Origin: Octopus sinensis | Taxonomy: Eukaryota | NCBI RefSeq assembly: GCF_006345805.1 | Contig: NC_043008.1 | Span: 49,786,001-49,850,000 of the forward strand | Direction of reading: 5' to 3' | DNA length: 64,000 bases | Shown here: in pieces, positions 1 to 64,000 of the stretch | Position numbering within the stretch: position 1 is the stretch's first letter | Layout of the letters: each line of letters starts with the position of its first letter | Program-made: the position numbers and the translations under genes | The notes under the pieces: generated by a model | The model's input: only the letters and a program-made list of their open reading frames with translations | The model's database searches: none | Told to the model about the DNA's origin: nothing

Positions 1-205
1 CAAGTGAAGACATTACATAATTTCTTTATGTTTTTCTTTTTTTTAGAATGTGTGCTATGCTATTGGTGTTATAAAATACCAGTTTAATCTTATTTCATTT
101 AAAATAGAATAAATTTTGATAAAATAGGTATATTAGTGTGTGTGTGTGTGTATGTGTGCATGTGCATACATATGTGTGTATGCGTGTGTGTTTTAATTTA
201 CTTAC

Positions 206-402
206 CTTATAAGCCTTAGGGTAAGGTAGCTTAATATAACTTGGTTTTTCTTCATCATTCAATTTAAATGTAATTTCAAAACATTTAGGATCTTTTGAAG
301 CTGCCACTTCTCTTACGAATTTCTTGTTAAGAATCATGCGAACTGAAGAGCGATACACCACAGTATGACAAACTTTTACATCCCATATTGTGGCATGAGT
401 AT
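206..402 (-). CDS. Internal coding exon (197 nt, phase 1 to 0) of a secreted/membrane protein, possibly ZP-N-like; gene continues off the left edge
   Basis: Polypyrimidine+AG acceptor (ctttttttctatttgccag), AAG|GTAAGT donor, open frame THATIWDVKVCHTVVYRSSVRMILNKKFVREVAASKDPKCFEITFKLNDEEKPSYIKLPYPKAYK; phase-compatible with the exon at 3836-3890. Confidence 0.7.
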
Positions 403-1550
403 CTGGCAAATAGAAAAAAGGGAAACAAATTTATCTTTGTAACATCTAAAAACTTTTACAATACAATGTGAATAGTTAGTCAACTGTTCTATTCCAATAT
501 TCAGTTATTGGTTTCAATCAGATGCTGTGGCCGAGCTGGTGCACCAGTCTAGTTATTCAAAGAAAACTAGTAAAGAACATGGAAATTGTTTTTGAAAATA
601 ACATGAGAATATGAATAATCATGTAAATTTGGATTCTTTACTAATTTTTTCTAAAGAAAATTTTCTTTTCCCTTTTTGCATGTTTTTTTCATGAATCAAA
701 CTTAAATTTGAATCTAGGTAATTTTTTTAACAACATCCACTCTAATTTCATGACTGAGTGGTTGATGTTAAAGCAGCAGAAAGAGTTACTTAATCACTAT
801 GGTCAAAATTTGTCTACCATTGTCTTTTACATTTCAATGTCCTTTAGATCAATGCTAAAATGCAAAAAGAAAAATAAGAGAGAGAGAAGTCAAAAAGCTC
901 TCAACAAAAGAATAATTTCTCAAATGAAACTTCACCACCTCTACATCATTATTATCCTTGCCATCATCATCCTCGTAACCACCACCACTACCACCATAAT
1001 CATCATCATCATCATCACCACCACCACCATAGCCATCATATGGATGGATGAATGGATGGATGGATGGAAAAGTGTTAAAGGTTTCTGTACAAATGTTATA
1101 TAATTTTTAAAATGGGTAAAAATGCACAGTTACATTAGGAGAAATATGGTAATATTTCATGACAAATTTAATTCATTTAAATCTATCCAATGTTATTAAC
1201 TTACATAACTGGTTTTATCCATTGTAGTTGTGGATTTATAAAGTGAAAGTAGCTATAGTGTTTGCAATATAAAGGGTTAGAGTTTTGTAACTGGACACAC
1301 AACTAGGGTAACAAGATAAAACACAAAATATGAAAGGATATGGCCTTTAGACTGTAAGGTTAGGAAGGGTACATTAGAAATTTGAGTGACAAGATAGGAT
1401 TTTTAAATGAAGGACTGCCCTAGAGAGATTGATAGGCAGATACATGGAGAGAATCAGCAATATAGGTAGATAGATTAATAATTATTCTTTCATGTAAGAC
1501 AAGGAGTGGTTAGTTGAACTTTGGTTTCAGGCTTGTCAAAAATATTTCAA

Positions 1551-1738
1551 AGTGCCTTCTTTAGTAATCCATCATGATTACTAGCAACAATAACCAAATA
1601 GCCCTTATATTTTGGAGTGCCTACTTTGGTAATCCATCAAGATTACTAGCAACAACAACCAAATAGCCCTTATATTTTGGAGTGCCTACTTTGGTAATCC
1701 ATCAAGATTACTAGCAACAACAACCAAATAGCCCTTAT
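1551..1738. repeat. 65-bp tandem repeat, about 2.9 copies
   Basis: Units start at 1551, 1616, 1681 (agtgcctactttggtaatccatcaagattactagc...). Confidence 0.9.
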
Positions 1739-2384
1739 GATAAATACAAAGACACAAACATAGATACACACGTTCATATTTACTCATACACACATACATA
1801 TATTCTCATACACACACACATACATAATGACTTGCACCCATGCACACATGAGTTAATGGTAGATTGTATATATCAAAAACTATGTGAATATATGTGTGTG
1901 TGCGCGTGTGCATGTGTGTCCATACAAGTGTATCCTAAGTTGCCTGAAATTGTTTGTCAATTATTCCAGCAAGGCTTTTATTTCATAATAAATTTTCTTC
2001 CTTTATTTGTTCATAGATGTTACATGGTAGAATCTGAGCATTTGTAAAATGGAAAAATCTTTAAATTGGGTGGTTCCATTTCAGTATAAGTTACTATGTG
2101 TTCCTGTTTCTTTCTTTCTTTTTTTCTCCCCTTATTTCTTGCTTGTGCATCATCAATTGTCCACAAAGTGATAATCCCATCAGTCTGATGCAGTTTCTAC
2201 AGTTTGTTATGGCATAAATTGAGTATAAGAAGTTGCAAGAGAAATTTTATTTTACTTTGAAGACATGTCTGTGCTTAAATTTGAATTCCAAGCTATCATT
2301 TAAGTACAGACATGTACCACAGTTCAGGCTACCACATTTAGAAATCATGGGGTTGGGCAATTGTTTGAAAAGCTTTGCTGAAAG

Positions 2385-3005
2385 TTAGAATATTCTTGTA
2401 AGTCTTTGGTTACCTTTTGTTTTCAATAACAAATTGATTTTCTAGTAATTTTTCCATGTTTTGATTTTCAAGGTTCGTTGTTTTGTATGTAGTTAAATAT
2501 TTCACAATTTCTTGGTTTAAATGTAGAGACATAAAGTAAAACATTTTGTGAGGGGCTTTACTTTTTACTTTTCTAAGAAAATGGAGATATAAACATTTTT
2601 ACTCTTTCTATTCCATTCACAATAAGATTGAATGGAAATGCTCTTTCAATTAGTATTTCTTTCAGCTCTTCCAGTCTGTGTAAATGGCTCATGCTGGTTT
2701 ACCATATGCCACATGGTCATGGCAGATGAGAAGGTATCTCACGTAGATAGAAACTGACTGGGACTATGTTCAACTGGTCACCCAAGAGGACCCAGAAATA
2801 TACTGATAAATGCTAAATAAAGCAGCATGCTGCAACAGCACTTTCCCTCACACTTGATCTGGCCTTTCAGACTTTGATTATGTTTTTTTAACATTTGACA
2901 CAATCGTGCAAATCCTTTCTGCTAAGTTGGAGGGAATGTTTGTTTTTCTTTTTCTTATGTTTAGAATGAAGGATATAAGAAGATATTGTTTGGAATCCAT
3001 GGTTT
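2385..3005 (-). mobile_element. Degenerate Penelope-like element (Poseidon/Neptune-type RT thumb), interrupted by a ~200-bp insertion
   Basis: Frameshifted peptides NIPSNLAERICTIVSN (2885-2940) and HRLEELKEILIERAFPFNLIVNGIERVK (2590-2680) resemble the PLE thumb. Confidence 0.65.
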
Positions 3006-3835
3006 TTGTAAAATTTGACCATTTTACAAATGTTCAGACTCTACCACAGAACAATACAAAATGAATAAAAAAACCCTGCTTGAATGCATGACAAACAATT
3101 TCTTAGACATGGATGTGTGATTTCAGACACACTTCCATGGACTAACACACCCGTATTCATATAGTATTTAGATATAGCATTATACTATTAACCTCTGTGT
3201 GTGTGTGTGTGTGTGTGTGCATCTTAATATGTAAAAGAAAACACTTTTTTTTTAAAGGTACCTAAGGACCATTTGGTGACATTAAAGTGAGAGGAGGTTG
3301 AAGTCTGTAATAGGAATGCTCTCTCTGATGGATTCCTACTTTCTATCTCTCTACCAATTATGATGTTTTAACTGAGATCACTTTCACATTTATGTTACTA
3401 TATTTATGTTGCCTTTGTCTATTTATATTGAAAATAATGAAGAATTCAGTAAAATAATGTAGTTATTTTCAAGCTTATGTTTTAAACTCAAATTAACATG
3501 AAATTTAGATGCCAGGTTTTAATTTCAAGTACTTTAAAACAGGTAGTTACTATCATATAATCAGGTGCAATCTCAGGTGGTTTGCTTTTAAGAAAGTTTG
3601 AACCAAGTAATAGATGAAGTCCACCACCCAAGAATAGGAACAAAAATGAACTCTACAAGCAGCTTCTACAAATCTCCACATATGAAGTTCCACTCCACAG
3701 TCTCTAGTCAGCCTGAGACTACTGTGTAAGACAGTAATCCAAGGTACCATACAACAGAAAGTGTCCTGAAAACAACTTTTTGATCAAACACAGCCATGAT
3801 TGCACAAATAAATATAAAAAACAAAGAGGACTTAC

Positions 3836-3890
3836 TTGTAAAATGGATTAATATGAAGACTAACATACTTGAAAATGATAGCAGTAACAT
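3836..3890 (-). CDS. First coding segment (ATG at 3890) of the same gene; exon probably 3836-4055 with 5'UTR
   Basis: Acceptor ttctgttttctcctttacag at 4056, donor ACAA|GTAAGT at 3835, in-frame stop upstream of the ATG; splicing to 402 gives MLLLSFSSMLVFILIHFTNTHA-TIWDV, a typical signal peptide. Confidence 0.6.
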
Positions 3891-4243
3891 GGTGGTAGAT
3901 GGAATGAAGTGAGTATTCTTAACAAATAGTGGTTTTCCTTCTATTTCTTTGAAGATCTTTTGTAAACAAAGTTGATTAGAATTTCTATATCAAATGTTCT
4001 TAATGATGGGTATTATTAATTTCTTTACTTTCATCTGTTGAACTGTATTTACAAACTGTAAAGGAGAAAACAGAATAAATTATAGCCTTTTGTCAGTTGA
4101 TATTTCAATCCTATAATCCTTTCTAATACAGAAATATATCCTGAAATTTTAGGGGAAGGGACTACTTGATTACATCGTTACAGGGACAACAGCATCGGTT
4201 GTCAAGCGATGTTGGGGGGTGGGGGACAAACATAGACACACAA

Positions 4244-4301
<58 letters not shown>

Positions 4302-5546
4302 CATACATATACATATATATGACGGGCTTCTTTCAGTTTCCGTCTACCAAATCCACTCACAAGGCTTAGGTTGGCTCAAGGCTATAGTAGAAGACACTTG
4401 CCCAAGGTGCCATGCAGTGGGACTGAACCCGGAACCATATGGCCTATTTATTTATTTATTTATTTTGAAAAATTGAAATTTTACAAAATCTTTTCTTTCA
4501 GAACCATAATCTCCATATTTTCCAATGTATTTCGCCAAAAAACATTATTTAAAAAAAAATGGAATTTTATGAAATTGGGTGGGGGGGTTTACAGGGGAGA
4601 TTTAAATTCTGAAATGCAGATTTCTTTACCCTCAATATAGTGTGTTCCTGTAAGAATAAAACACCAAAAAAAATCGCAAAGGGGGTGTGGTCCATGATCT
4701 TTACCTCCGCCAAGATTATGTAACAAATTATGCTTTACACTTTTATATTTAACTTCTGGTGTCTTCTGCCTTTCTATTAGAAACGTTTATCTGAGAATTT
4801 ACTTAAAGTGAAAAATAATTGTATGCAACAGATAAGTTGTCTTAATTACATATATTGACCGAAATCTGTAGTTATGCCTTTGAATCAAACACGAAGAGAT
4901 TTCAGTATAAACTTTCAAAAAGAAACAAAAAATATTCCATGAATCTTCTCAGCTGCAAAAGTCTTTGTACCAATGATGGAAGTTTTTTCTTACCTTTTTG
5001 CTGAATTCACAAACTGACTGGCGGGAATAAAATGACTTGTTAGTTTTCATCTCTGTTCATATATATACACACGTGTGTGTGTGTGTGTGTGTGTGTGTAA
5101 TGTGTGCCATAAATCTCTATCTATCTATCTATCTATCTCTTTCTCTTCCTTCACTGACACTACCCCTTACTTCCACTCCATTTCAAACCATTTCAAACCA
5201 TTCAATTCTTTCATCCCTCACTGTCACCAACTCTTAGACACACCCTTGCACACAAGTCTGTCCTCCATAGGGAATTAAGATGGCATTACTTTCAGTACTG
5301 ACCAGTTCTATACTACATACACCTACGCACACAAACACACACACCCACACACACACATGAACATAAAACCCATTCAATAAATGCTTTTTAGCCACTCTTT
5401 GGCAGAAACACAAAGATTTCTTTTAGACAATAGACACTCCCTCCCTCACTCTCCAGCACTTTGAACTCTGTACCAAATTATATTTAAAGAAGACTTCAAT
5501 AAAAAATCTCTAGACATATTCTTGACCCCGTCCTTCCCCTCCATCC

Positions 5547-5619
5547 CAAATTTTTATAAATTCAAATTTTACTTCAAATTTTTATAAATTCAAATTTTAC
5601 TTCAAATTTTTATAAATTC
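5547..5619. repeat. 28-bp tandem repeat, about 2.6 copies
   Basis: caaatttttataaattcaaattttactt at 5547, 5575, 5603. Confidence 0.85.
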
Positions 5620-5748
5620 TTACTGATAAGATGAAATTCATCAAAACCAATAATATTTTCTTTATGTAATTTAAAAAAATCATTTTTATGAAATTGCCTC
5701 TTAAATTGAAATGTCTTAGACTTACTTCTGTGCTATTTCTACCTCCAT

Positions 5749-5783
<35 letters not shown>

Positions 5784-6069
5784 ACTCTTAGACACACCCA
5801 CACACACAAGACTGTCCTCCATGGGGAATTAAGATGGCCTTACTTTCAGTACTGGTAGCCAAGATCAAAGAAATGTTTGAAGAGCTTCCCAGGGACACAG
5901 TGAAGAACGCATGCACTAGGTTCCAGAGCTGGCCACTTGATTAGATCGATATTTAAATTATCTTATCCTTGTTTATATAAATTTTATATATGTGTGTGCG
6001 TGTGTGTGTGTGTGTGTAGTGAGAGACAGAGAGAAAGAGAGATCAGTTAGTCATCATGACTGATTCACA

Positions 6070-6780
6070 ATAGTTTCACATGATCAGTCTATTAAGCAAT
6101 CAATCGCTTTCAAGTTGTGATATGGTTTAGTCTTCTAGAATATTCTTCTTGCACCCTATAAAAAACTGCTTTGGTATCAAACTCTTTGCAGCTGAGTGAC
6201 ATGTGCCTCCATTCTTGCCATCTGATGTTTCCAGACATTTGCACAGACAACTCTAGGTTCTTGGACAGACCAAACTGAACATTCACACAATGTTTTATAA
6301 GGAACTTCTTCAAATGCTTTATTCTTCTTTCCCAGTCTGTAATTATTAATGTTGTTAGTTGTAAATATCCCATGGTGATCACCTTTGTGTGCAATGGTGA
6401 CTATTTCAGTTAAAATTTCATGGGTTTTGCTTCAATATTCATGCAACCAACGAAATAGATCTTCATTCACCAACTCATCTATATCGATCACCAACTACAC
6501 ATGGTGACACCAACATCATGACTGTTGCTCAATGTTCTGTAAACACTGTAAAGGCTGTAAGATGTGACATGGTCAGCTGCAATGGAGTGTACAAAAGTGT
6601 GGCCAACAGGAAGGGACACAGCAGGCATTCTGACTGCATCTGATTGCCCTCATCTTTGAACAGGGCCTTAGGCTCAATTTGGATGCCTGTATGAAGCTGT
6701 TGAAAACTGTGATCAAACTGATGAGGCTTGCTGCTGGAAGACCATGTGTATAGCAGCAGGATTCGACACTTTGCCATATT
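6070..6780 (-). mobile_element. Degenerate non-LTR retrotransposon fragment
   Basis: GC-richer block with broken ORFs 6110-6394 and 6529-6777; clade not determined. Confidence 0.35.
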
Positions 6781-6781
6781 T

Positions 6782-7060
6782 CTGAAAAGAGAAGTGGTTG
6801 CTGGAGAATTTCTACAACTTTACCAGCTCCAATTTCTGGCTTCCTAATTCACTTGATTGTACTCCCATGGATTACTATGTGTGGGGTTTAGTTGAGAAAG
6901 ACACCAACCACTCTGCCACCAGTACTAAGGCCAACTTGGTGGCCAAGATCAAAGAAATGTTTGAAGAGCTTCCCAGGGACACAGTGAAGAACACATGCAC
7001 TAGGTTCCAGAGCTGTCTTCAGACCATTGTGGAAGCTGAGAGCTGCTACTTTGCATAAAT
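6782..7060 (+). mobile_element. Tc1/mariner transposase C-terminal fragment
   Basis: NFWLPNSLDCTPMDYYVWG resembles the WPPNSPDLNPLDY motif; continues to C-terminal FQSCLQTIVEAESCYF. Confidence 0.8.
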
Positions 7061-7310
7061 TATCATCTCTCAGCCATAACCTAGTTAATGTTTTTTTAAA
7101 ATTTATTTAAATACTTTTATTTTGGGATGGGATATAATGTTTTCTTTTCTCTCAGTACTAACATCCTGTATCATCATCATCATCATTTAATGTCTGTGTT
7201 CCATGTTACCATGGGTGGAACATATATATTTATATACATACACACTCACACATACACGCACCTAGAGAGACAGACAGGCAGGCAGACAGATCAATCAATT
7301 GATAGATAGA

Positions 7311-7354
<44 letters not shown>

Positions 7355-7408
7355 ATATATTATATATATATATATTGATCAAAATAAAAACATGATGCGA
7401 AGGATTCA

Positions 7409-7486
7409 GCGGTACATATGTTTCGGGCCTTTATTAGACAGATTTATAACAATGCATAATGTATGTCTGTGGCCTTCTTCAGCCGC
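7409..7486 (-). ncRNA. Inverted copy of the hammerhead ribozyme
   Basis: Reverse complement of 7758-7835 with a perfect gcgg/ccgc stem I. Confidence 0.8.
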
Positions 7487-7757
7487 GCACAACAGCTTCC
7501 ACAAGGACATGTGTTACATCAAAAATTCTTGGTTGGGGATGCAAATCCTCCCATTCGCGTACGACATAATGCGGCAGCAGCATAGAATTGAAGCGTCCAT
7601 CTCTTATCCATTTTTCCTCATCCTACATTGAGAGAAGAAAGAGATGGACGCTTCAATTCTATGCTGCTGCCTCATTATGTCGTACGCCAATGGGAGGATT
7701 TGCATCCCCAACCAAGAATTTTTGATGTAACACATGTCCTTGTGGAAGCTGTTGTGC

Positions 7758-7835
7758 GCGGCTGAAGAAGGCCACAGACATACATTATGCATTGTTATAA
7801 ATCTGTCTAATAAAGGCCCGAAACATATGTACTGC
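7758..7835 (+). ncRNA. Type I hammerhead ribozyme (PLE-type, palindromic stem III)
   Basis: gcgg-CTGAAGA-aggcc...ggccc-GAAAC-atat-GTA-ctgc; predicted cleavage after 7831. Confidence 0.8.
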
Positions 7836-7937
7836 TGAATCCTTCGCATCATGTTTTTATTTTGATCAATTTACTCCACCACCTACACCACCAAACGGTA
7901 TACACAGGTGCTTATAATTATCAAGTACTCACCCCAA

Positions 7938-7976
<39 letters not shown>

Positions 7977-8211
7977 ATGTAGTAAGAAGAGAAAAATGTG
8001 GATTTAAAAATCCAGGCAAATACCAATAAAGCACTCAGTTTTAAATGAATTTGGATAACTATATCAAACAACAGACACCAGTAAATGCAAGTAGAAAACA
8101 TCCATGTATGACAAGTAGATCTAAATATCCTTTAGAAGAATTTCAAGAAATTCAGAGACAACAAAAATACGTATGGAGAAAATCAGATCTTTAAATGTAG
8201 AATTCACTTAC

Positions 8212-8267
8212 AAAGCTAACAATTGTTTCTATTGTGTTAACATATTTAGACATTCAAATTGATATTT
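8212..8267 (-). other. Candidate 56-nt 5'UTR exon of the minus-strand gene
   Basis: catgtattttcag acceptor and TTT|GTAAGTG donor; stops in all three frames. Confidence 0.3.
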
Positions 8268-8644
8268 CTGAAAATACATGTTTTTTCACTCATAGAGTAC
8301 ATGTGATCATTTGCATATGAGCTGTAAATCATTTTATTAGGAAATTTTGGTTCTGCTTTATTAGTATGTTGGCAGCCACCAAGGAGTACATCATCCAGAA
8401 GATGGGGACATTACATATATGGAAGTTTAAATTTTTTAACCCTGACTGGTAATGCACCCCTGAAACGGCCATAGATGGGACACCCTCCTATTTTTCGGAT
8501 CCTTTTTATTTACTGTTCTTAACCTTGGTATCTTGTGTCACTTTTATCTCATATTTTAGAATGTATTAGAAATTTTAGACAATTTAGAAGATCTGCCAGT
8601 TTGAAGACTGATATTTTTATTCCTATATTTGGACACATAAGAGG

Positions 8645-9693
8645 TGCAGCAATATCAAATGAAGGCTAACTGGGAAGATAGTTTTTGTATGTGGCAGATG
8701 CATGTGTACAAACAGCCATGCTACATGGCAGCAAAACATGGGCTGTGACTGCTGAGGACATGCGTATGCTCGCAAGGAATGAAGCCAGTATGATCTGATG
8801 GATATGTAATGTCAGTGTGCATACTCGACAGAGTGTCAGTACCTTGAGAGAAAAGTTGGACCTAAGAAGCATCAGATGTGTGTGTAAGAGAGACAACTGC
8901 GCTGGTATGGTCATGTGGTGAGAATGGAAGAGGACAGCTGTGTGAAAAAGTGCCACACCCTAGCGGTTGAGGGAACCTGTGGAAGAGGTAGACCCAGAAA
9001 GACCTGGGATGAGGGGGTGAAGCACAACCTTCGAACATTAGGCCTCACTGAGGCAATGACTAGTGACCGAGACCTTTGGAAATATGCTGTGCATGAGAAG
9101 ACCCAGCAAGCCAAATGGGACCATAGTCTGTGGCCTATGCCAGGAGTGTAACCAGCCCATTTATGCATACTTTTCCTCTATTGGATACTAAACTCTGGTT
9201 GCAAAGACCTGTTGAGGTAAGTGAAATTGAAATCAAAATCAAATTCGATGACTGACATCCATGCTAGTGGAGCACTAAGAGCACCATCCGAGCATGATCA
9301 TTGCCAGAGCAGCTGACTGGCTTCAGTGCTGGTGGCACATAAAAAGCACCATTCGTGCATGATCATTACCAGCGTTGCATTACTGGCACTTGAAAAAACA
9401 TTTGAGCAAGGTCGTTGCCAGTGCCACTGGACTGGCTCCCATGCAGGTGGCACATAAAAACACCATTTGAGCATGGCCATTGCCATTACCACCTGACTGG
9501 CCCTCGTACCGGTGGCACGTAAAAGCACCCACTACACTCTTGGAGTAGTTGGTGTTAGGAAGGGCATCCAGCTGTAGAAACTCTGCCAGATCAGATTGGA
9601 GCCTGGTGCAGCCATCTGGTTTACCAGCCCTCAGTCAAATCGTCCAACCCATGCCAGCATAGAAAGTGGACGTTAAACGATGATGATGATGAT
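8645..9693 (+). mobile_element. RTE-like LINE, 5'-truncated, with long 3'UTR and (GAT)n tail
   Basis: LRWYGHV..RMEEDSCVKK..EGTCGRGRPRKTW RT C-terminus; ends gacgttaaacgatgatgatgat. Confidence 0.85.
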
Positions 9694-10035
9694 CAACCTC
9701 CCATTCACTTTGTGCCCCCTATATTTATCATGCATAACTTTTTACATGTAATCCTTATTTATATGTGATTTTATATGTATTTTTATATACTTTTATATTT
9801 CTTCTATATTTTTATTTATGTTTGGTTTTATCCTTTATATTCTTGGAGAATTTTTACGCCTATACATGCATCATTTACATTGATGTATATAAATATATAT
9901 GATTCAATTACATTGATTGAATAGCTTCCTTTATGTGTTCAGGAATTAGGTTGACTGCCTAGAATATGTGTTTTCATTTTCCTCTATTTTGTATTTACAG
10001 CACTCTGTAAATCGCCCATACTTTCTGTAACATAC

Positions 10036-10102
<67 letters not shown>

Positions 10103-10119
10103 ATGTGTGTGTGTGTGTG

Positions 10120-10580
10120 TAAGGGTGGGGGTAGCAGGAACTGTACCAGGTAGCCAAAAGTGAGGCTGGGTAGCAGGTATACATAACCAAGGACGAAGCA
10201 GAAAAGAAGAAGTTTGTCAATGTCCAGCAATCTGAGGACCAAAGAATTGAGGTTTTTTGGATTGCAAGACAGTGTGTGAGAGAAAATTGTGATGTCACAG
10301 GAGAGAAATGTGTCCGCATGGATGATGGTGCATTTGCTTTTAATGATTCGGAAAAGAAAGAGGCTTGGAGAAGCCATTATGAAAGACTGCTGAACATGGA
10401 GAATGAATGGGAGGAGGAGAGCCTGCCAAATGTTGACCCAGTAGATGGACCAGCTATTTGAATAGACAGCTCCCTGGTAGATAAAGCATTTAAGGGTATG
10501 AAGCCAAGAAAAGCCCCCAACCCATCAGGGATCACTGCTGAGATGCTTAAAACATCTGTTGGTGTGGGCTATGGCCTAGA
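10120..10580 (+). mobile_element. RTE-like LINE ORF fragment (EN-RT linker)
   Basis: EKKEAWRSHYERLLNMENEW...; GC-richer coding-like block with stops. Confidence 0.7.
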
Positions 10581-11472
10581 TTTTGCAGGGCATTTAGTGG
10601 AATACAATAGACATTGCTCACTTTGAATTATTGGAAAAAGGGAAAAGTATCACCACAGAATTCTATTTTGCCAACAACTTGAATGTGTCTATCAACTTTT
10701 GCTCAAAACAACAATCAGATCCTGTCAAGGGAGAGGAACTCATCCTGCAACATGATAAATAATTTCAAATTTTGGCACAGGGCCAGTTGTTTTTGAGGGG
10801 AATGACTAGTCAATTACATCGACCCCACTACTTGACTGGTACTTGTTCTATCAACCCCTAAAAGATAAAAAGTAAAGTCAAGCTTGGCGGAATTTGAATT
10901 CTACAACATAATGCATAGTCGCATTCAGTGAAGATAAGCTAAAATTTTTTTTTAAATGGATAAACTCATTGGGCGAGGAAGCTCTGTCTCACCCTCTCTA
11001 ATCACCAGACCTAGTGCCATCTGATGTTTACTTATTTAGATCACTTGGACATTTTACCAGTGTAAAACTATTCAAAAGCAGAGACAGTTTTGAAACACCA
11101 TAAACATTTTCTATTCTGAAGAACCTAAATTTTTGCCTGAGAAATCAGAAAAACTGGTTTAGAAATGGTAAAAATGCTATTCCTTATGATGGCAATTATA
11201 TTTTGAAGGAATAAATATATTTACGATATGAATTATGATAATTTGAACTCATTACTCAAAAGGCAACATTACTTTTTGGTAGCTCTGATATAACGAGGGA
11301 AAAGATTCAAAATAATTAATGATTTAAGAAAGGCTGATTAATAACTTACATTTTGTCTCCAAGAATTTATCTCTTGTTTCCTTTTTTCCTATCTTTTTAT
11401 GTCTCTCCCTCACTTTGTTTACACACACACAAATATATATTACAAATGCATGTGTGTGTGTGTATATATATA

Positions 11473-11518
<46 letters not shown>

Positions 11519-12444
11519 TTTTGTGCTACAAATGAGCTGTATATATATATATATATATGAACTGATTTTTCAAGCAAAAAGAGACAGTGAGACAACCAGG
11601 CAGTTGTTCGTAATTGTGAATGTTTCCAAATTTAGTCAGTTAAAACTGAGGCAAAAGTTAATCCAACTAATTATGAACTTGTCCAATTAAGTGAAATACA
11701 AAAGAAATAACGGATATAAAAGGAAAGGAAAATTAGGATGTTGTTTTTACTGTGTTTTAATAAAGAACAATTACATATACACACACACACATATATAGAT
11801 AAGCATACATGAATACACAGATAAATCCATTATAAATAAAAAAAACACACACCTAAACTCACACATCCTGATACATAATCATCTCTCAAGTGGCTCCGTA
11901 AACCAATCCTTGACACAGCAAAGCTTTCCAGCTGTCTACACTTAATAATTTTAGAGTGTAAGTCATCCTTCCGAATCCACTCCTACTCCTTGGGCATAGA
12001 GTTTGGACCACAGTGGCTCAGCAGGCTAAGACTGCTATGGTGACCAGCAAGCTGTGAGTTTTACATTGGAGTGGCCTTCTCATAAACAAATTTGCCTTAA
12101 AGGCCCAGGAGGTTCCACGAACCCTGTAATTATTTGAAGAGTATCAAAGAGGGCATCAGACTGCCTAAAGGGTTCCACTTCTTGATTGCTGTGAAGGCTG
12201 AATCCCTAAGACACTCACAAGGCAGTGAGGGTTTCTGTTTAGAGTTTCTTCCATAACATGCTAATTAACCCATAGCCGGGATCTTAACAGGTGCTGCTAT
12301 TCCAGGTCAGAGTAGACCTGAGAACTTTAGTGGCTAATAAGTGGTTCCACATCCCTGGGCCCCATTATTGGATTCAGTTTAAGTTCATACCCAGAACATA
12401 CATACACTTACACACACACACACACACATGCATGCATGAATACA

Positions 12445-12479
<35 letters not shown>

Positions 12480-13123
12480 GCTTATGCCTGCAACTATGTG
12501 TGTGTGTTTGTGTGTGTATAAATTTATATGTGCCGGTGGCACATAAAAAGCACCCACTACACTCTTTGAGTGGTTGGTGTTAGGAAGGGCATCCAGCTGT
12601 AGAAAAATTGCCACATCAGATTGGAGCTTGGTGTGGCCTCCTGGCTTGCCAGTCCCCAGTCAAACTGTCCAGCTCATGCCAGCATGGAAAACGGACATTA
12701 AACAATGATGATGATATGTATATATATATCAATAATTAATAATATCAGGGTAATAAAGAAATTTATTTTTCATTCCCTTCGAGATTTTATCCCTGATTAG
12801 TGGTTTGGTCTTTAGCTGTTCCTTTTAGCATAAGGGAATCCTATGATGGATACCTTTTATGTGTTTAAATGTACACTGTATTTATATATATATAAATGCT
12901 AATACACCCACATAGTTACACTTATATATCTACATAAATATATACGCATACAAATACACCTATACTTACATATATATTCAGATATATACACCACCATATA
13001 TACACATACATATGCACATATATAGAACTATACCTCTTCACATATATGAATAAACAAATAAATAAATATGTATACATAGATATACACATATACATATATG
13101 CATATACATATGTGTGTATATAT

Positions 13124-13190
<67 letters not shown>

Positions 13191-13195
<5 letters not shown>

Positions 13196-13457
13196 AATAT
13201 TAGGGAATAAATCCAAATTTACAGGGAAAAAATCAGATTTAGGATTAAATCCAATTTTATAGTAAAATATTATAAAATATTATTAGAGACAAAACCACTA
13301 TTTTGCAAAACAAACAAGGAAAGACTTAATCAATACATAAAATTTTAATAATTGTAGTGGCGGTTTTTTTGACTATTTATTAAAATTTTATGTATTGATT
13401 AAGTCTTTCCTTGTTTGTTTTGCAAAATAGTGGTTTTGTCTCTAATAATATTTTATA
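13191..13457. mobile_element. Small foldback: 80-nt tail + 81-bp inverted arms (13271-13351 / 13377-13457), 25-nt spacer, flanked by (AT)n
   Basis: Arms apparently perfect reverse complements; (AT)n at 13130-13190 and 13456-13502; no hammerhead core visible. Confidence 0.85.
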
Positions 13458-13502
<45 letters not shown>

Positions 13503-13506
<4 letters not shown>

Positions 13507-13946
13507 ATTGTATTGGCATCCTTTCTGTCTTGGGAGACAATGGAGTTGCGCATGAAGTAGTCTAGTCCAGCTTTTATATTTCATGTCCTGATACATTTCC
13601 TGCTGTGGCTGTGTAGTCCTATCCTGGACAAACACTCCCTCTGGCAGGTACCGCAAATGTAGCGAAGACTGTTCCTGGCTGGTTGTAGTGCCATAGTCTC
13701 TTGTTTACGTCTCTTCCTTTCTTTCCATTTCTCCTCTCTCTCTCTGTCACTCCTTTGTATTCCCTCTCTTACGGTACGTCGCCATTCTCCACGGTTGCCG
13801 GCAACTGCCTCCCAACCGCTAATATTGATGTTGCAGGCCTTCATGTCCCTTTTGCAAACATCCTTGTAACGTAAGATTGGTCTACCCACAGACCTAGTAC
13901 CCCTAGCAAGCTCTCCGTAGAGTATGTCCTTGGGGATTCTGCCATC

Positions 13947-13950
<4 letters not shown>
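13503..13950 (-). mobile_element. Young RTE/BovB-like LINE 3' fragment embedded in (AT)n
   Basis: Open frame [15 protein letters not shown]...[14 protein letters not shown]...[17 protein letters not shown]; 3' end ccattgtctcccaagacagaaaggatgcc-aatacaatacaa. Confidence 0.9.
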
Positions 13951-13992
<42 letters not shown>

Positions 13993-14165
13993 GCACATAT
14001 ACATTTATACATACATATACACACATACATATATACACTTATACACACACATACATATATGCATTTACATTTACATATATATATGTATATAATATATATA
14101 TACACACACACATATATTATATATATATATATACATACATCCATATATATATATATATACAGATG

Positions 14166-14240
<75 letters not shown>

Positions 14241-14399
14241 GATATATATATATAGGGACCTACGTATATCTTCATTAAGTTTATATTTACATACATCTTT
14301 AGAATGGAAACACTCACTTTAAATAATAAAGTTATCTATTACAAGGTATCAATATAGCAGCCTATTAATTATAACAATTTAAAGGAATCATTTATATCT

Positions 14400-15910
14400 A
14401 GTAAATACATATTTATTTTTATGTGGACAAGAAATGTTTTTTCATCCCTCAGGTTAAGTAAAGGAAATGTGGCCATTCAAACAAAGAAGACACTTCTTAT
14501 TTCTTATATTGTTGCTAGGTGCAGTAACCAAGATATTCCATTTGAAATTAAAATTAATTTTTTATCTTTAAGCTCCCAAATGAATTTACTTAGACCTGTT
14601 AAATTCTGTCTTTTCTTATTTTGAAATATATATAAATGTTTTTGGTGCAAATGGCTTTTTATACAGCACCATGTTTACAATCCTGTAAGTAATAATAATG
14701 GTATCTATAAAGATACCATTAAAGCTTATGGCACTCACAGTGCAATGACTAAGGAATATAGTCTAATAAAGGGGCATGTAAGCCCTTGACAGAAAAAAGA
14801 AGGCTTTTCTATCTGTGTGGGAGGAAAACCTTTTTTCTGTCGAGGGTTTATATGCCCCTTTATTAGATTATTTCCCTTAGTTATTGCTCGGTGACTGCCG
14901 TAAGCTTTAAGGTTATATAAAAATACCATATATAAATGTGTTGATAAATGCTTCTTCATTTCATTTTTAGTTCATCCAATATAAATATATTTATTATTAA
15001 TTTCTGTCGCAACTTTACATTGATATACAACATTTTTCATTTTACATAAATTTTTAACGATACAGCTATCTTTATTTTTACAATCATGTTTTATAACAAC
15101 TGTCATTTATATTAGTTGAGGAAGGGGCTTTATACATTACTGATTCCCGATTGTTATTAATAAAATTTTGTTTATTAATGAAATAACTAGTAGTATTACT
15201 ACTAATATCTTTTACATTAACCCTGGTATTAGGGGAGTTATTATTAGCACATTTTCTATTTGAGTAAAATAAGTCTAATTTTTTAATTATTTGTAGAAGT
15301 TATAATAGTAGCAAAGTTATGAGTTAAACTATATCCTAAGATAGGAATTCATCTTGTATATTAGCCAATAAATATATTTCTACTCTGTCAGTTATTTGCA
15401 TGGAATCTGGCACTCCCATAGATATATCAAAACAGTTATCCTTTCTCACCCATGATTTATTATTGAAGTTTATAACTGATTTATGTGCTGTTAAAATTAC
15501 ATTAATTTCTTTCATGCTAATAGATGTATATTTCTTGACAAATATCAAGGTGCTATTTAAGATAGAGTAATAATTGTCAATATCTATTTGCAGAAATTTA
15601 TGTTTATATTTATTATTTATATTTGAGAACCATTTAATAGTATTCTGGGCATTTGACCATAATTGTAGTGTGATCTTATTTTTCAAGATCAGTATGTATT
15701 TATCTAAAATTATCTTGCTAAGATTTATTAGGACAGATTAATCTAACCCTTGTATCAATATGAAAATTCTCCTTATGGTCCTTAATTGTAATCCATGGTT
15801 TACTAGGTATTAATGGTTCTGTTTTATCCTCTATATTATAATTTTCCATAATTTTTTTAGCCTCTAGGTTAATTTGTCTAAGGGTATTATTAGGAACTGT
15901 CTTATATATC
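14400..15910 (-). mobile_element. Old degenerate Naiad-like Penelope element (RT to GIY-YIG)
   Basis: ITIKDHKENF..RLICPNK, QIDIDNYY, FDISMGVPD RT motifs; TGLSKFIWELKD...KWNIL...KCLLC endonuclease C-terminus near 14490-14610. Confidence 0.8.
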
Positions 15911-17124
15911 CACCCCGGCAAGCAACATCTTCTCCTCTCCAACATGGACCAGTTCCAACAGGGAGTTGGATGAAGTTCTCCAACACTGGAGGGAACTGGG
16001 CTCATCTGTTCCTGAGAAGGTGGAGGACTGTTGAAGTCAGAGAGCTTGGGACAGCATAATTTCAAAGGCCATCTTTGACTCCTTTTTCATCCAGTTGGAC
16101 CAGTTTTCAAGGTGCCACTTACTGTCTGCTAGCGTCAAATACTCAAGTGACTAGAATGGTGCCATCCCTGTGGCTAATATTGGTGGCCTACTCAGTTTGG
16201 ACGAACTTTGTGTCTCTATTTTTCAATTGTGTTCTCTTTTTTGTCCAATTTTCTAGTTTGATTTTGTAAAATGTATATAAATAAAAAATCTTTAATAACC
16301 AACTCCATCAGTTTTTCAACAATGTTTAAAAAATAAAAAGCAGGAAAACTAAATATTAAGATGATGATGATGATATATTGACCGTTCACAGTGAGGATAT
16401 TGTTTTTTTTTTTTATTTAATCAGAATGGGGTGTGAGATCAAAAGAGTTACAAAGTGTTGCTTTAAATGAATAAAAATTCGAACCACCCCCTGTAAAGAG
16501 ACTGTGATTACTGGTTCAACCTCAAGTATCCCCTGCTTTCCAAATTTCGATCAGTTTTTCACTGTCTTCGATGAATTTATCAACATATTTTGTCCCTGAC
16601 GTCGATGATGTTGTGAATTTCTGCTGCAAACGAGTGGACTTGAAATCATCTTCACATCACAACTTTCTATCTTATAAATCGAAGGTTACAGACAAAATGG
16701 ACTGGCCAAAGCTTGAATGCTTTAGATCATAAAACCACTCTTTACGGGTCCACCTCGGCCTAAACAGCTATGATAGATATAAAAACACACACTTTGAAGT
16801 GTAAAGGTATTGCAATATACACAAATTGTTATGCCGGGCTCCATGCATTAAACCATACTATACCTAGCTAAAAGTGCATAAATTAATCTTAAGGGTCAGG
16901 GGAAATAACTCATCAAAATTATTTTAGAGTAATCTCCTTCACCCATGTTGAAATAACCTTATGGTCTGGGACAACGTTTCACCATCGCTTTTTTACCTAC
17001 GGACCCCTTTGATTCCTATTTTACCTGGATGGACCTTCATAGCCATCCAATGTTTACAAACTCATATTATATTTTTATAATTAAATATTATTAGGAATAA
17101 TATAAACAAAATTGTTAAAATATA

Positions 17125-17525
17125 GGCGAAGGATTGGCTGTGCGGTAAGTAGCTTGCTTACGAACCACATGGTTCCGAGTTCAGTCCCACTGCGTGGTAC
17201 CTTGGGCACGTGTCTTCTACTATACCCTCCGGCCGATTAAAGCCTTGTGAGTGTATTTGGTAGACGGAAACTGAAAGAAGCCTGTCGTATGTATATATAT
17301 ATGTGTAGTTGTGTGTGTGTGTGTCTGTGTTTGTTCCCCCAACGACGCTTGACAACCGATGCTGGTGTGTTTACGTTCCTGTAACTCGGCGGTTCGGCAA
17401 AAGATACCGATAGAATAAGAACTAGGCTTACAAAGAAGAAGTCCTGGGGTCGATTTGCTCGACTAAAGGCAGTGCTCCAGCATGGTCGCAGTCAAATGAC
17501 TGAAACAAGTAAAAGAATAAAAGAA
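17125..17525 (+). mobile_element. tRNA-derived octopus SINE, family A (representative; further copies near 4165-4440, 27836-27985, 28930-29300, 30060-30220, 33280-33425, 38420-38630, 39750-40360, 45910-46130, 48835-48975, 57135-57280, 59325-59705, 62110-62270, 63440-63800)
   Basis: A/B-box-like tggctgtgcggtaag ... ggttccgagttcagtccc; body gtggatttggtagacggaaactgaaagaag; internal microsatellite; many dispersed copies. Confidence 0.85.
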
Positions 17526-17599
17526 TAATCCCTCGCAATATCGCGGTTCACCTATCATGGTTTACGTTTGAGTTCATGGTTGGAGCAAAGCAGCTGAAA

Positions 17600-17960
17600 A
17601 TAGTCGCATATTTATTTTTGCCAATGCAGGTACGCAATGATGAGTCTTTCACTAATGCCAACAGGCAGAGATTCAAGTTGATTCACCTGGTCATTCTGAA
17701 TGGCAAACCCAACACCTGCTCTTTCTTTATTTCCTGAGGTTTGCCCATCCAGAAAAAGTGTATCTACCATGACTTCCTGTAGCTGACCACAGTCCACAAA
17801 TCTGGTTTCTGAAAGAGCTGCTACCCTAATGTTTTTTTCCTTCAAGATATAGGCAACCAAAGCTGTCCTATGTTCTATATTTTTCTTGCAGTCCTGAAGA
17901 GGTCTCACATTCCAAGATGCAATAAAAAAGTTTTTTGCTTTCAATTTGCTTAATTTTCTG
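17600..17960 (-). mobile_element. RTE-like LINE 5' fragment (AP endonuclease)
   Basis: IASWNVRPL..RTALVA..IRVAALSETR..AGVGFAI APE motifs. Confidence 0.85.
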
Positions 17961-18749
17961 GTGCAGTTTTGGGTGCCCAGACATTTGCACCTAATGACAA
18001 GGTTGCATTTTCTTGACCCCCTCCTCCATAGGAGAAAAACAGTGCCATCCTAAACAGGGATGTTTTGTTGTGAAAGGAGGACATGAATTAGACAATTACC
18101 TTTCACCACCTATGTGTAAAGTTCAAGCTAAGAACTTCCAGTGACACCCTTCCCCTGTTCCCATCACTACCCCTACATCATCATTGGATTTTTGTCTTTT
18201 GGGTTGGGTACACTCTTGCCATGAAAACATGATGGTGCTATTTGCTGATAGTGTTTTACAGAACTACCTCCACATGGTTTTTTTTCATAGTTGTCATTGC
18301 TTGTGCAGCACAATGCACACTTTCTCCATCAAAAAAGCATTTACCTGTACTGGTGCACAGTGTGAAACATGTCAGGTGCTAAATTGATGGCAGATTTGAG
18401 AACAAAGTGGTCTTCTCCTAGTCTAGTTGCTCAAAAGCTACAGAGCTACAGTAAAAATTTTCTTGTTCTGTACATTACCAGATGTAATAATTTGTCTTGA
18501 ACTTTTCCAGGTTTATGATCTTAAGAATATTATTCCTCTTGCTCACATTTTTCCATGTAATATTTGTATGTTGGTTAATGTCAAGCACATGAGAGTGAAG
18601 CCTTCAGCTATGTTGTAGAGGATTTTCAATCTGAACAGCATGGCTTCAAATTTGAGTTGCAAAACAATATTTCAATTAAAAAAAAAAAAACTACACACAC
18701 ACACTCACACAGATGTATATCTACATATATTTATATGTATCAATATCAG

Positions 18750-19280
18750 TTCATCCTGTGTGCTTGAATACATTGGCCAGTAAGTTGGTGCCATTAGTTT
18801 CTGTTGGCTGTGGTTCTTTCTGCATCTGCCGACATGATACCAGCCTCTCTTATGCTGGTTATCAATGTTCTTTGCTATGTAGTTTTCTCTCTACCTTTCT
18901 TTCTTTTTACCTCTCTGTTGTGTTCCATTTCAAAGCTGTTTTTGAATGGTGTTGTTTAGGTAATGAATGTATGTGACCTGCTAGTCTCAATCTCCATTCT
19001 GTGACTCTTTCACCAAGTGGTCTTGTGTTGGCTCCCTTTAGAATATTTTCACTTGTTACGTGGTCTTGCCAATATATTCTCAAAATCCTCAATTATCTTT
19101 GATGGAAGACATTTATCTTTCTGTTGATTTTCACTCTTCTATGTGTCACTAGCATAGAGAACTGTTGGTCAAACCATGCTGTTATAGAGCTTGGTCTTTG
19201 TGTGTAGCCTGATGGTGTTGAAGGACCAGATAGTGCACATTCTCTGCAATACAACCGTCATATGTATATCCTACTACACT
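18750..19280 (-). mobile_element. RTE-like LINE RT C-terminal fragment
   Basis: LRIYWQDHVTSENIL..RLRLAGHI..PKTALKW-like motif. Confidence 0.7.
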
Positions 19281-19690
19281 TGTCCTAGACCCAGAACAGA
19301 AAGCCAATTGTAAAACTTACAGGAGAAAGATGGCAATTGACATGACCCAGCAATGACAGACTCTGATGAAAGCCTGTTCTTGAGCAAGACACTTCATTTC
19401 ATGTTGCTCTAGTTCACTTAGCTGTAGAAATGATCTGCAATGTCATTAGTGCCAAGCTGTATTAACCTTTGCCTTTCTGTTGGATAACATTGGTGGCATG
19501 GAGAGGGGAGGCTGGTATGCATGGGCGACTGCTGGTCTTCTATAAACCTTACCCAGACTTGTGCCTCAGAGAGTAGCTTTCTAGGTGCAATCCCATGCTT
19601 TTCATAACTGAAGGTGATCTTTACACTTTGTGCCCCAGCATGGCCACGACCTTCGGGCTAAAACATTTTTAAGGATTTAAGGATATATAA

Positions 19691-19860
19691 CTGGAGAGTT
19701 AGGTAACAGTCTGATTATGTAACCCTGCACTCATCAGAGGTAGCCATTATGGAATGAAATATGGCGACTCCCTGATGAGCACAGGGTTACATAATCAGAC
19801 TGTTACCTAACTCTCCATTGCACCCATAGGGCAAAACTAATAGGTAAGATTAGCCGTAAT
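19691..19860. mobile_element. 170-bp foldback element with tail and 10-bp flanking direct repeat
   Basis: Arms about 19692-19747 / 19761-19817; ggatatataa at 19681-19690 and 19861-19870. Confidence 0.65.
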
Positions 19861-20300
19861 GGATATATAATACGGTACACTTCAATTCATATACCTACTC
19901 TACTGATAGATATAAGAGTGCATTTTTATCTAACTAATGAACTCTTAGATGATTTACATACACACACACACACACACACGCTCAAGTACAAATGCATGAG
20001 TGTGTCTGTCAGTGGGTGGAGTTTTAGATATTTTGTACTTTGCTATGTCCCTTTGTGTGTGTGTGTGTGTGAAAGAAAAAAAGGGATATTGTAATATTCA
20101 TGAATGATTTTTAAATGATTTTTAAAAATCGAGAAACCAGTTAAAAAGTAGACAGATCACTGCCATAAAAAAATATCTATTTTAAAATATTTCTAGCCAT
20201 TTTTATTTAATACTTAATGTATATTCACACAGTTTTTTTAATTTCTTCCATTTTAAAAAATTTGTTTCTTAATTCCAAATAGCAAATTTCTGTGTTTGTC

Positions 20301-20870
20301 TGACGTCACTTAAATTGAAATGTGAGCCAGGTCTTTGCTGTCTGCAGTTGAATATTACCAGCAATCATACATACAATTGACCTTGAGAGAACGTCAAGGA
20401 CGTTCAGCGTCAAACGACCTTGTCACCTCCCTTCCTGCCTCACTAATAGTCTCTTACTCTCTCTCTCTCTCTCTCTTTCTGTCTTTCCTTTTACTTCAGC
20501 AACAGTCACTCTTACAGTTTAATTCTTCCTCTCTCCCTTACCTCTCTATCTGTGTAACAGAGTCTCTTTCCCTCTCTAAAAAGTAGCTCTCACCCTTACC
20601 TCCCTCTCTCTCAAAGTAGCACTGTCCTTCAAACACGCTCTCCTTCCCTCTCTATCAAAACACTACGTCTCGCTCTTACCTTCCTCTCTCTCTCTCAGAG
20701 TAACAGTCTCTCGAGCACTTCTCCTCCCTTCTATATCACAACAATATCTCTCACTCATTCTCTCCTCTACCTCCTCCTCTCTTTGCTCGTGCAACAGTAT
20801 CTCTCTCTCTCTATCCCTCTGCCTCTCTTACTCTTTCCTCCTCTCTTTGTCACAGCAACAGTCACACTAA
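20301..20870 (+). promoter_or_regulatory. Putative TPI promoter: CRE palindrome plus CT-rich tract
   Basis: TGACGTCA at 20301-20308; ~420-bp polypyrimidine tract with AACAGT at 20501, 20702, 20793, 20857 directly upstream of the ATG. Confidence 0.5.
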
Positions 20871-20943
20871 GAGACAGTGTTTGATTGCTTTCAGCCCATT
20901 GTAAGCTGTTTTAAAGAGACAGAAACATCAGACATCAATCACC

Positions 20944-21052
20944 ATGGGTCGAAAATTCTTCGTTGGAGGCAACTGGAAGTTAAATGGCAACAAAAAAAGT
21001 ATCGATGGCATCATAGAATTTATGAATGCTGGTCCTCTCAATGCCGACACTG
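20944..21052 (+). CDS. TPI1: Triosephosphate isomerase exon 1
   Basis: [24 protein letters not shown]..., catalytic K12; donor gtcagt; phase 1. Confidence 0.97.
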
Positions 21053-24000
21053 GTCAGTCCACTGTTTATTATCTCTTCTTTTAGACGATCTCTGACCATT
21101 TATTTCTTAACCGTCAACGTTTGCAATCTAGACAAGCTTATTTTATTCTCTTTGGTTTATCTAAATGTTCTATCGATCGGTTGATTCATCTGATAATATT
21201 TAAACATCAACAGACGTTTCGTGTGTATATACGAATAGACATCCAAAATACCTTTACATATATGTGTGTGTGTGTACGTATATAAGTACACATATTCTCA
21301 TATACGTATGACAAAAAATCACAAAAAAAACCCCTGCATATCCAGAGATCTACACGCACACATATACACACATATATACACGTGCACACACACATATATA
21401 TACATACATGTATATATACACACACACACACACACCAAAGTTCCAAGGTTAATTTATTCTGAGAGGTAGGAAGTAGAAAATTTAATCAAGTGGTTTCACT
21501 TGAGTCTATCACTTATTGTTATCAATATAATTATCCATGTATCGAATTCGGCAGGATTCGAACGTATGTCGGAGAAGACCTTGATATCGTAACGTATTTG
21601 AAGTCCCAAGAACAGTTTTAATCGAAACGGGAGTCATGAGAATTTCCTCCGAGAGACCTCGATTTACCGTTATCATTGCTATTTTATTTTAAACTTGTGC
21701 TTTCGCTAAATATTGGAAGACGCATGAACGCCTCACAATCTCCTAAATATAGCATTGGCCGTGTACCAGTCTATATAAAAATCTCAGTAATTTTAAATAT
21801 ATTTCTAACCCCTAACGCTGTTCACCATTTCACATCACATTATTGTTACAAGAGCAACGAAGGCGCTTCTATGCGGCTGCCCAACCGGCTAGAAATAACA
21901 ACTAAATTTCCTTCAAACTCTACGCCCTTCTGGAAAAAGGACTCCTTTAGACATAACAGTGTAGTCCCTAATAAACAAAAGGATAGGATGTCATGACTGG
22001 AGCGCTTTTGATTACAAGTCTACTCGATCAGAGTGACCTGGGTCAAGCCCCTTGTTTTCCTTTATTTTTTTTTGTATTTTTGTTAGGTCAGTTCTCTCGT
22101 TAACCTGGAAGAATGAAGTTGAAATGAAGAAAATACGATAATCACTAACGCCTTATTGAAGAATTAACTATTGCAAATGCATTGAGTTCTAAATTTCGTT
22201 TGATTTAGATATATCTGCATATGACGGGAAAACCTACACACACACACACACACATTAATTTATGTGTGCATATGCATATATTTCCATATGTGTGTATTTT
22301 AGGTGTCTGTGCGCGTGCTTGCTTTCCGTATCCATTAGTGTGTGTGTGTTTGCATCCCTTCAGTTTAATTAATTGCTACCCAATAATTGGCACACTCTGC
22401 AATTATCTACCCCATTTCATATAATGACCAGTAAATATTTACTAAAGAAACTGTCTAGTTTAATTTCCTCTTCTCTCTCTCTCTCGGCCATTTCTACTTT
22501 TTTCCTGTATTTTATTTTTTATTCTTTTAAATAATTGAATATAATCTAAATAAATTTTAAATAATACACAGGGAAATCAGCCAATGTAAGAATTTAAAAA
22601 AAAAATTATTTTTATTCATTCGGTAATTCTTCATCTTTGGTTGAGAAGGCTGTGCGCTTTCATTCTTAATAATAATCTTTTCTCTTATAGGTACAGGGTC
22701 GGAAATTCTCGGGGAGGGAGATAGTCGATTACTTCGACTTCATTTCTCAACTGGTAAAGGATTGAAAAACTAAGTCAACGTCGGCAGTACTTAAAGACGG
22801 ACGAAATGCTGCTAAGCATTTTGTCCGGGATGCCAACCATTCTGCCTACTCGCCATATGACCTGTCTGTGTTTTAAGGAAAGATTATTATTATTATAAAG
22901 CCGAATGGTAAGAGTATTTAGGCAAAATGCTTTGCAATATATCTTCGGATTCGTTACGTTCTGGGGTCAAATAAGTACCAGTTGAACACAGGGGTTGAAT
23001 TGCTGGCCATGTGCTAAAATATGAAACCATTATTATTCAGGGCGTGGGGAGCGACGCCCTCGACCTTTTGTAAATGCGACCTTGACCTACTTGAACATAG
23101 AGTAGGAAAGAAATTTTGGCGAAAAGGAAATGTCAGCGAGATGCATTTCTGTGAAGAAATAGTTATGAAATTATGAAGGTATATGCGTTGGGTGGGGGTG
23201 GGGTGGAGATAAGCAGACAGACAGACAGAAAGTAAGGATGATAAGAGGTGGAGGAGAAACGGGTATATGGGATGGCCTTGAATGGAAGTGGTATGCAACT
23301 CATTAATTTAGTTGCAGTGGAAGGAGGCGTAGTGTGGTGGCAACATCGTTTTACCTTGATATGTGAGTAGTAGTAGTAGTATTCACTATGAGAAGGGTTT
23401 CGACCGGTTTTAAAGAAAAGAAAAGGGTATCCAAGAGAGGAACAAATATGTGAAAATAGAAAGAAATTTTTTTCAGAATCTTAACATCTTAATTTTCGTG
23501 ATATGAAACACAAACGAGAAAAAAGTACGATAAAGCGAAAGGGGAAAAACTCCGTTACCCTTCCACGAAGTATGAGACTTCGAAGGAGAGCGATTCCAAA
23601 ACTCTGCGAGGCTCTGTAAAACTAATTACCTTGTCGATAATAATCTTTCCCCAGTCCAATTATTTGCTAATCATAATTAACCCTTTATAGAAATAAGGTG
23701 AATCGGGAAAATGAGATGGTATGGCGTGCATGCTTTTCTCAAGGACATTTAGTTATTTAAAAGTACGCTTTAACTCTTCAACAGACTGCCTGATAGATTC
23801 TTTCGAATAACCCAACCACTATAATTAAGTTTTGTATGCTTTTATTTATAGAAATATCGAAAAAATACCTTATATTCATCTTGTCTAAAAAAAAATGTAA
23901 TTATAACCAGTCTAAAGCTGCTGAATGCTATTAATCGTTGGCATGTCTACACATTAGTACCCCACCAATTTTGTTCTTTCATAACTTTATGGAAAATGTA

Positions 24001-24738
24001 TATTTTCTTTCTTTCTAAGGAAATTTTACAGCGATTCGTTTTCAAGGGTGTATTTTACGATTATGTTGATTTAAAAAATGCGAAAAATGAAATTTTTTTT
24101 ACGAGTCTTTAATCATTTATTCCATCCCATCCCCAACATATTATCACTAATTTTTCATAATTTTAGCGTTTTTTTCACGTTTCTGTTTTTCAGATTTACG
24201 TTTAAAACACCAACATTACGTAATCTACCCCCTCGAAAATGTAAAATGTCATTTAAAAGAATGTATTTTAAAGAGAGCCGCAAGATAACAAAGTCGAGAC
24301 GGGGGAAAATAATCTAAATTCCCCAAATAAAATATTAATGTTATCAACATAATCGTAATCTACATCCTCGAAAACTCACCTCTACAAAGTTTCATCTAAA
24401 AATATGCATCTTTCAGATAAGTTATGCGGAAATGAAATCAGTTATGCACTTCTCTGTAGTTATGCCGTCTAATCGAAGTTCCTATTATTGATTTCGTGGA
24501 AGTATATTTAGATTTACAAATGATGCTTTTTATTCATCCATCTGTCTGTGTGTCTATCTATCCATCTCTCTTGGTACAGTCCTCTGGCTTGCCAGTTCCT
24601 GTCAAACTGTCCAACCCATGCCATCATGGAAGGCAAACATTAAATAAGAATGATGATGAAAATATTAGGGTGTATTTAATCTGCGGTATTCCGTGTCTGT
24701 AGTATGAATGGACAGCTGAATGTTCTGTGGTATTTTTG

Positions 24739-25197
24739 ACTAGCAGCATAGCCCGGCGTTGCCCGGGTATGTAAGAGCCCCTAGTAGGCAACGACTAATC
24801 CCAATCTAGTCCTTTCCCTCTAGGGAACGAAGGCGCATGTGTAGGTTGCAATGTCTTCTCTTCACTCGAATACTTCTGTGTATATGATGTTCCTAGCTGT
24901 CCCTTTGGGCGAAAACATGAAAACATCATTGCGCCTCCCAACGCGTGAACAGCTCATGTACAGCCCAGAAAATGTGTTGCATATAAAAAGCTTAGATTCT
25001 CGACCCCATGTCGAATTTATCGATTTTTTCAGAACTGGGGGAACTTTTCAAAATTTTCGCTGCATTAGTTTTGAGTTATGACATTGTGCTATGTGTGTGT
25101 CAAGTTTCATCAGAATCGGTTGAAAGCCGTGGTCAGGGTGAGGGTACAACCTCACAGACACACAGACAGACAAACTGCCGTTTATATAGCGAGAGAT
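24739..25197 (+). mobile_element. Non-autonomous Helitron-like (Lep1/DINE-type) element
   Basis: 5' actagcagcatagcccggcgttgcccggg; 3' (CAGA)n then aactgccgtttatatagcgagagat. Confidence 0.6.
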
Positions 25198-26795
25198 TGG
25201 TAGGGCTTGCAGGGGAGACAGATGATGTTTTGAGGTTTCTATGGAAGCTGGGTGGCTGTGTGGTTCTGTCTCTAAAGAAAGTGAGGAAAGCAGAGTAGCC
25301 AGTGGCATGTATGTGAACAACATAAACAAATACAGGCTTATTAAGATACGATACAACTTTATTAAAATTATCTCTTGTCTTTAGAGGTGTATTGTTATCA
25401 AATCACAATTAAGACCAGTCCCACTTGAGAAGTGGAGATAATTTCATGAATCAAGAATATCTCCAAAAGTGACATGACATTAAGAAAAAATACAAGCTTT
25501 TTGTTTGGAGGTAAGCAGAAAGTTATGGGTACATGTTTCTGCCTCAGTAAGCATCATCAGCCCAAAAATTATCCTCTACTCTTCTTGTATAAGTCCAAGT
25601 CCTTTGACTACTGCGGATCAGGCTGGTGCTAATGGAGGCTATTAAACCAGAAGCACATATCCATTACTATCTCTGGCCAATCCCCTCCCCAAGTGGAACT
25701 GGTCTTAATCGTCATTTGGTAATTGTGATACATCCTATAGAGAGGGAGATCATTTTTATAAATCAAGAATTGTTTTTGTATGGTACTTGATATACCTGTA
25801 ATTGTTTATGTAATAGCAGGGTAGACAGATGTTCTATGGTATCCATAGTAAGCAGAGAAATCAGGGTAGATGAATGTTTAACTGTGTCTAATTCAGTGAT
25901 TTAAATCCCAATACAGTTCTTTTTGTTTTGTATTGTTTTTATTAACATCAGACTTGTCTTAATTCAAACAAATGTGTTATCAGAGACATTCTATTTCTAC
26001 CTTTTTTTTTTCATTATTGGTATATTTAGGACCACCTTATTTGATGTATCCTTTGTTTTTTAAAGATAGTAATAGATGTGTGATATGATGAGCATTTGGC
26101 TGCTATTTCTAGCACATTGAGCACCCACTTAAAGTCTCCTTTCTCAGTTTATTTCGCAAGTATAAGATAGTAGAAATGAGTTTTGACTCCATTTTAAATT
26201 TTGCAAAATGGTGCTTGTACTTTGTCAGTAAAAAATGACAATTTCTAGGTCATAAAGAAAGTTTAAATGTTATCAGATCAGTATTAGCAGCTTTGTATGT
26301 GTATGTGTGTTTTATCTTATATTTAAATAAGAAAAAGTCAAGAAAGATCAACCTTATTCTAATGTTTTCTTAACATTGTACCAAATAAAATACCTCACCA
26401 TGTGATAGTTTTGATGTTTGCCTTCTATTAAATGTAATTACAAATTTGGAAACTTTACAATATATGCATTTTGTTTTCTTCAAAAATCATCATCATTTAA
26501 CGTCCATTTTCCATGCTGGCATGAGTTGGACAGTGTGACATGAGCTGGCAAGCTGGAGAACTGTACCAGGCTTCTAATTGTCTGTTTTGGCATGGTTTCT
26601 ACAATCAGATGCCCTTCCTAACACCAACCACTTTACAGAGTGTACTGGGTGCTTTTCATGTAATACAATTTTGAAGTTTTGGAAAATTTTCTATAAACTC
26701 TCAAATGAAAAAATAATTAGGAAAATTAAGCTGTCTTGTTGTAGCTTATAATTTTCTGTTAAGTTCTATTATTGTAAATTTTTGATTAATTTTAA

Positions 26796-26981
<186 letters not shown>

Positions 26982-27420
26982 TAGAATTAAAACTTCCAAG
27001 AATTTCTTTTTTTAAAAAACTGCAAAATTGTCCATAACATTATTTGGAAATTTTCAAATATTAACACTCAAAATTTACTCTGCCAGATTCTTCAATCCCT
27101 TTAACCACATTTCAACAATATTATCATCATCACCACCATCATCATTCATCATCATAATCATTATCATCACCATTCATCTTCATCCTCATCATCAGCAGTT
27201 TTTCCATGTTGGTATGGGTTGAAAGAGACTTAAGGCATCATTCTATTGAATGAAGTATATGTGTTCCACTGGTCTTTCACACCTTGAATCAACCAATGAA
27301 AACCACTAAGCTACAGGCTGTACTGTTTACAGGAGACAAACATAGCATCACCATTGTCCAAATGGTATCAGTGCAAAGAACATATAGAAAAAATAAACAG
27401 ACAACAGAGCATATCCATAC

Positions 27421-27473
<53 letters not shown>

Positions 27474-28773
27474 CAGACTTTAAACGATGATGATGATGAT
27501 ATATATACATGTATCATGCATGATTGTGATCATTGTTTTGTATCAAATTTTCCATTCTAGCAAGGGTCAGATAGGATTTGTTGTGGCAGATTTCCTAGAG
27601 CTGGTTGTCATTTCATGTCTCCCATCCTCACCTATTTCCAAGCAAATTAATATTTTCCCATGACTGGATATGTTTTTAACAGAAGGCTGGAAATGAACAG
27701 CATCACTTCTATGATGATAATGCTTGTTTACAATCATTCCTTGATATTGAAACACACACACACATACATATATATAAACATATTTACATACATACATATA
27801 TACGTATATGTATATTTATATATATGTATATGACAGGCGTCCTTCAGTTTCTGTCCACCACATCCATTCACAAGGTATTGGTGGACCTGTGGCTATAGCA
27901 GAAGACCTTTGACCAAGGTCTGCACAGTGGAACTGAACTCAAGACCACATGCTTGGAAAGCAAGCTTTTTCATCACACATCCACATATATGATTTTTACT
28001 GTCTTCCATGCCGATATGGTTTGTGTTGTTGAACAGTATCCAACAGATCAAAGAAGCATGTCTTGCTCCAGTCTCTCAGTTTTGGCATGGTTTCTATGAT
28101 TCCTTCACAATACCAACCAATTTAAAGCATACACTGGATGCTTTTTTCATGGCACCAGCATTGGTGAAGTCTCTATGTAACTCAAGACTGAAAAGCTCCC
28201 CTCAGCAGAGGGTTGCCTTTATGAGAGATGTTGAGAGGTAAAGGCATGAAAGAAGGGACAGGAATAGGTTTGTTGTTGTTGAAAAGATATGTGGCTGCCC
28301 TACATTATATGGTGTTAGGTGGGAGTAAATGTGGTGGTCCTGAAATGCGAGATAAAAATGGGGGTCGTAAGGTGTTTGAGGAAACTCTCAAAAGCATGTC
28401 TGCACACACACTCAATCTGAGAAAACCCTCAAAGCATGTATGCACACACACATACATACACTTACATACAACAGGCTTCAATGCAGTTTCTTTGTACAAA
28501 TTTACTCCCACATGTTGCTCATGGTGAGGCTTTAGAAAAAGGCACTTTCCCAGGGTGTCTTTCTATAAAGCCTCACACCCCTTTACTGTACACTCCTTTC
28601 ACAAGATGTGCACTATAGCATCAAATCTAGTTACCTGCAGGTGCAAAACAAGTTATTTAACCACAAAGTCATCCTTGTAACAGGTTTCTTTTTATGGATT
28701 TTTTTATATTAACAAATAAATACCAACAAGATATTGTGTGAGTGTAATCAATTAAAAACCGTTAATTGATTAA

Positions 28774-28926
<153 letters not shown>

Positions 28927-29299
28927 TAGTAGGAGTGGTTGTGTAGTAAGTAGCTTGCTTACCAACCACATGGTTCCGGGTTCAGTCCCACAGCGTGGCA
29001 CCTTGGGCAAGTGTCTTCTACTATAGCCTTGGGCCGACCAAAGCCTTGTGAGTGGATTTGTTTGACGGAAACTGAAAGAAGCACGTCGTACATATGTATA
29101 TATATATATATATATTAATATATATAAGGGTAGCAAAAATATTCTAGAAAAATATATATATATATATATATATATGTTTGTGTGCCAGTGTGTTTACATC
29201 CCTGTAACTTAGCGGTTCAGCAAAAGAGACCAATAGAATAAGTACTAGGCTTCCAAAGAATAAGTCCTGGGGTCGATTTGCTCGACTAAAGGCGGTGCT

Positions 29300-29665
29300 C
29301 CAAAGTATCCTGCCTGTTTTACGTTCAACCTGGCCAGATCTGGTCTCTCACACCAACCCTACAATATCATTCTAAAAATTATAAAACTTATATCTCATCA
29401 AAATCTCATAGCCAAAAGATAATGCATGATTAGTTCAAAACAATATGAATAAAAAGGCATTCATTTTGGCAGAATAATGTGAACACTAAAGGGTTAAACC
29501 ATTTCTTATTATATTTCCAGAGAACTTAGTAAAACAGCTTTGTAATTAAATCATAAATGAACATGAAAATTTGATGGAAAGCTTCAATTTAGATCACTTT
29601 AAAACAAAGTTTGTATCGTAGTTAGAAGGACAATTTCAGGGGGGTTGGTATGAAAAGAGTTAAAA
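29300..29665. mobile_element. Adjacent degenerate piggyBac-like MITEs
   Basis: Ends ctaaagggTTAA (~29490) and ggtatgaaaagagTTAA (~29660); related to the 44461 and 49020 copies. Confidence 0.55.
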
Positions 29666-29779
29666 CAGGATGTTTTTATCATCAAACCATGGGTGAACTT
29701 AGGCTGGTTGGTATTGAAAAAACCTTCTCTGTGAATTTGTTTTAATTATATGATGGTCACCATTGTGAGCAAGAAATGA

Positions 29780-29941
<162 letters not shown>

Positions 29942-30819
29942 TGAGATATTGGTTTCTTTATTGACTAGTCATCACATAGATGTGAGTTCAAATCCCACTT
30001 GAGCCTTTGTACCAGTGTTCTCCCTGGATGTTTATTATTACGCATTTCCTATCATAGATGCCAGCATGGCTAAATGGTTAAGAAGCTTGCTTCCTAACCA
30101 TGTGGTCTTGGGTTCAGTCCACTGCATAATGCCTTGAGTTAATGTTTTCTACTATAGTCTCAGACCAATCAAAGTATTGAGTGGATTTGGTTAATGGAAA
30201 CTGAAAGAAGCCCATCATATCTACACACACACACATATGCATACATATGTTGTGTGTGTTTGTGTATATCTTTGTCTGGACATTAAATGATGGTTGTAAA
30301 CAAGCATCACTGTCATATGAGCAGTGTCATTCATTTCCAGTCTTCTATGGAATCTTGTCTGGCGATGCCAAAAATATTACCTTTGTTGGAAACAAACAGG
30401 AAAGACGGTCAACTGTACGAAATAAATTTGCCTCAACAAATTCTGTCTTGATTGATGCAAGTATGGACCAGTGGACATTGAATGGTGTTGATTATGATGG
30501 TTTCCAGTTTACAGCTCAGCTGTAAATAGCTGCTGCTTTGTCACCCCCCCCCCAAGTTGTTAAATTCTTGCACCAACAATACATAAACAAATGTGTAGAA
30601 AATATTCCAGCTCATAAATTGTAGAATAAAATGGATTTCATAAGAACAATATAAAAGATTTTTCTAGGAAAATAAATATTTACTGTTAAAAGAAAATGGT
30701 TGATATAATTTCTTAAGAGAGAAATTACATTCCCTTTCTTAAGCAAAATTTACTTTTTAAAGAAAATATTTTCTGCATTAGAGTCTGTTTGTCCTTGCAT
30801 AACACACTTAAGTATAAAC

Positions 30820-31070
30820 CTGTTTTTCCCAACACACTTGTGTGTAAGCATCTCCTTCCCAACACACTGGCTGTGTATATCTGTCCTTCCCCAAGACACT
30901 CATGTGTAAGCCCAACACACTGCCGTGTATGACTGTCCTTCCTCGACAATCTTGTATGCAAGCCTTTCCTCCCCACTTCTTGTATGCAAGCCTTTCCTTT
31001 CCAACACATTTGTATGTATATCTGTCTTTCCTATCATACTTTTGTGTATATAGCTGTCCTTTCCTCGAAG
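30820..31070. repeat. Degenerate ~30-bp minisatellite in TPI intron 4
   Basis: Recurring ccttcccaacacac..tgtgtat/gtaagc units. Confidence 0.6.
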
Positions 31071-31327
31071 CAGTGGGTGCTTTACTGTCAGTTACCTCAC
31101 TGTGTCTTGAATGCCTACTTCTAATAATATTGTTGCTAAGAATAGTAGCAACAATTCTATTATAACTGATTATTACACTCTGTTTAGATTTCTAGTTTTG
31201 ATGTGTTAAAACAGTAAATATTAATACATTCTTCAGAAATATTGTCTAATTAAGAAATGTCTAAAAGTAATTATGAAGACATAGTAATTAGTCTATTTGA
31301 TATTTTTTGATGATTTCAAGATTTTGA

Positions 31328-31546
<219 letters not shown>

Positions 31547-32819
31547 TGACTTAAATAATCCTTTCTTTGTGTGGGAGGGGCATAGTCAATTACATCAACC
31601 CCAGTATTCAACTGGTACTTATTTCATCTAACTTGAAAGGATGAAAGGCAAAGTCAACCTCAGTGGAATTCGAACTCAGAATGTAAAACCAGAAGAAATG
31701 CTACTAAGCATGCTAACAATTGTGCCAGCTTTTAATAATGGTTTCAGATTTTTGAGTTCAAAGCCAACCATTTTTATTGGTGGGTGAGTAAATTAATTAC
31801 ATCAACTCCAGTATATGGCTGGTATGTACTTTGTCAACCGTCAAAGGGTGAAAGGTAAAGTTGACCTCGGTGAGATTTGAACTCAGAACTTAAAGACATA
31901 CGAAATGCTATTCAGCATTTTGTCTAACATGTTGATGTTTCTGCCAGCTTACAACCTTCCTTAATAATAAAAATGATGATGATTATTTCAAATTTTGTCA
32001 CAAGGGCCTTAATTTTGGGGGAGGGAGGGGGGAGTCAACTACATCAACCCCAGTGTTCAACTGGTATTTATTTTATCGACCCCCAAAAGAATGATATGTA
32101 ACTTTGCACTCAGCAGAATTTGAACTCAGAATGTAGCGACGGGCAAAATTCCGCCAAGCATTTTATCCAGCATGCTAACAATTCTGCCAACTTGCTACCC
32201 TACTACTGCCATCACTACTACTACTACTAATAGTAATAATAATAACCAACACATTACACAACACACAATACAAATAGTGATACAACAAAAGATGGCACAA
32301 CACCTCAAGAGCAAAAAAATAACTAACACAATACAATACTGTGAAGTGTTTGCACACACCCAACCGCAGAAAAGAGCCCACACTGCTGCACACACCCAGC
32401 AACATGGAGGTGTAGCTGGTGATGCAGTAGAAATTTGCCTCAAACTACCAAATGTTGAACAATTATATAATAATAATAACAATAATAATCCTGTCTACAA
32501 TAGGCAAAGGACTAAAATTTGGGAGAAGGGAGTTAATTGCATCAACCCCCTGTACTCAACTGATACTTATTTATCAACCCCAAAAGGACAAAAAGCTAAG
32601 TCAATCTCAGCAACTCAGAACTTAAGACCAGAAGAATATTCTGCTTAGCATTTTGATTGAAATGCTAACAATTCTGCCAACTTTTTGCCTTAAGTTACCT
32701 TTTACTAATGAAGAATTTCTTTAAGCGCCTGATATTAAACATGGTGACAGTTTTTTTTTTGTTTGTTTTTTTTTCATGTCAGCTTGCTTCAGAATCTATT
32801 GAAGTTAATAATACTCAGG

Positions 32820-33265
32820 CTTATGATTTCCCACAGAAATGCTGTGGTCATTAAGGGCTTTTAAACCTTCATCTGCCCTTGAAGCACATAAAGAAGGCCC
32901 TTTATGTTCTGGATGGAACTTACACTCGCCTCCTTATGAGAGCTCAAAATCTCTCATGGGAGCGTCATCCAACCAAAGTACAAATAAATGGGAAATTACC
33001 ACCTGTATCATCTCTTGTGAAAGGTAGAAGAGTCCAGTTTGCTGGACATTGTTGTAGAGCTGAAAACAAGGTCATTTCTACTCTTCTCCTCTGGAAGCCA
33101 TCTGCTCGCGATACCAGAGGGCGCACACTCTCCTACCCTGATGTAATCTCCAGGGATACAGGCATCCAGCAGCAGGACCTCTAATGTTATGATGGACCAT
33201 GAGGTCTGGTGTAACATAGTAAATTCCATTGTCTCGACCACAGTTGAACAATGATGATGATGATG
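32820..33265 (+). mobile_element. RTE-like LINE 3' fragment with (GAT)n tail
   Basis: LDGTYTRLLMRAQNLSWERHPT..RRVQFAGHCCR..LLLWKP. Confidence 0.85.
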
Positions 33266-33379
33266 TATAATTCATATGCTGGTGTGGCTGTGGTTAAGAA
33301 GTTTGCTTTCCAACTGTCTGGTTCTGAGTTCACCCCCACTGTGTGGCACCCCACAGTTCTATAGCTGTGAGTCTATTAG

Positions 33380-33649
<270 letters not shown>

Positions 33650-35308
33650 AAAGGAGTGACTGAGTGTAATTTGTTGACTGTTAATCATTAATCTCTCTTG
33701 ATCTCTAATCCTCTACTGATGTTTATAAAATAATTCTAGAAAGTAAAATTGTTCTATTCACCCAAGTTACAGTAAATACGCAATGAAAACTTTCCATCTC
33801 TAATTTTTTTTTTTTCTTTCAATTCACTCAATTTTTTTTAGCAAGGTTTTCATATAGTCCTGAAAAGATTGAATCAGTTAAATTATTTATCTCGAAAATA
33901 AAATATCAACACAGTTTATTTGTTATTGATCTTTATTCCTAATTGAAAATTGGTTCATTTATTGGGTTTTAATTTGCTTTTCCTTGATGATATGTATGTG
34001 AGACTGGGTGTGTATGATATAACAACACTATGTAAACATTTGATAATAACTTTTATTTCACCACACAAGTGATTTTCAGGTTGGTCACGAATTTGAAAGT
34101 TTCCACAATTCAACATAATTTCAAGAATAACTCTGCATCATTCATAAATACTTGATTGCAAAAACTCTGTGCAGAAACTTGCCATGACAGGAGAAAATAT
34201 ACACATTAGAGTCATATCGGTCAACTATAACGACATATTCAGGTTGAGCAGAAGTTGTTGAAACAACGATTATAAATGACAAGAGTGTGTGGAGCTAGAC
34301 TGTGGGTTGCCACACACTGAAAATTGGCATTTAAAACAAGGCTTTATATAACCCTTGTACCACTGTGTTCCAGAAGGATCTCGAATGATCTATCTCATGA
34401 AGTCTGGCTGCTGATTGGTCAATAACTCAACCTCTCATGTAAACAAGGCTGTGTTATGTCATGACTTAAGCTTCACAGTCTGGCAACTCAGTTTTGAGTC
34501 TTGCTTCAAATTCTTTGAATTGTGCACAATTTCATTTCTTAACTCTCATTACTATGAGACTGTATGTACTAGTCCTTTATATGCTTTGTGTATCATGTAA
34601 TAGTAGTAGCAGTATGGGGCATATGCTGAAGGAATGTACAAAATGTTTTGGGTATGCAACCAGTAAACCACCACAGAGAGAGAGAGAGAGGAAGTAAGAG
34701 GTAAATAATAGGAGTGGTGGTAGCAGAAGAGGAAGATATGTTGAGACAGGGAGAATAAAGAAATAAAATGCTGCTAGCATAACTATGTAATAAGTAAGGT
34801 CTTAATCACAACTAGGAGAGATCATAAAAGCTTTACGTAATGGACATGGACAAAAGTGGAATAAAATTTATGCTTACATGAGAAGATAATGTCAGAGAAC
34901 CTATTGTGTAATGAGGTATTATGATGGCAAAGGATTGCGAGTGATTCCCTGCAACACAGCTTACAAATATGGGGTTAGTATTGTACAGGAAGGCTCCATA
35001 CGGTACAGAGAATATTCTGGGATTTGAGGTAGTTTATGCAGTTAGGGAGATAGAAAGTTTAGACGCTCCATTTGAGAATAAACATGTGAGTGCAGTAGTG
35101 ACACTTGAAATCAACAGTGTTGCCAATATAGACCCTAGCCTGGTGGGAACGAGGGTTTACTACTCAGCATTTATATATGACATTATAGCATAAACAAAAA
35201 CCATGCAACAGACATAGTTAAAAGACCTGACAGTTACAGGTTTTCCTACTAGCAGTGGGCAGTATATGTATGCTTCAGAACGAAGTGCTTGTGGAGTACA
35301 GAGCAATA

Positions 35309-35940
35309 ATCATCATCATCATCATCGTTTAGCGTCTGTTTTCCATGCTGGCATGGGTTGGACAGTGCAACTGGGGTCTGGGAAGCCAAAAGGCTGCACC
35401 AGGCTCAGTCTGATCTGACAGAGTTTCTACGGCTAGATGCCCTTCCTAACACCAACCACTCCATGAGTGTAGTGGGTACTTTTTACGTACCACCAGCACG
35501 GAAGCCACTTAAGGCGGTGCTGGCAACGGCCACGTTCGGATGGTTCTCTTATGTGCCACCGGCACTGGTATCACAGCTACAATTTTCATTCATGTTGATC
35601 GATTTTGATTTTTGATTTTGAATTACACTTGCCTCAACAGGTCTTCACAAGTAGAGTTTTGTGTCCCAAGAAGGAAAGGTATGCATAAGTGGACTGAGGC
35701 CATGGGTTATGGTCTCACTTGTCCTGCCAGGTCTTCTCACGCACAGCATACTTCCAAAGGTCTCGGTCTCAAGTTCGAAGGTTGTGCTTCACCACCTCAT
35801 CCCAGGTTTTCATGGGTCTGCCTCTTCCACAGGTTCCCTCAACAGCTAGGGTGTGGCACTTTTTCACACAACTATCTTCATCCATTCTCGCCACATGGCC
35901 ATACTAGCGCAAACGTCTCTCTTGCACACCGCAACTGATG
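35309..35940 (-). mobile_element. RTE-like LINE 3' fragment (same family as 8645-9693)
   Basis: Reverse-complement similarity to 8900-9690; (ATC)n tail at left end. Confidence 0.85.
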
Positions 35941-36034
35941 CTTCAATAATAAGAAAATGAAATAACAAATGAATAAGCAGTTATTTTATGAACTTTATTT
36001 GCTAAGTAACACCTTTAAGCTCTGTTGGAGCCTC

Positions 36035-36116
36035 AGACTCTGATGAAGCTATAACATGTTACTCAGCACTCAACTGTGAATACACTGCATCTAATAGCAG
36101 AAACAGCTGTAAGGTA
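36035..36116 (+). ncRNA. Solo hammerhead ribozyme motif
   Basis: CTGATGA(36040)-a-gctat...atagc-a-GAAAC(36100)-agct-GTA; palindromic stem III acagctgt; weak stem I. Confidence 0.6.
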
Positions 36117-36635
36117 TTGAAGTTCAGAAGATAATCTTTATTCCTTTGTTGCCTCATTTTCTGAGATAGATAGATAGATATGTATGTATGTGCATGGATG
36201 CATTACCTACTCACTTGCCCATCCTCCTCCTAAGTTTATATAATTGCAACCTATGTCCCCACATGGCTGCCCATGATTTCTTAACACCAATTTACATTTG
36301 TGGTCGTGAGGGCCTAGATGGCAATCCATTGTTCCTTGGCCCCCAAAGAAATTCTAAGTTACTTTAGCAAAGGCAGGTTGTCCTATAAAACAATTAATTA
36401 AATTCATTTACACACTCACATATGCATAAGATATTCCAAATATATACACATATATATATATGGAATATCATAATGGTTTGCAGCCGTTTACTCAACATGC
36501 AGGAATTGAACACCTAATTTGTATATCTTTAACTACCTTTGAAGAGATTTGACTTTCAAATAATTTTTTAATTTAATTAATTTTCTGAAGGACTGGAATT
36601 GAAACAACTGTAAGGGATGTTTGTCAATTCTTTAA

Positions 36636-36666
<31 letters not shown>

Positions 36667-36918
36667 GGGCAGGCTCAAGAGTCATACAAAGGCTTCACAT
36701 TGCATCAGTAATGAGTCATTTCAGTGATTCTTTCTACCAATGGCTTTGCTAATATATGAGAAAGCAGCTAATATATATTTATATATATATATATATATAC
36801 ATACATACTTATATTAGCTGCTTTCTGGTATACGAGCAAAGCCATTGCTAGAAAGAATCACTGAAATGAGTCATTACTGATGCAATGTGAGGCCTTTGTA
36901 TGACTCTTGAACCTGCCC
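36667..36918. mobile_element. Older foldback: ~109-bp arms (36667-36775 / 36810-36918) around an (AT)n spacer, with decayed hammerhead-like core
   Basis: Arms roughly 90% complementary; gagtca-tta-CTGATG..GAAGC..GTA-tgactc; abuts (AT)n on the left. Confidence 0.7.
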
Positions 36919-37523
36919 AGAGATTTGCACATTCTATTCCATAAAGCACAACAGTGTTGGCTGGCAGAAGTAACAGGTGCCACAGTATGATCTCTTTTGA
37001 CATACCTTTTCAATCCAACAACTGAAAGGCACACCTTTCCACATGTTCTATTGTGAACAACAGCCGTATCACAATTTACCATGGGTCGATTCCTGTGAGT
37101 TCTCTGATGGCTGACCAGGTCTGCACGACTTGTGTCTCCGGTAATTTTCTTTCCTGTAAATAAATGTTTATGTTAATTTAAAAGATTTATCCAAAAAAAG
37201 ATTTTTCAAAGACTTTTACTATAGCAACAGGCAAAAGAGTTCTTATGTCTGCTTCTTACTATCAAAACTGCCTTGAATGTGTCTGTGGCTTACAATTGGT
37301 TAAAATTACCAAAATTTTCAAACTTTAACTACTAATAACCCTTAATTTATTGATTTACAGCAAAAATTACTTCTACGTCATTAATTAGCCTATAAAAATG
37401 TAACATTACACTGAATATGAAATCAATTCAAACAGAAAATTGATGTTGGCGGCCACTGGTAACCAAAACAAAAGATCCGCCTTGTGAGTGGATTTGGTAG
37501 ACAGAAACTGAAAGAAGCCTGTC

Positions 37524-37557
<34 letters not shown>

Positions 37558-37963
37558 ACAGCACGGAATTTTGTCAGTGAACAGGTTGCGGTTTCAAAGC
37601 GATGAAAATATTTTGGCAAATTAAATTTAAATGTTGAAGTGAATCTAACGGTTTTTGTGTTTTTCTTAAATGGCTTATAAACACCTTCCACGCTGCAATT
37701 GTTTTTGATTCAGCACATGATCTCAGATAAGGTCACTTGCTATGCAAGTACATCTCCGTTTTATATATGTGTGTGTGTGTGTGTGTGTGTGGCGTTCCTT
37801 TGATAGAACTCAACAACATCAGAACAAAAATTCGACTCTTTCCGTGATGATATATATATACCGGAGTAAACACATAAATGTGAAACAAGGTGGAAAAAAG
37901 AGTACTCAAATACCAGTGGTAGAGTAATATGCTTTATTTAAAGCAGCAGAAATTCAACAAAAT

Positions 37964-38001
37964 CTGTTACTCTGAGTTTCTCGTTGCCGTTCATCAGACA
38001 G
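37964..38001 (-). ncRNA. Inverted copy of the minimal hammerhead
   Basis: Exact reverse complement of 38338-38375. Confidence 0.82.
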
Positions 38002-38337
38002 TTTTTGCTAGAATGGAACCGATATATCAATTCAATCTAGACTCTTACAAACGCTACACCTTTAAAAAAAATGGACTTGTTTGATTGGCCCTTTAGAAAT
38101 GACGGTCAATCTTCGAGCGATAAACAAAAAAAGCTCAAAAATATATGTATATATATAAAAAAAAATATATGTATATATATATATATATATATATTTATTT
38201 TTGAGCTTTTTTTGTTTATCATTCGAAGATTGACCGTTATTTCTAAAGGGCCAATCAAACAAGTCCATTTTTTTTAAAGGTGTAGCGTTTGTAAGAGTCT
38301 AGATTGAATTGATATATCGGTTCCATTCTAGCAAAAA

Positions 38338-38375
38338 CTGTCTGATGAACGGCAACGAGAAACTCAGAGTAACAG
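38338..38375 (+). ncRNA. Minimal type I hammerhead ribozyme
   Basis: ctgt-CTGATGA-a-cg-GCAA-cg-a-GAAAC-tcaga-GTA-acag; GNRA-capped 2-bp stem II. Confidence 0.82.
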
Positions 38376-38910
38376 ATTTTGTTGAATTTTCTGCTGCTTT
38401 AAATAAAGCATATATATATATAAATATGTTTGTGTGTTTGTGTTTGTCTCCCCACCATCGCTTGACAACTGATGTAGGTGTGTTTACGTCCCTGTAACTT
38501 AGCGGTTCGGCAAAACAAACCGATAGAATAAGTACTAGGCTTACAAAGACTAAGTCATGGGGTCGATTTGTTCGACTAAAGACGGTGCTCCAGTATGGCC
38601 GCAGTCAAATGACTGAAACAAATAAAAGAATCTTTCCTACTCTAGGCACAAGGTCAGAAGTTTTGGGGGAGGGGTTCAGTCGATTAGATCGACCCTAGTA
38701 CGCAACTGGTACTTAATTTATCGAACCCCAAAGGATGAAAGGCAAAGTCGACCTCGGCGGAATTTGAACTCAGAACGTAAAGTCAGACGAAGAGAAAGAA
38801 ATAAAAGCATAAAAGAATGTGTATCTGTATATAAAACACACAGCCATCTCTACATCTGTCGACAGAAATCGAAAGCAATAAATAAATAAATAAAATCAGG
38901 GGCAGATAAT

Positions 38911-38941
38911 TTTAGCGCCAAATAGAAATATCTCCCGCAAA
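38911..38941 (+). promoter_or_regulatory. E2F sites, putative TIPIN promoter
   Basis: Near-palindromic TTTAGCGCCAAA (38911-38922) and TCTCCCGCAAA (38931-38941) in CpG-richer sequence. Confidence 0.6.
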
Positions 38942-38992
38942 CTTTTATCGCTCCTCAGCTGTGACTTGTTTACTACTCTTTGGTTTTTGTTG
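38942..38992 (+). other. TIPIN: Candidate non-coding first exon of TIPIN (5' boundary uncertain)
   Basis: TTG|GTATGT donor just downstream of the E2F sites; the first coding exon has an acceptor 16 nt before its ATG. Confidence 0.45.
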
Positions 38993-39339
38993 GTATGTTT
39001 ATATTTTTAATTAACTGCTTTATTTTCTAATTATTTTAGAGATGAGTATTAATGTCAATAAATTCTTTTTTAATATAAATATTTCGAATATATTGTTTTA
39101 TATCTTCTTTTATAGTTCGATTCATATCCGTCGTAATAACTTCAGTTTTTATGTCCCCGTTACTTAACCAGGTCTTCCGATTTTTATGTTAATGAATAAT
39201 TTCACATTTTTTTAATGTTGTATGATGATATCTAACAAGTTATTGAATTGTAAACTTCTTTTTACCTGGGTAAAAGCGAAAACAAAATAATTACCACAAA
39301 CATTTTACCAATATAATCGTCATTTACATCATATAAAAA

Positions 39340-39469
39340 GGGCAGAGGTAAAGAATACGATACCACCCGTTTTCGGCGTAACCCTATCCCTATCTCTAAC
39401 CTTAAACCCTAACCCCTAATTCTAACCCTAACCCTAACTACCCGGTGTGCGTATTCTTTACCTTAGCCC
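39340..39469. mobile_element. 130-bp MITE-like element with 20-nt terminal inverted repeats enclosing degenerate (TAACCC)n
   Basis: gggcagaggtaaagaatacg ... cgtattctttaccttagccc (18/20 complementary). Confidence 0.65.
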
Positions 39470-39524
39470 TGAAAAGGTGTCTGTGTAAAATTTCTTTCAG
39501 GAAATATGCATTATTTAGAAACTT

Positions 39525-39700
39525 AGGACGGCGAGCTGGCAGAATCGTTAACGCGTCGGACAAAATGCTTAGCGGCATATCATCCGTCTTTACGTTCTAA
39601 GTTCAAATTCCGCTGAGGTCAACTTTGCCTTTCATAATTTCGGTGTTGATAAAATAAGTACCAGTTGCACACTGGGGTCGATGTAATCGACTTACCCCCC
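39525..39700 (+). mobile_element. tRNA-derived SINE family B (representative; others near 10760-10910, 31560-31960, 32030-32180, 32530-32690, 38630-38790, 49380-49590, 50105-50270, 57310-57465)
   Basis: ggcgagctggcagaatcgtt..gttcaaattcc head and gtcaactttgcctttcat..gataaaataagtaccag central domain repeated across the window. Confidence 0.8.
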
Positions 39701-39815
39701 TCCCCCAGAACTCCAAGAAAGAATAATATACTTATGAATTCAAGCTCTGCCGTGGTTGCGTGATAAGAAGCTTGCTTCCCAACCACATGGTTCCGAGTTC
39801 AGTCCCACTGAGTGG

Positions 39816-40317
39816 CAACTTGGACAAGTGTCTTCCACTCTAGCATGGGGCCGACCAGGGCCTTGTTAGTAGATTTGCTAGACAGAATCGGCAAAATAGC
39901 CCGTCGTATACGTGTCGGTTCTTGTCTCCCACTATCGCTTGACAACCGATGTTGGTGTGTTTACGTCCCCGCAATCTAGCAAGAGTGACCGATAGAATAA
40001 GTACTAGGCTTAGAAAGAAAAAGTCCTGGGGTCAATTCATTCGACTAAAATTTCTCGAGGCGGTGCCAACTTGGACAAGTGTCTTCCACTCTAGCATGGG
40101 GCCGACCAGGGCCTTGTTAGTAGATTTGCTAGACAGAATCGGCAAAATAGCCCGTCGTATACGTGTCGGTTCTTGTCTCCCACTATCGCTTGACAACCGA
40201 TGTTGGTGTGTTTACGTCCCCGCAATCTAGCAAGAGTGACCGATAGAATAAGTACTAGGCTTAGAAAGAAAAAGTCCTGGGGTCAATTCATTCGACTAAA
40301 ATTTCTCGAGGCGGTGC
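39816..40317 (+). repeat. 251-bp head-to-tail tandem duplication within a SINE
   Basis: 39816-40066 and 40067-40317 appear identical. Confidence 0.9.
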
Positions 40318-41624
40318 CCCAGCCTGGTCGCAATTTAATGACTGAAAAAAAAAAAAGATAAAAAGATAACAAAGTTGGTTGGGGAGGGTTTCGGATTGTT
40401 CTGTCTCCCTATTGTCCCAACTTCTTATCACTGTTTTCCTAACTTGGGGGGACATTTTTCATTTTTCTTTTCTTCAAATGAATTTCTTTGAAATGATTCC
40501 CAACAAAATTTTATCTAAAGATATTCACTTTTTCAGAAATCTATGGAAACAAAGTCAAATATAGTGTGAGTCACCAATCTGAAGTTGATCTAAAGATTCT
40601 GTGGATTTTCGTAGTTAATCAAAGTTTTCTTAGGTCACTTTATATTAAATACTTGAGACTCTATGATAAGAATGTATTTATATGTGTAAAACTACAATAT
40701 GTATATATTTCTGCTGTTGTCACATACCCTGGAGTTACTGGAAGGGTATCAAAGAGGGCCTCTTTGATTTGCTGTTGAGATTAACTACAGTGGGGTCTTT
40801 TCCTCTCCCAAGGCACTCAAAAAGCAATGAGGGTTTGTACTTGGAATTTCTTCCATAACATGCTGATTAACCCATTACTGGGACCCTAACAGGTGCTACT
40901 ACTCTGGGTCAGAGTAGACAATAATGACCAAGAGGGGGTTCCTCCTCAAAAACCTGGATCTCCCAAACCAGGGCCCCACTACCAGATGCACTTTAAAGTC
41001 ATACTCAAGTCATATCACATTGCTAATTAAATACCAGGGGTGTATATTCCAGGTGTGCTAGCTATGCACTGGACACCCATCGGAAAGGACAAATTCATTA
41101 TAAATGTTAATCTTACTCATTAATTTAATCAGAAATCTTAATAGAAAGTTTTTGTTGTACTCCTGCTTGAAATTTCGTGGCATTGGGTGTGGCAGCACAC
41201 TCAATGCATAGAACCACCACACACCACTGTTAAATATACAGCTTAAGTTTCAAGTAATTGTTTTTTTTTTAAGTAATTAAAAACTTTGAAGGGATTTAGT
41301 AAAATAACTTTCTTTTAATTTATTGTTGCATTTAATTGGTCTTTCAAAAGTAATTTAGAAACTACATAAAGCCTGAATTGCAAGTTGACCTCACTAGTGC
41401 TGGTGCCATGTAGAAAAGGACCCTGTACATTCTGTAAACTGGTTAACATCAGTGAGGGGTCTCAGATGTAAAAACTGTAACAAATTAGACTTTAGAGTTG
41501 AACATAGTCCTCAGGCTTGTTGGAGCCAGTTAAACTATCCAACCCTTGCCAGCAAGGAATACATACGTTACATGATGATGATGTGTTTCTGTCTGTGTAC
41601 CATTGTAGCTGTTGAGGAACCAAA

Positions 41625-41748
41625 ATGGAATCGGTTGGCTTGGAGATGGATGATATCTTTGGATCTACTGAGGAGCAAGGAGCTGAAAATGAGGACATAG
41701 GAGCTTTACAGAATAATGAGGAGGAAGAGGCTGCTGATGCAGAAGATG
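41625..41748 (+). CDS. TIPIN: TIPIN coding exon 1 (exon starts 41609)
   Basis: MESVGLEMDDIFG...EEEEAADAED acidic N-terminus; donor gtaatt, phase 1. Confidence 0.85.
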
Positions 41749-42490
41749 GTAATTAGAGATTCTTATAATTATTCTTAATGCTTGTTTTCTCATATTATCA
41801 TTAAACAATGAATGTGCTAATAGATGTACACACACATACACAATCTATATCTGTCTATCTATATCTATCTATATATATATATATATGTATATATATTAGG
41901 AGCACTCTGTCAGTTACGACGACGAGGGTCCCAGCTGATATGATCAACGGAACAGCTTGCTCATGAAATTAATGTGCATGTGGCTGAGCACTCCACAGAC
42001 ACATGTCCCCTTAATGTAGTTCTCAGGGAGATTCAGCGTGACACAGAATGTGATAAGGCCGGCCCTTTGAAATACAGGTACCGCTCATTTTTGCCTGCTA
42101 AGTGGACTGGAGCAACGTGAAATAAAGTGTCTTGCTCAAGGACTCAACGTGTCACCGAGAATCGAACTCACGACCTTACAATCGTGAGCTGAATGCCCTA
42201 ACCACTAAGGCATAAATAATGGGTCTTATACATATATTATTTGTGCATTGTAATCTTACAGCATAAACAAAAGCCAACTTCATATTTAAGCCATTATTTT
42301 TTCTGTAAAAACCTTTTCTGACATTAAATGAGTCAGCTGCTGGTACAAATGTTTATGTTGTATACATCTTTTTGCAACAAAAACAATTTCAAAAAAATTC
42401 TGGAAATGGATCTACTCATGTCATTTATGCACCCTCTAAAGTTTATTTTTATTTTTGCGGAAAAAATTGCGTGAGTTACATGGGTTTCTA

Positions 42491-43454
42491 CAGTATATAT
42501 TTAACAGAAAACCATAATAATATTATAACATTTATTGACATAATGAATTATTTAGCCACATGAGTTCCAAGGAAGAAACAGTCCATTTGTGGGACATCCA
42601 AGACTATGGCTGCTAGAGATTTAAGGAATATTGGCTGCAAGTTACGTGGGAAACCTGGACAAACAAGCAAAGCCATTTTCACCACCTCGGGACTTCCTGA
42701 TGTACCGAAAACCACCAGAAATCATATCCTTGGGCTTCCATGCAAGAACCCTTGAAACTGCCTCTTCACAGGGGTTTGAGGCTTTAATGGGCCCAAAAGC
42801 ACATGGCATTAAACATGAGTTGTGTTCTGTTCACTGACGAAACCAGAGTGATCCTTGATGGCTCTGACGTTTGGGCAAATGGTTGGTAGATGAGCATCAC
42901 TAACATTTACGACATCAACAACAGGGTGGAGGGGTCATGTTGTGGGCTGGTATCATTAGGGACAAATATATTGGCCCAGTCAGGTTGCCTGAAGAGGTCA
43001 AAGTAACCACAGCCGCCTACTGCATTCTCCTGGATTCCTGGCTAGATGACATACTGCTGTCACTTCTAAGGAATCTCATATTCATGCATAACAGCGCTCT
43101 CTCCAACTCGGTTCGGATCACCCAAGCATTCCTAGGGTCTTACGGCATACAAGTGAAAGGTTGATGGTGTTGCCGCTAGCATATCCAGATCTCAACCCTA
43201 TCAAAAATCTTTGGTCTATCATTAAACAAGATGTTTATGCTGATGGACATCAATTTACGTTGGAAGATGTCTTATGGGCGACCATCAAAGCTACATTAGA
43301 GGCAGTCCAACCTGCTACTATTTAGAAATTAACTGATTCCATGACTAATAGGGTTCTTGAAGTTATCCGTCGAAATGGCGCTCATGTGGCTAAATAATTC
43401 ATTATGTCAATAAATGTTATAATATTATTATGGTTTTCTGTTAAATATATACTC
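42491..43454 (+). mobile_element. Tc1-like DNA transposon, internally degenerate, 74-bp TIRs
   Basis: TA|CAGT left end; TIRs 42491-42564 / 43381-43454 are 73/74 identical; VLFTDETR, GGVMLWAGI, PDLNPIKNLWSIIK motifs with stops. Confidence 0.88.
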
Positions 43455-44460
43455 AATTTATGCTTAATATGTATCGTTACCCTTCATTTTCTGGAAAAAT
43501 AAAATATCTAGAATGGCTATTTTCATTCAAAAGCTATTAGCGTGGTTCTGGGTGTAGTTCTATTTACTCAGTCAGTCAGTTGAGTGATTGAAAAATTTGA
43601 ATGACCTTAACATATAGTATCATCTTCAGAGCCTGTGCAGTAAGTGGGCTCGGATTGATAATCCCTTATCAATAACTCTGTGTCTCCCTGTGTTTGTAAA
43701 ATCTTGTATCCCTGCCGTAAGGCTTCATTTCCACACTCGCCAGCTTAATTTAATTCGTCTTTAGTCGAAAGACACCTGTTGTTGTGTCCTGTTATTATTT
43801 TTATTGTATTTATGTAACATTGTCCGTTTTTTTCCATCCTTGTTTTCATATACATTCGCTGTTTTCTTCCAAGGAATCTAATGCTCTTAGCTTAGTTTTT
43901 CCTTGGGGCTGGCCAGATTAATAAAAATATACACATACTCATATTTTTCCTGTATGCCCACCAACCCACCCACTTGGAGAAAAAAAAAATATATGTATAC
44001 ACACGTGCACATATTCGTGTGTGTGTAAACCTATTTGCTGTCATTATTGCCAACCCTGTTATGTTCTCTGGTCAGTTTGCATTTTCATCCCTGATCAAGC
44101 AGACCAAGGATCAGAGATATTCTGACTTTGATCCATCCAATTTTCTTCGACATTTTCTATTGTATCCGATTTTTTAAAGACATTTGAGGAAGATTTAGTT
44201 GTTTTCTTTAGCAGAACCAGTTATCACACAGTGGCTCATTCATAGACCCGTTTTGGTTCTGGTTTTTCAGCTTATTGAGGGTAGGATTGGCAGAGTTACT
44301 TCCCTTCCTCAACAACCGCTTGAATCACTGACGCAGCTGTTTTCTTGGTTTCTTTCTAATACAACATAACAATATATATTACTGGTATATTTATTTCATC
44401 ATCTAAGAAGAAATATAAAACTATTTTATTCCATTGCTGAATTCCAGATTAAGAATTTAA

Positions 44461-44683
44461 CCCTTTCCTTACTGTATTTATTTTGAGATGCTCTGTGTTT
44501 CTTTCATTTAATCTTAAATATAACAAAGAATTTAGTAAAATCACTTAGTTATTATTATTCAGCTAGTATTAGGAACATAAATTGACTAAGGTTTGGTGGA
44601 AGATTTTAATTCGAAACTTATGAAAACAAGATATTTGTACTACAGAGCCACAGGCGGTTTCAGCCGGGTCGGTAATGAAAGGG
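44461..44683. mobile_element. piggyBac-like MITE (223 bp)
   Basis: TTAA on both sides; ccctttccttac / gtaatgaaaggg TIRs. Confidence 0.85.
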
Positions 44684-45882
44684 TTAAAGCAATAACATTT
44701 GATGCAATAGCAGTTTTTAAAGGTGTCTCAAAACCATAAATTTTATGGGAATATGTAATTGATTTAATTAACTCCTAATATTTGATTGATACTTAGTTCT
44801 ATCGAGCAACACATCCTGATGTAATTGCAATTTGTAAGAATGTCCCAGGACCATAAATTCTGTGGAATTGTATAAACAATTTGTCTTGGGTACAGCCTTA
44901 AATTGCATCTCTTGTTTGGGACTTGTAGGGTTTTGAGGGATGTGGAACTACTGCTTAACCCCTGTTGTTTCCTGGTCTACTCTGTTAGGGTGTCAGCTAT
45001 AGGGTTACTAGCATATAACTACCTGAGTCAGAGCACATTGAAATCATGAGATGCTGCTTTGTGGATGTGAACTATTTCATCAAATGAATCTTATTGAATC
45101 ACTGGTGAACATCCATAGATGCTGAACAGATGAACAGACAAGAAATTGTCAACAGCCAGGATCAACCAGTTCAGTTAGCAAACCACTGCTGTCATCTGTG
45201 GTTGTGGTGTTTGCTGGTCAGATATTTCAGCTAATGGGAAAACAATGTTGCTAAAACCTTGTCCAGACATTCATGCTTTATTGCTCATTTGGGACATCTT
45301 GTCACATGGAAGTGTTGCACAGATCTTGGTAAGTTGGCCAATCAGATGATGATGATGATGTTAATTTAATTTGATCTCCAGTATGTGATTAGTTCTTATT
45401 CCAAACAGCACAACCAAACAATAATGATTTTTTCGAGTGTTCCAAGGCCACAAGTTTTGTAGGAAGGTGTAATCAACTTAATCAATTTAATTGGACTTGT
45501 TATTTCACTGCTAACTAATTTATATGAAGCAACATAATCTGATGTGATTAGTCTTTTGTTGTCATGTTTCCAATGAAATACTCTGCTTATATATTTTAAA
45601 TAATTTTGGAAAGAATCAAGAATTTAGAGAGATTTTGTAAACTAATGAAACACAGGTAGGTTGATATCATAGGATCAGAGGTTGTCTCAGGTGGATTGGA
45701 ATCAGAAGTAGAGGCTGTCTCAACATGAATTCGTATCTGATTTCAAGTAGCTTATCATGTTCAGGCTATACTATTAGCATTATACTGTGTTTGAGAATTT
45801 AAAATCGCTTCTTTAACTTTCTAAGACACCGCAACAATTCTGAAGCAAACTTCGTTTGTTTACGTCCATTGTAATTTGAATT

Positions 45883-45929
<47 letters not shown>

Positions 45930-46358
45930 CTTTGTGCCTGTGTTCTCCCACTACTTGACAACCGGTGTAGGTATGTTTATGTCCTCATAACAGCAATTTG
46001 GCAAAAAGAGACTGATAGAACTAGGCTTAAAAAAGAATAAGTCCTGGGGTCAATTTGTTTAGTTAAAACCCTTCAAGGTAGTGCTACAGCATGGCCGCAG
46101 TCAAATGACTGAAACAAGTAAAAGAATAAAAGATACTCTTTTGATTATTCTCCAACATTCCTGGCCGTAGATGAGGACAGATACGAAAATTAAACTGAAG
46201 ATCGCAAGTTTGGCATTTTTTCCACCAACCTCTTCTCTTCTGAGGAATGAACACTGGTGCTTGCACTTTACTCTGCCAGTTCCTGCAATTCTAGCATCCA
46301 ATTCAGCCTCTTATTAAAAAAAGAAAATGTTATTTGTTTGTTTTATATCCATTTTTAG

Positions 46359-46452
46359 AAAATACTTTTAATGCCAACATTAACAAGAAACTTGCAAAAG
46401 GTGCCACGAAGAAAGTCGTTCGAAATCCTCAACCGAAGCTGAACGATGCCAG
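46359..46452 (+). CDS. TIPIN: TIPIN coding exon 2
   Basis: KLAKGATKKVVRNPQPKLNDAR (start of Swi3 domain); phase 1 to 2. Confidence 0.92.
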
Positions 46453-48267
46453 GTGAGTTTAAACCTCGGTTTATTTTTTGTTTTTTTTTTGCAACTTTTC
46501 AAAAATGTTAATTATGGTAATAGATTAATGAATATTTTATATGTATTTTATATTTTATTTGTTTATTTTGTGGGTGTTTCAATAAATGATTTACATAAGT
46601 GCTTCTGAAACTCAGTTTTTTTAAATCCATTATAAGCAGTAGTAGCAATATTAGTTCAAAATATCAGTCTGTGTATCATACTCAAAGCAGACACATCCTT
46701 GGAAGCCTTATCATACATTTACATATCTCTTGATTTTTATTTGTTTCAGTCAAGAGATTGTAGCCATACTGGAGCAGTGTTTTGAAGAGTTTTTGTTGAA
46801 CTAATCAACCCCAGTATTTAAATTTTTTTAAAAGTCTGACTAACACCTTCTCAACAGCCTTTTGCTATGATTCAGTGTTCTTCCTCACACACCCTTATTT
46901 TTAATGTATGTACATGTATTAGGCCAGAATAATGGAGTTCTGAGAACTACTTTGACACTAGTGTCCACTGTCCACAGCATCACTCTACTTTAATCGAATT
47001 CTATAAGCAGAGATGGTATATATTTGGTTTTGTTTATTAACTTATTCTCATTCTGAAGTCTGTTACTATTATTATTGATGTTGTTGTATTTGTGGCTGGC
47101 AGATGGGTTTATTGTAATATTCCATTAAATTTTTTTTTTAAAGTTTATAATTTAATAGGAGACAAGGACTTGTAAACTGTACAGATACATTTTTTGCCCT
47201 TTTTTCCTACCATCACACCACCTCTTTTGTGCCTACTATCCACGTAAAATTTTCCCCTGCCCCTCCTCCAGGGGATGATACCACCCAGTTAGAGAAACAC
47301 TGATCTACAGGAAGTTGTTGTTGCTTTGCCCCCAGGTCAGCCCTGATCCTGCTGACCTGTTATTAAAGGTGTTCCACTTGTAACTGTGAAGAACCCTTTT
47401 TTTTGTTTTTTCCCTTCAGTTTAAGTGAGTCTACATTATGTATGTCTACATGTCAATCTGTCTAACTCTCTATCAATCTGTCCAGCATCATCATCATCAT
47501 CATCGTTTAACATCCGCTTTCCATGCTAGCATGGGTTGGACGATTTTGACCAAGGGCTGGCAAACCTGATGGTTGCACCAGGCTCCAATCTTGATCTGGC
47601 AGAGTTTCTACAGCTGGATGCCTTTCCTAACGCCAACCACTCCAAGAGTGTAGTGGGTGCTTTTACGTGTCACGGGGGCCAGTCAGGTGGTATGGGCAGT
47701 GGTCTCGCTCAAATGGTGTTATTTATGTGCCACCTGCATAGGAGCCAGTCCAGTGGCACTGGCAACGACCTCACTCGAATGTTTTTTTCACATCAATCAA
47801 TCAATCTTTCTGTCAGTCTATCGACTTAGCAATCTGTCTCTCTGTTTATCCATCCATTCATTCATTAATTTGTGTTGAGTTAGTAACTTTACAAAAAGTG
47901 ATGCTGTCAAATATATTGACTGTCAAAACAACAATATATGATGTCATTGACCTAAACAATTAAAAAAAAAACTAATAGAAGGAACCTTTGTGTGGTCACT
48001 CAATCAGCTATAAATAGCCAAATATCTTTGAAGTTACTCTGCCATTTCAAAGATGGAAGGCCATGCTGAATAATGTATTCCTTCATAGCAACATACCACT
48101 GAAAAGGTAGGATGGTCATGAATTGGTTATAGGTCTATTCAATTATGAGTGACTTGATGTTAAAACAATTAGTCTCTGCAGATTTTGGGTTTAATAAACA
48201 ACAACAACAACATCAATCATGTAAACCAGAACATTCTAAAACCAAGTTAAACTTCTTGCTTTTGAAG

Positions 48268-48343
48268 ACTGAGTGGTGAAAGAGGAATTGCAATATTACC
48301 AAAACTCTTTAAGGATGTGACATTCAAAGGAAACGGTCACGAG
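48268..48343 (+). CDS. TIPIN: TIPIN coding exon 3
   Basis: LSGERGIAILPKLFKDVTFKGNGHE matches Swi3 RL.SERG...FKGKGHE. Confidence 0.95.
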
Positions 48344-49019
48344 GTAAATGCAGTGTATTTTTTTTCTGTTTTCACCCCATTTTTTTTTTTACCATTTATT
48401 TTCATTTTCTTCAAGATTCTTGGATTAAATACCTTTTAGTATTTACTCTGGTGCTTTACATCCACTCAGAGTTCTAATCCTGTTTAGATCAGTTTTGCCT
48501 TTTAAACTTCTGGGCTCAATGAAATATTGTAGTGGTTTATATTTAGTTGGATAACTTTTCCTTCTAAATTTCTGGCTGTGTGCCTTTCTGATGTTGGTAA
48601 AATACAATTGGTACACTCTGTAAAGAGGTTGGTGTTAGGAAGAAGGGTGTTTTGTTGTGGAAACTATGCTGAAACTGGAAAATACAATTGTTCTGTGGTC
48701 CTTCAGCATGGGCAGTATTTCAGAAAAAGAGCTGAGCTACACTGTGACACCCATCCAACCCAAACAACTAAGGAAAGCTGGTGTAAACTGATGATGATGA
48801 CGATGATGATGATGATGATATATTTATTTAGTTATGGCTGTGTGGTTAAGATGTTCACTTCCTAACCATGTAGTTTCTGGTTCAATCCCACTGCATGGCA
48901 CCTTTGGCAAGTGCCTGCTATGACAGCCCTGAGTCAATCAAAGCATTATGAGTGGATTTGGTAGACAAACTGAAATAAGTCTCTCCATCTTTTATGTCTC
49001 CTCATCCAGCCTTTCTGCA

Positions 49020-49235
49020 ATAAGAGCATAAGTTCAAAATCTAATGCTTATTTATTCACATTGTTTTGTGTTAATCCTTGCATTATCTTGTAGCTTCTAC
49101 ATTTCAATGGTGTGCCTGAATATTTTTAGAATGACTTTATTGGGCAGATGTAAGAAACTGGATCTAGACAGCTTGATCATAAAACGGGTAAAATATTTGG
49201 GTGGGATATGCTGAGTTTAAATGCTAAAGGGTTAA
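49020..49235. mobile_element. piggyBac-like MITE fragment
   Basis: Ends aatgctaaagggTTAA; inverted relative of the 29300 copy. Confidence 0.6.
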
Positions 49236-49615
49236 AAACTTTTTCCGTTTTTCCTCAGTATCAACCTAATGCTCCCTCTCTATTGTCCTTTCCACTTGTC
49301 TTTGCATTGTCTTTATTCTTGGACTATATATATATATATATATATACATACATATATATATGTATATATATGTATTATTTCTACTCTAGGCACAAGGCCT
49401 TGAAAATTGTGGGGGAAGGAGGTTAGTCAATTACATCGACCCCAGTGCATAACTGGTACTTATTTAATTGTTCCCGAATAGATGAAAGGCTAAGTTGACC
49501 TCATCAGAATTTGAACTCAGGACGTAGTGGCAGACGAAATACCGTCAAGCATTTTGCCCAGCATGCTAACGATTCTGTCAGCTTGCCTTATATATATATA
49601 TATATATATATATAT

Positions 49616-49920
49616 CAGGGGTTCTCAACCAGTTTTTATCTATGGACTCCTTAGATTGCTATTTTATTCTGATGGACCCCCATTGCCATTCAGTGTTTAA
49701 AAACTAGTTTTATAGAAACTTCTTCCAAAATTCCCTTTATGTTTTCTCACACATTAACTTGTGTAGGTTGAACTTTGTAAAACATTGGAGAAAGAGTCTT
49801 GCAATGCATACCAACACATAAATCTAAAGCAAAAATTTTTCAGAGGTCCTTAAAATATTGTTGTGGATCTCCAACTTACTTTTTTGATGTGTGAACCCCC
49901 CAAAATCTTATATGGACCCT
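49616..49920 (+). mobile_element. hAT-like MITE fragment
   Basis: Begins CAGGGGTTCTCAACC right after (AT)n; right TIR not found. Confidence 0.5.
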
Positions 49921-50300
49921 GTTTATGTAAATTTTTATCATTCACTTGAATTACTTGTATTCATTATATTTTCCCCTGAAAGACATAAAAGGCTAAGATG
50001 TCCGTGGTATGACTTGAAATCAGAACCATGAGTTGGACTAGCTAACTAAAGGGTATACAGTACATGAAGAAGCATATGAAGCCTTAGACAGCCAATATTT
50101 TAAACTTTTCAAGGCGGTAAACTGGCAGAAGCATTAGCACATTGGGCAAAATGCTTACGGGTATTTCGTCTGTCTTTACTTTCTGAGTTCAAATTCCACT
50201 GAGGTCGACTTTGCCTTTTATCCTTTCAGGGTCGGTAAATTTCAGGCCTTGTGCCTAGAGTAGAAAAGAATATTTTTAATTTTTCTTTTTTGTTCCCCAG

Positions 50301-50423
50301 GCAAAAGATCTTGACAAAATTCTGAAGATTTTGGAACACTGGGCTCACAGACTTTTTCCACAGATGAAGTTTTCTGATTGTCTTCAGCGTATTGAGAAAA
50401 TTGGGTCTAAAAAAAGTGTTCAG
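50301..50423 (+). CDS. TIPIN: TIPIN coding exon 4
   Basis: AKDLDKILKILEHWAHRLFPQMKFSDCLQRIEKIGSKKSVQ, Swi3 core. Confidence 0.97.
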
Positions 50424-50800
50424 GTTAGTGTTCTTGATTCTAACTCTGTCTTGTTCTAATTTTGGGCTCAATTTTCATTTGTTATGCTGTTCATAATACA
50501 GTATAGGTGTGGCTGTGGTTAAAGAAAAAAATCTGCCATATATAATATATATATATATACATACATATACATATATATATATATATATATATGTGAAATA
50601 GAAAGATGAATAATCTTGTAGTAGATTAATCAAAAGTTTAACCGATACCTTAGTAGCAAAAATCACAGCAGTGAACAGCACGGTTGGAGGTACAACCATC
50701 TGGCGTTGCAACCGTGCGTTGGTGCGGATAATTGAAATTAAAACATTATTGGTGAATTGAAGAAATGGAGCTGAACGCAGATTGAACAGAAATCGTTTTA

Positions 50801-50889
50801 TTTCATTCTACACGTGTTTCGAAAGGCACAAATTACCAAAATCCGATTGAATAATGGGACCATATTGTGTCTTTCTCTTCAGGAAGAAA
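50801..50889 (-). ncRNA. Inverted copy of the PLE hammerhead
   Basis: Reverse complement of 55333-55421. Confidence 0.82.
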
Positions 50890-51493
50890 AAAGGAAATCC
50901 GTTGGAAAAACAAAACAGAACAGAGGCAGAGCAAAAAACAAATCGAACTGTGCTCCTAAGAGCCCATGGCGAAACTGTTTATCAGTGTATGTTGAGAACC
51001 GGTGGCTGAAGATTCAACAGGTCAGGCATCGGTCAATCATGTGGGTGAGGGTGTATATATGTTCTTTGTGACCGAGAATAAAGTTCTGACTATTTAAAGA
51101 ATATTGGATGTTTTATAAGGGGCGAGAAAAAATCTACTTAGAGACGTGTGTGTGTGTATACTGTTCTATATATGTGTGTGTTGGCGTAGGGGTAGAAAAC
51201 ATTTTTTGTGTACGTGTGTGCGTTTGATCGTTCGGCTGTCAGTGGCTACTGCCGTGATAACCGTTGGTGGCAGAAAGAAAAAAAATAAAGAATTATATAT
51301 ATATATTATGTTTTATGTGTGTGTGTGAGTGTTCATCTAAGCCTGCCTTGACAAGGAAACCCCCCGCTGTGAAAAAACAAGCCCCGTTTGTCTTACAGGA
51401 GTAATTTCCCTTGCAGGGTTAATTGTAGATATCTTAAAATCTATTTCAGAATTTGTTACCAAGGGCTATGGGTGCTGGTCTTATTTATAAACG

Positions 51494-52899
51494 CTATTTA
51501 AAGGCCAGATAAGTGTAACGCCGCCATGGGGGCATCGAAAAGCCGACTGTAAGAGCCCGTTTACCATCCGGCCTCTGGCAAACAAAATGGAAGAGTTCGG
51601 AGACACAAAGGTTGCACTGTCTTCTGCCCCTATCAAATGGGAGGGCCACCGACAAAATTGACCATTCCAGCCTATAGCTTAAGTTCGCATCCTTCAGTCG
51701 CCATATTAGCTTACTGAGTCCCGTGGTCTGGCGCTTGTTCACGTCCCGAAAAGTTGCGTAATGGTTGGAGACACGCAAAGACAATCTTGAGGATGATGCC
51801 CCTATATAAGTGAAGGCATCTGAGTCCGTGTAAACCTTGCATTGGTAGACGGCGTTTTTGATCTTGGAGTTCGCCGACGTGAATCTTACTCTGCTAGGAT
51901 TGGTTTCTGAAATTAGAACTGCGTTCCTGTCACTATATTCGTTCCGAGACCTGCAGCCGCTTACTACTCTATTTTCCACTACTAGTCACTATTACTATAG
52001 GAATAACCCCTGATTCTCCACTATCTATCAGAGTGCTGTCATTGCTACTGCCCGTGGTACTGCTATTGCGGGAAATGATGCTGGGGATGCTAAAGGGGCT
52101 CTCTACCCTACTCCCATTGTTACCATCAACCACAACTCCCCTATTTATAACTATACCCCTAGTGGGTACTCCCTGGCTGGAGCTGAGATTATGTGTCACT
52201 GTACTGGCTCTCATATCATTATTACTACTATAATTATTCCTACTGAGCATTAAACCGGGAGCGGAAGAGGCTGTGCCTCCGGAAAAAGGTGATAGGGTCT
52301 TAGTAAGTAGCCTATTATTATGGGAGGCGATTATCTGGGCGAGGTTTTTAGTGTTGGAGAAAGCTATCCTAACTTTATGTGAGTTAACCGTGGAGTAATA
52401 TTTGGAATTTCTGGGGAAGTTATGGCGATGGCTTGTCTAAACATGAGGGGGAGATTAGTTCTAATCTGCTTACCAAAGGGGATTACAAACCATATATGCT
52501 TATTCCTATCAGTGTGATGGGTCGGGACGCCAGCTCTCGCATTTGGGTGGGTGAATCTCGGATGAATAACGGGTCTTGGGTTAGTGTAAGACCTCCCGGA
52601 GTTAGTGTAAGACCTCCTCTGCCCATTCTATTAAAAAACCTAGCTAACCTGCTCTTAGTTTTCTGCACTATTCTGTTCGTGGTGTTGCGTAAAACAGACA
52701 ATCGTCACGATACAGGCCGCCCGCGATCTCCGGGAATTGATCGGACAATTCGTAGAGAATATATATTCCGACCAATCGGATCTGCGCACTATCCGAACTA
52801 CCCATAGGCACATCAAATTCATTGGGAGTATCCTTACGGATCCACAGCTTATTATCAAACTTAATAAACGATTTCCTGGCAACTAAAATGATATCTATC
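51494..52899 (-). pseudogene. Inverted, internally deleted and frameshifted copy of the PLE ORF
   Basis: ORF pieces 52655-52882, 52483-52701, 51969-52250, 51494-51979; 425-nt deletion with 19-nt insertion at 52601-52619. Confidence 0.9.
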
Positions 52900-52901
52900 T
52901 C

Positions 52902-54725
52902 TTGATAGATATCATTTTAGTTGCCAGGAAATCGTTTATTAAGTTTGATAATAAGCTGTGGATCCGTAAGGATACTCCCAATGAATTTGATGTGCCTATG
53001 GGTAGTTCGGATAGTGCGCAGATAGCCGATTTGGTCGGAATATATATTCTCTACGAATTGTCCAATCAATTCCCGGAGATCGCGGGCGGCCTGTATCGTG
53101 ACGATTGTCTGTTTTACCTGCAAAACACCACGAACAGAATAGTGCAGAAAACTAAGAGCAGGTTAGCTAGGTTTTTTAATAGAATGGGCATGAGTATAGT
53201 TTTTGATAATGAACTCACCAAGGCTAATTTCCTAGACGTTACACTTAACCTTAATAGCGACTCATACTGCCCTTACCATAAGCCTTCCACTAATTTGAAG
53301 TATGTCAGTGTCTTCTCAAATCATGCCAAAACCGTAACAGACAATTTGGTTAAAAACATCTCTCTAAGATTGTCTGGCTTGTCCGCCAGTGCCGATATTT
53401 TTATGCAGAAAGCGGATTTTTATAACGCCGCACTATCCAAGGCCGGTTATAGGCAGAAGGTAATTTATATTGATCCGGCCCTTCCGATGCCATCATTCGG
53501 TCATCAGGATAGGGCCGTATATAATAACATTAACATTTTAAGTAAGGACGGGAGCGCGGCGGATACCGGGGTAGTCGCTCCCGCATTTAATTTAGCGAAC
53601 AAGGATAATTATCGGTCCGGGAGGTCTTACACTAACCCAAGACCCGTTATTCATCCGAGATTCACCCACCCAAATGCGAGAGCTGGCGTCCCGACCCATC
53701 ACACTGATAGGAATAAGCATATATGGTTTGTAATCCCCTTTGGTAAGCAGATTAGAACTAATCTCCCCCTCATGTTTAGACAAGCCATCGCCAATAACTT
53801 CCCCAGAAATTCCAAATATTACTCCACGGTTAACTCACATAAAGTTAGGATAGCTTTCTCCAACACTAAAAACCTCGCCCAGATAATCGCCTCCCATAAT
53901 AATAGGCTACTTACTAAGACCCTATCACCTTTTTCCGGAGGCACAGCCTCTTCCGCTCCCGGTTTAATGCTCAGTAGGAATAATTATAGTAGTAATAATG
54001 ATATGAGAGCCAGTACAGTGACACATAATCTCAGCTCCAGCCAGGGAGTACCCACTAGGGGTATAGTTATAAATAGGGGAGTTGTGGTTGATGGTAACAA
54101 TGGGAGTAGGGTAGAGAGCCCCTTTAGCATCCCCAGCATCATTTCCCGCAATAGCAGTACCACGGGCAGTAGCAATGACAGCACTCTGATAGATAGTGGA
54201 GAATCAGGGGTTATTCCTATAGTTAATAGTGACGTAGTGGAAAATAGAGTAGTAAGCGGCTGCAGGTCTCGGAACGAATATAGTGACAGGAACGCAGTTC
54301 TAATTTCAGAAACCAATCCTAGCAGAGTAAGATTCACGTCGGCGAACTCCAAGATCAAAAACGCCGTCTACCAATGCAAGGTTTACACGGACTCAGATGC
54401 CTTCACTTATATAGGGGCATCATCCTCAAGATTGTCTTTGCGTGTCTCCAACCATTACGCAACTTTTCGGGACGTGAACAAGCGCCAGACCACGGGACTC
54501 AGTAAGCTAATATGGCGACTGAAGGATGCGAACTTAAGCTATAGGCTGGAATGGTCAATTTTGTCGGTGGCCCTCCCATTTGATAGGGGCAGAAGACAGT
54601 GCAACCTTTGTGTCTCCGAACTCTTCCATATTTTGTTTGCCAGAGGCCGGATGGTAAACGGGCTCTTACAGTCGGCTTTTCGATGCCCCCATTGGCGGCG
54701 TTACACTTATCTGGCCTTTAAATAG
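52902..54725 (+). CDS. 5'-truncated Penelope-like RT + C-terminal GIY-YIG endonuclease (607 codons open, no true start)
   Basis: FDVPMGS..LVGIYIL, GLYRDD, FLDVTLNL, IWF..PF..RTN, VYQCKV..TYIG..R..NH..TF, LSKLIWRLK..W.IL..CNLC..E; Naiad-type signatures. Confidence 0.93.
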   Translation: MIDIILVARKSFIKFDNKLWIRKDTPNEFDVPMGSSDSAQIADLVGIYILYELSNQFPEIAGGLYRDDCLFYLQNTTNRIVQKTKSRLARFFNRMGMSIVFDNELTKANFLDVTLNLNSDSYCPYHKPSTNLKYVSVFSNHAKTVTDNLVKNISLRLSGLSASADIFMQKADFYNAALSKAGYRQKVIYIDPALPMPSFGHQDRAVYNNINILSKDGSAADTGVVAPAFNLANKDNYRSGRSYTNPRPVIHPRFTHPNARAGVPTHHTDRNKHIWFVIPFGKQIRTNLPLMFRQAIANNFPRNSKYYSTVNSHKVRIAFSNTKNLAQIIASHNNRLLTKTLSPFSGGTASSAPGLMLSRNNYSSNNDMRASTVTHNLSSSQGVPTRGIVINRGVVVDGNNGSRVESPFSIPSIISRNSSTTGSSNDSTLIDSGESGVIPIVNSDVVENRVVSGCRSRNEYSDRNAVLISETNPSRVRFTSANSKIKNAVYQCKVYTDSDAFTYIGASSSRLSLRVSNHYATFRDVNKRQTTGLSKLIWRLKDANLSYRLEWSILSVALPFDRGRRQCNLCVSELFHILFARGRMVNGLLQSAFRCPHWRRYTYLAFK

Positions 54726-55332
54726 CGTTTATAAATAAGACCAGCACCCATAGCCCTTGGTAACAAATTCTGAAATAGATTTTAAGATATCTACAATTAA
54801 CCACTGCAAGGGAAATTACTCCTGTAAGACAAACGGGGCTTGTTTTTTCACAGCGGGGGGTTTCCTTGTCAAGGCAGGCTTAGATGAACACTCACACACA
54901 CACATAAAACATATATATATATATAATTTCTTTATTTTTTTTCTTTCTGCCACCCAACGGTTATCACGGCAGTAGCCACTGACAGCCGAACGATCAAACG
55001 CACACACGTACACAAAAATGTTTTCTACCCCTACGCCAACACACACATATATAGAACAGTATACACACACACACGTCTCTAAGTAGATTTTTTCTCGCCC
55101 CTTATAAAACATCCAATATTCTTTAAATAGTCAGAACTTTATTCTCGGTCACAAAGAACATATATACACCCTCACCCACATGATTGACCGATGCCTGACC
55201 TGTTGAATTCTTCAGCCACCGGTTCTCAACATACACTGATAAACAGTTTCGCCATGGGCTCTTAGGAGCACAGTTCGATTTGTTTTTTGCTCTGCCTCTG
55301 TTCTGTTTTTGTTTTTCCAACGGATTTCCTTT

Positions 55333-55421
55333 TTTCTTCCTGAAGAGAAAGACACAATATGGTCCCATTATTCAATCGGATTTTGGTAATTTGTGCCTTT
55401 CGAAACACGTGTAGAATGAAA
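55333..55421 (+). ncRNA. Type I hammerhead ribozyme with extended stem II in the PLE 3' region
   Basis: tttcttc-CTGAAGA(55340)-gaaagacacaa...ttgtgcctttc-GAAAC(55402)-acgt-GTA-gaatgaaa; palindromic stem III acacgtgt; predicted cleavage after 55413. Confidence 0.82.
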
Positions 55422-55474
55422 TAAAACGATTTCTGTTCAATCTGCGTTCAGCTCCATTTCTTCAATTCACCAAT

Positions 55475-55512
<38 letters not shown>

Positions 55513-55797
55513 ACACACCTTCTAATATTGAATGGTGAGAATGACCGCTCAACATCACATTGACAGATAAATATTCTTTATTTGTGGTATTCTCATCCAA
55601 AATGGAGAGTGTCAACATCTTGTACACATAAAGAATTGTGAATATGTTTTCACATGAAACCATTGGTTGTCTTGTTAATCCACAAATAAAGTACACACAC
55701 ACACACGCACACACATATATGTCCTATAAAATGTGTACCTGTGTACCTATACCTTATGTATTTTTCTCATTCTCTCCCTGCTTTTCTTGTCTTGCAG

Positions 55798-55908
55798 TCA
55801 TGTATTAAACGCATCCGACTTGACATGCCAGTGCTGGATGATGACTTTGTCTCAAACCAAGTCGATGATGAGGATGAAGACGGTAACCCAAACAATACTA
55901 CAAATGCG
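55798..55908 (+). CDS. TIPIN: TIPIN coding exon 5
   Basis: SCIKRIRLDMPVLDDDFVSN matches TIPIN TCLKRIRLDLP...DFVSN; donor gtaagg. Confidence 0.93.
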
Positions 55909-56429
55909 GTAAGGGCTTATGTGTATTCATTTATGTGGGGATCTCACAGCCAGTGTATGTATGAAAGAGGCTGAAATCATGTGATCTGATAGTCCTGGCA
56001 GCTGAAGTAGCGGTGATTGTCTGCCACTGGTAATAGCCTTGATGTGCTTTTATGCACCAAATAATCATAGAATTTTTCTTTCTTGACAAATATTGAAATA
56101 TTTGTGTGTTCTAATGCAGCATTCACTTTTAAGTGGTGAACGTGTGTGTATATTATAAACCTACCTCTACACACACACACGCACACATGTTGGGTCACCC
56201 TGTATATATACATACATCTTCATTGTTCATTTTTTCTGATATATTCTGTGATTAATACACCAAAAATTATTGGTATTCTATGTTGGATTTACAAATTCTA
56301 CCTGTCACAAGGAATTAAAAACAACATATATGGATTGCTGTTGCACCAACCAGACAATTTAGTTAGCTGGTTTCTATTCCCACCAAATGCTTAAACCTGG
56401 GTTTATTGAATTCCTATTTTCCTCCAGTG

Positions 56430-56828
56430 GCATGTAAAATGCATCATCTGAATGCAGTCGATGCCAGTGCCCCTGACAGGCTCCCGTGCTAGTGACACAT
56501 AAAAAGCACCATCTGAATGTGGTTGATTACAGGTCCGCCTGACTGGCTCCCGTGCTGGTGGCATGTAAAAAAGCACCCACTAGACTCTTGGAGTGGTTGG
56601 CATTCAGCTGTAGAAATATTGCCCAACCAGAATGGAGCCTGGTGCAGCCACTGGCTTTCCAGACCTCAGTCAAACCGTCCAACTCATGATGATGATGCTG
56701 AGGTCTGGAGAGCCAGCAACTACACCAGGCTCCATTCTGATCTGGCAATGTTTTTACAGCTGGATGCCCTTCCTAACACCAACCACTCCAAGAGTGTAGT
56801 GGGTGCTTTTTACATGTCACCAGCACGA
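56430..56828. mobile_element. Two LINE 3'UTR fragments in tail-to-tail inverted orientation
   Basis: About 56550-56670 pairs with 56699-56828 across a spacer containing (GAT)n. Confidence 0.7.
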
Positions 56829-57035
56829 TCATATATATATTTATAAGATATACACACAATTGAAATTATAAGAATTCATAAACTTTTGGGTGAAAGCGAA
56901 TTCAATTTTGGAATAGTGGATCTTGAAGCACATAAAGCTATAAATAATAGCAAGTAACTATTGGGTTGAATACCCTTTTGGACTGAAAAAGTCAAAAGTA
57001 GCCCTGGTAGATTTGCAACCAGATATTTACATGCT

Positions 57036-57085
<50 letters not shown>

Positions 57086-57836
57086 CATACATATGTACGT
57101 ACACACCCATGCACATGTTTATATATACATCTTTAGGCACAGCTATAATTGTGTGTTTAAGAAGATCACGTGGTTGGCAGTTCAGTCCTATTGTACGGAA
57201 CCTTGGCTTCTACCATAGCCCTAGACTAGCTAAAGCCTTCTGAGTGGAATTGGTGGAGGGAAACTGAAAGAAGCCTATCTTGTATATATGTGTGTGTGTT
57301 ACTGTCTCATTTGAGTATTGATCAAAATGCTGTGCAGTTTTTGTTTTTGGGTCTTTGTGTTCTGAGTTCAAATCCAGTTGAGGTTGTCTTTGCCCTTTAT
57401 CCTTCCAGAGGTCACCAAAAAAGGGGCAAATTGGGTGAGCATTGAATGGATTGCCTTGTGATTGTTCTTCCAACTCTGTTCTCTGAGTTCAGCTTTGTTT
57501 TTCATTCACGAAGGCCCAGCCCAGTTCTTTTCTTTCTTTCTCAAACCTTGAGCGGAACGGGTTTATTCAGGTTTAAAAAATGTCCACGATATGCTGTGTG
57601 TAATGGCAAGTCTAAAGCTAAATACAATAGCCCTTAAATACTAGGGTTGATATAACTGACTATGTCCTTCCTTCATATTTGTGAGAAGCCTGTTTTAACA
57701 AAGCTGTCTCCCCATTTCTTGAATATAGAAGGGCCCAGGAAACACTATGGGTTGTGCTCACTGTTCCTTCTGAACTATTTTTTAACAAGTAAAACTATCT
57801 CTAATGTGTTTCTATTTTTTGTTTTTATATTTACAG

Positions 57837-58004
57837 GTGCAAATGGATGAAGTAACGGCTGCTGAAGCTGCATGGGATGAAATGATGCGATCTCCAAACA
57901 ACAACAACAACAACAACAGTGTGTCCAGTACATCGTATCTTACATCTCCTCCTTCGGGCTTTTCTACTCCATCAACCACCAACCGTCCACCATCACAAGT
58001 TACT
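57837..58004 (+). CDS. TIPIN: TIPIN coding exon 6 (S/T/P-rich, poly-Asn)
   Basis: ttacag acceptor, gtaaga donor, phase 0 to 0, open frame VQMDEVTAAEAAWDEMMRSPNNNNNNN... Confidence 0.8.
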
Positions 58005-59908
58005 GTAAGATTCTTTGTTTTAAACATTACATATTTACTACACATTTTTTTTTTTTTTACTTTTATATGTGTTTCATCATTTACATTCATTTTCCATGCT
58101 GGCATGGATTGGATAGCTTGACTGGAGCTGGTATGGCCAGGGGTTGCACCAAGTGCGTGACCAGGCTGGAGCATTTCCCAAGCATGACTAACTGAGACTA
58201 CAGATATCATCCAACCATCTCGTTCAGGGTCTCCTGCCGGTCAGCTCGGTTTGAAGACTCTGTCATGTGATTCTTTCCTATGGCATTCTAATCACATGTC
58301 TATTGTACAGGAGCTGTGATCCCTCAATGCAGAGAAGCTCTGGCTTGACCCAGAGAGATTCCCTGATCACTAAGCTACACAACCTGCCAAGTAATGTTGC
58401 TCCAGAGATCCTTCAGACGCACTCCATTTCCCTGACTTGTGTTTGTAGCATCCACTTCATTGTTAGGCTATAAAAGGGAGAGTAAGTTGCACCTTCTGCT
58501 TGTAGACTGGGATGGCATCTTGGACAAGTGCTGGTAACCCCGTAGCCTCCTGTGCTACGGATAGAGTAAAGACGTTAGCAGCAGGATGATGAATAACTGA
58601 CAAGGTGGAAAAGTCCTAGACCAACAGCTTATAATTCCTCAACATTTTCTTCAAAAAATGAAATTGTACAAAGGTTTGAGTCTGGGTGCCCATGAGTTCA
58701 AAGCTTTTTGGACACTGTGGAAGAATGCTTATAATTCCTCGACATTTTCTTAAAAAAATGAAATTGCACGAAGACCAACAGCTCGAAGGCTGCTGTGGCC
58801 AAGCAGAAAATCTGAACCATCAGACAACAGTTGGGCATCAACTAGCAAGTGAGTTGTTACAATGGGGCAGCTTCATTGTTGACTATGCTTGTTGTACTCT
58901 TGTACTTCACTTGGTACTTGGCATAGAGGCCCTGAGAGGCAGTCTGATGGAGGATGACGCCAACTGCTTTATCATGCTAAAGCATTATGTTCAGAAAACT
59001 GTCTGGACAGAATAGTCAACATCAACTTATGATGGACAGCCGTCGCTGAATGTTATAGGTATAAATATGTCATGTCTCTGTGTTTTTCACCATACTACTT
59101 CGCAACTGGTGTTGGTTTGTTTACTTCCCCATAACACTTGCAGTTCAGCAAAAAGACTGATTGAGTAACTCACAAACTTAAAAAAAAATGCAAGTACCGC
59201 AGTTGATTTTTTTGACTAGATCCTTCAAAGTGGTGCCCCAGCTTGGCCTGAAGAACTGAGCCAAGTAAAAGAATTAAAGAAAGAATACTTTATTAATGAC
59301 TGCTAATTAGGGTCTCTCTTTACTTGTTTCAGTCATTTTGACTGCGGCCATGCTGGAGCATCACTTTTAGTTGAGCAAATCGACCCCAGGACTTATTCTT
59401 TGTAAGCCTAATACTTATTCTCTCGGTCTCTTTTGCCGAACCGCTAAGTTATGAGGACGTGAACACACCCGCATCGGTTGTCAAGCGATGTTGGGGGACA
59501 CACACACACAAACATATACACACACATGCATATATACATATATACAACGGGCTTCTTTCAGTTTCCGTCAACCAAATCCACTCACAAGGCTCTGGTCGGC
59601 CCGAGGCTATAGTAGAAGACATTTGGCCAAGGTGCCACGCAGTGGGACTGAACCCGGTACCATGTGGTTGGTAAGCAAGCTACTTACCACACAGCCACTC
59701 CTGCACCTAGGATCAATTATTATTATTTTAATTTAATTTTTAATGTATTAGTATTTTAGAATATTTGTTTGTTTATCCTATTTCATCAATCAACTCTCAG
59801 ACAATACAAACCTCAATAAGGAGCAGTTACCAAGAGCAATGGAGAGTCGTGAATTGTGGAAAAACATGATTTTTAACAAGTGATTTTTCTTTTAACAAAT
59901 TATTTCAG

Positions 59909-60071
59909 GTTCTTTCTGCAGAAATGAAAGAAAAGATTGCCAAGAATAAACAACTTGCTCTAGAAAAAAGGGCTGCTAGATTAGCTGCTAACCAGAACAC
60001 TCCCCAAAGGCAGAATACTTCCCAAAATGAGGAGATTACAGCTGGCAGCCAGAAAACTTCCAACAACCAAG
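59909..60071 (+). CDS. TIPIN: TIPIN coding exon 7
   Basis: LSAEMKEKIAKNKQLALEKRAARL matches TIPIN [24 protein letters not shown]; phase 0 to 1. Confidence 0.93.
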
Positions 60072-60075
60072 GTAA

Positions 60076-60479
60076 TTACCTCCACCAAGGAAGGAGGTTA
60101 TGTTTTCATTGGTGTTGGTTTGTCTGTCTGTCCGTCTGTGTGCAAAATAACTCAGAAAATTGTGAACGGTATTTGATGAAACTTGCTGGAAAAGTTGGTA
60201 ATGCCACAAGGAACAGATGATGAAATTTTGATAGTGATCCGAGAATTTTATGGATTCTTGAAGGATTTTTCATTTGTTATATTTACTTTACATGAAGTAT
60301 TACAATGTTATATTCTTTGATTATCTCCCTTGAAAACACTTTCATCGTTTCCACGTCACCATATGGTGGCGTTGCTGTTTCCAGAGTTTATTTTCCTTTC
60401 TCTATTAGTCATTTTACTCACGTATCTGTCTTATGAGCTGCTTGGCAGACGTCTGCGATCTCAGAGTGCTTTTCTAGTT
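60076..60479 (+). mobile_element. Helentron/HINE-like non-autonomous element
   Basis: 5' ttacctccaccaaggaaggaggttatg, (GTCT)n, 3' palindrome gcagacgtctgc (60445-60456) followed by CTAGTT. Confidence 0.7.
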
Positions 60480-60813
60480 ATTTTATAAATTCTCAGTGGT
60501 GTTGCTTGTATGTGTGTTATATGTACATGCGTTTCTGTATGAATATATGTGTGTGCATGTGAGTGTGTGTATATATTTTAGTGTATATATATACACACAC
60601 ACACACACATAAATGTGCATGTATATATTTATTTGTAAGCTTGTTATTTTTTAATGTGTCTCTAGAGATTATATTATGTCTGCTTGTGTGTATGTATGTA
60701 TGTATCTGTTTCTGTTTTCTCTCTCTCTTTCTCATAATATATATTTATACACACACACATATATATATATAAACTGTGTATGCAGTTTAAACAATTATTT
60801 TCTGTTTTTCTAG

Positions 60814-61742
60814 ATTCTTCTTTCACTGGGACACCTACACCATCTGACCATTCTTTGGCAAACCCAGACAATCAAGACCATCTCCAAGAAGTTTCCCCAA
60901 GGAAAACACTCTCTCAAGAAGATGGTGACAGTTTCAAAAAGACAAATTGTGGTCTTAATGGCAAAACAGAACAAACACCTGGATCGGTTGGAAATTCCTC
61001 AAATGAATCAGATGAAAGTTTAGTTGGGACTGACAGAATAGTTGATGATAACAGAACTGAAATTTATTCTTCATCGAACTTGAATCAGTCAACTGTGAAA
61101 GAGAGTGATGTGTGTCAGAGTGTGGCAGACATGGATCAATCAACTGTGAAAGAGAATGATGTGTGTCAGGGTGTAACAGACATGGATCAGTCAACTGTGA
61201 AAGAGAATGATGTGTGTCAGGGTGTGACAAACATGGATCAGTCAACTGTGAAAGAGAATGATGTGTGTCAGAGTGTGACAGACATGGATCAGTCAACTGT
61301 GAAAGAGAATGATGTGCATCAGGATGTGACTGACATGGATCAGTCAACTGTGAAAGAAAATGATGTGCGTCAGGGTGTGAAAAATATGGATCAGTCAACT
61401 GTGAAAGAAAATGTGTGTCTGGGTGTGACAGACATGGATCAGTCAGCTGTGAAAGAGAATGATGTGCATCAAAGTGTGACAGACATGGATCAGTCAGCTG
61501 TGAAAGAGAATGATGTGCAACAGAGTGTGACAGACATGCATCGATCAACTGTGAAAGAGAATGATGTGTGTCAGGGTGTGACAGACATGGATCATTCAAC
61601 TGTGACAGAGAATGATGTGCATCAAAGTGTGACAGACATGGATCAGTCACCTGTGAAAGAGAACAATGTACTTCAGGGTGTGACAGACACACATCAGTCA
61701 CCTGTGAAAGAGAATGATGTGTGTCTGAGGGACAAATGCTGA
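60814..61742 (+). CDS. TIPIN: TIPIN terminal coding exon 8 with 17-aa repeat array; CDS total 1788 nt, 595 aa
   Basis: tttttctag acceptor phase-compatible with exon 7; 309 codons open to TGA. Confidence 0.8.
61077..61739 (+). repeat. Coding minisatellite, 13 x 51 bp (DMDQSTVKENDVCQGVT)
   Basis: 13 units counted in the translation; unit 7 lacks exactly one codon. Confidence 0.95.
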
Positions 61743-64000
61743 CAGTAAGAAAGCTGGCTAACTCAGATGAATCTGTACAAACTGAATCCCACCATCTTTC
61801 CATCTCGTTGCCTTGTCTCAATATTAAATCTCCATTAGAATTCCTCTGCAGAAACAGAAAAACAATTTTAATCCTTTTGTTACCAAATTCCTGTTTTTTT
61901 TTTTTTTTTTTTTTGTTAACGAAGAATGTCATTAAGTTGATGTTTTGAACATAAATGGACATAAAGTTTTGACGAAAGGTTTTAATTGAAATAACTTTAA
62001 AAAAGTGTTTCTTGGGACCGAGTTTTGATGGGTTTCCATTGAAAGGAGTTGAACCAATGAGACTTGTTATTCACTTGAAACTAATAATAATACCATAAAA
62101 TGCTAGGCGCTGGTGTGACTGTGTGTTAAGAAGTTTGCTTCCTATTCACATGTTTCCAGGTTCAGTCCCAGCTGAGTGACACCTTGGGTAAGTGTCTTCT
62201 ACTGTAGCCCTGGGCTGACCAAATCCTTGTGAATAGATTTGGTAGATGGAAACTGAAAGAAGCCTGTCATGAGTGTGTGCGTGTGTGTGCTTGTGTTTCC
62301 TTGTCTGGAAATGCTGTCCAAACCAGGAGACAATGATTGTTGTAAATGATTGTCATGGTCTTACAAGCTGTCATCTATTTCCAATATTCTGCGAGAAGAT
62401 GTCTGGCCATGGAGAAATATCACCTTGATTGGAAACAGGTGAGGATTGACAACAGGAAGGTCATCCAACTGTAGGAAACCTGCTTCAATAAATTCCATCC
62501 AACCCATGAAAGCATGGAAAAGCGCTTGATAAACTGTGGCTGATGATGATGACTAAATAATTGTATAAGTAGTTGTGTTCTAGTTTTTCGCTGCAGTTTG
62601 TAAGCCATGGTAAATCATTCCTGCCATGTCTTTGGGTGAAGATGGATCCTTATTCTAGTGTGGATGTCTTTTAATTCCATCCACTCTGTAATCCTTATTT
62701 TACCTTCTTTTGTCTTTGAAATCAGTCTTCAAGTTCTAACACCCACCCTACTTTCTTTGTAATTCTTTTATTGTATATTTCTTTTGTCTTTTCAATTGAT
62801 TTATCGTTCTTTGCACCAAACATTTAAGAACCATAATCTACAGACAAAAAAAAGTTTTTAAACTTTATCTTTTTAAAGAAATATAAAAAGTACTTTATTT
62901 ATTTTTTTTATCTTGTATATCATTTCTGAGTATTTGTGTCTCCTTATCTTGACATCATGTGATAGTTGTATATTAGTGTCACAGCGATGCAAGCAGTGTC
63001 TTTGTTTCCAGTATTTTCCAGAAAAGATGGGGAAATGTTATCTTGCTTGGAAACCAGTGAGGGTTGTTGACAGCAAGGGCATCCTGTTGTTAAAAAAAAT
63101 CTGATTCAAATAAACTTCTGATTTATACAAGCATTCGAAAAGTGAACTTTAAATGATTATTATCATCATCATCATCAGGTTGAGCTTGTTGCATGGATTG
63201 CCATGACTCATTCTCTCCTATCCATTCAGTCTGCTGTTGCACTCAGATGTTCTTTGCGAGTGCACTTAGAGTCCTTGCACAGTTGCTTTATGTAGGTCTG
63301 ATGTGGTCTGCTAACATTTGCATAGCTGTGCTTCAGTTCCCAAAGAAGAATACTTCTGATCTCACCCTTTGCTCTCCAGCAATATCCAGCAAATATAGTT
63401 CTTTCTCTGAAAAGTGGTAAATTATCTTACTCTTTTACTTGTTTCAGTCATTTGACTGTGGACATGCTGGAGCACCACCTTTAGTTGAATAAATTGACCC
63501 CAGGACTTATTCTTTGTAAGCCTAGTACTTATTCTATTGGTCTCTTTTGCCGAACTGCTAAGTTATGGGGACATAAACACACCAGCATCAGTTGTTAAGT
63601 GATGTTGGGGGGACAAACATACACACACATATATACGACAGGCTTTTTTCAATTTCCATCTACTAAATCCACTCACAAGGCTTTGGTCGGCCCGAGGCTA
63701 TAGTAGAAGACACTTGCCCAAGGTGCCATGCAGTGGGACTGAACCCGGAACCATGTGGTTTGTAAGAAAGCTACTTACCACACGGCCATTCCTGCGCCTA
63801 CAGAAGTTCTTTCGTAGAGTGTTATTTCCAGATGTCCAGAGCAGCTCAAAGCATTTGTGTACAAGTTCTGTCAATTTTCTTTTCAAACCGCTTTGTTAGA
63901 GTTCATGTTGTTGTACATCCTTATAACAGAACTGACTGCACAACTGTCTGAAAGAAATTTCATTTTAAATTTAATGAAAGCTTAGATTTCCACATTGTTG

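Follow-up and report, generated by a model that had tools for sequence, protein, structure and literature searches.

TIPIN is a core, conserved protein of the replisome whose structured part and RPA-binding helix are well studied and whose distal tail has been ignored. Acidic motifs that bind RPA70N occur in tandem or repeated form in replication and repair proteins, such as in the acidic direct repeat of WRN. Human TIPIN, yeast Csm3 and fission-yeast Swi3 share the Swi3 domain with the octopus protein described here, and in the human protein, as in that of the octopus, this domain is followed by a helix; this helix region of TIPIN has been tied to the winged-helix domain of RPA32 (PMC4227788, PMC7337906). 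Human TIPIN ends about 80 residues past the helix and has no array, whereas the octopus protein is extended by a linker of 88 aa and by tandem repeats spanning 221 aa.

The closest counterpart of this array is in TIPIN of Argonauta hians, which has the same core (DMDQSTV…VC.G) in the same frame and a stop codon right after the array, but differs in having seven 18-aa units of types A and B, few CK2-type sites, no S-P, and four units with I-L-A-V-D. The TIPIN tails of some other animals also carry repeats, at the same site past the RPA helix and with a similar composition of S, T and acidic residues, and these lengthen the protein to 425-650 aa; in sequence, their units are not related to that of the octopods. 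Coding minisatellites (VNTRs) in disordered regions resemble the octopus array in their head-to-tail units with lengths that are multiples of three, in unit identity (87% in the octopus), and in a copy number that changes between species. Coding VNTRs vary in copy number within species as well, which for the octopus array is only suggested, by RefSeq isoforms. The acidic direct repeat of WRN is a lead only: the octopus array, too, repeats an acidic peptide that contains hydrophobic residues, and the fork protein to which it belongs contacts RPA, but its unit has no sequence similarity to that of WRN and no aromatic residue.

The window examined is a stretch of 64,000 nucleotides of Octopus sinensis DNA (assembly GCF_006345805.1, contig NC_043008.1, positions 49,786,001 to 49,850,000, forward strand), and all Octopus coordinates given here are positions within it. 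The TIPIN gene model was built by hand and has eight exons on the forward strand, with AG/GT borders throughout and compatible phases. The coding sequence of 1788 nt is without a frame break, and its predicted product has 595 aa, a mass of 65.6 kDa and a pI of 4.5. The features are as follows.

41625-41748, + strand: TIPIN exon 1, with the ATG at 41625, a product beginning MESVGLEMDD and a GT donor; ends in phase 1
46359-46452, + strand: TIPIN exon 2, located by motif search, with AG/GT borders and a phase that fits exons 1 and 3; contains KKVVRNPQPKLNDA, and the Swi3 domain starts here
48268-48343, + strand: TIPIN exon 3, RLSGERGIAILPKLFKDVTFKGNGHE, within the Pfam Swi3 match
50301-50423, + strand: TIPIN exon 4, AKDLDKILKILEHWAHRLFPQMKF, with AG/GT borders and compatible phase
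55798-55908, + strand: TIPIN exon 5, SCIKRIRLDMPVLDDDFVSNQ, where the Swi3 domain ends
57837-58004, + strand: TIPIN exon 6, a low-complexity linker rich in N, S, T and P
59909-60071, + strand: TIPIN exon 7, of which bases 59909-59998 encode the RPA32C-binding-type helix VLSAEMKEKIAKNKQLALEKRAARLAANQN
60814-61742, + strand: TIPIN exon 8, the terminal exon, comprising a unique part, the array and the stop codon
60814-61076, + strand: unique part of exon 8, a linker of 88 aa rich in S, T, N and D, in frame with exon 7; AlphaFold2 (AF2) pLDDT about 35
61077-61739, + strand: TIPIN tandem array, 13 units, 221 aa, coding
61740-61742, + strand: TIPIN stop codon TGA, which ends the open frame; the RefSeq isoforms share the ending ...KENDVCLRDKC
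61823-61828, + strand: candidate polyadenylation signal ATTAAA, 81 nt 3' of the stop codon, a pattern match only
60955-61962, - strand: antisense open reading frame of 335 aa, open across the array in Octopus

Judged by its predicted protein, the gene is TIPIN, the Swi3/Csm3 subunit of the replication fork protection complex, as an earlier sequence-only reading of this DNA had proposed. The Swi3 domain (Pfam PF07962) is found at residues 68-149 with an E-value of 1.2e-27 and 96 bits (cut-off 25), covering profile positions 1-82 of 83. The best match among solved structures is human TIPIN (PDB 7pfo chain L, 301 aa; E=1.2e-35), with query residues 54-180 aligned to human residues 52-175. The exon 7 peptide LSAEMKEKIAKNKQLALEKRAARLAAN aligns with human residues 195-221 as a second HMMER stretch, which is weak alone (10.5 bits); a helix is also predicted here by AF2, and this region is 77% identical in Argonauta. 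The product of exon 1 is identical to the N-terminus of the RefSeq O. sinensis TIPIN isoforms. At the junction of exons 7 and 8 there is a spare base at 60071 (G/gt) and an AG before 60814, so that G+AT forms an Asp codon and the frame runs on; the phase compatibility of exon 8 noted earlier is thus borne out, and the three RefSeq isoforms use the exon in the same way. The predicted length (595 aa) is, as had been claimed, about twice that of human TIPIN, and the 301-aa human chain has no counterpart of the array. Tti2, the upstream neighbour in Argonauta, gave no tblastn match within the window. RefSeq already contains the gene model under names that are not informative, and a literature search combining TIPIN with cephalopod did not find the array described.

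Tandem Repeats Finder (TRF) reports a single array at 61084-61725, with a period of 51, 12.6 copies, 87% matches, 1% indels and a score of 941. With ≤3 mismatches allowed, a 30-nt core of the unit is found at 11 places, all within the array, and in none of 100 shuffles. In the protein register there are 13 head-to-tail units spanning 61077-61739, of which 12 are of 51 nt and one, unit 7, is of 48 nt; the consensus DNA GACATGGATCAGTCAACTGTGAAAGAGAATGATGTGTGTCAGGGTGTGACA encodes the protein unit DMDQSTVKENDVCQGVT. Unit 1 is degenerate (NLNQSTVKESDVCQSVA), and unit 7, with 16 aa, is missing exactly one codon (GAT), which is the single indel (3 nt) of the array. The last unit, number 13, is one codon longer and degenerates into ...CLRDKC, followed by the stop. 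T-x-x-E is present in nine units, and units 12 and 13 read Q-S-P-V-K, S-P-V-K being restricted to these two. The array as a whole (221 aa, 24.5 kDa, pI 4.2, net charge -29) makes up 37% of TIPIN and lies at its very C-terminus, downstream of the Swi3 domain and the RPA32C-binding-type helix. What the sequence-only reading had said of the sequence itself – 13 units, the frame, a sole length variant of exactly one codon, the presence of T-x-x-E and S-P-x-K – was correct throughout.

The frame that opens at 60816 continues to the TGA at 61740-61742 with no stop over the array, and the two other forward frames have 26 and 12 stops inside it. The antisense open frame at 60955-61962 had been overlooked in the sequence-only reading. 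Its 335-aa product matches no Pfam family above its cut-off and the Argonauta counterparts of this frame contain stops; it was rejected as a gene and is regarded as a by-product of the repeat. Since the antisense frame is also open across the array, an open frame alone is weak evidence for coding.

Three isoforms of O. sinensis TIPIN are present in RefSeq: X2 (544 aa), X5 (511 aa) and X7 (401 aa). All of them equal our model except for internal deletions in exon 8 of 51, 84 and 194 residues (153, 252 and 582 nt), respectively, such that X2 is short of three units, X5 of five units, and X7 of 194 aa. All retain the junction SNNQ/DSSFTG (the slash marking the exon border) and the common C-terminal ending. 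X2 and X5 together cover all 13 units exactly as they stand in the window, from which it follows that the reference genome has the same 13-unit array. In the window sequence, the deletions have no GT-AG or GC-AG ends under any placement, and ordinary alternative splicing was rejected as their source for this sequence because canonical intron ends are lacking. The 153-nt and 252-nt deletions are bounded by identical stretches of about 25 nt that belong to different units. The deletions could be shorter alleles, template switches by reverse transcriptase, or alignment artefacts. Length polymorphism, which had been suggested earlier as a possibility, is only hinted at, the sole hint being these isoforms without whole units, whose junctions are non-canonical in the window sequence.

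Compared pairwise, the Octopus units show 2-14 differences over 51 positions. The 33 distinct variants are distributed 10/10/13 across the three codon positions, with 10 synonymous and 22-23 non-synonymous changes (about 24% synonymous are expected by chance), and 4 of the 17 unit residues never change, close to the chance prediction. These within-array differences look nearly neutral. The one-codon length variant of unit 7 had been taken as a sign of coding constraint, and against this distribution of variants it is a weak one. We also looked at a higher-order periodicity of three units (His/x/Cys, units 5-13), but the signal was weak, with a mean difference of 5.6 nt at lag 3 and 6.5-7.5 nt at the others, and the idea was dropped.

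Constraint becomes visible only in the cross-species comparison. The TIPIN of Argonauta hians (GAB1605983.1; P0002) is the orthologue, with a Swi3 region that is 80% identical to that of Octopus, and its terminal open frame stops directly after a repeat array located at 15762-16145 of the Argonauta locus (L001). TRF assigns this array a period of 54 at 65% matches and a period of 108 at 80%; it consists of seven units of 18 aa that alternate between types A and B (DMDQSTVAIDSKVCHGLS and DLDKSILAMDTEVCQDDV), giving a super-unit of 36 aa, whereas the Octopus units are all of one type. The units of the two species align one to one. Type-A units match the Octopus consensus with a z-score of about 7 (none of 1000 shuffles as good), while the 112-residue linker just upstream of the array is 23% identical between the species (z=1.8), which is not above shuffles. 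The TIPIN frame alone is stop-free in both species, and the five other Argonauta frames are all closed.

The codons of the core DMDQSTV are GACATGGATCAGTCAACTGTG in Octopus and GATATGGACCAGTCCACTGTT in Argonauta, with four synonymous differences and no replacement; the changes fall at four of the seven third codon positions and nowhere else. This result was obtained with the two best-matching of the seven Argonauta units, chosen post hoc, and the dN/dS argument for the core is accordingly taken as qualitative. Ser5 is invariant in all 20 units of the two species, and Cys, as part of a V/L-Cys pair, is present in all seven Argonauta units and in 8 of the 13 Octopus units. Common to both arrays are the core Ser, the V/L-Cys, a strong negative charge, the extreme C-terminal position and a beta-prone composition rich in Val, Ile and Thr. 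The I-L-A-V-D stretch of four Argonauta units is specific to that species and does not occur in Octopus.

From the RefSeq isoforms, the open frame that the two species share for TIPIN only, and the retention of the core despite synonymous changes beside a linker that has diverged, we conclude that the array is coding and translated, and that it is under more constraint than its surroundings. Octopus (Octopodidae) and Argonauta (Argonautidae) are both incirrate octopods of separate families, and because they have homologous arrays, the array must predate their split and is at least as old as the incirrate octopods. Since the common ancestor, the number of units (13 vs 7), their length (17 vs 18 aa) and their organisation have changed. 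The description of the array as lineage-specific thus holds for the octopods and fails for the species. Three cephalopod TIPINs are present in the databases searched, and one of these ends early: the contig of the sole decapodiform representative (Acanthosepion pharaonis, P0035) stops 2.3 kb past exon 6, before the tail, and this 2.3-kb remainder is without an RPA-helix exon, a terminal exon or a repeat. The comparison of unit numbers among orthologues, 13 in Octopus and 7 in Argonauta, is therefore one between octopods.

Animal TIPINs vary in length from about 240 to 650 aa. Those of mammals recovered in our searches have 285-306 aa, and long invertebrate forms include Gigantopelta (651 aa), Mya (610-619 aa), Patella (575 aa), Tubulanus (556 aa) and Owenia (521 aa), such that a long TIPIN is nothing unusual. 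In a simple periodicity scan of 205 fetched TIPIN sequences, which include a few isoform duplicates, 28 (about 1 in 8) have tandem repeats; in every case the repeats come after the RPA helix, with mutually unrelated units. The groups represented are a chiton, scallops, mussels, gastropods, a nemertean, an acorn worm, fishes, an isopod, a crayfish and a butterfly. Examples of such tail repeats are listed here, and others occur in Mytilus, Aricia and Cherax.

Saccoglossus: unit of 10 aa, 8.6 copies
Gadus: unit of 10 aa, 7.4 copies
Liolophura: unit of 14 aa, 6.4 copies
Pecten maximus: unit of 13 aa, 5.9 copies
Armadillidium: unit of 21 aa, 3.6 copies
Patella: unit of 26 aa, 4 copies
Gigantopelta: unit of 23 aa, 3.7 copies
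Tubulanus: unit of 16 aa, 4 copies

No other array in the sample is as long or as regular as that of Octopus (score 91 vs ≤66). An HMM built from the 20 octopod units and run against about 200 non-cephalopod TIPINs gave a best score of 0.7 bits, compared with 0.5 bits for the reversed-sequence control, and the unit is thus octopod-specific as far as these data go. Descent of the unit from a bivalve motif, (D/S)xEMSEVIPLV, or from the Patella stretch QDSTVCDKN…EMSSEVCLGKN was also considered and rejected, since the HMM scored no non-cephalopod TIPIN above the reversed control. Repeat-bearing TIPIN tails are widespread in animals, and the octopod array is a large case of an ordinary phenomenon.

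Several readings of the array were weighed. It is barely credible that the array is not coding at all, being a 3'UTR, an intron or part of an antisense gene, with the TIPIN model an annotation artefact. The openness of the 335-aa antisense frame would be in keeping with this, as would the probability of about 0.23 that 33 random changes produce no stop and the chance of 1/3 that the length of a lone indel is divisible by three; but the phase across exons 7 and 8 fits, translation in all three RefSeq isoforms continues to the common stop, Argonauta keeps the TIPIN frame with all others closed, and the antisense product lacks a family match above the cut-off. A reading with more in its favour, and one we hold possible though not the likeliest, is that the array is translated but tolerated junk with no function of its own, the disordered TIPIN tail merely putting up with minisatellite expansion and the likeness between Octopus and Argonauta being a product of shared ancestry and concerted evolution rather than of selection for a motif. 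The near-neutral variation among Octopus units agrees with this, as do the differences between the two species in unit number, length and organisation, the rise of unrelated repeats in the same TIPIN tail in many animal lineages, and the failure of the unit HMM to exceed its reversed control outside the cephalopods. What such a reading accommodates poorly is a core heptapeptide with four synonymous and no replacement changes next to a linker that is unalignable, together with a frame and terminal position kept in both species while every other Argonauta frame is closed, and the recurrence of Cys in 7/7 Argonauta and 8/13 Octopus units.

Two further readings give the array a specific biochemical role. 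The sequence-only reading had proposed a multisite phosphorylation or protein-binding scaffold on the fork protection complex; a scaffold phosphorylated by CK2 and CDK, which would tune the complex via bulk charge or phospho-dependent binding, is in our view unlikely. The Octopus array does have 23 minimal CK2 sites (S/T-x-x-[DE]), eight of which are of the strong form [ST]-[DE]-x-[DE] (T-D-M-D in seven cases, where two units meet, and TENDV within unit 11 in the other), and two CDK sites of the form S-P-x-K (both S-P-V-K), and Ser5 is invariant in 20/20 units. These sites are not conserved, however, with Argonauta having three minimal CK2 sites, no S-P-x-K and no S/T-P of any kind, and the T-x-x-E of Octopus being replaced there by I/T-[LVA]-[AT]-[VI]; moreover, matches to the CK2 consensus are to be expected in any acidic sequence rich in S and T, and a consensus scan finds no S/T-Q in either array. 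The consensus for SUMO interaction is a hydrophobic core of psi-psi-x-psi followed by acidic or S/T residues, and patterns like it (ILAVD etc.), as well as Plk1-like patterns, are found in four units of Argonauta but in none of Octopus; tandem SUMO-interaction motifs were discarded as an account of the array on these counts. None of the kinase, SUMO-interaction and other consensuses tested is common to both arrays. It is also conceivable, but very improbable, that the array is a folded domain in which every unit forms one coil of a beta-solenoid, with Val and Cys stacked in the interior and acidic ladders on the exterior, perhaps with metal ions for stability, the whole being a rigid rod. Val, Thr and Cys are abundant in the unit, and AF2, run on the tail in single-sequence mode, models the Octopus array as a beta-solenoid with a 7-residue and a 3-residue strand in every unit (pLDDT 70-84, pTM 0.50), a helix at the RPA motif and a linker at pLDDT about 35; if real, this solenoid would be at odds with a disordered tail. 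A bias of AF2 for such sequences is documented, a beta-solenoid being an artefact with near-perfect repeats (Pratt et al.), and its confidence on them is not to be taken as evidence of a fold. For Argonauta, the array reaches pLDDT 55-75 in one model only and with a different pattern of strands, the other four models averaging 30-34 over the protein; even the true Swi3 domain stayed under 50 in this run, from which it appears that AF2 confidence here tracks repetitiveness. Foldseek comparison of the array model with the PDB gave weak matches, all to beta-helix proteins (best E=0.076, TM 0.24), and none reached E<0.07 or TM>0.29. A charge-hydropathy plot puts the Octopus array on the side of disorder, with that of Argonauta borderline, and a solenoid would have to stack about three uncompensated negative charges per coil. 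A beta-solenoid is thus not supported by these models.

We lean towards the view, somewhat better than evenly balanced in our judgement, that the array is a coding minisatellite giving rise to a polyanionic tail, probably disordered, which carries a small conserved motif and would act by avidity. Such an array would grow and shrink through slippage or unequal exchange of whole units, and most positions of the unit would drift almost freely, while selection would preserve the core [DN]-x-[DN]-[QK]-S-[TI]-[VLA] … [VL]-C-x-[GD] along with the frame and the high negative charge. Anchored at the fork through the Swi3 domain and lying next to the RPA-binding helix, the product would most likely be a flexible, beta-prone polyanionic tail in which one short motif recurs many times, and it may offer avidity for a basic partner. 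Candidate partners are the RPA70 N-terminal cleft, histones and the DNA-binding surfaces of TIMELESS; since the array adjoins the RPA-binding helix, RPA or another basic component of the fork may be the most natural of these. A multivalent acidic tail with a short conserved motif is favoured over a specific CK2/CDK scaffold because the features shared by the two species are the core, the charge and the position, and the kinase sites are not shared.

A stronger version, which we think distinctly unlikely, is that the unit is an octopod-specific functional module, a Cys-bearing, beta-forming acidic repeat that makes a solenoid-like rod or a multivalent array, perhaps induced by a partner or by metal. 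Were this true, the fork protection complex would have gained a new surface for RPA, histones or a redox signal, and the repeat tails that TIPIN acquired independently in many phyla would be the outcome of selection for long polyanionic tethers at the fork.

The tail of TIPIN can double the size of the protein, and in the octopods a motif within it has been kept since before the split of Octopus and Argonauta. If the tail has a role, be it in avidity for RPA-coated DNA, in the handling of histones or in regulation by charge, then the octopod array is a natural multivalent version in which it may be tested; if it has none, the array would be a clean example of neutral repeat expansion tolerated by an essential replication protein.

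The RefSeq proteins of Octopus sinensis TIPIN isoforms X5 (P0001), X2 (P0034) and X7 (P0033) were mapped onto positions 60985-61725 of the window. Relative to the window sequence, exon 8 carries deletions of 252 nt in X5, 153 nt in X2 and 582 nt in X7, all of whose ends are non-canonical in that sequence; those of X5 and X2 lie between identical stretches of about 25 nt belonging to different repeat units.

Other repeat-like features were located within and around the gene, and are as follows.

Repeat-like features in and around TIPIN (window positions)
42564-43322, + strand: transposase-like fragments in intron 1 (translation, judged by eye)
~50739-52899: left arm of the intron 4 palindrome
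~52904-55483: right arm of the intron 4 palindrome
52902-54725, + strand: 607-aa ORF, starting at the palindrome centre
57210-57473 (- strand), 59478-59612 (+ strand) and 62199-62333 (- strand): short ORFs with one common translated motif

The translated intron 1 fragments include …GGGVMLWAGIIRDKYIGPVRLPE… and …YPDLNPIKNLWSIIKQDVY…, and to the eye look like decayed Tc1/mariner transposase. The motif common to the short ORFs, which lie near TIPIN exons 6-8 and occur in both orientations, is probably a dispersed SINE-like repeat.

Almost the entire intron 4 (50739-55483) is spanned by a near-perfect palindrome, with a centre of 4 nt and 100% complementarity in most blocks. A Pfam search with the 607-aa ORF gave no match; to the eye, it carries a YRDD motif along with a GIY-YIG-like stretch, a combination reminiscent of Penelope-like retroelements. 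The mirror copy of this ORF in the left arm is split into shorter ORFs. The palindrome could be a mobile element present as a genuine head-to-head pair, or alternatively could be a foldback artefact of long-read assembly.

The genes upstream of TIPIN are not the same in Argonauta hians (Yos1 and a Tti2-like gene; locus L001, 384-4204) and the cuttlefish Acanthosepion pharaonis (a DNA ligase III-like gene; locus L002, 1-8666). The Argonauta Tti2-like protein has no tblastn match in the 64-kb Octopus sinensis window.

The tails of other TIPINs contain shared motifs. A motif like (D/S)xEMSEVIPLV, in two to three copies, is common to bivalve tails (compared: P0005, P0007-P0010, P0013, P0038 and P0039, with P0007, the Logan protein, placed among the bivalves by eye; further TIPINs were P0027, P0053 and P0049). 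Several protostome tails contain L-N-L-H-L-[ST]-E-[ST]-[ED], represented by the following.

L-N-L-H-L-type motifs in TIPIN tails
Tubulanus: ETEANLNLHLTESES
Owenia: TLNLHLSE
Logan protein (P0007): …LLLHLSESE
Priapulus: TLNLVLEFSTEDSE

Both motif types could represent short linear motifs in the TIPIN tail that have gone unrecognised.
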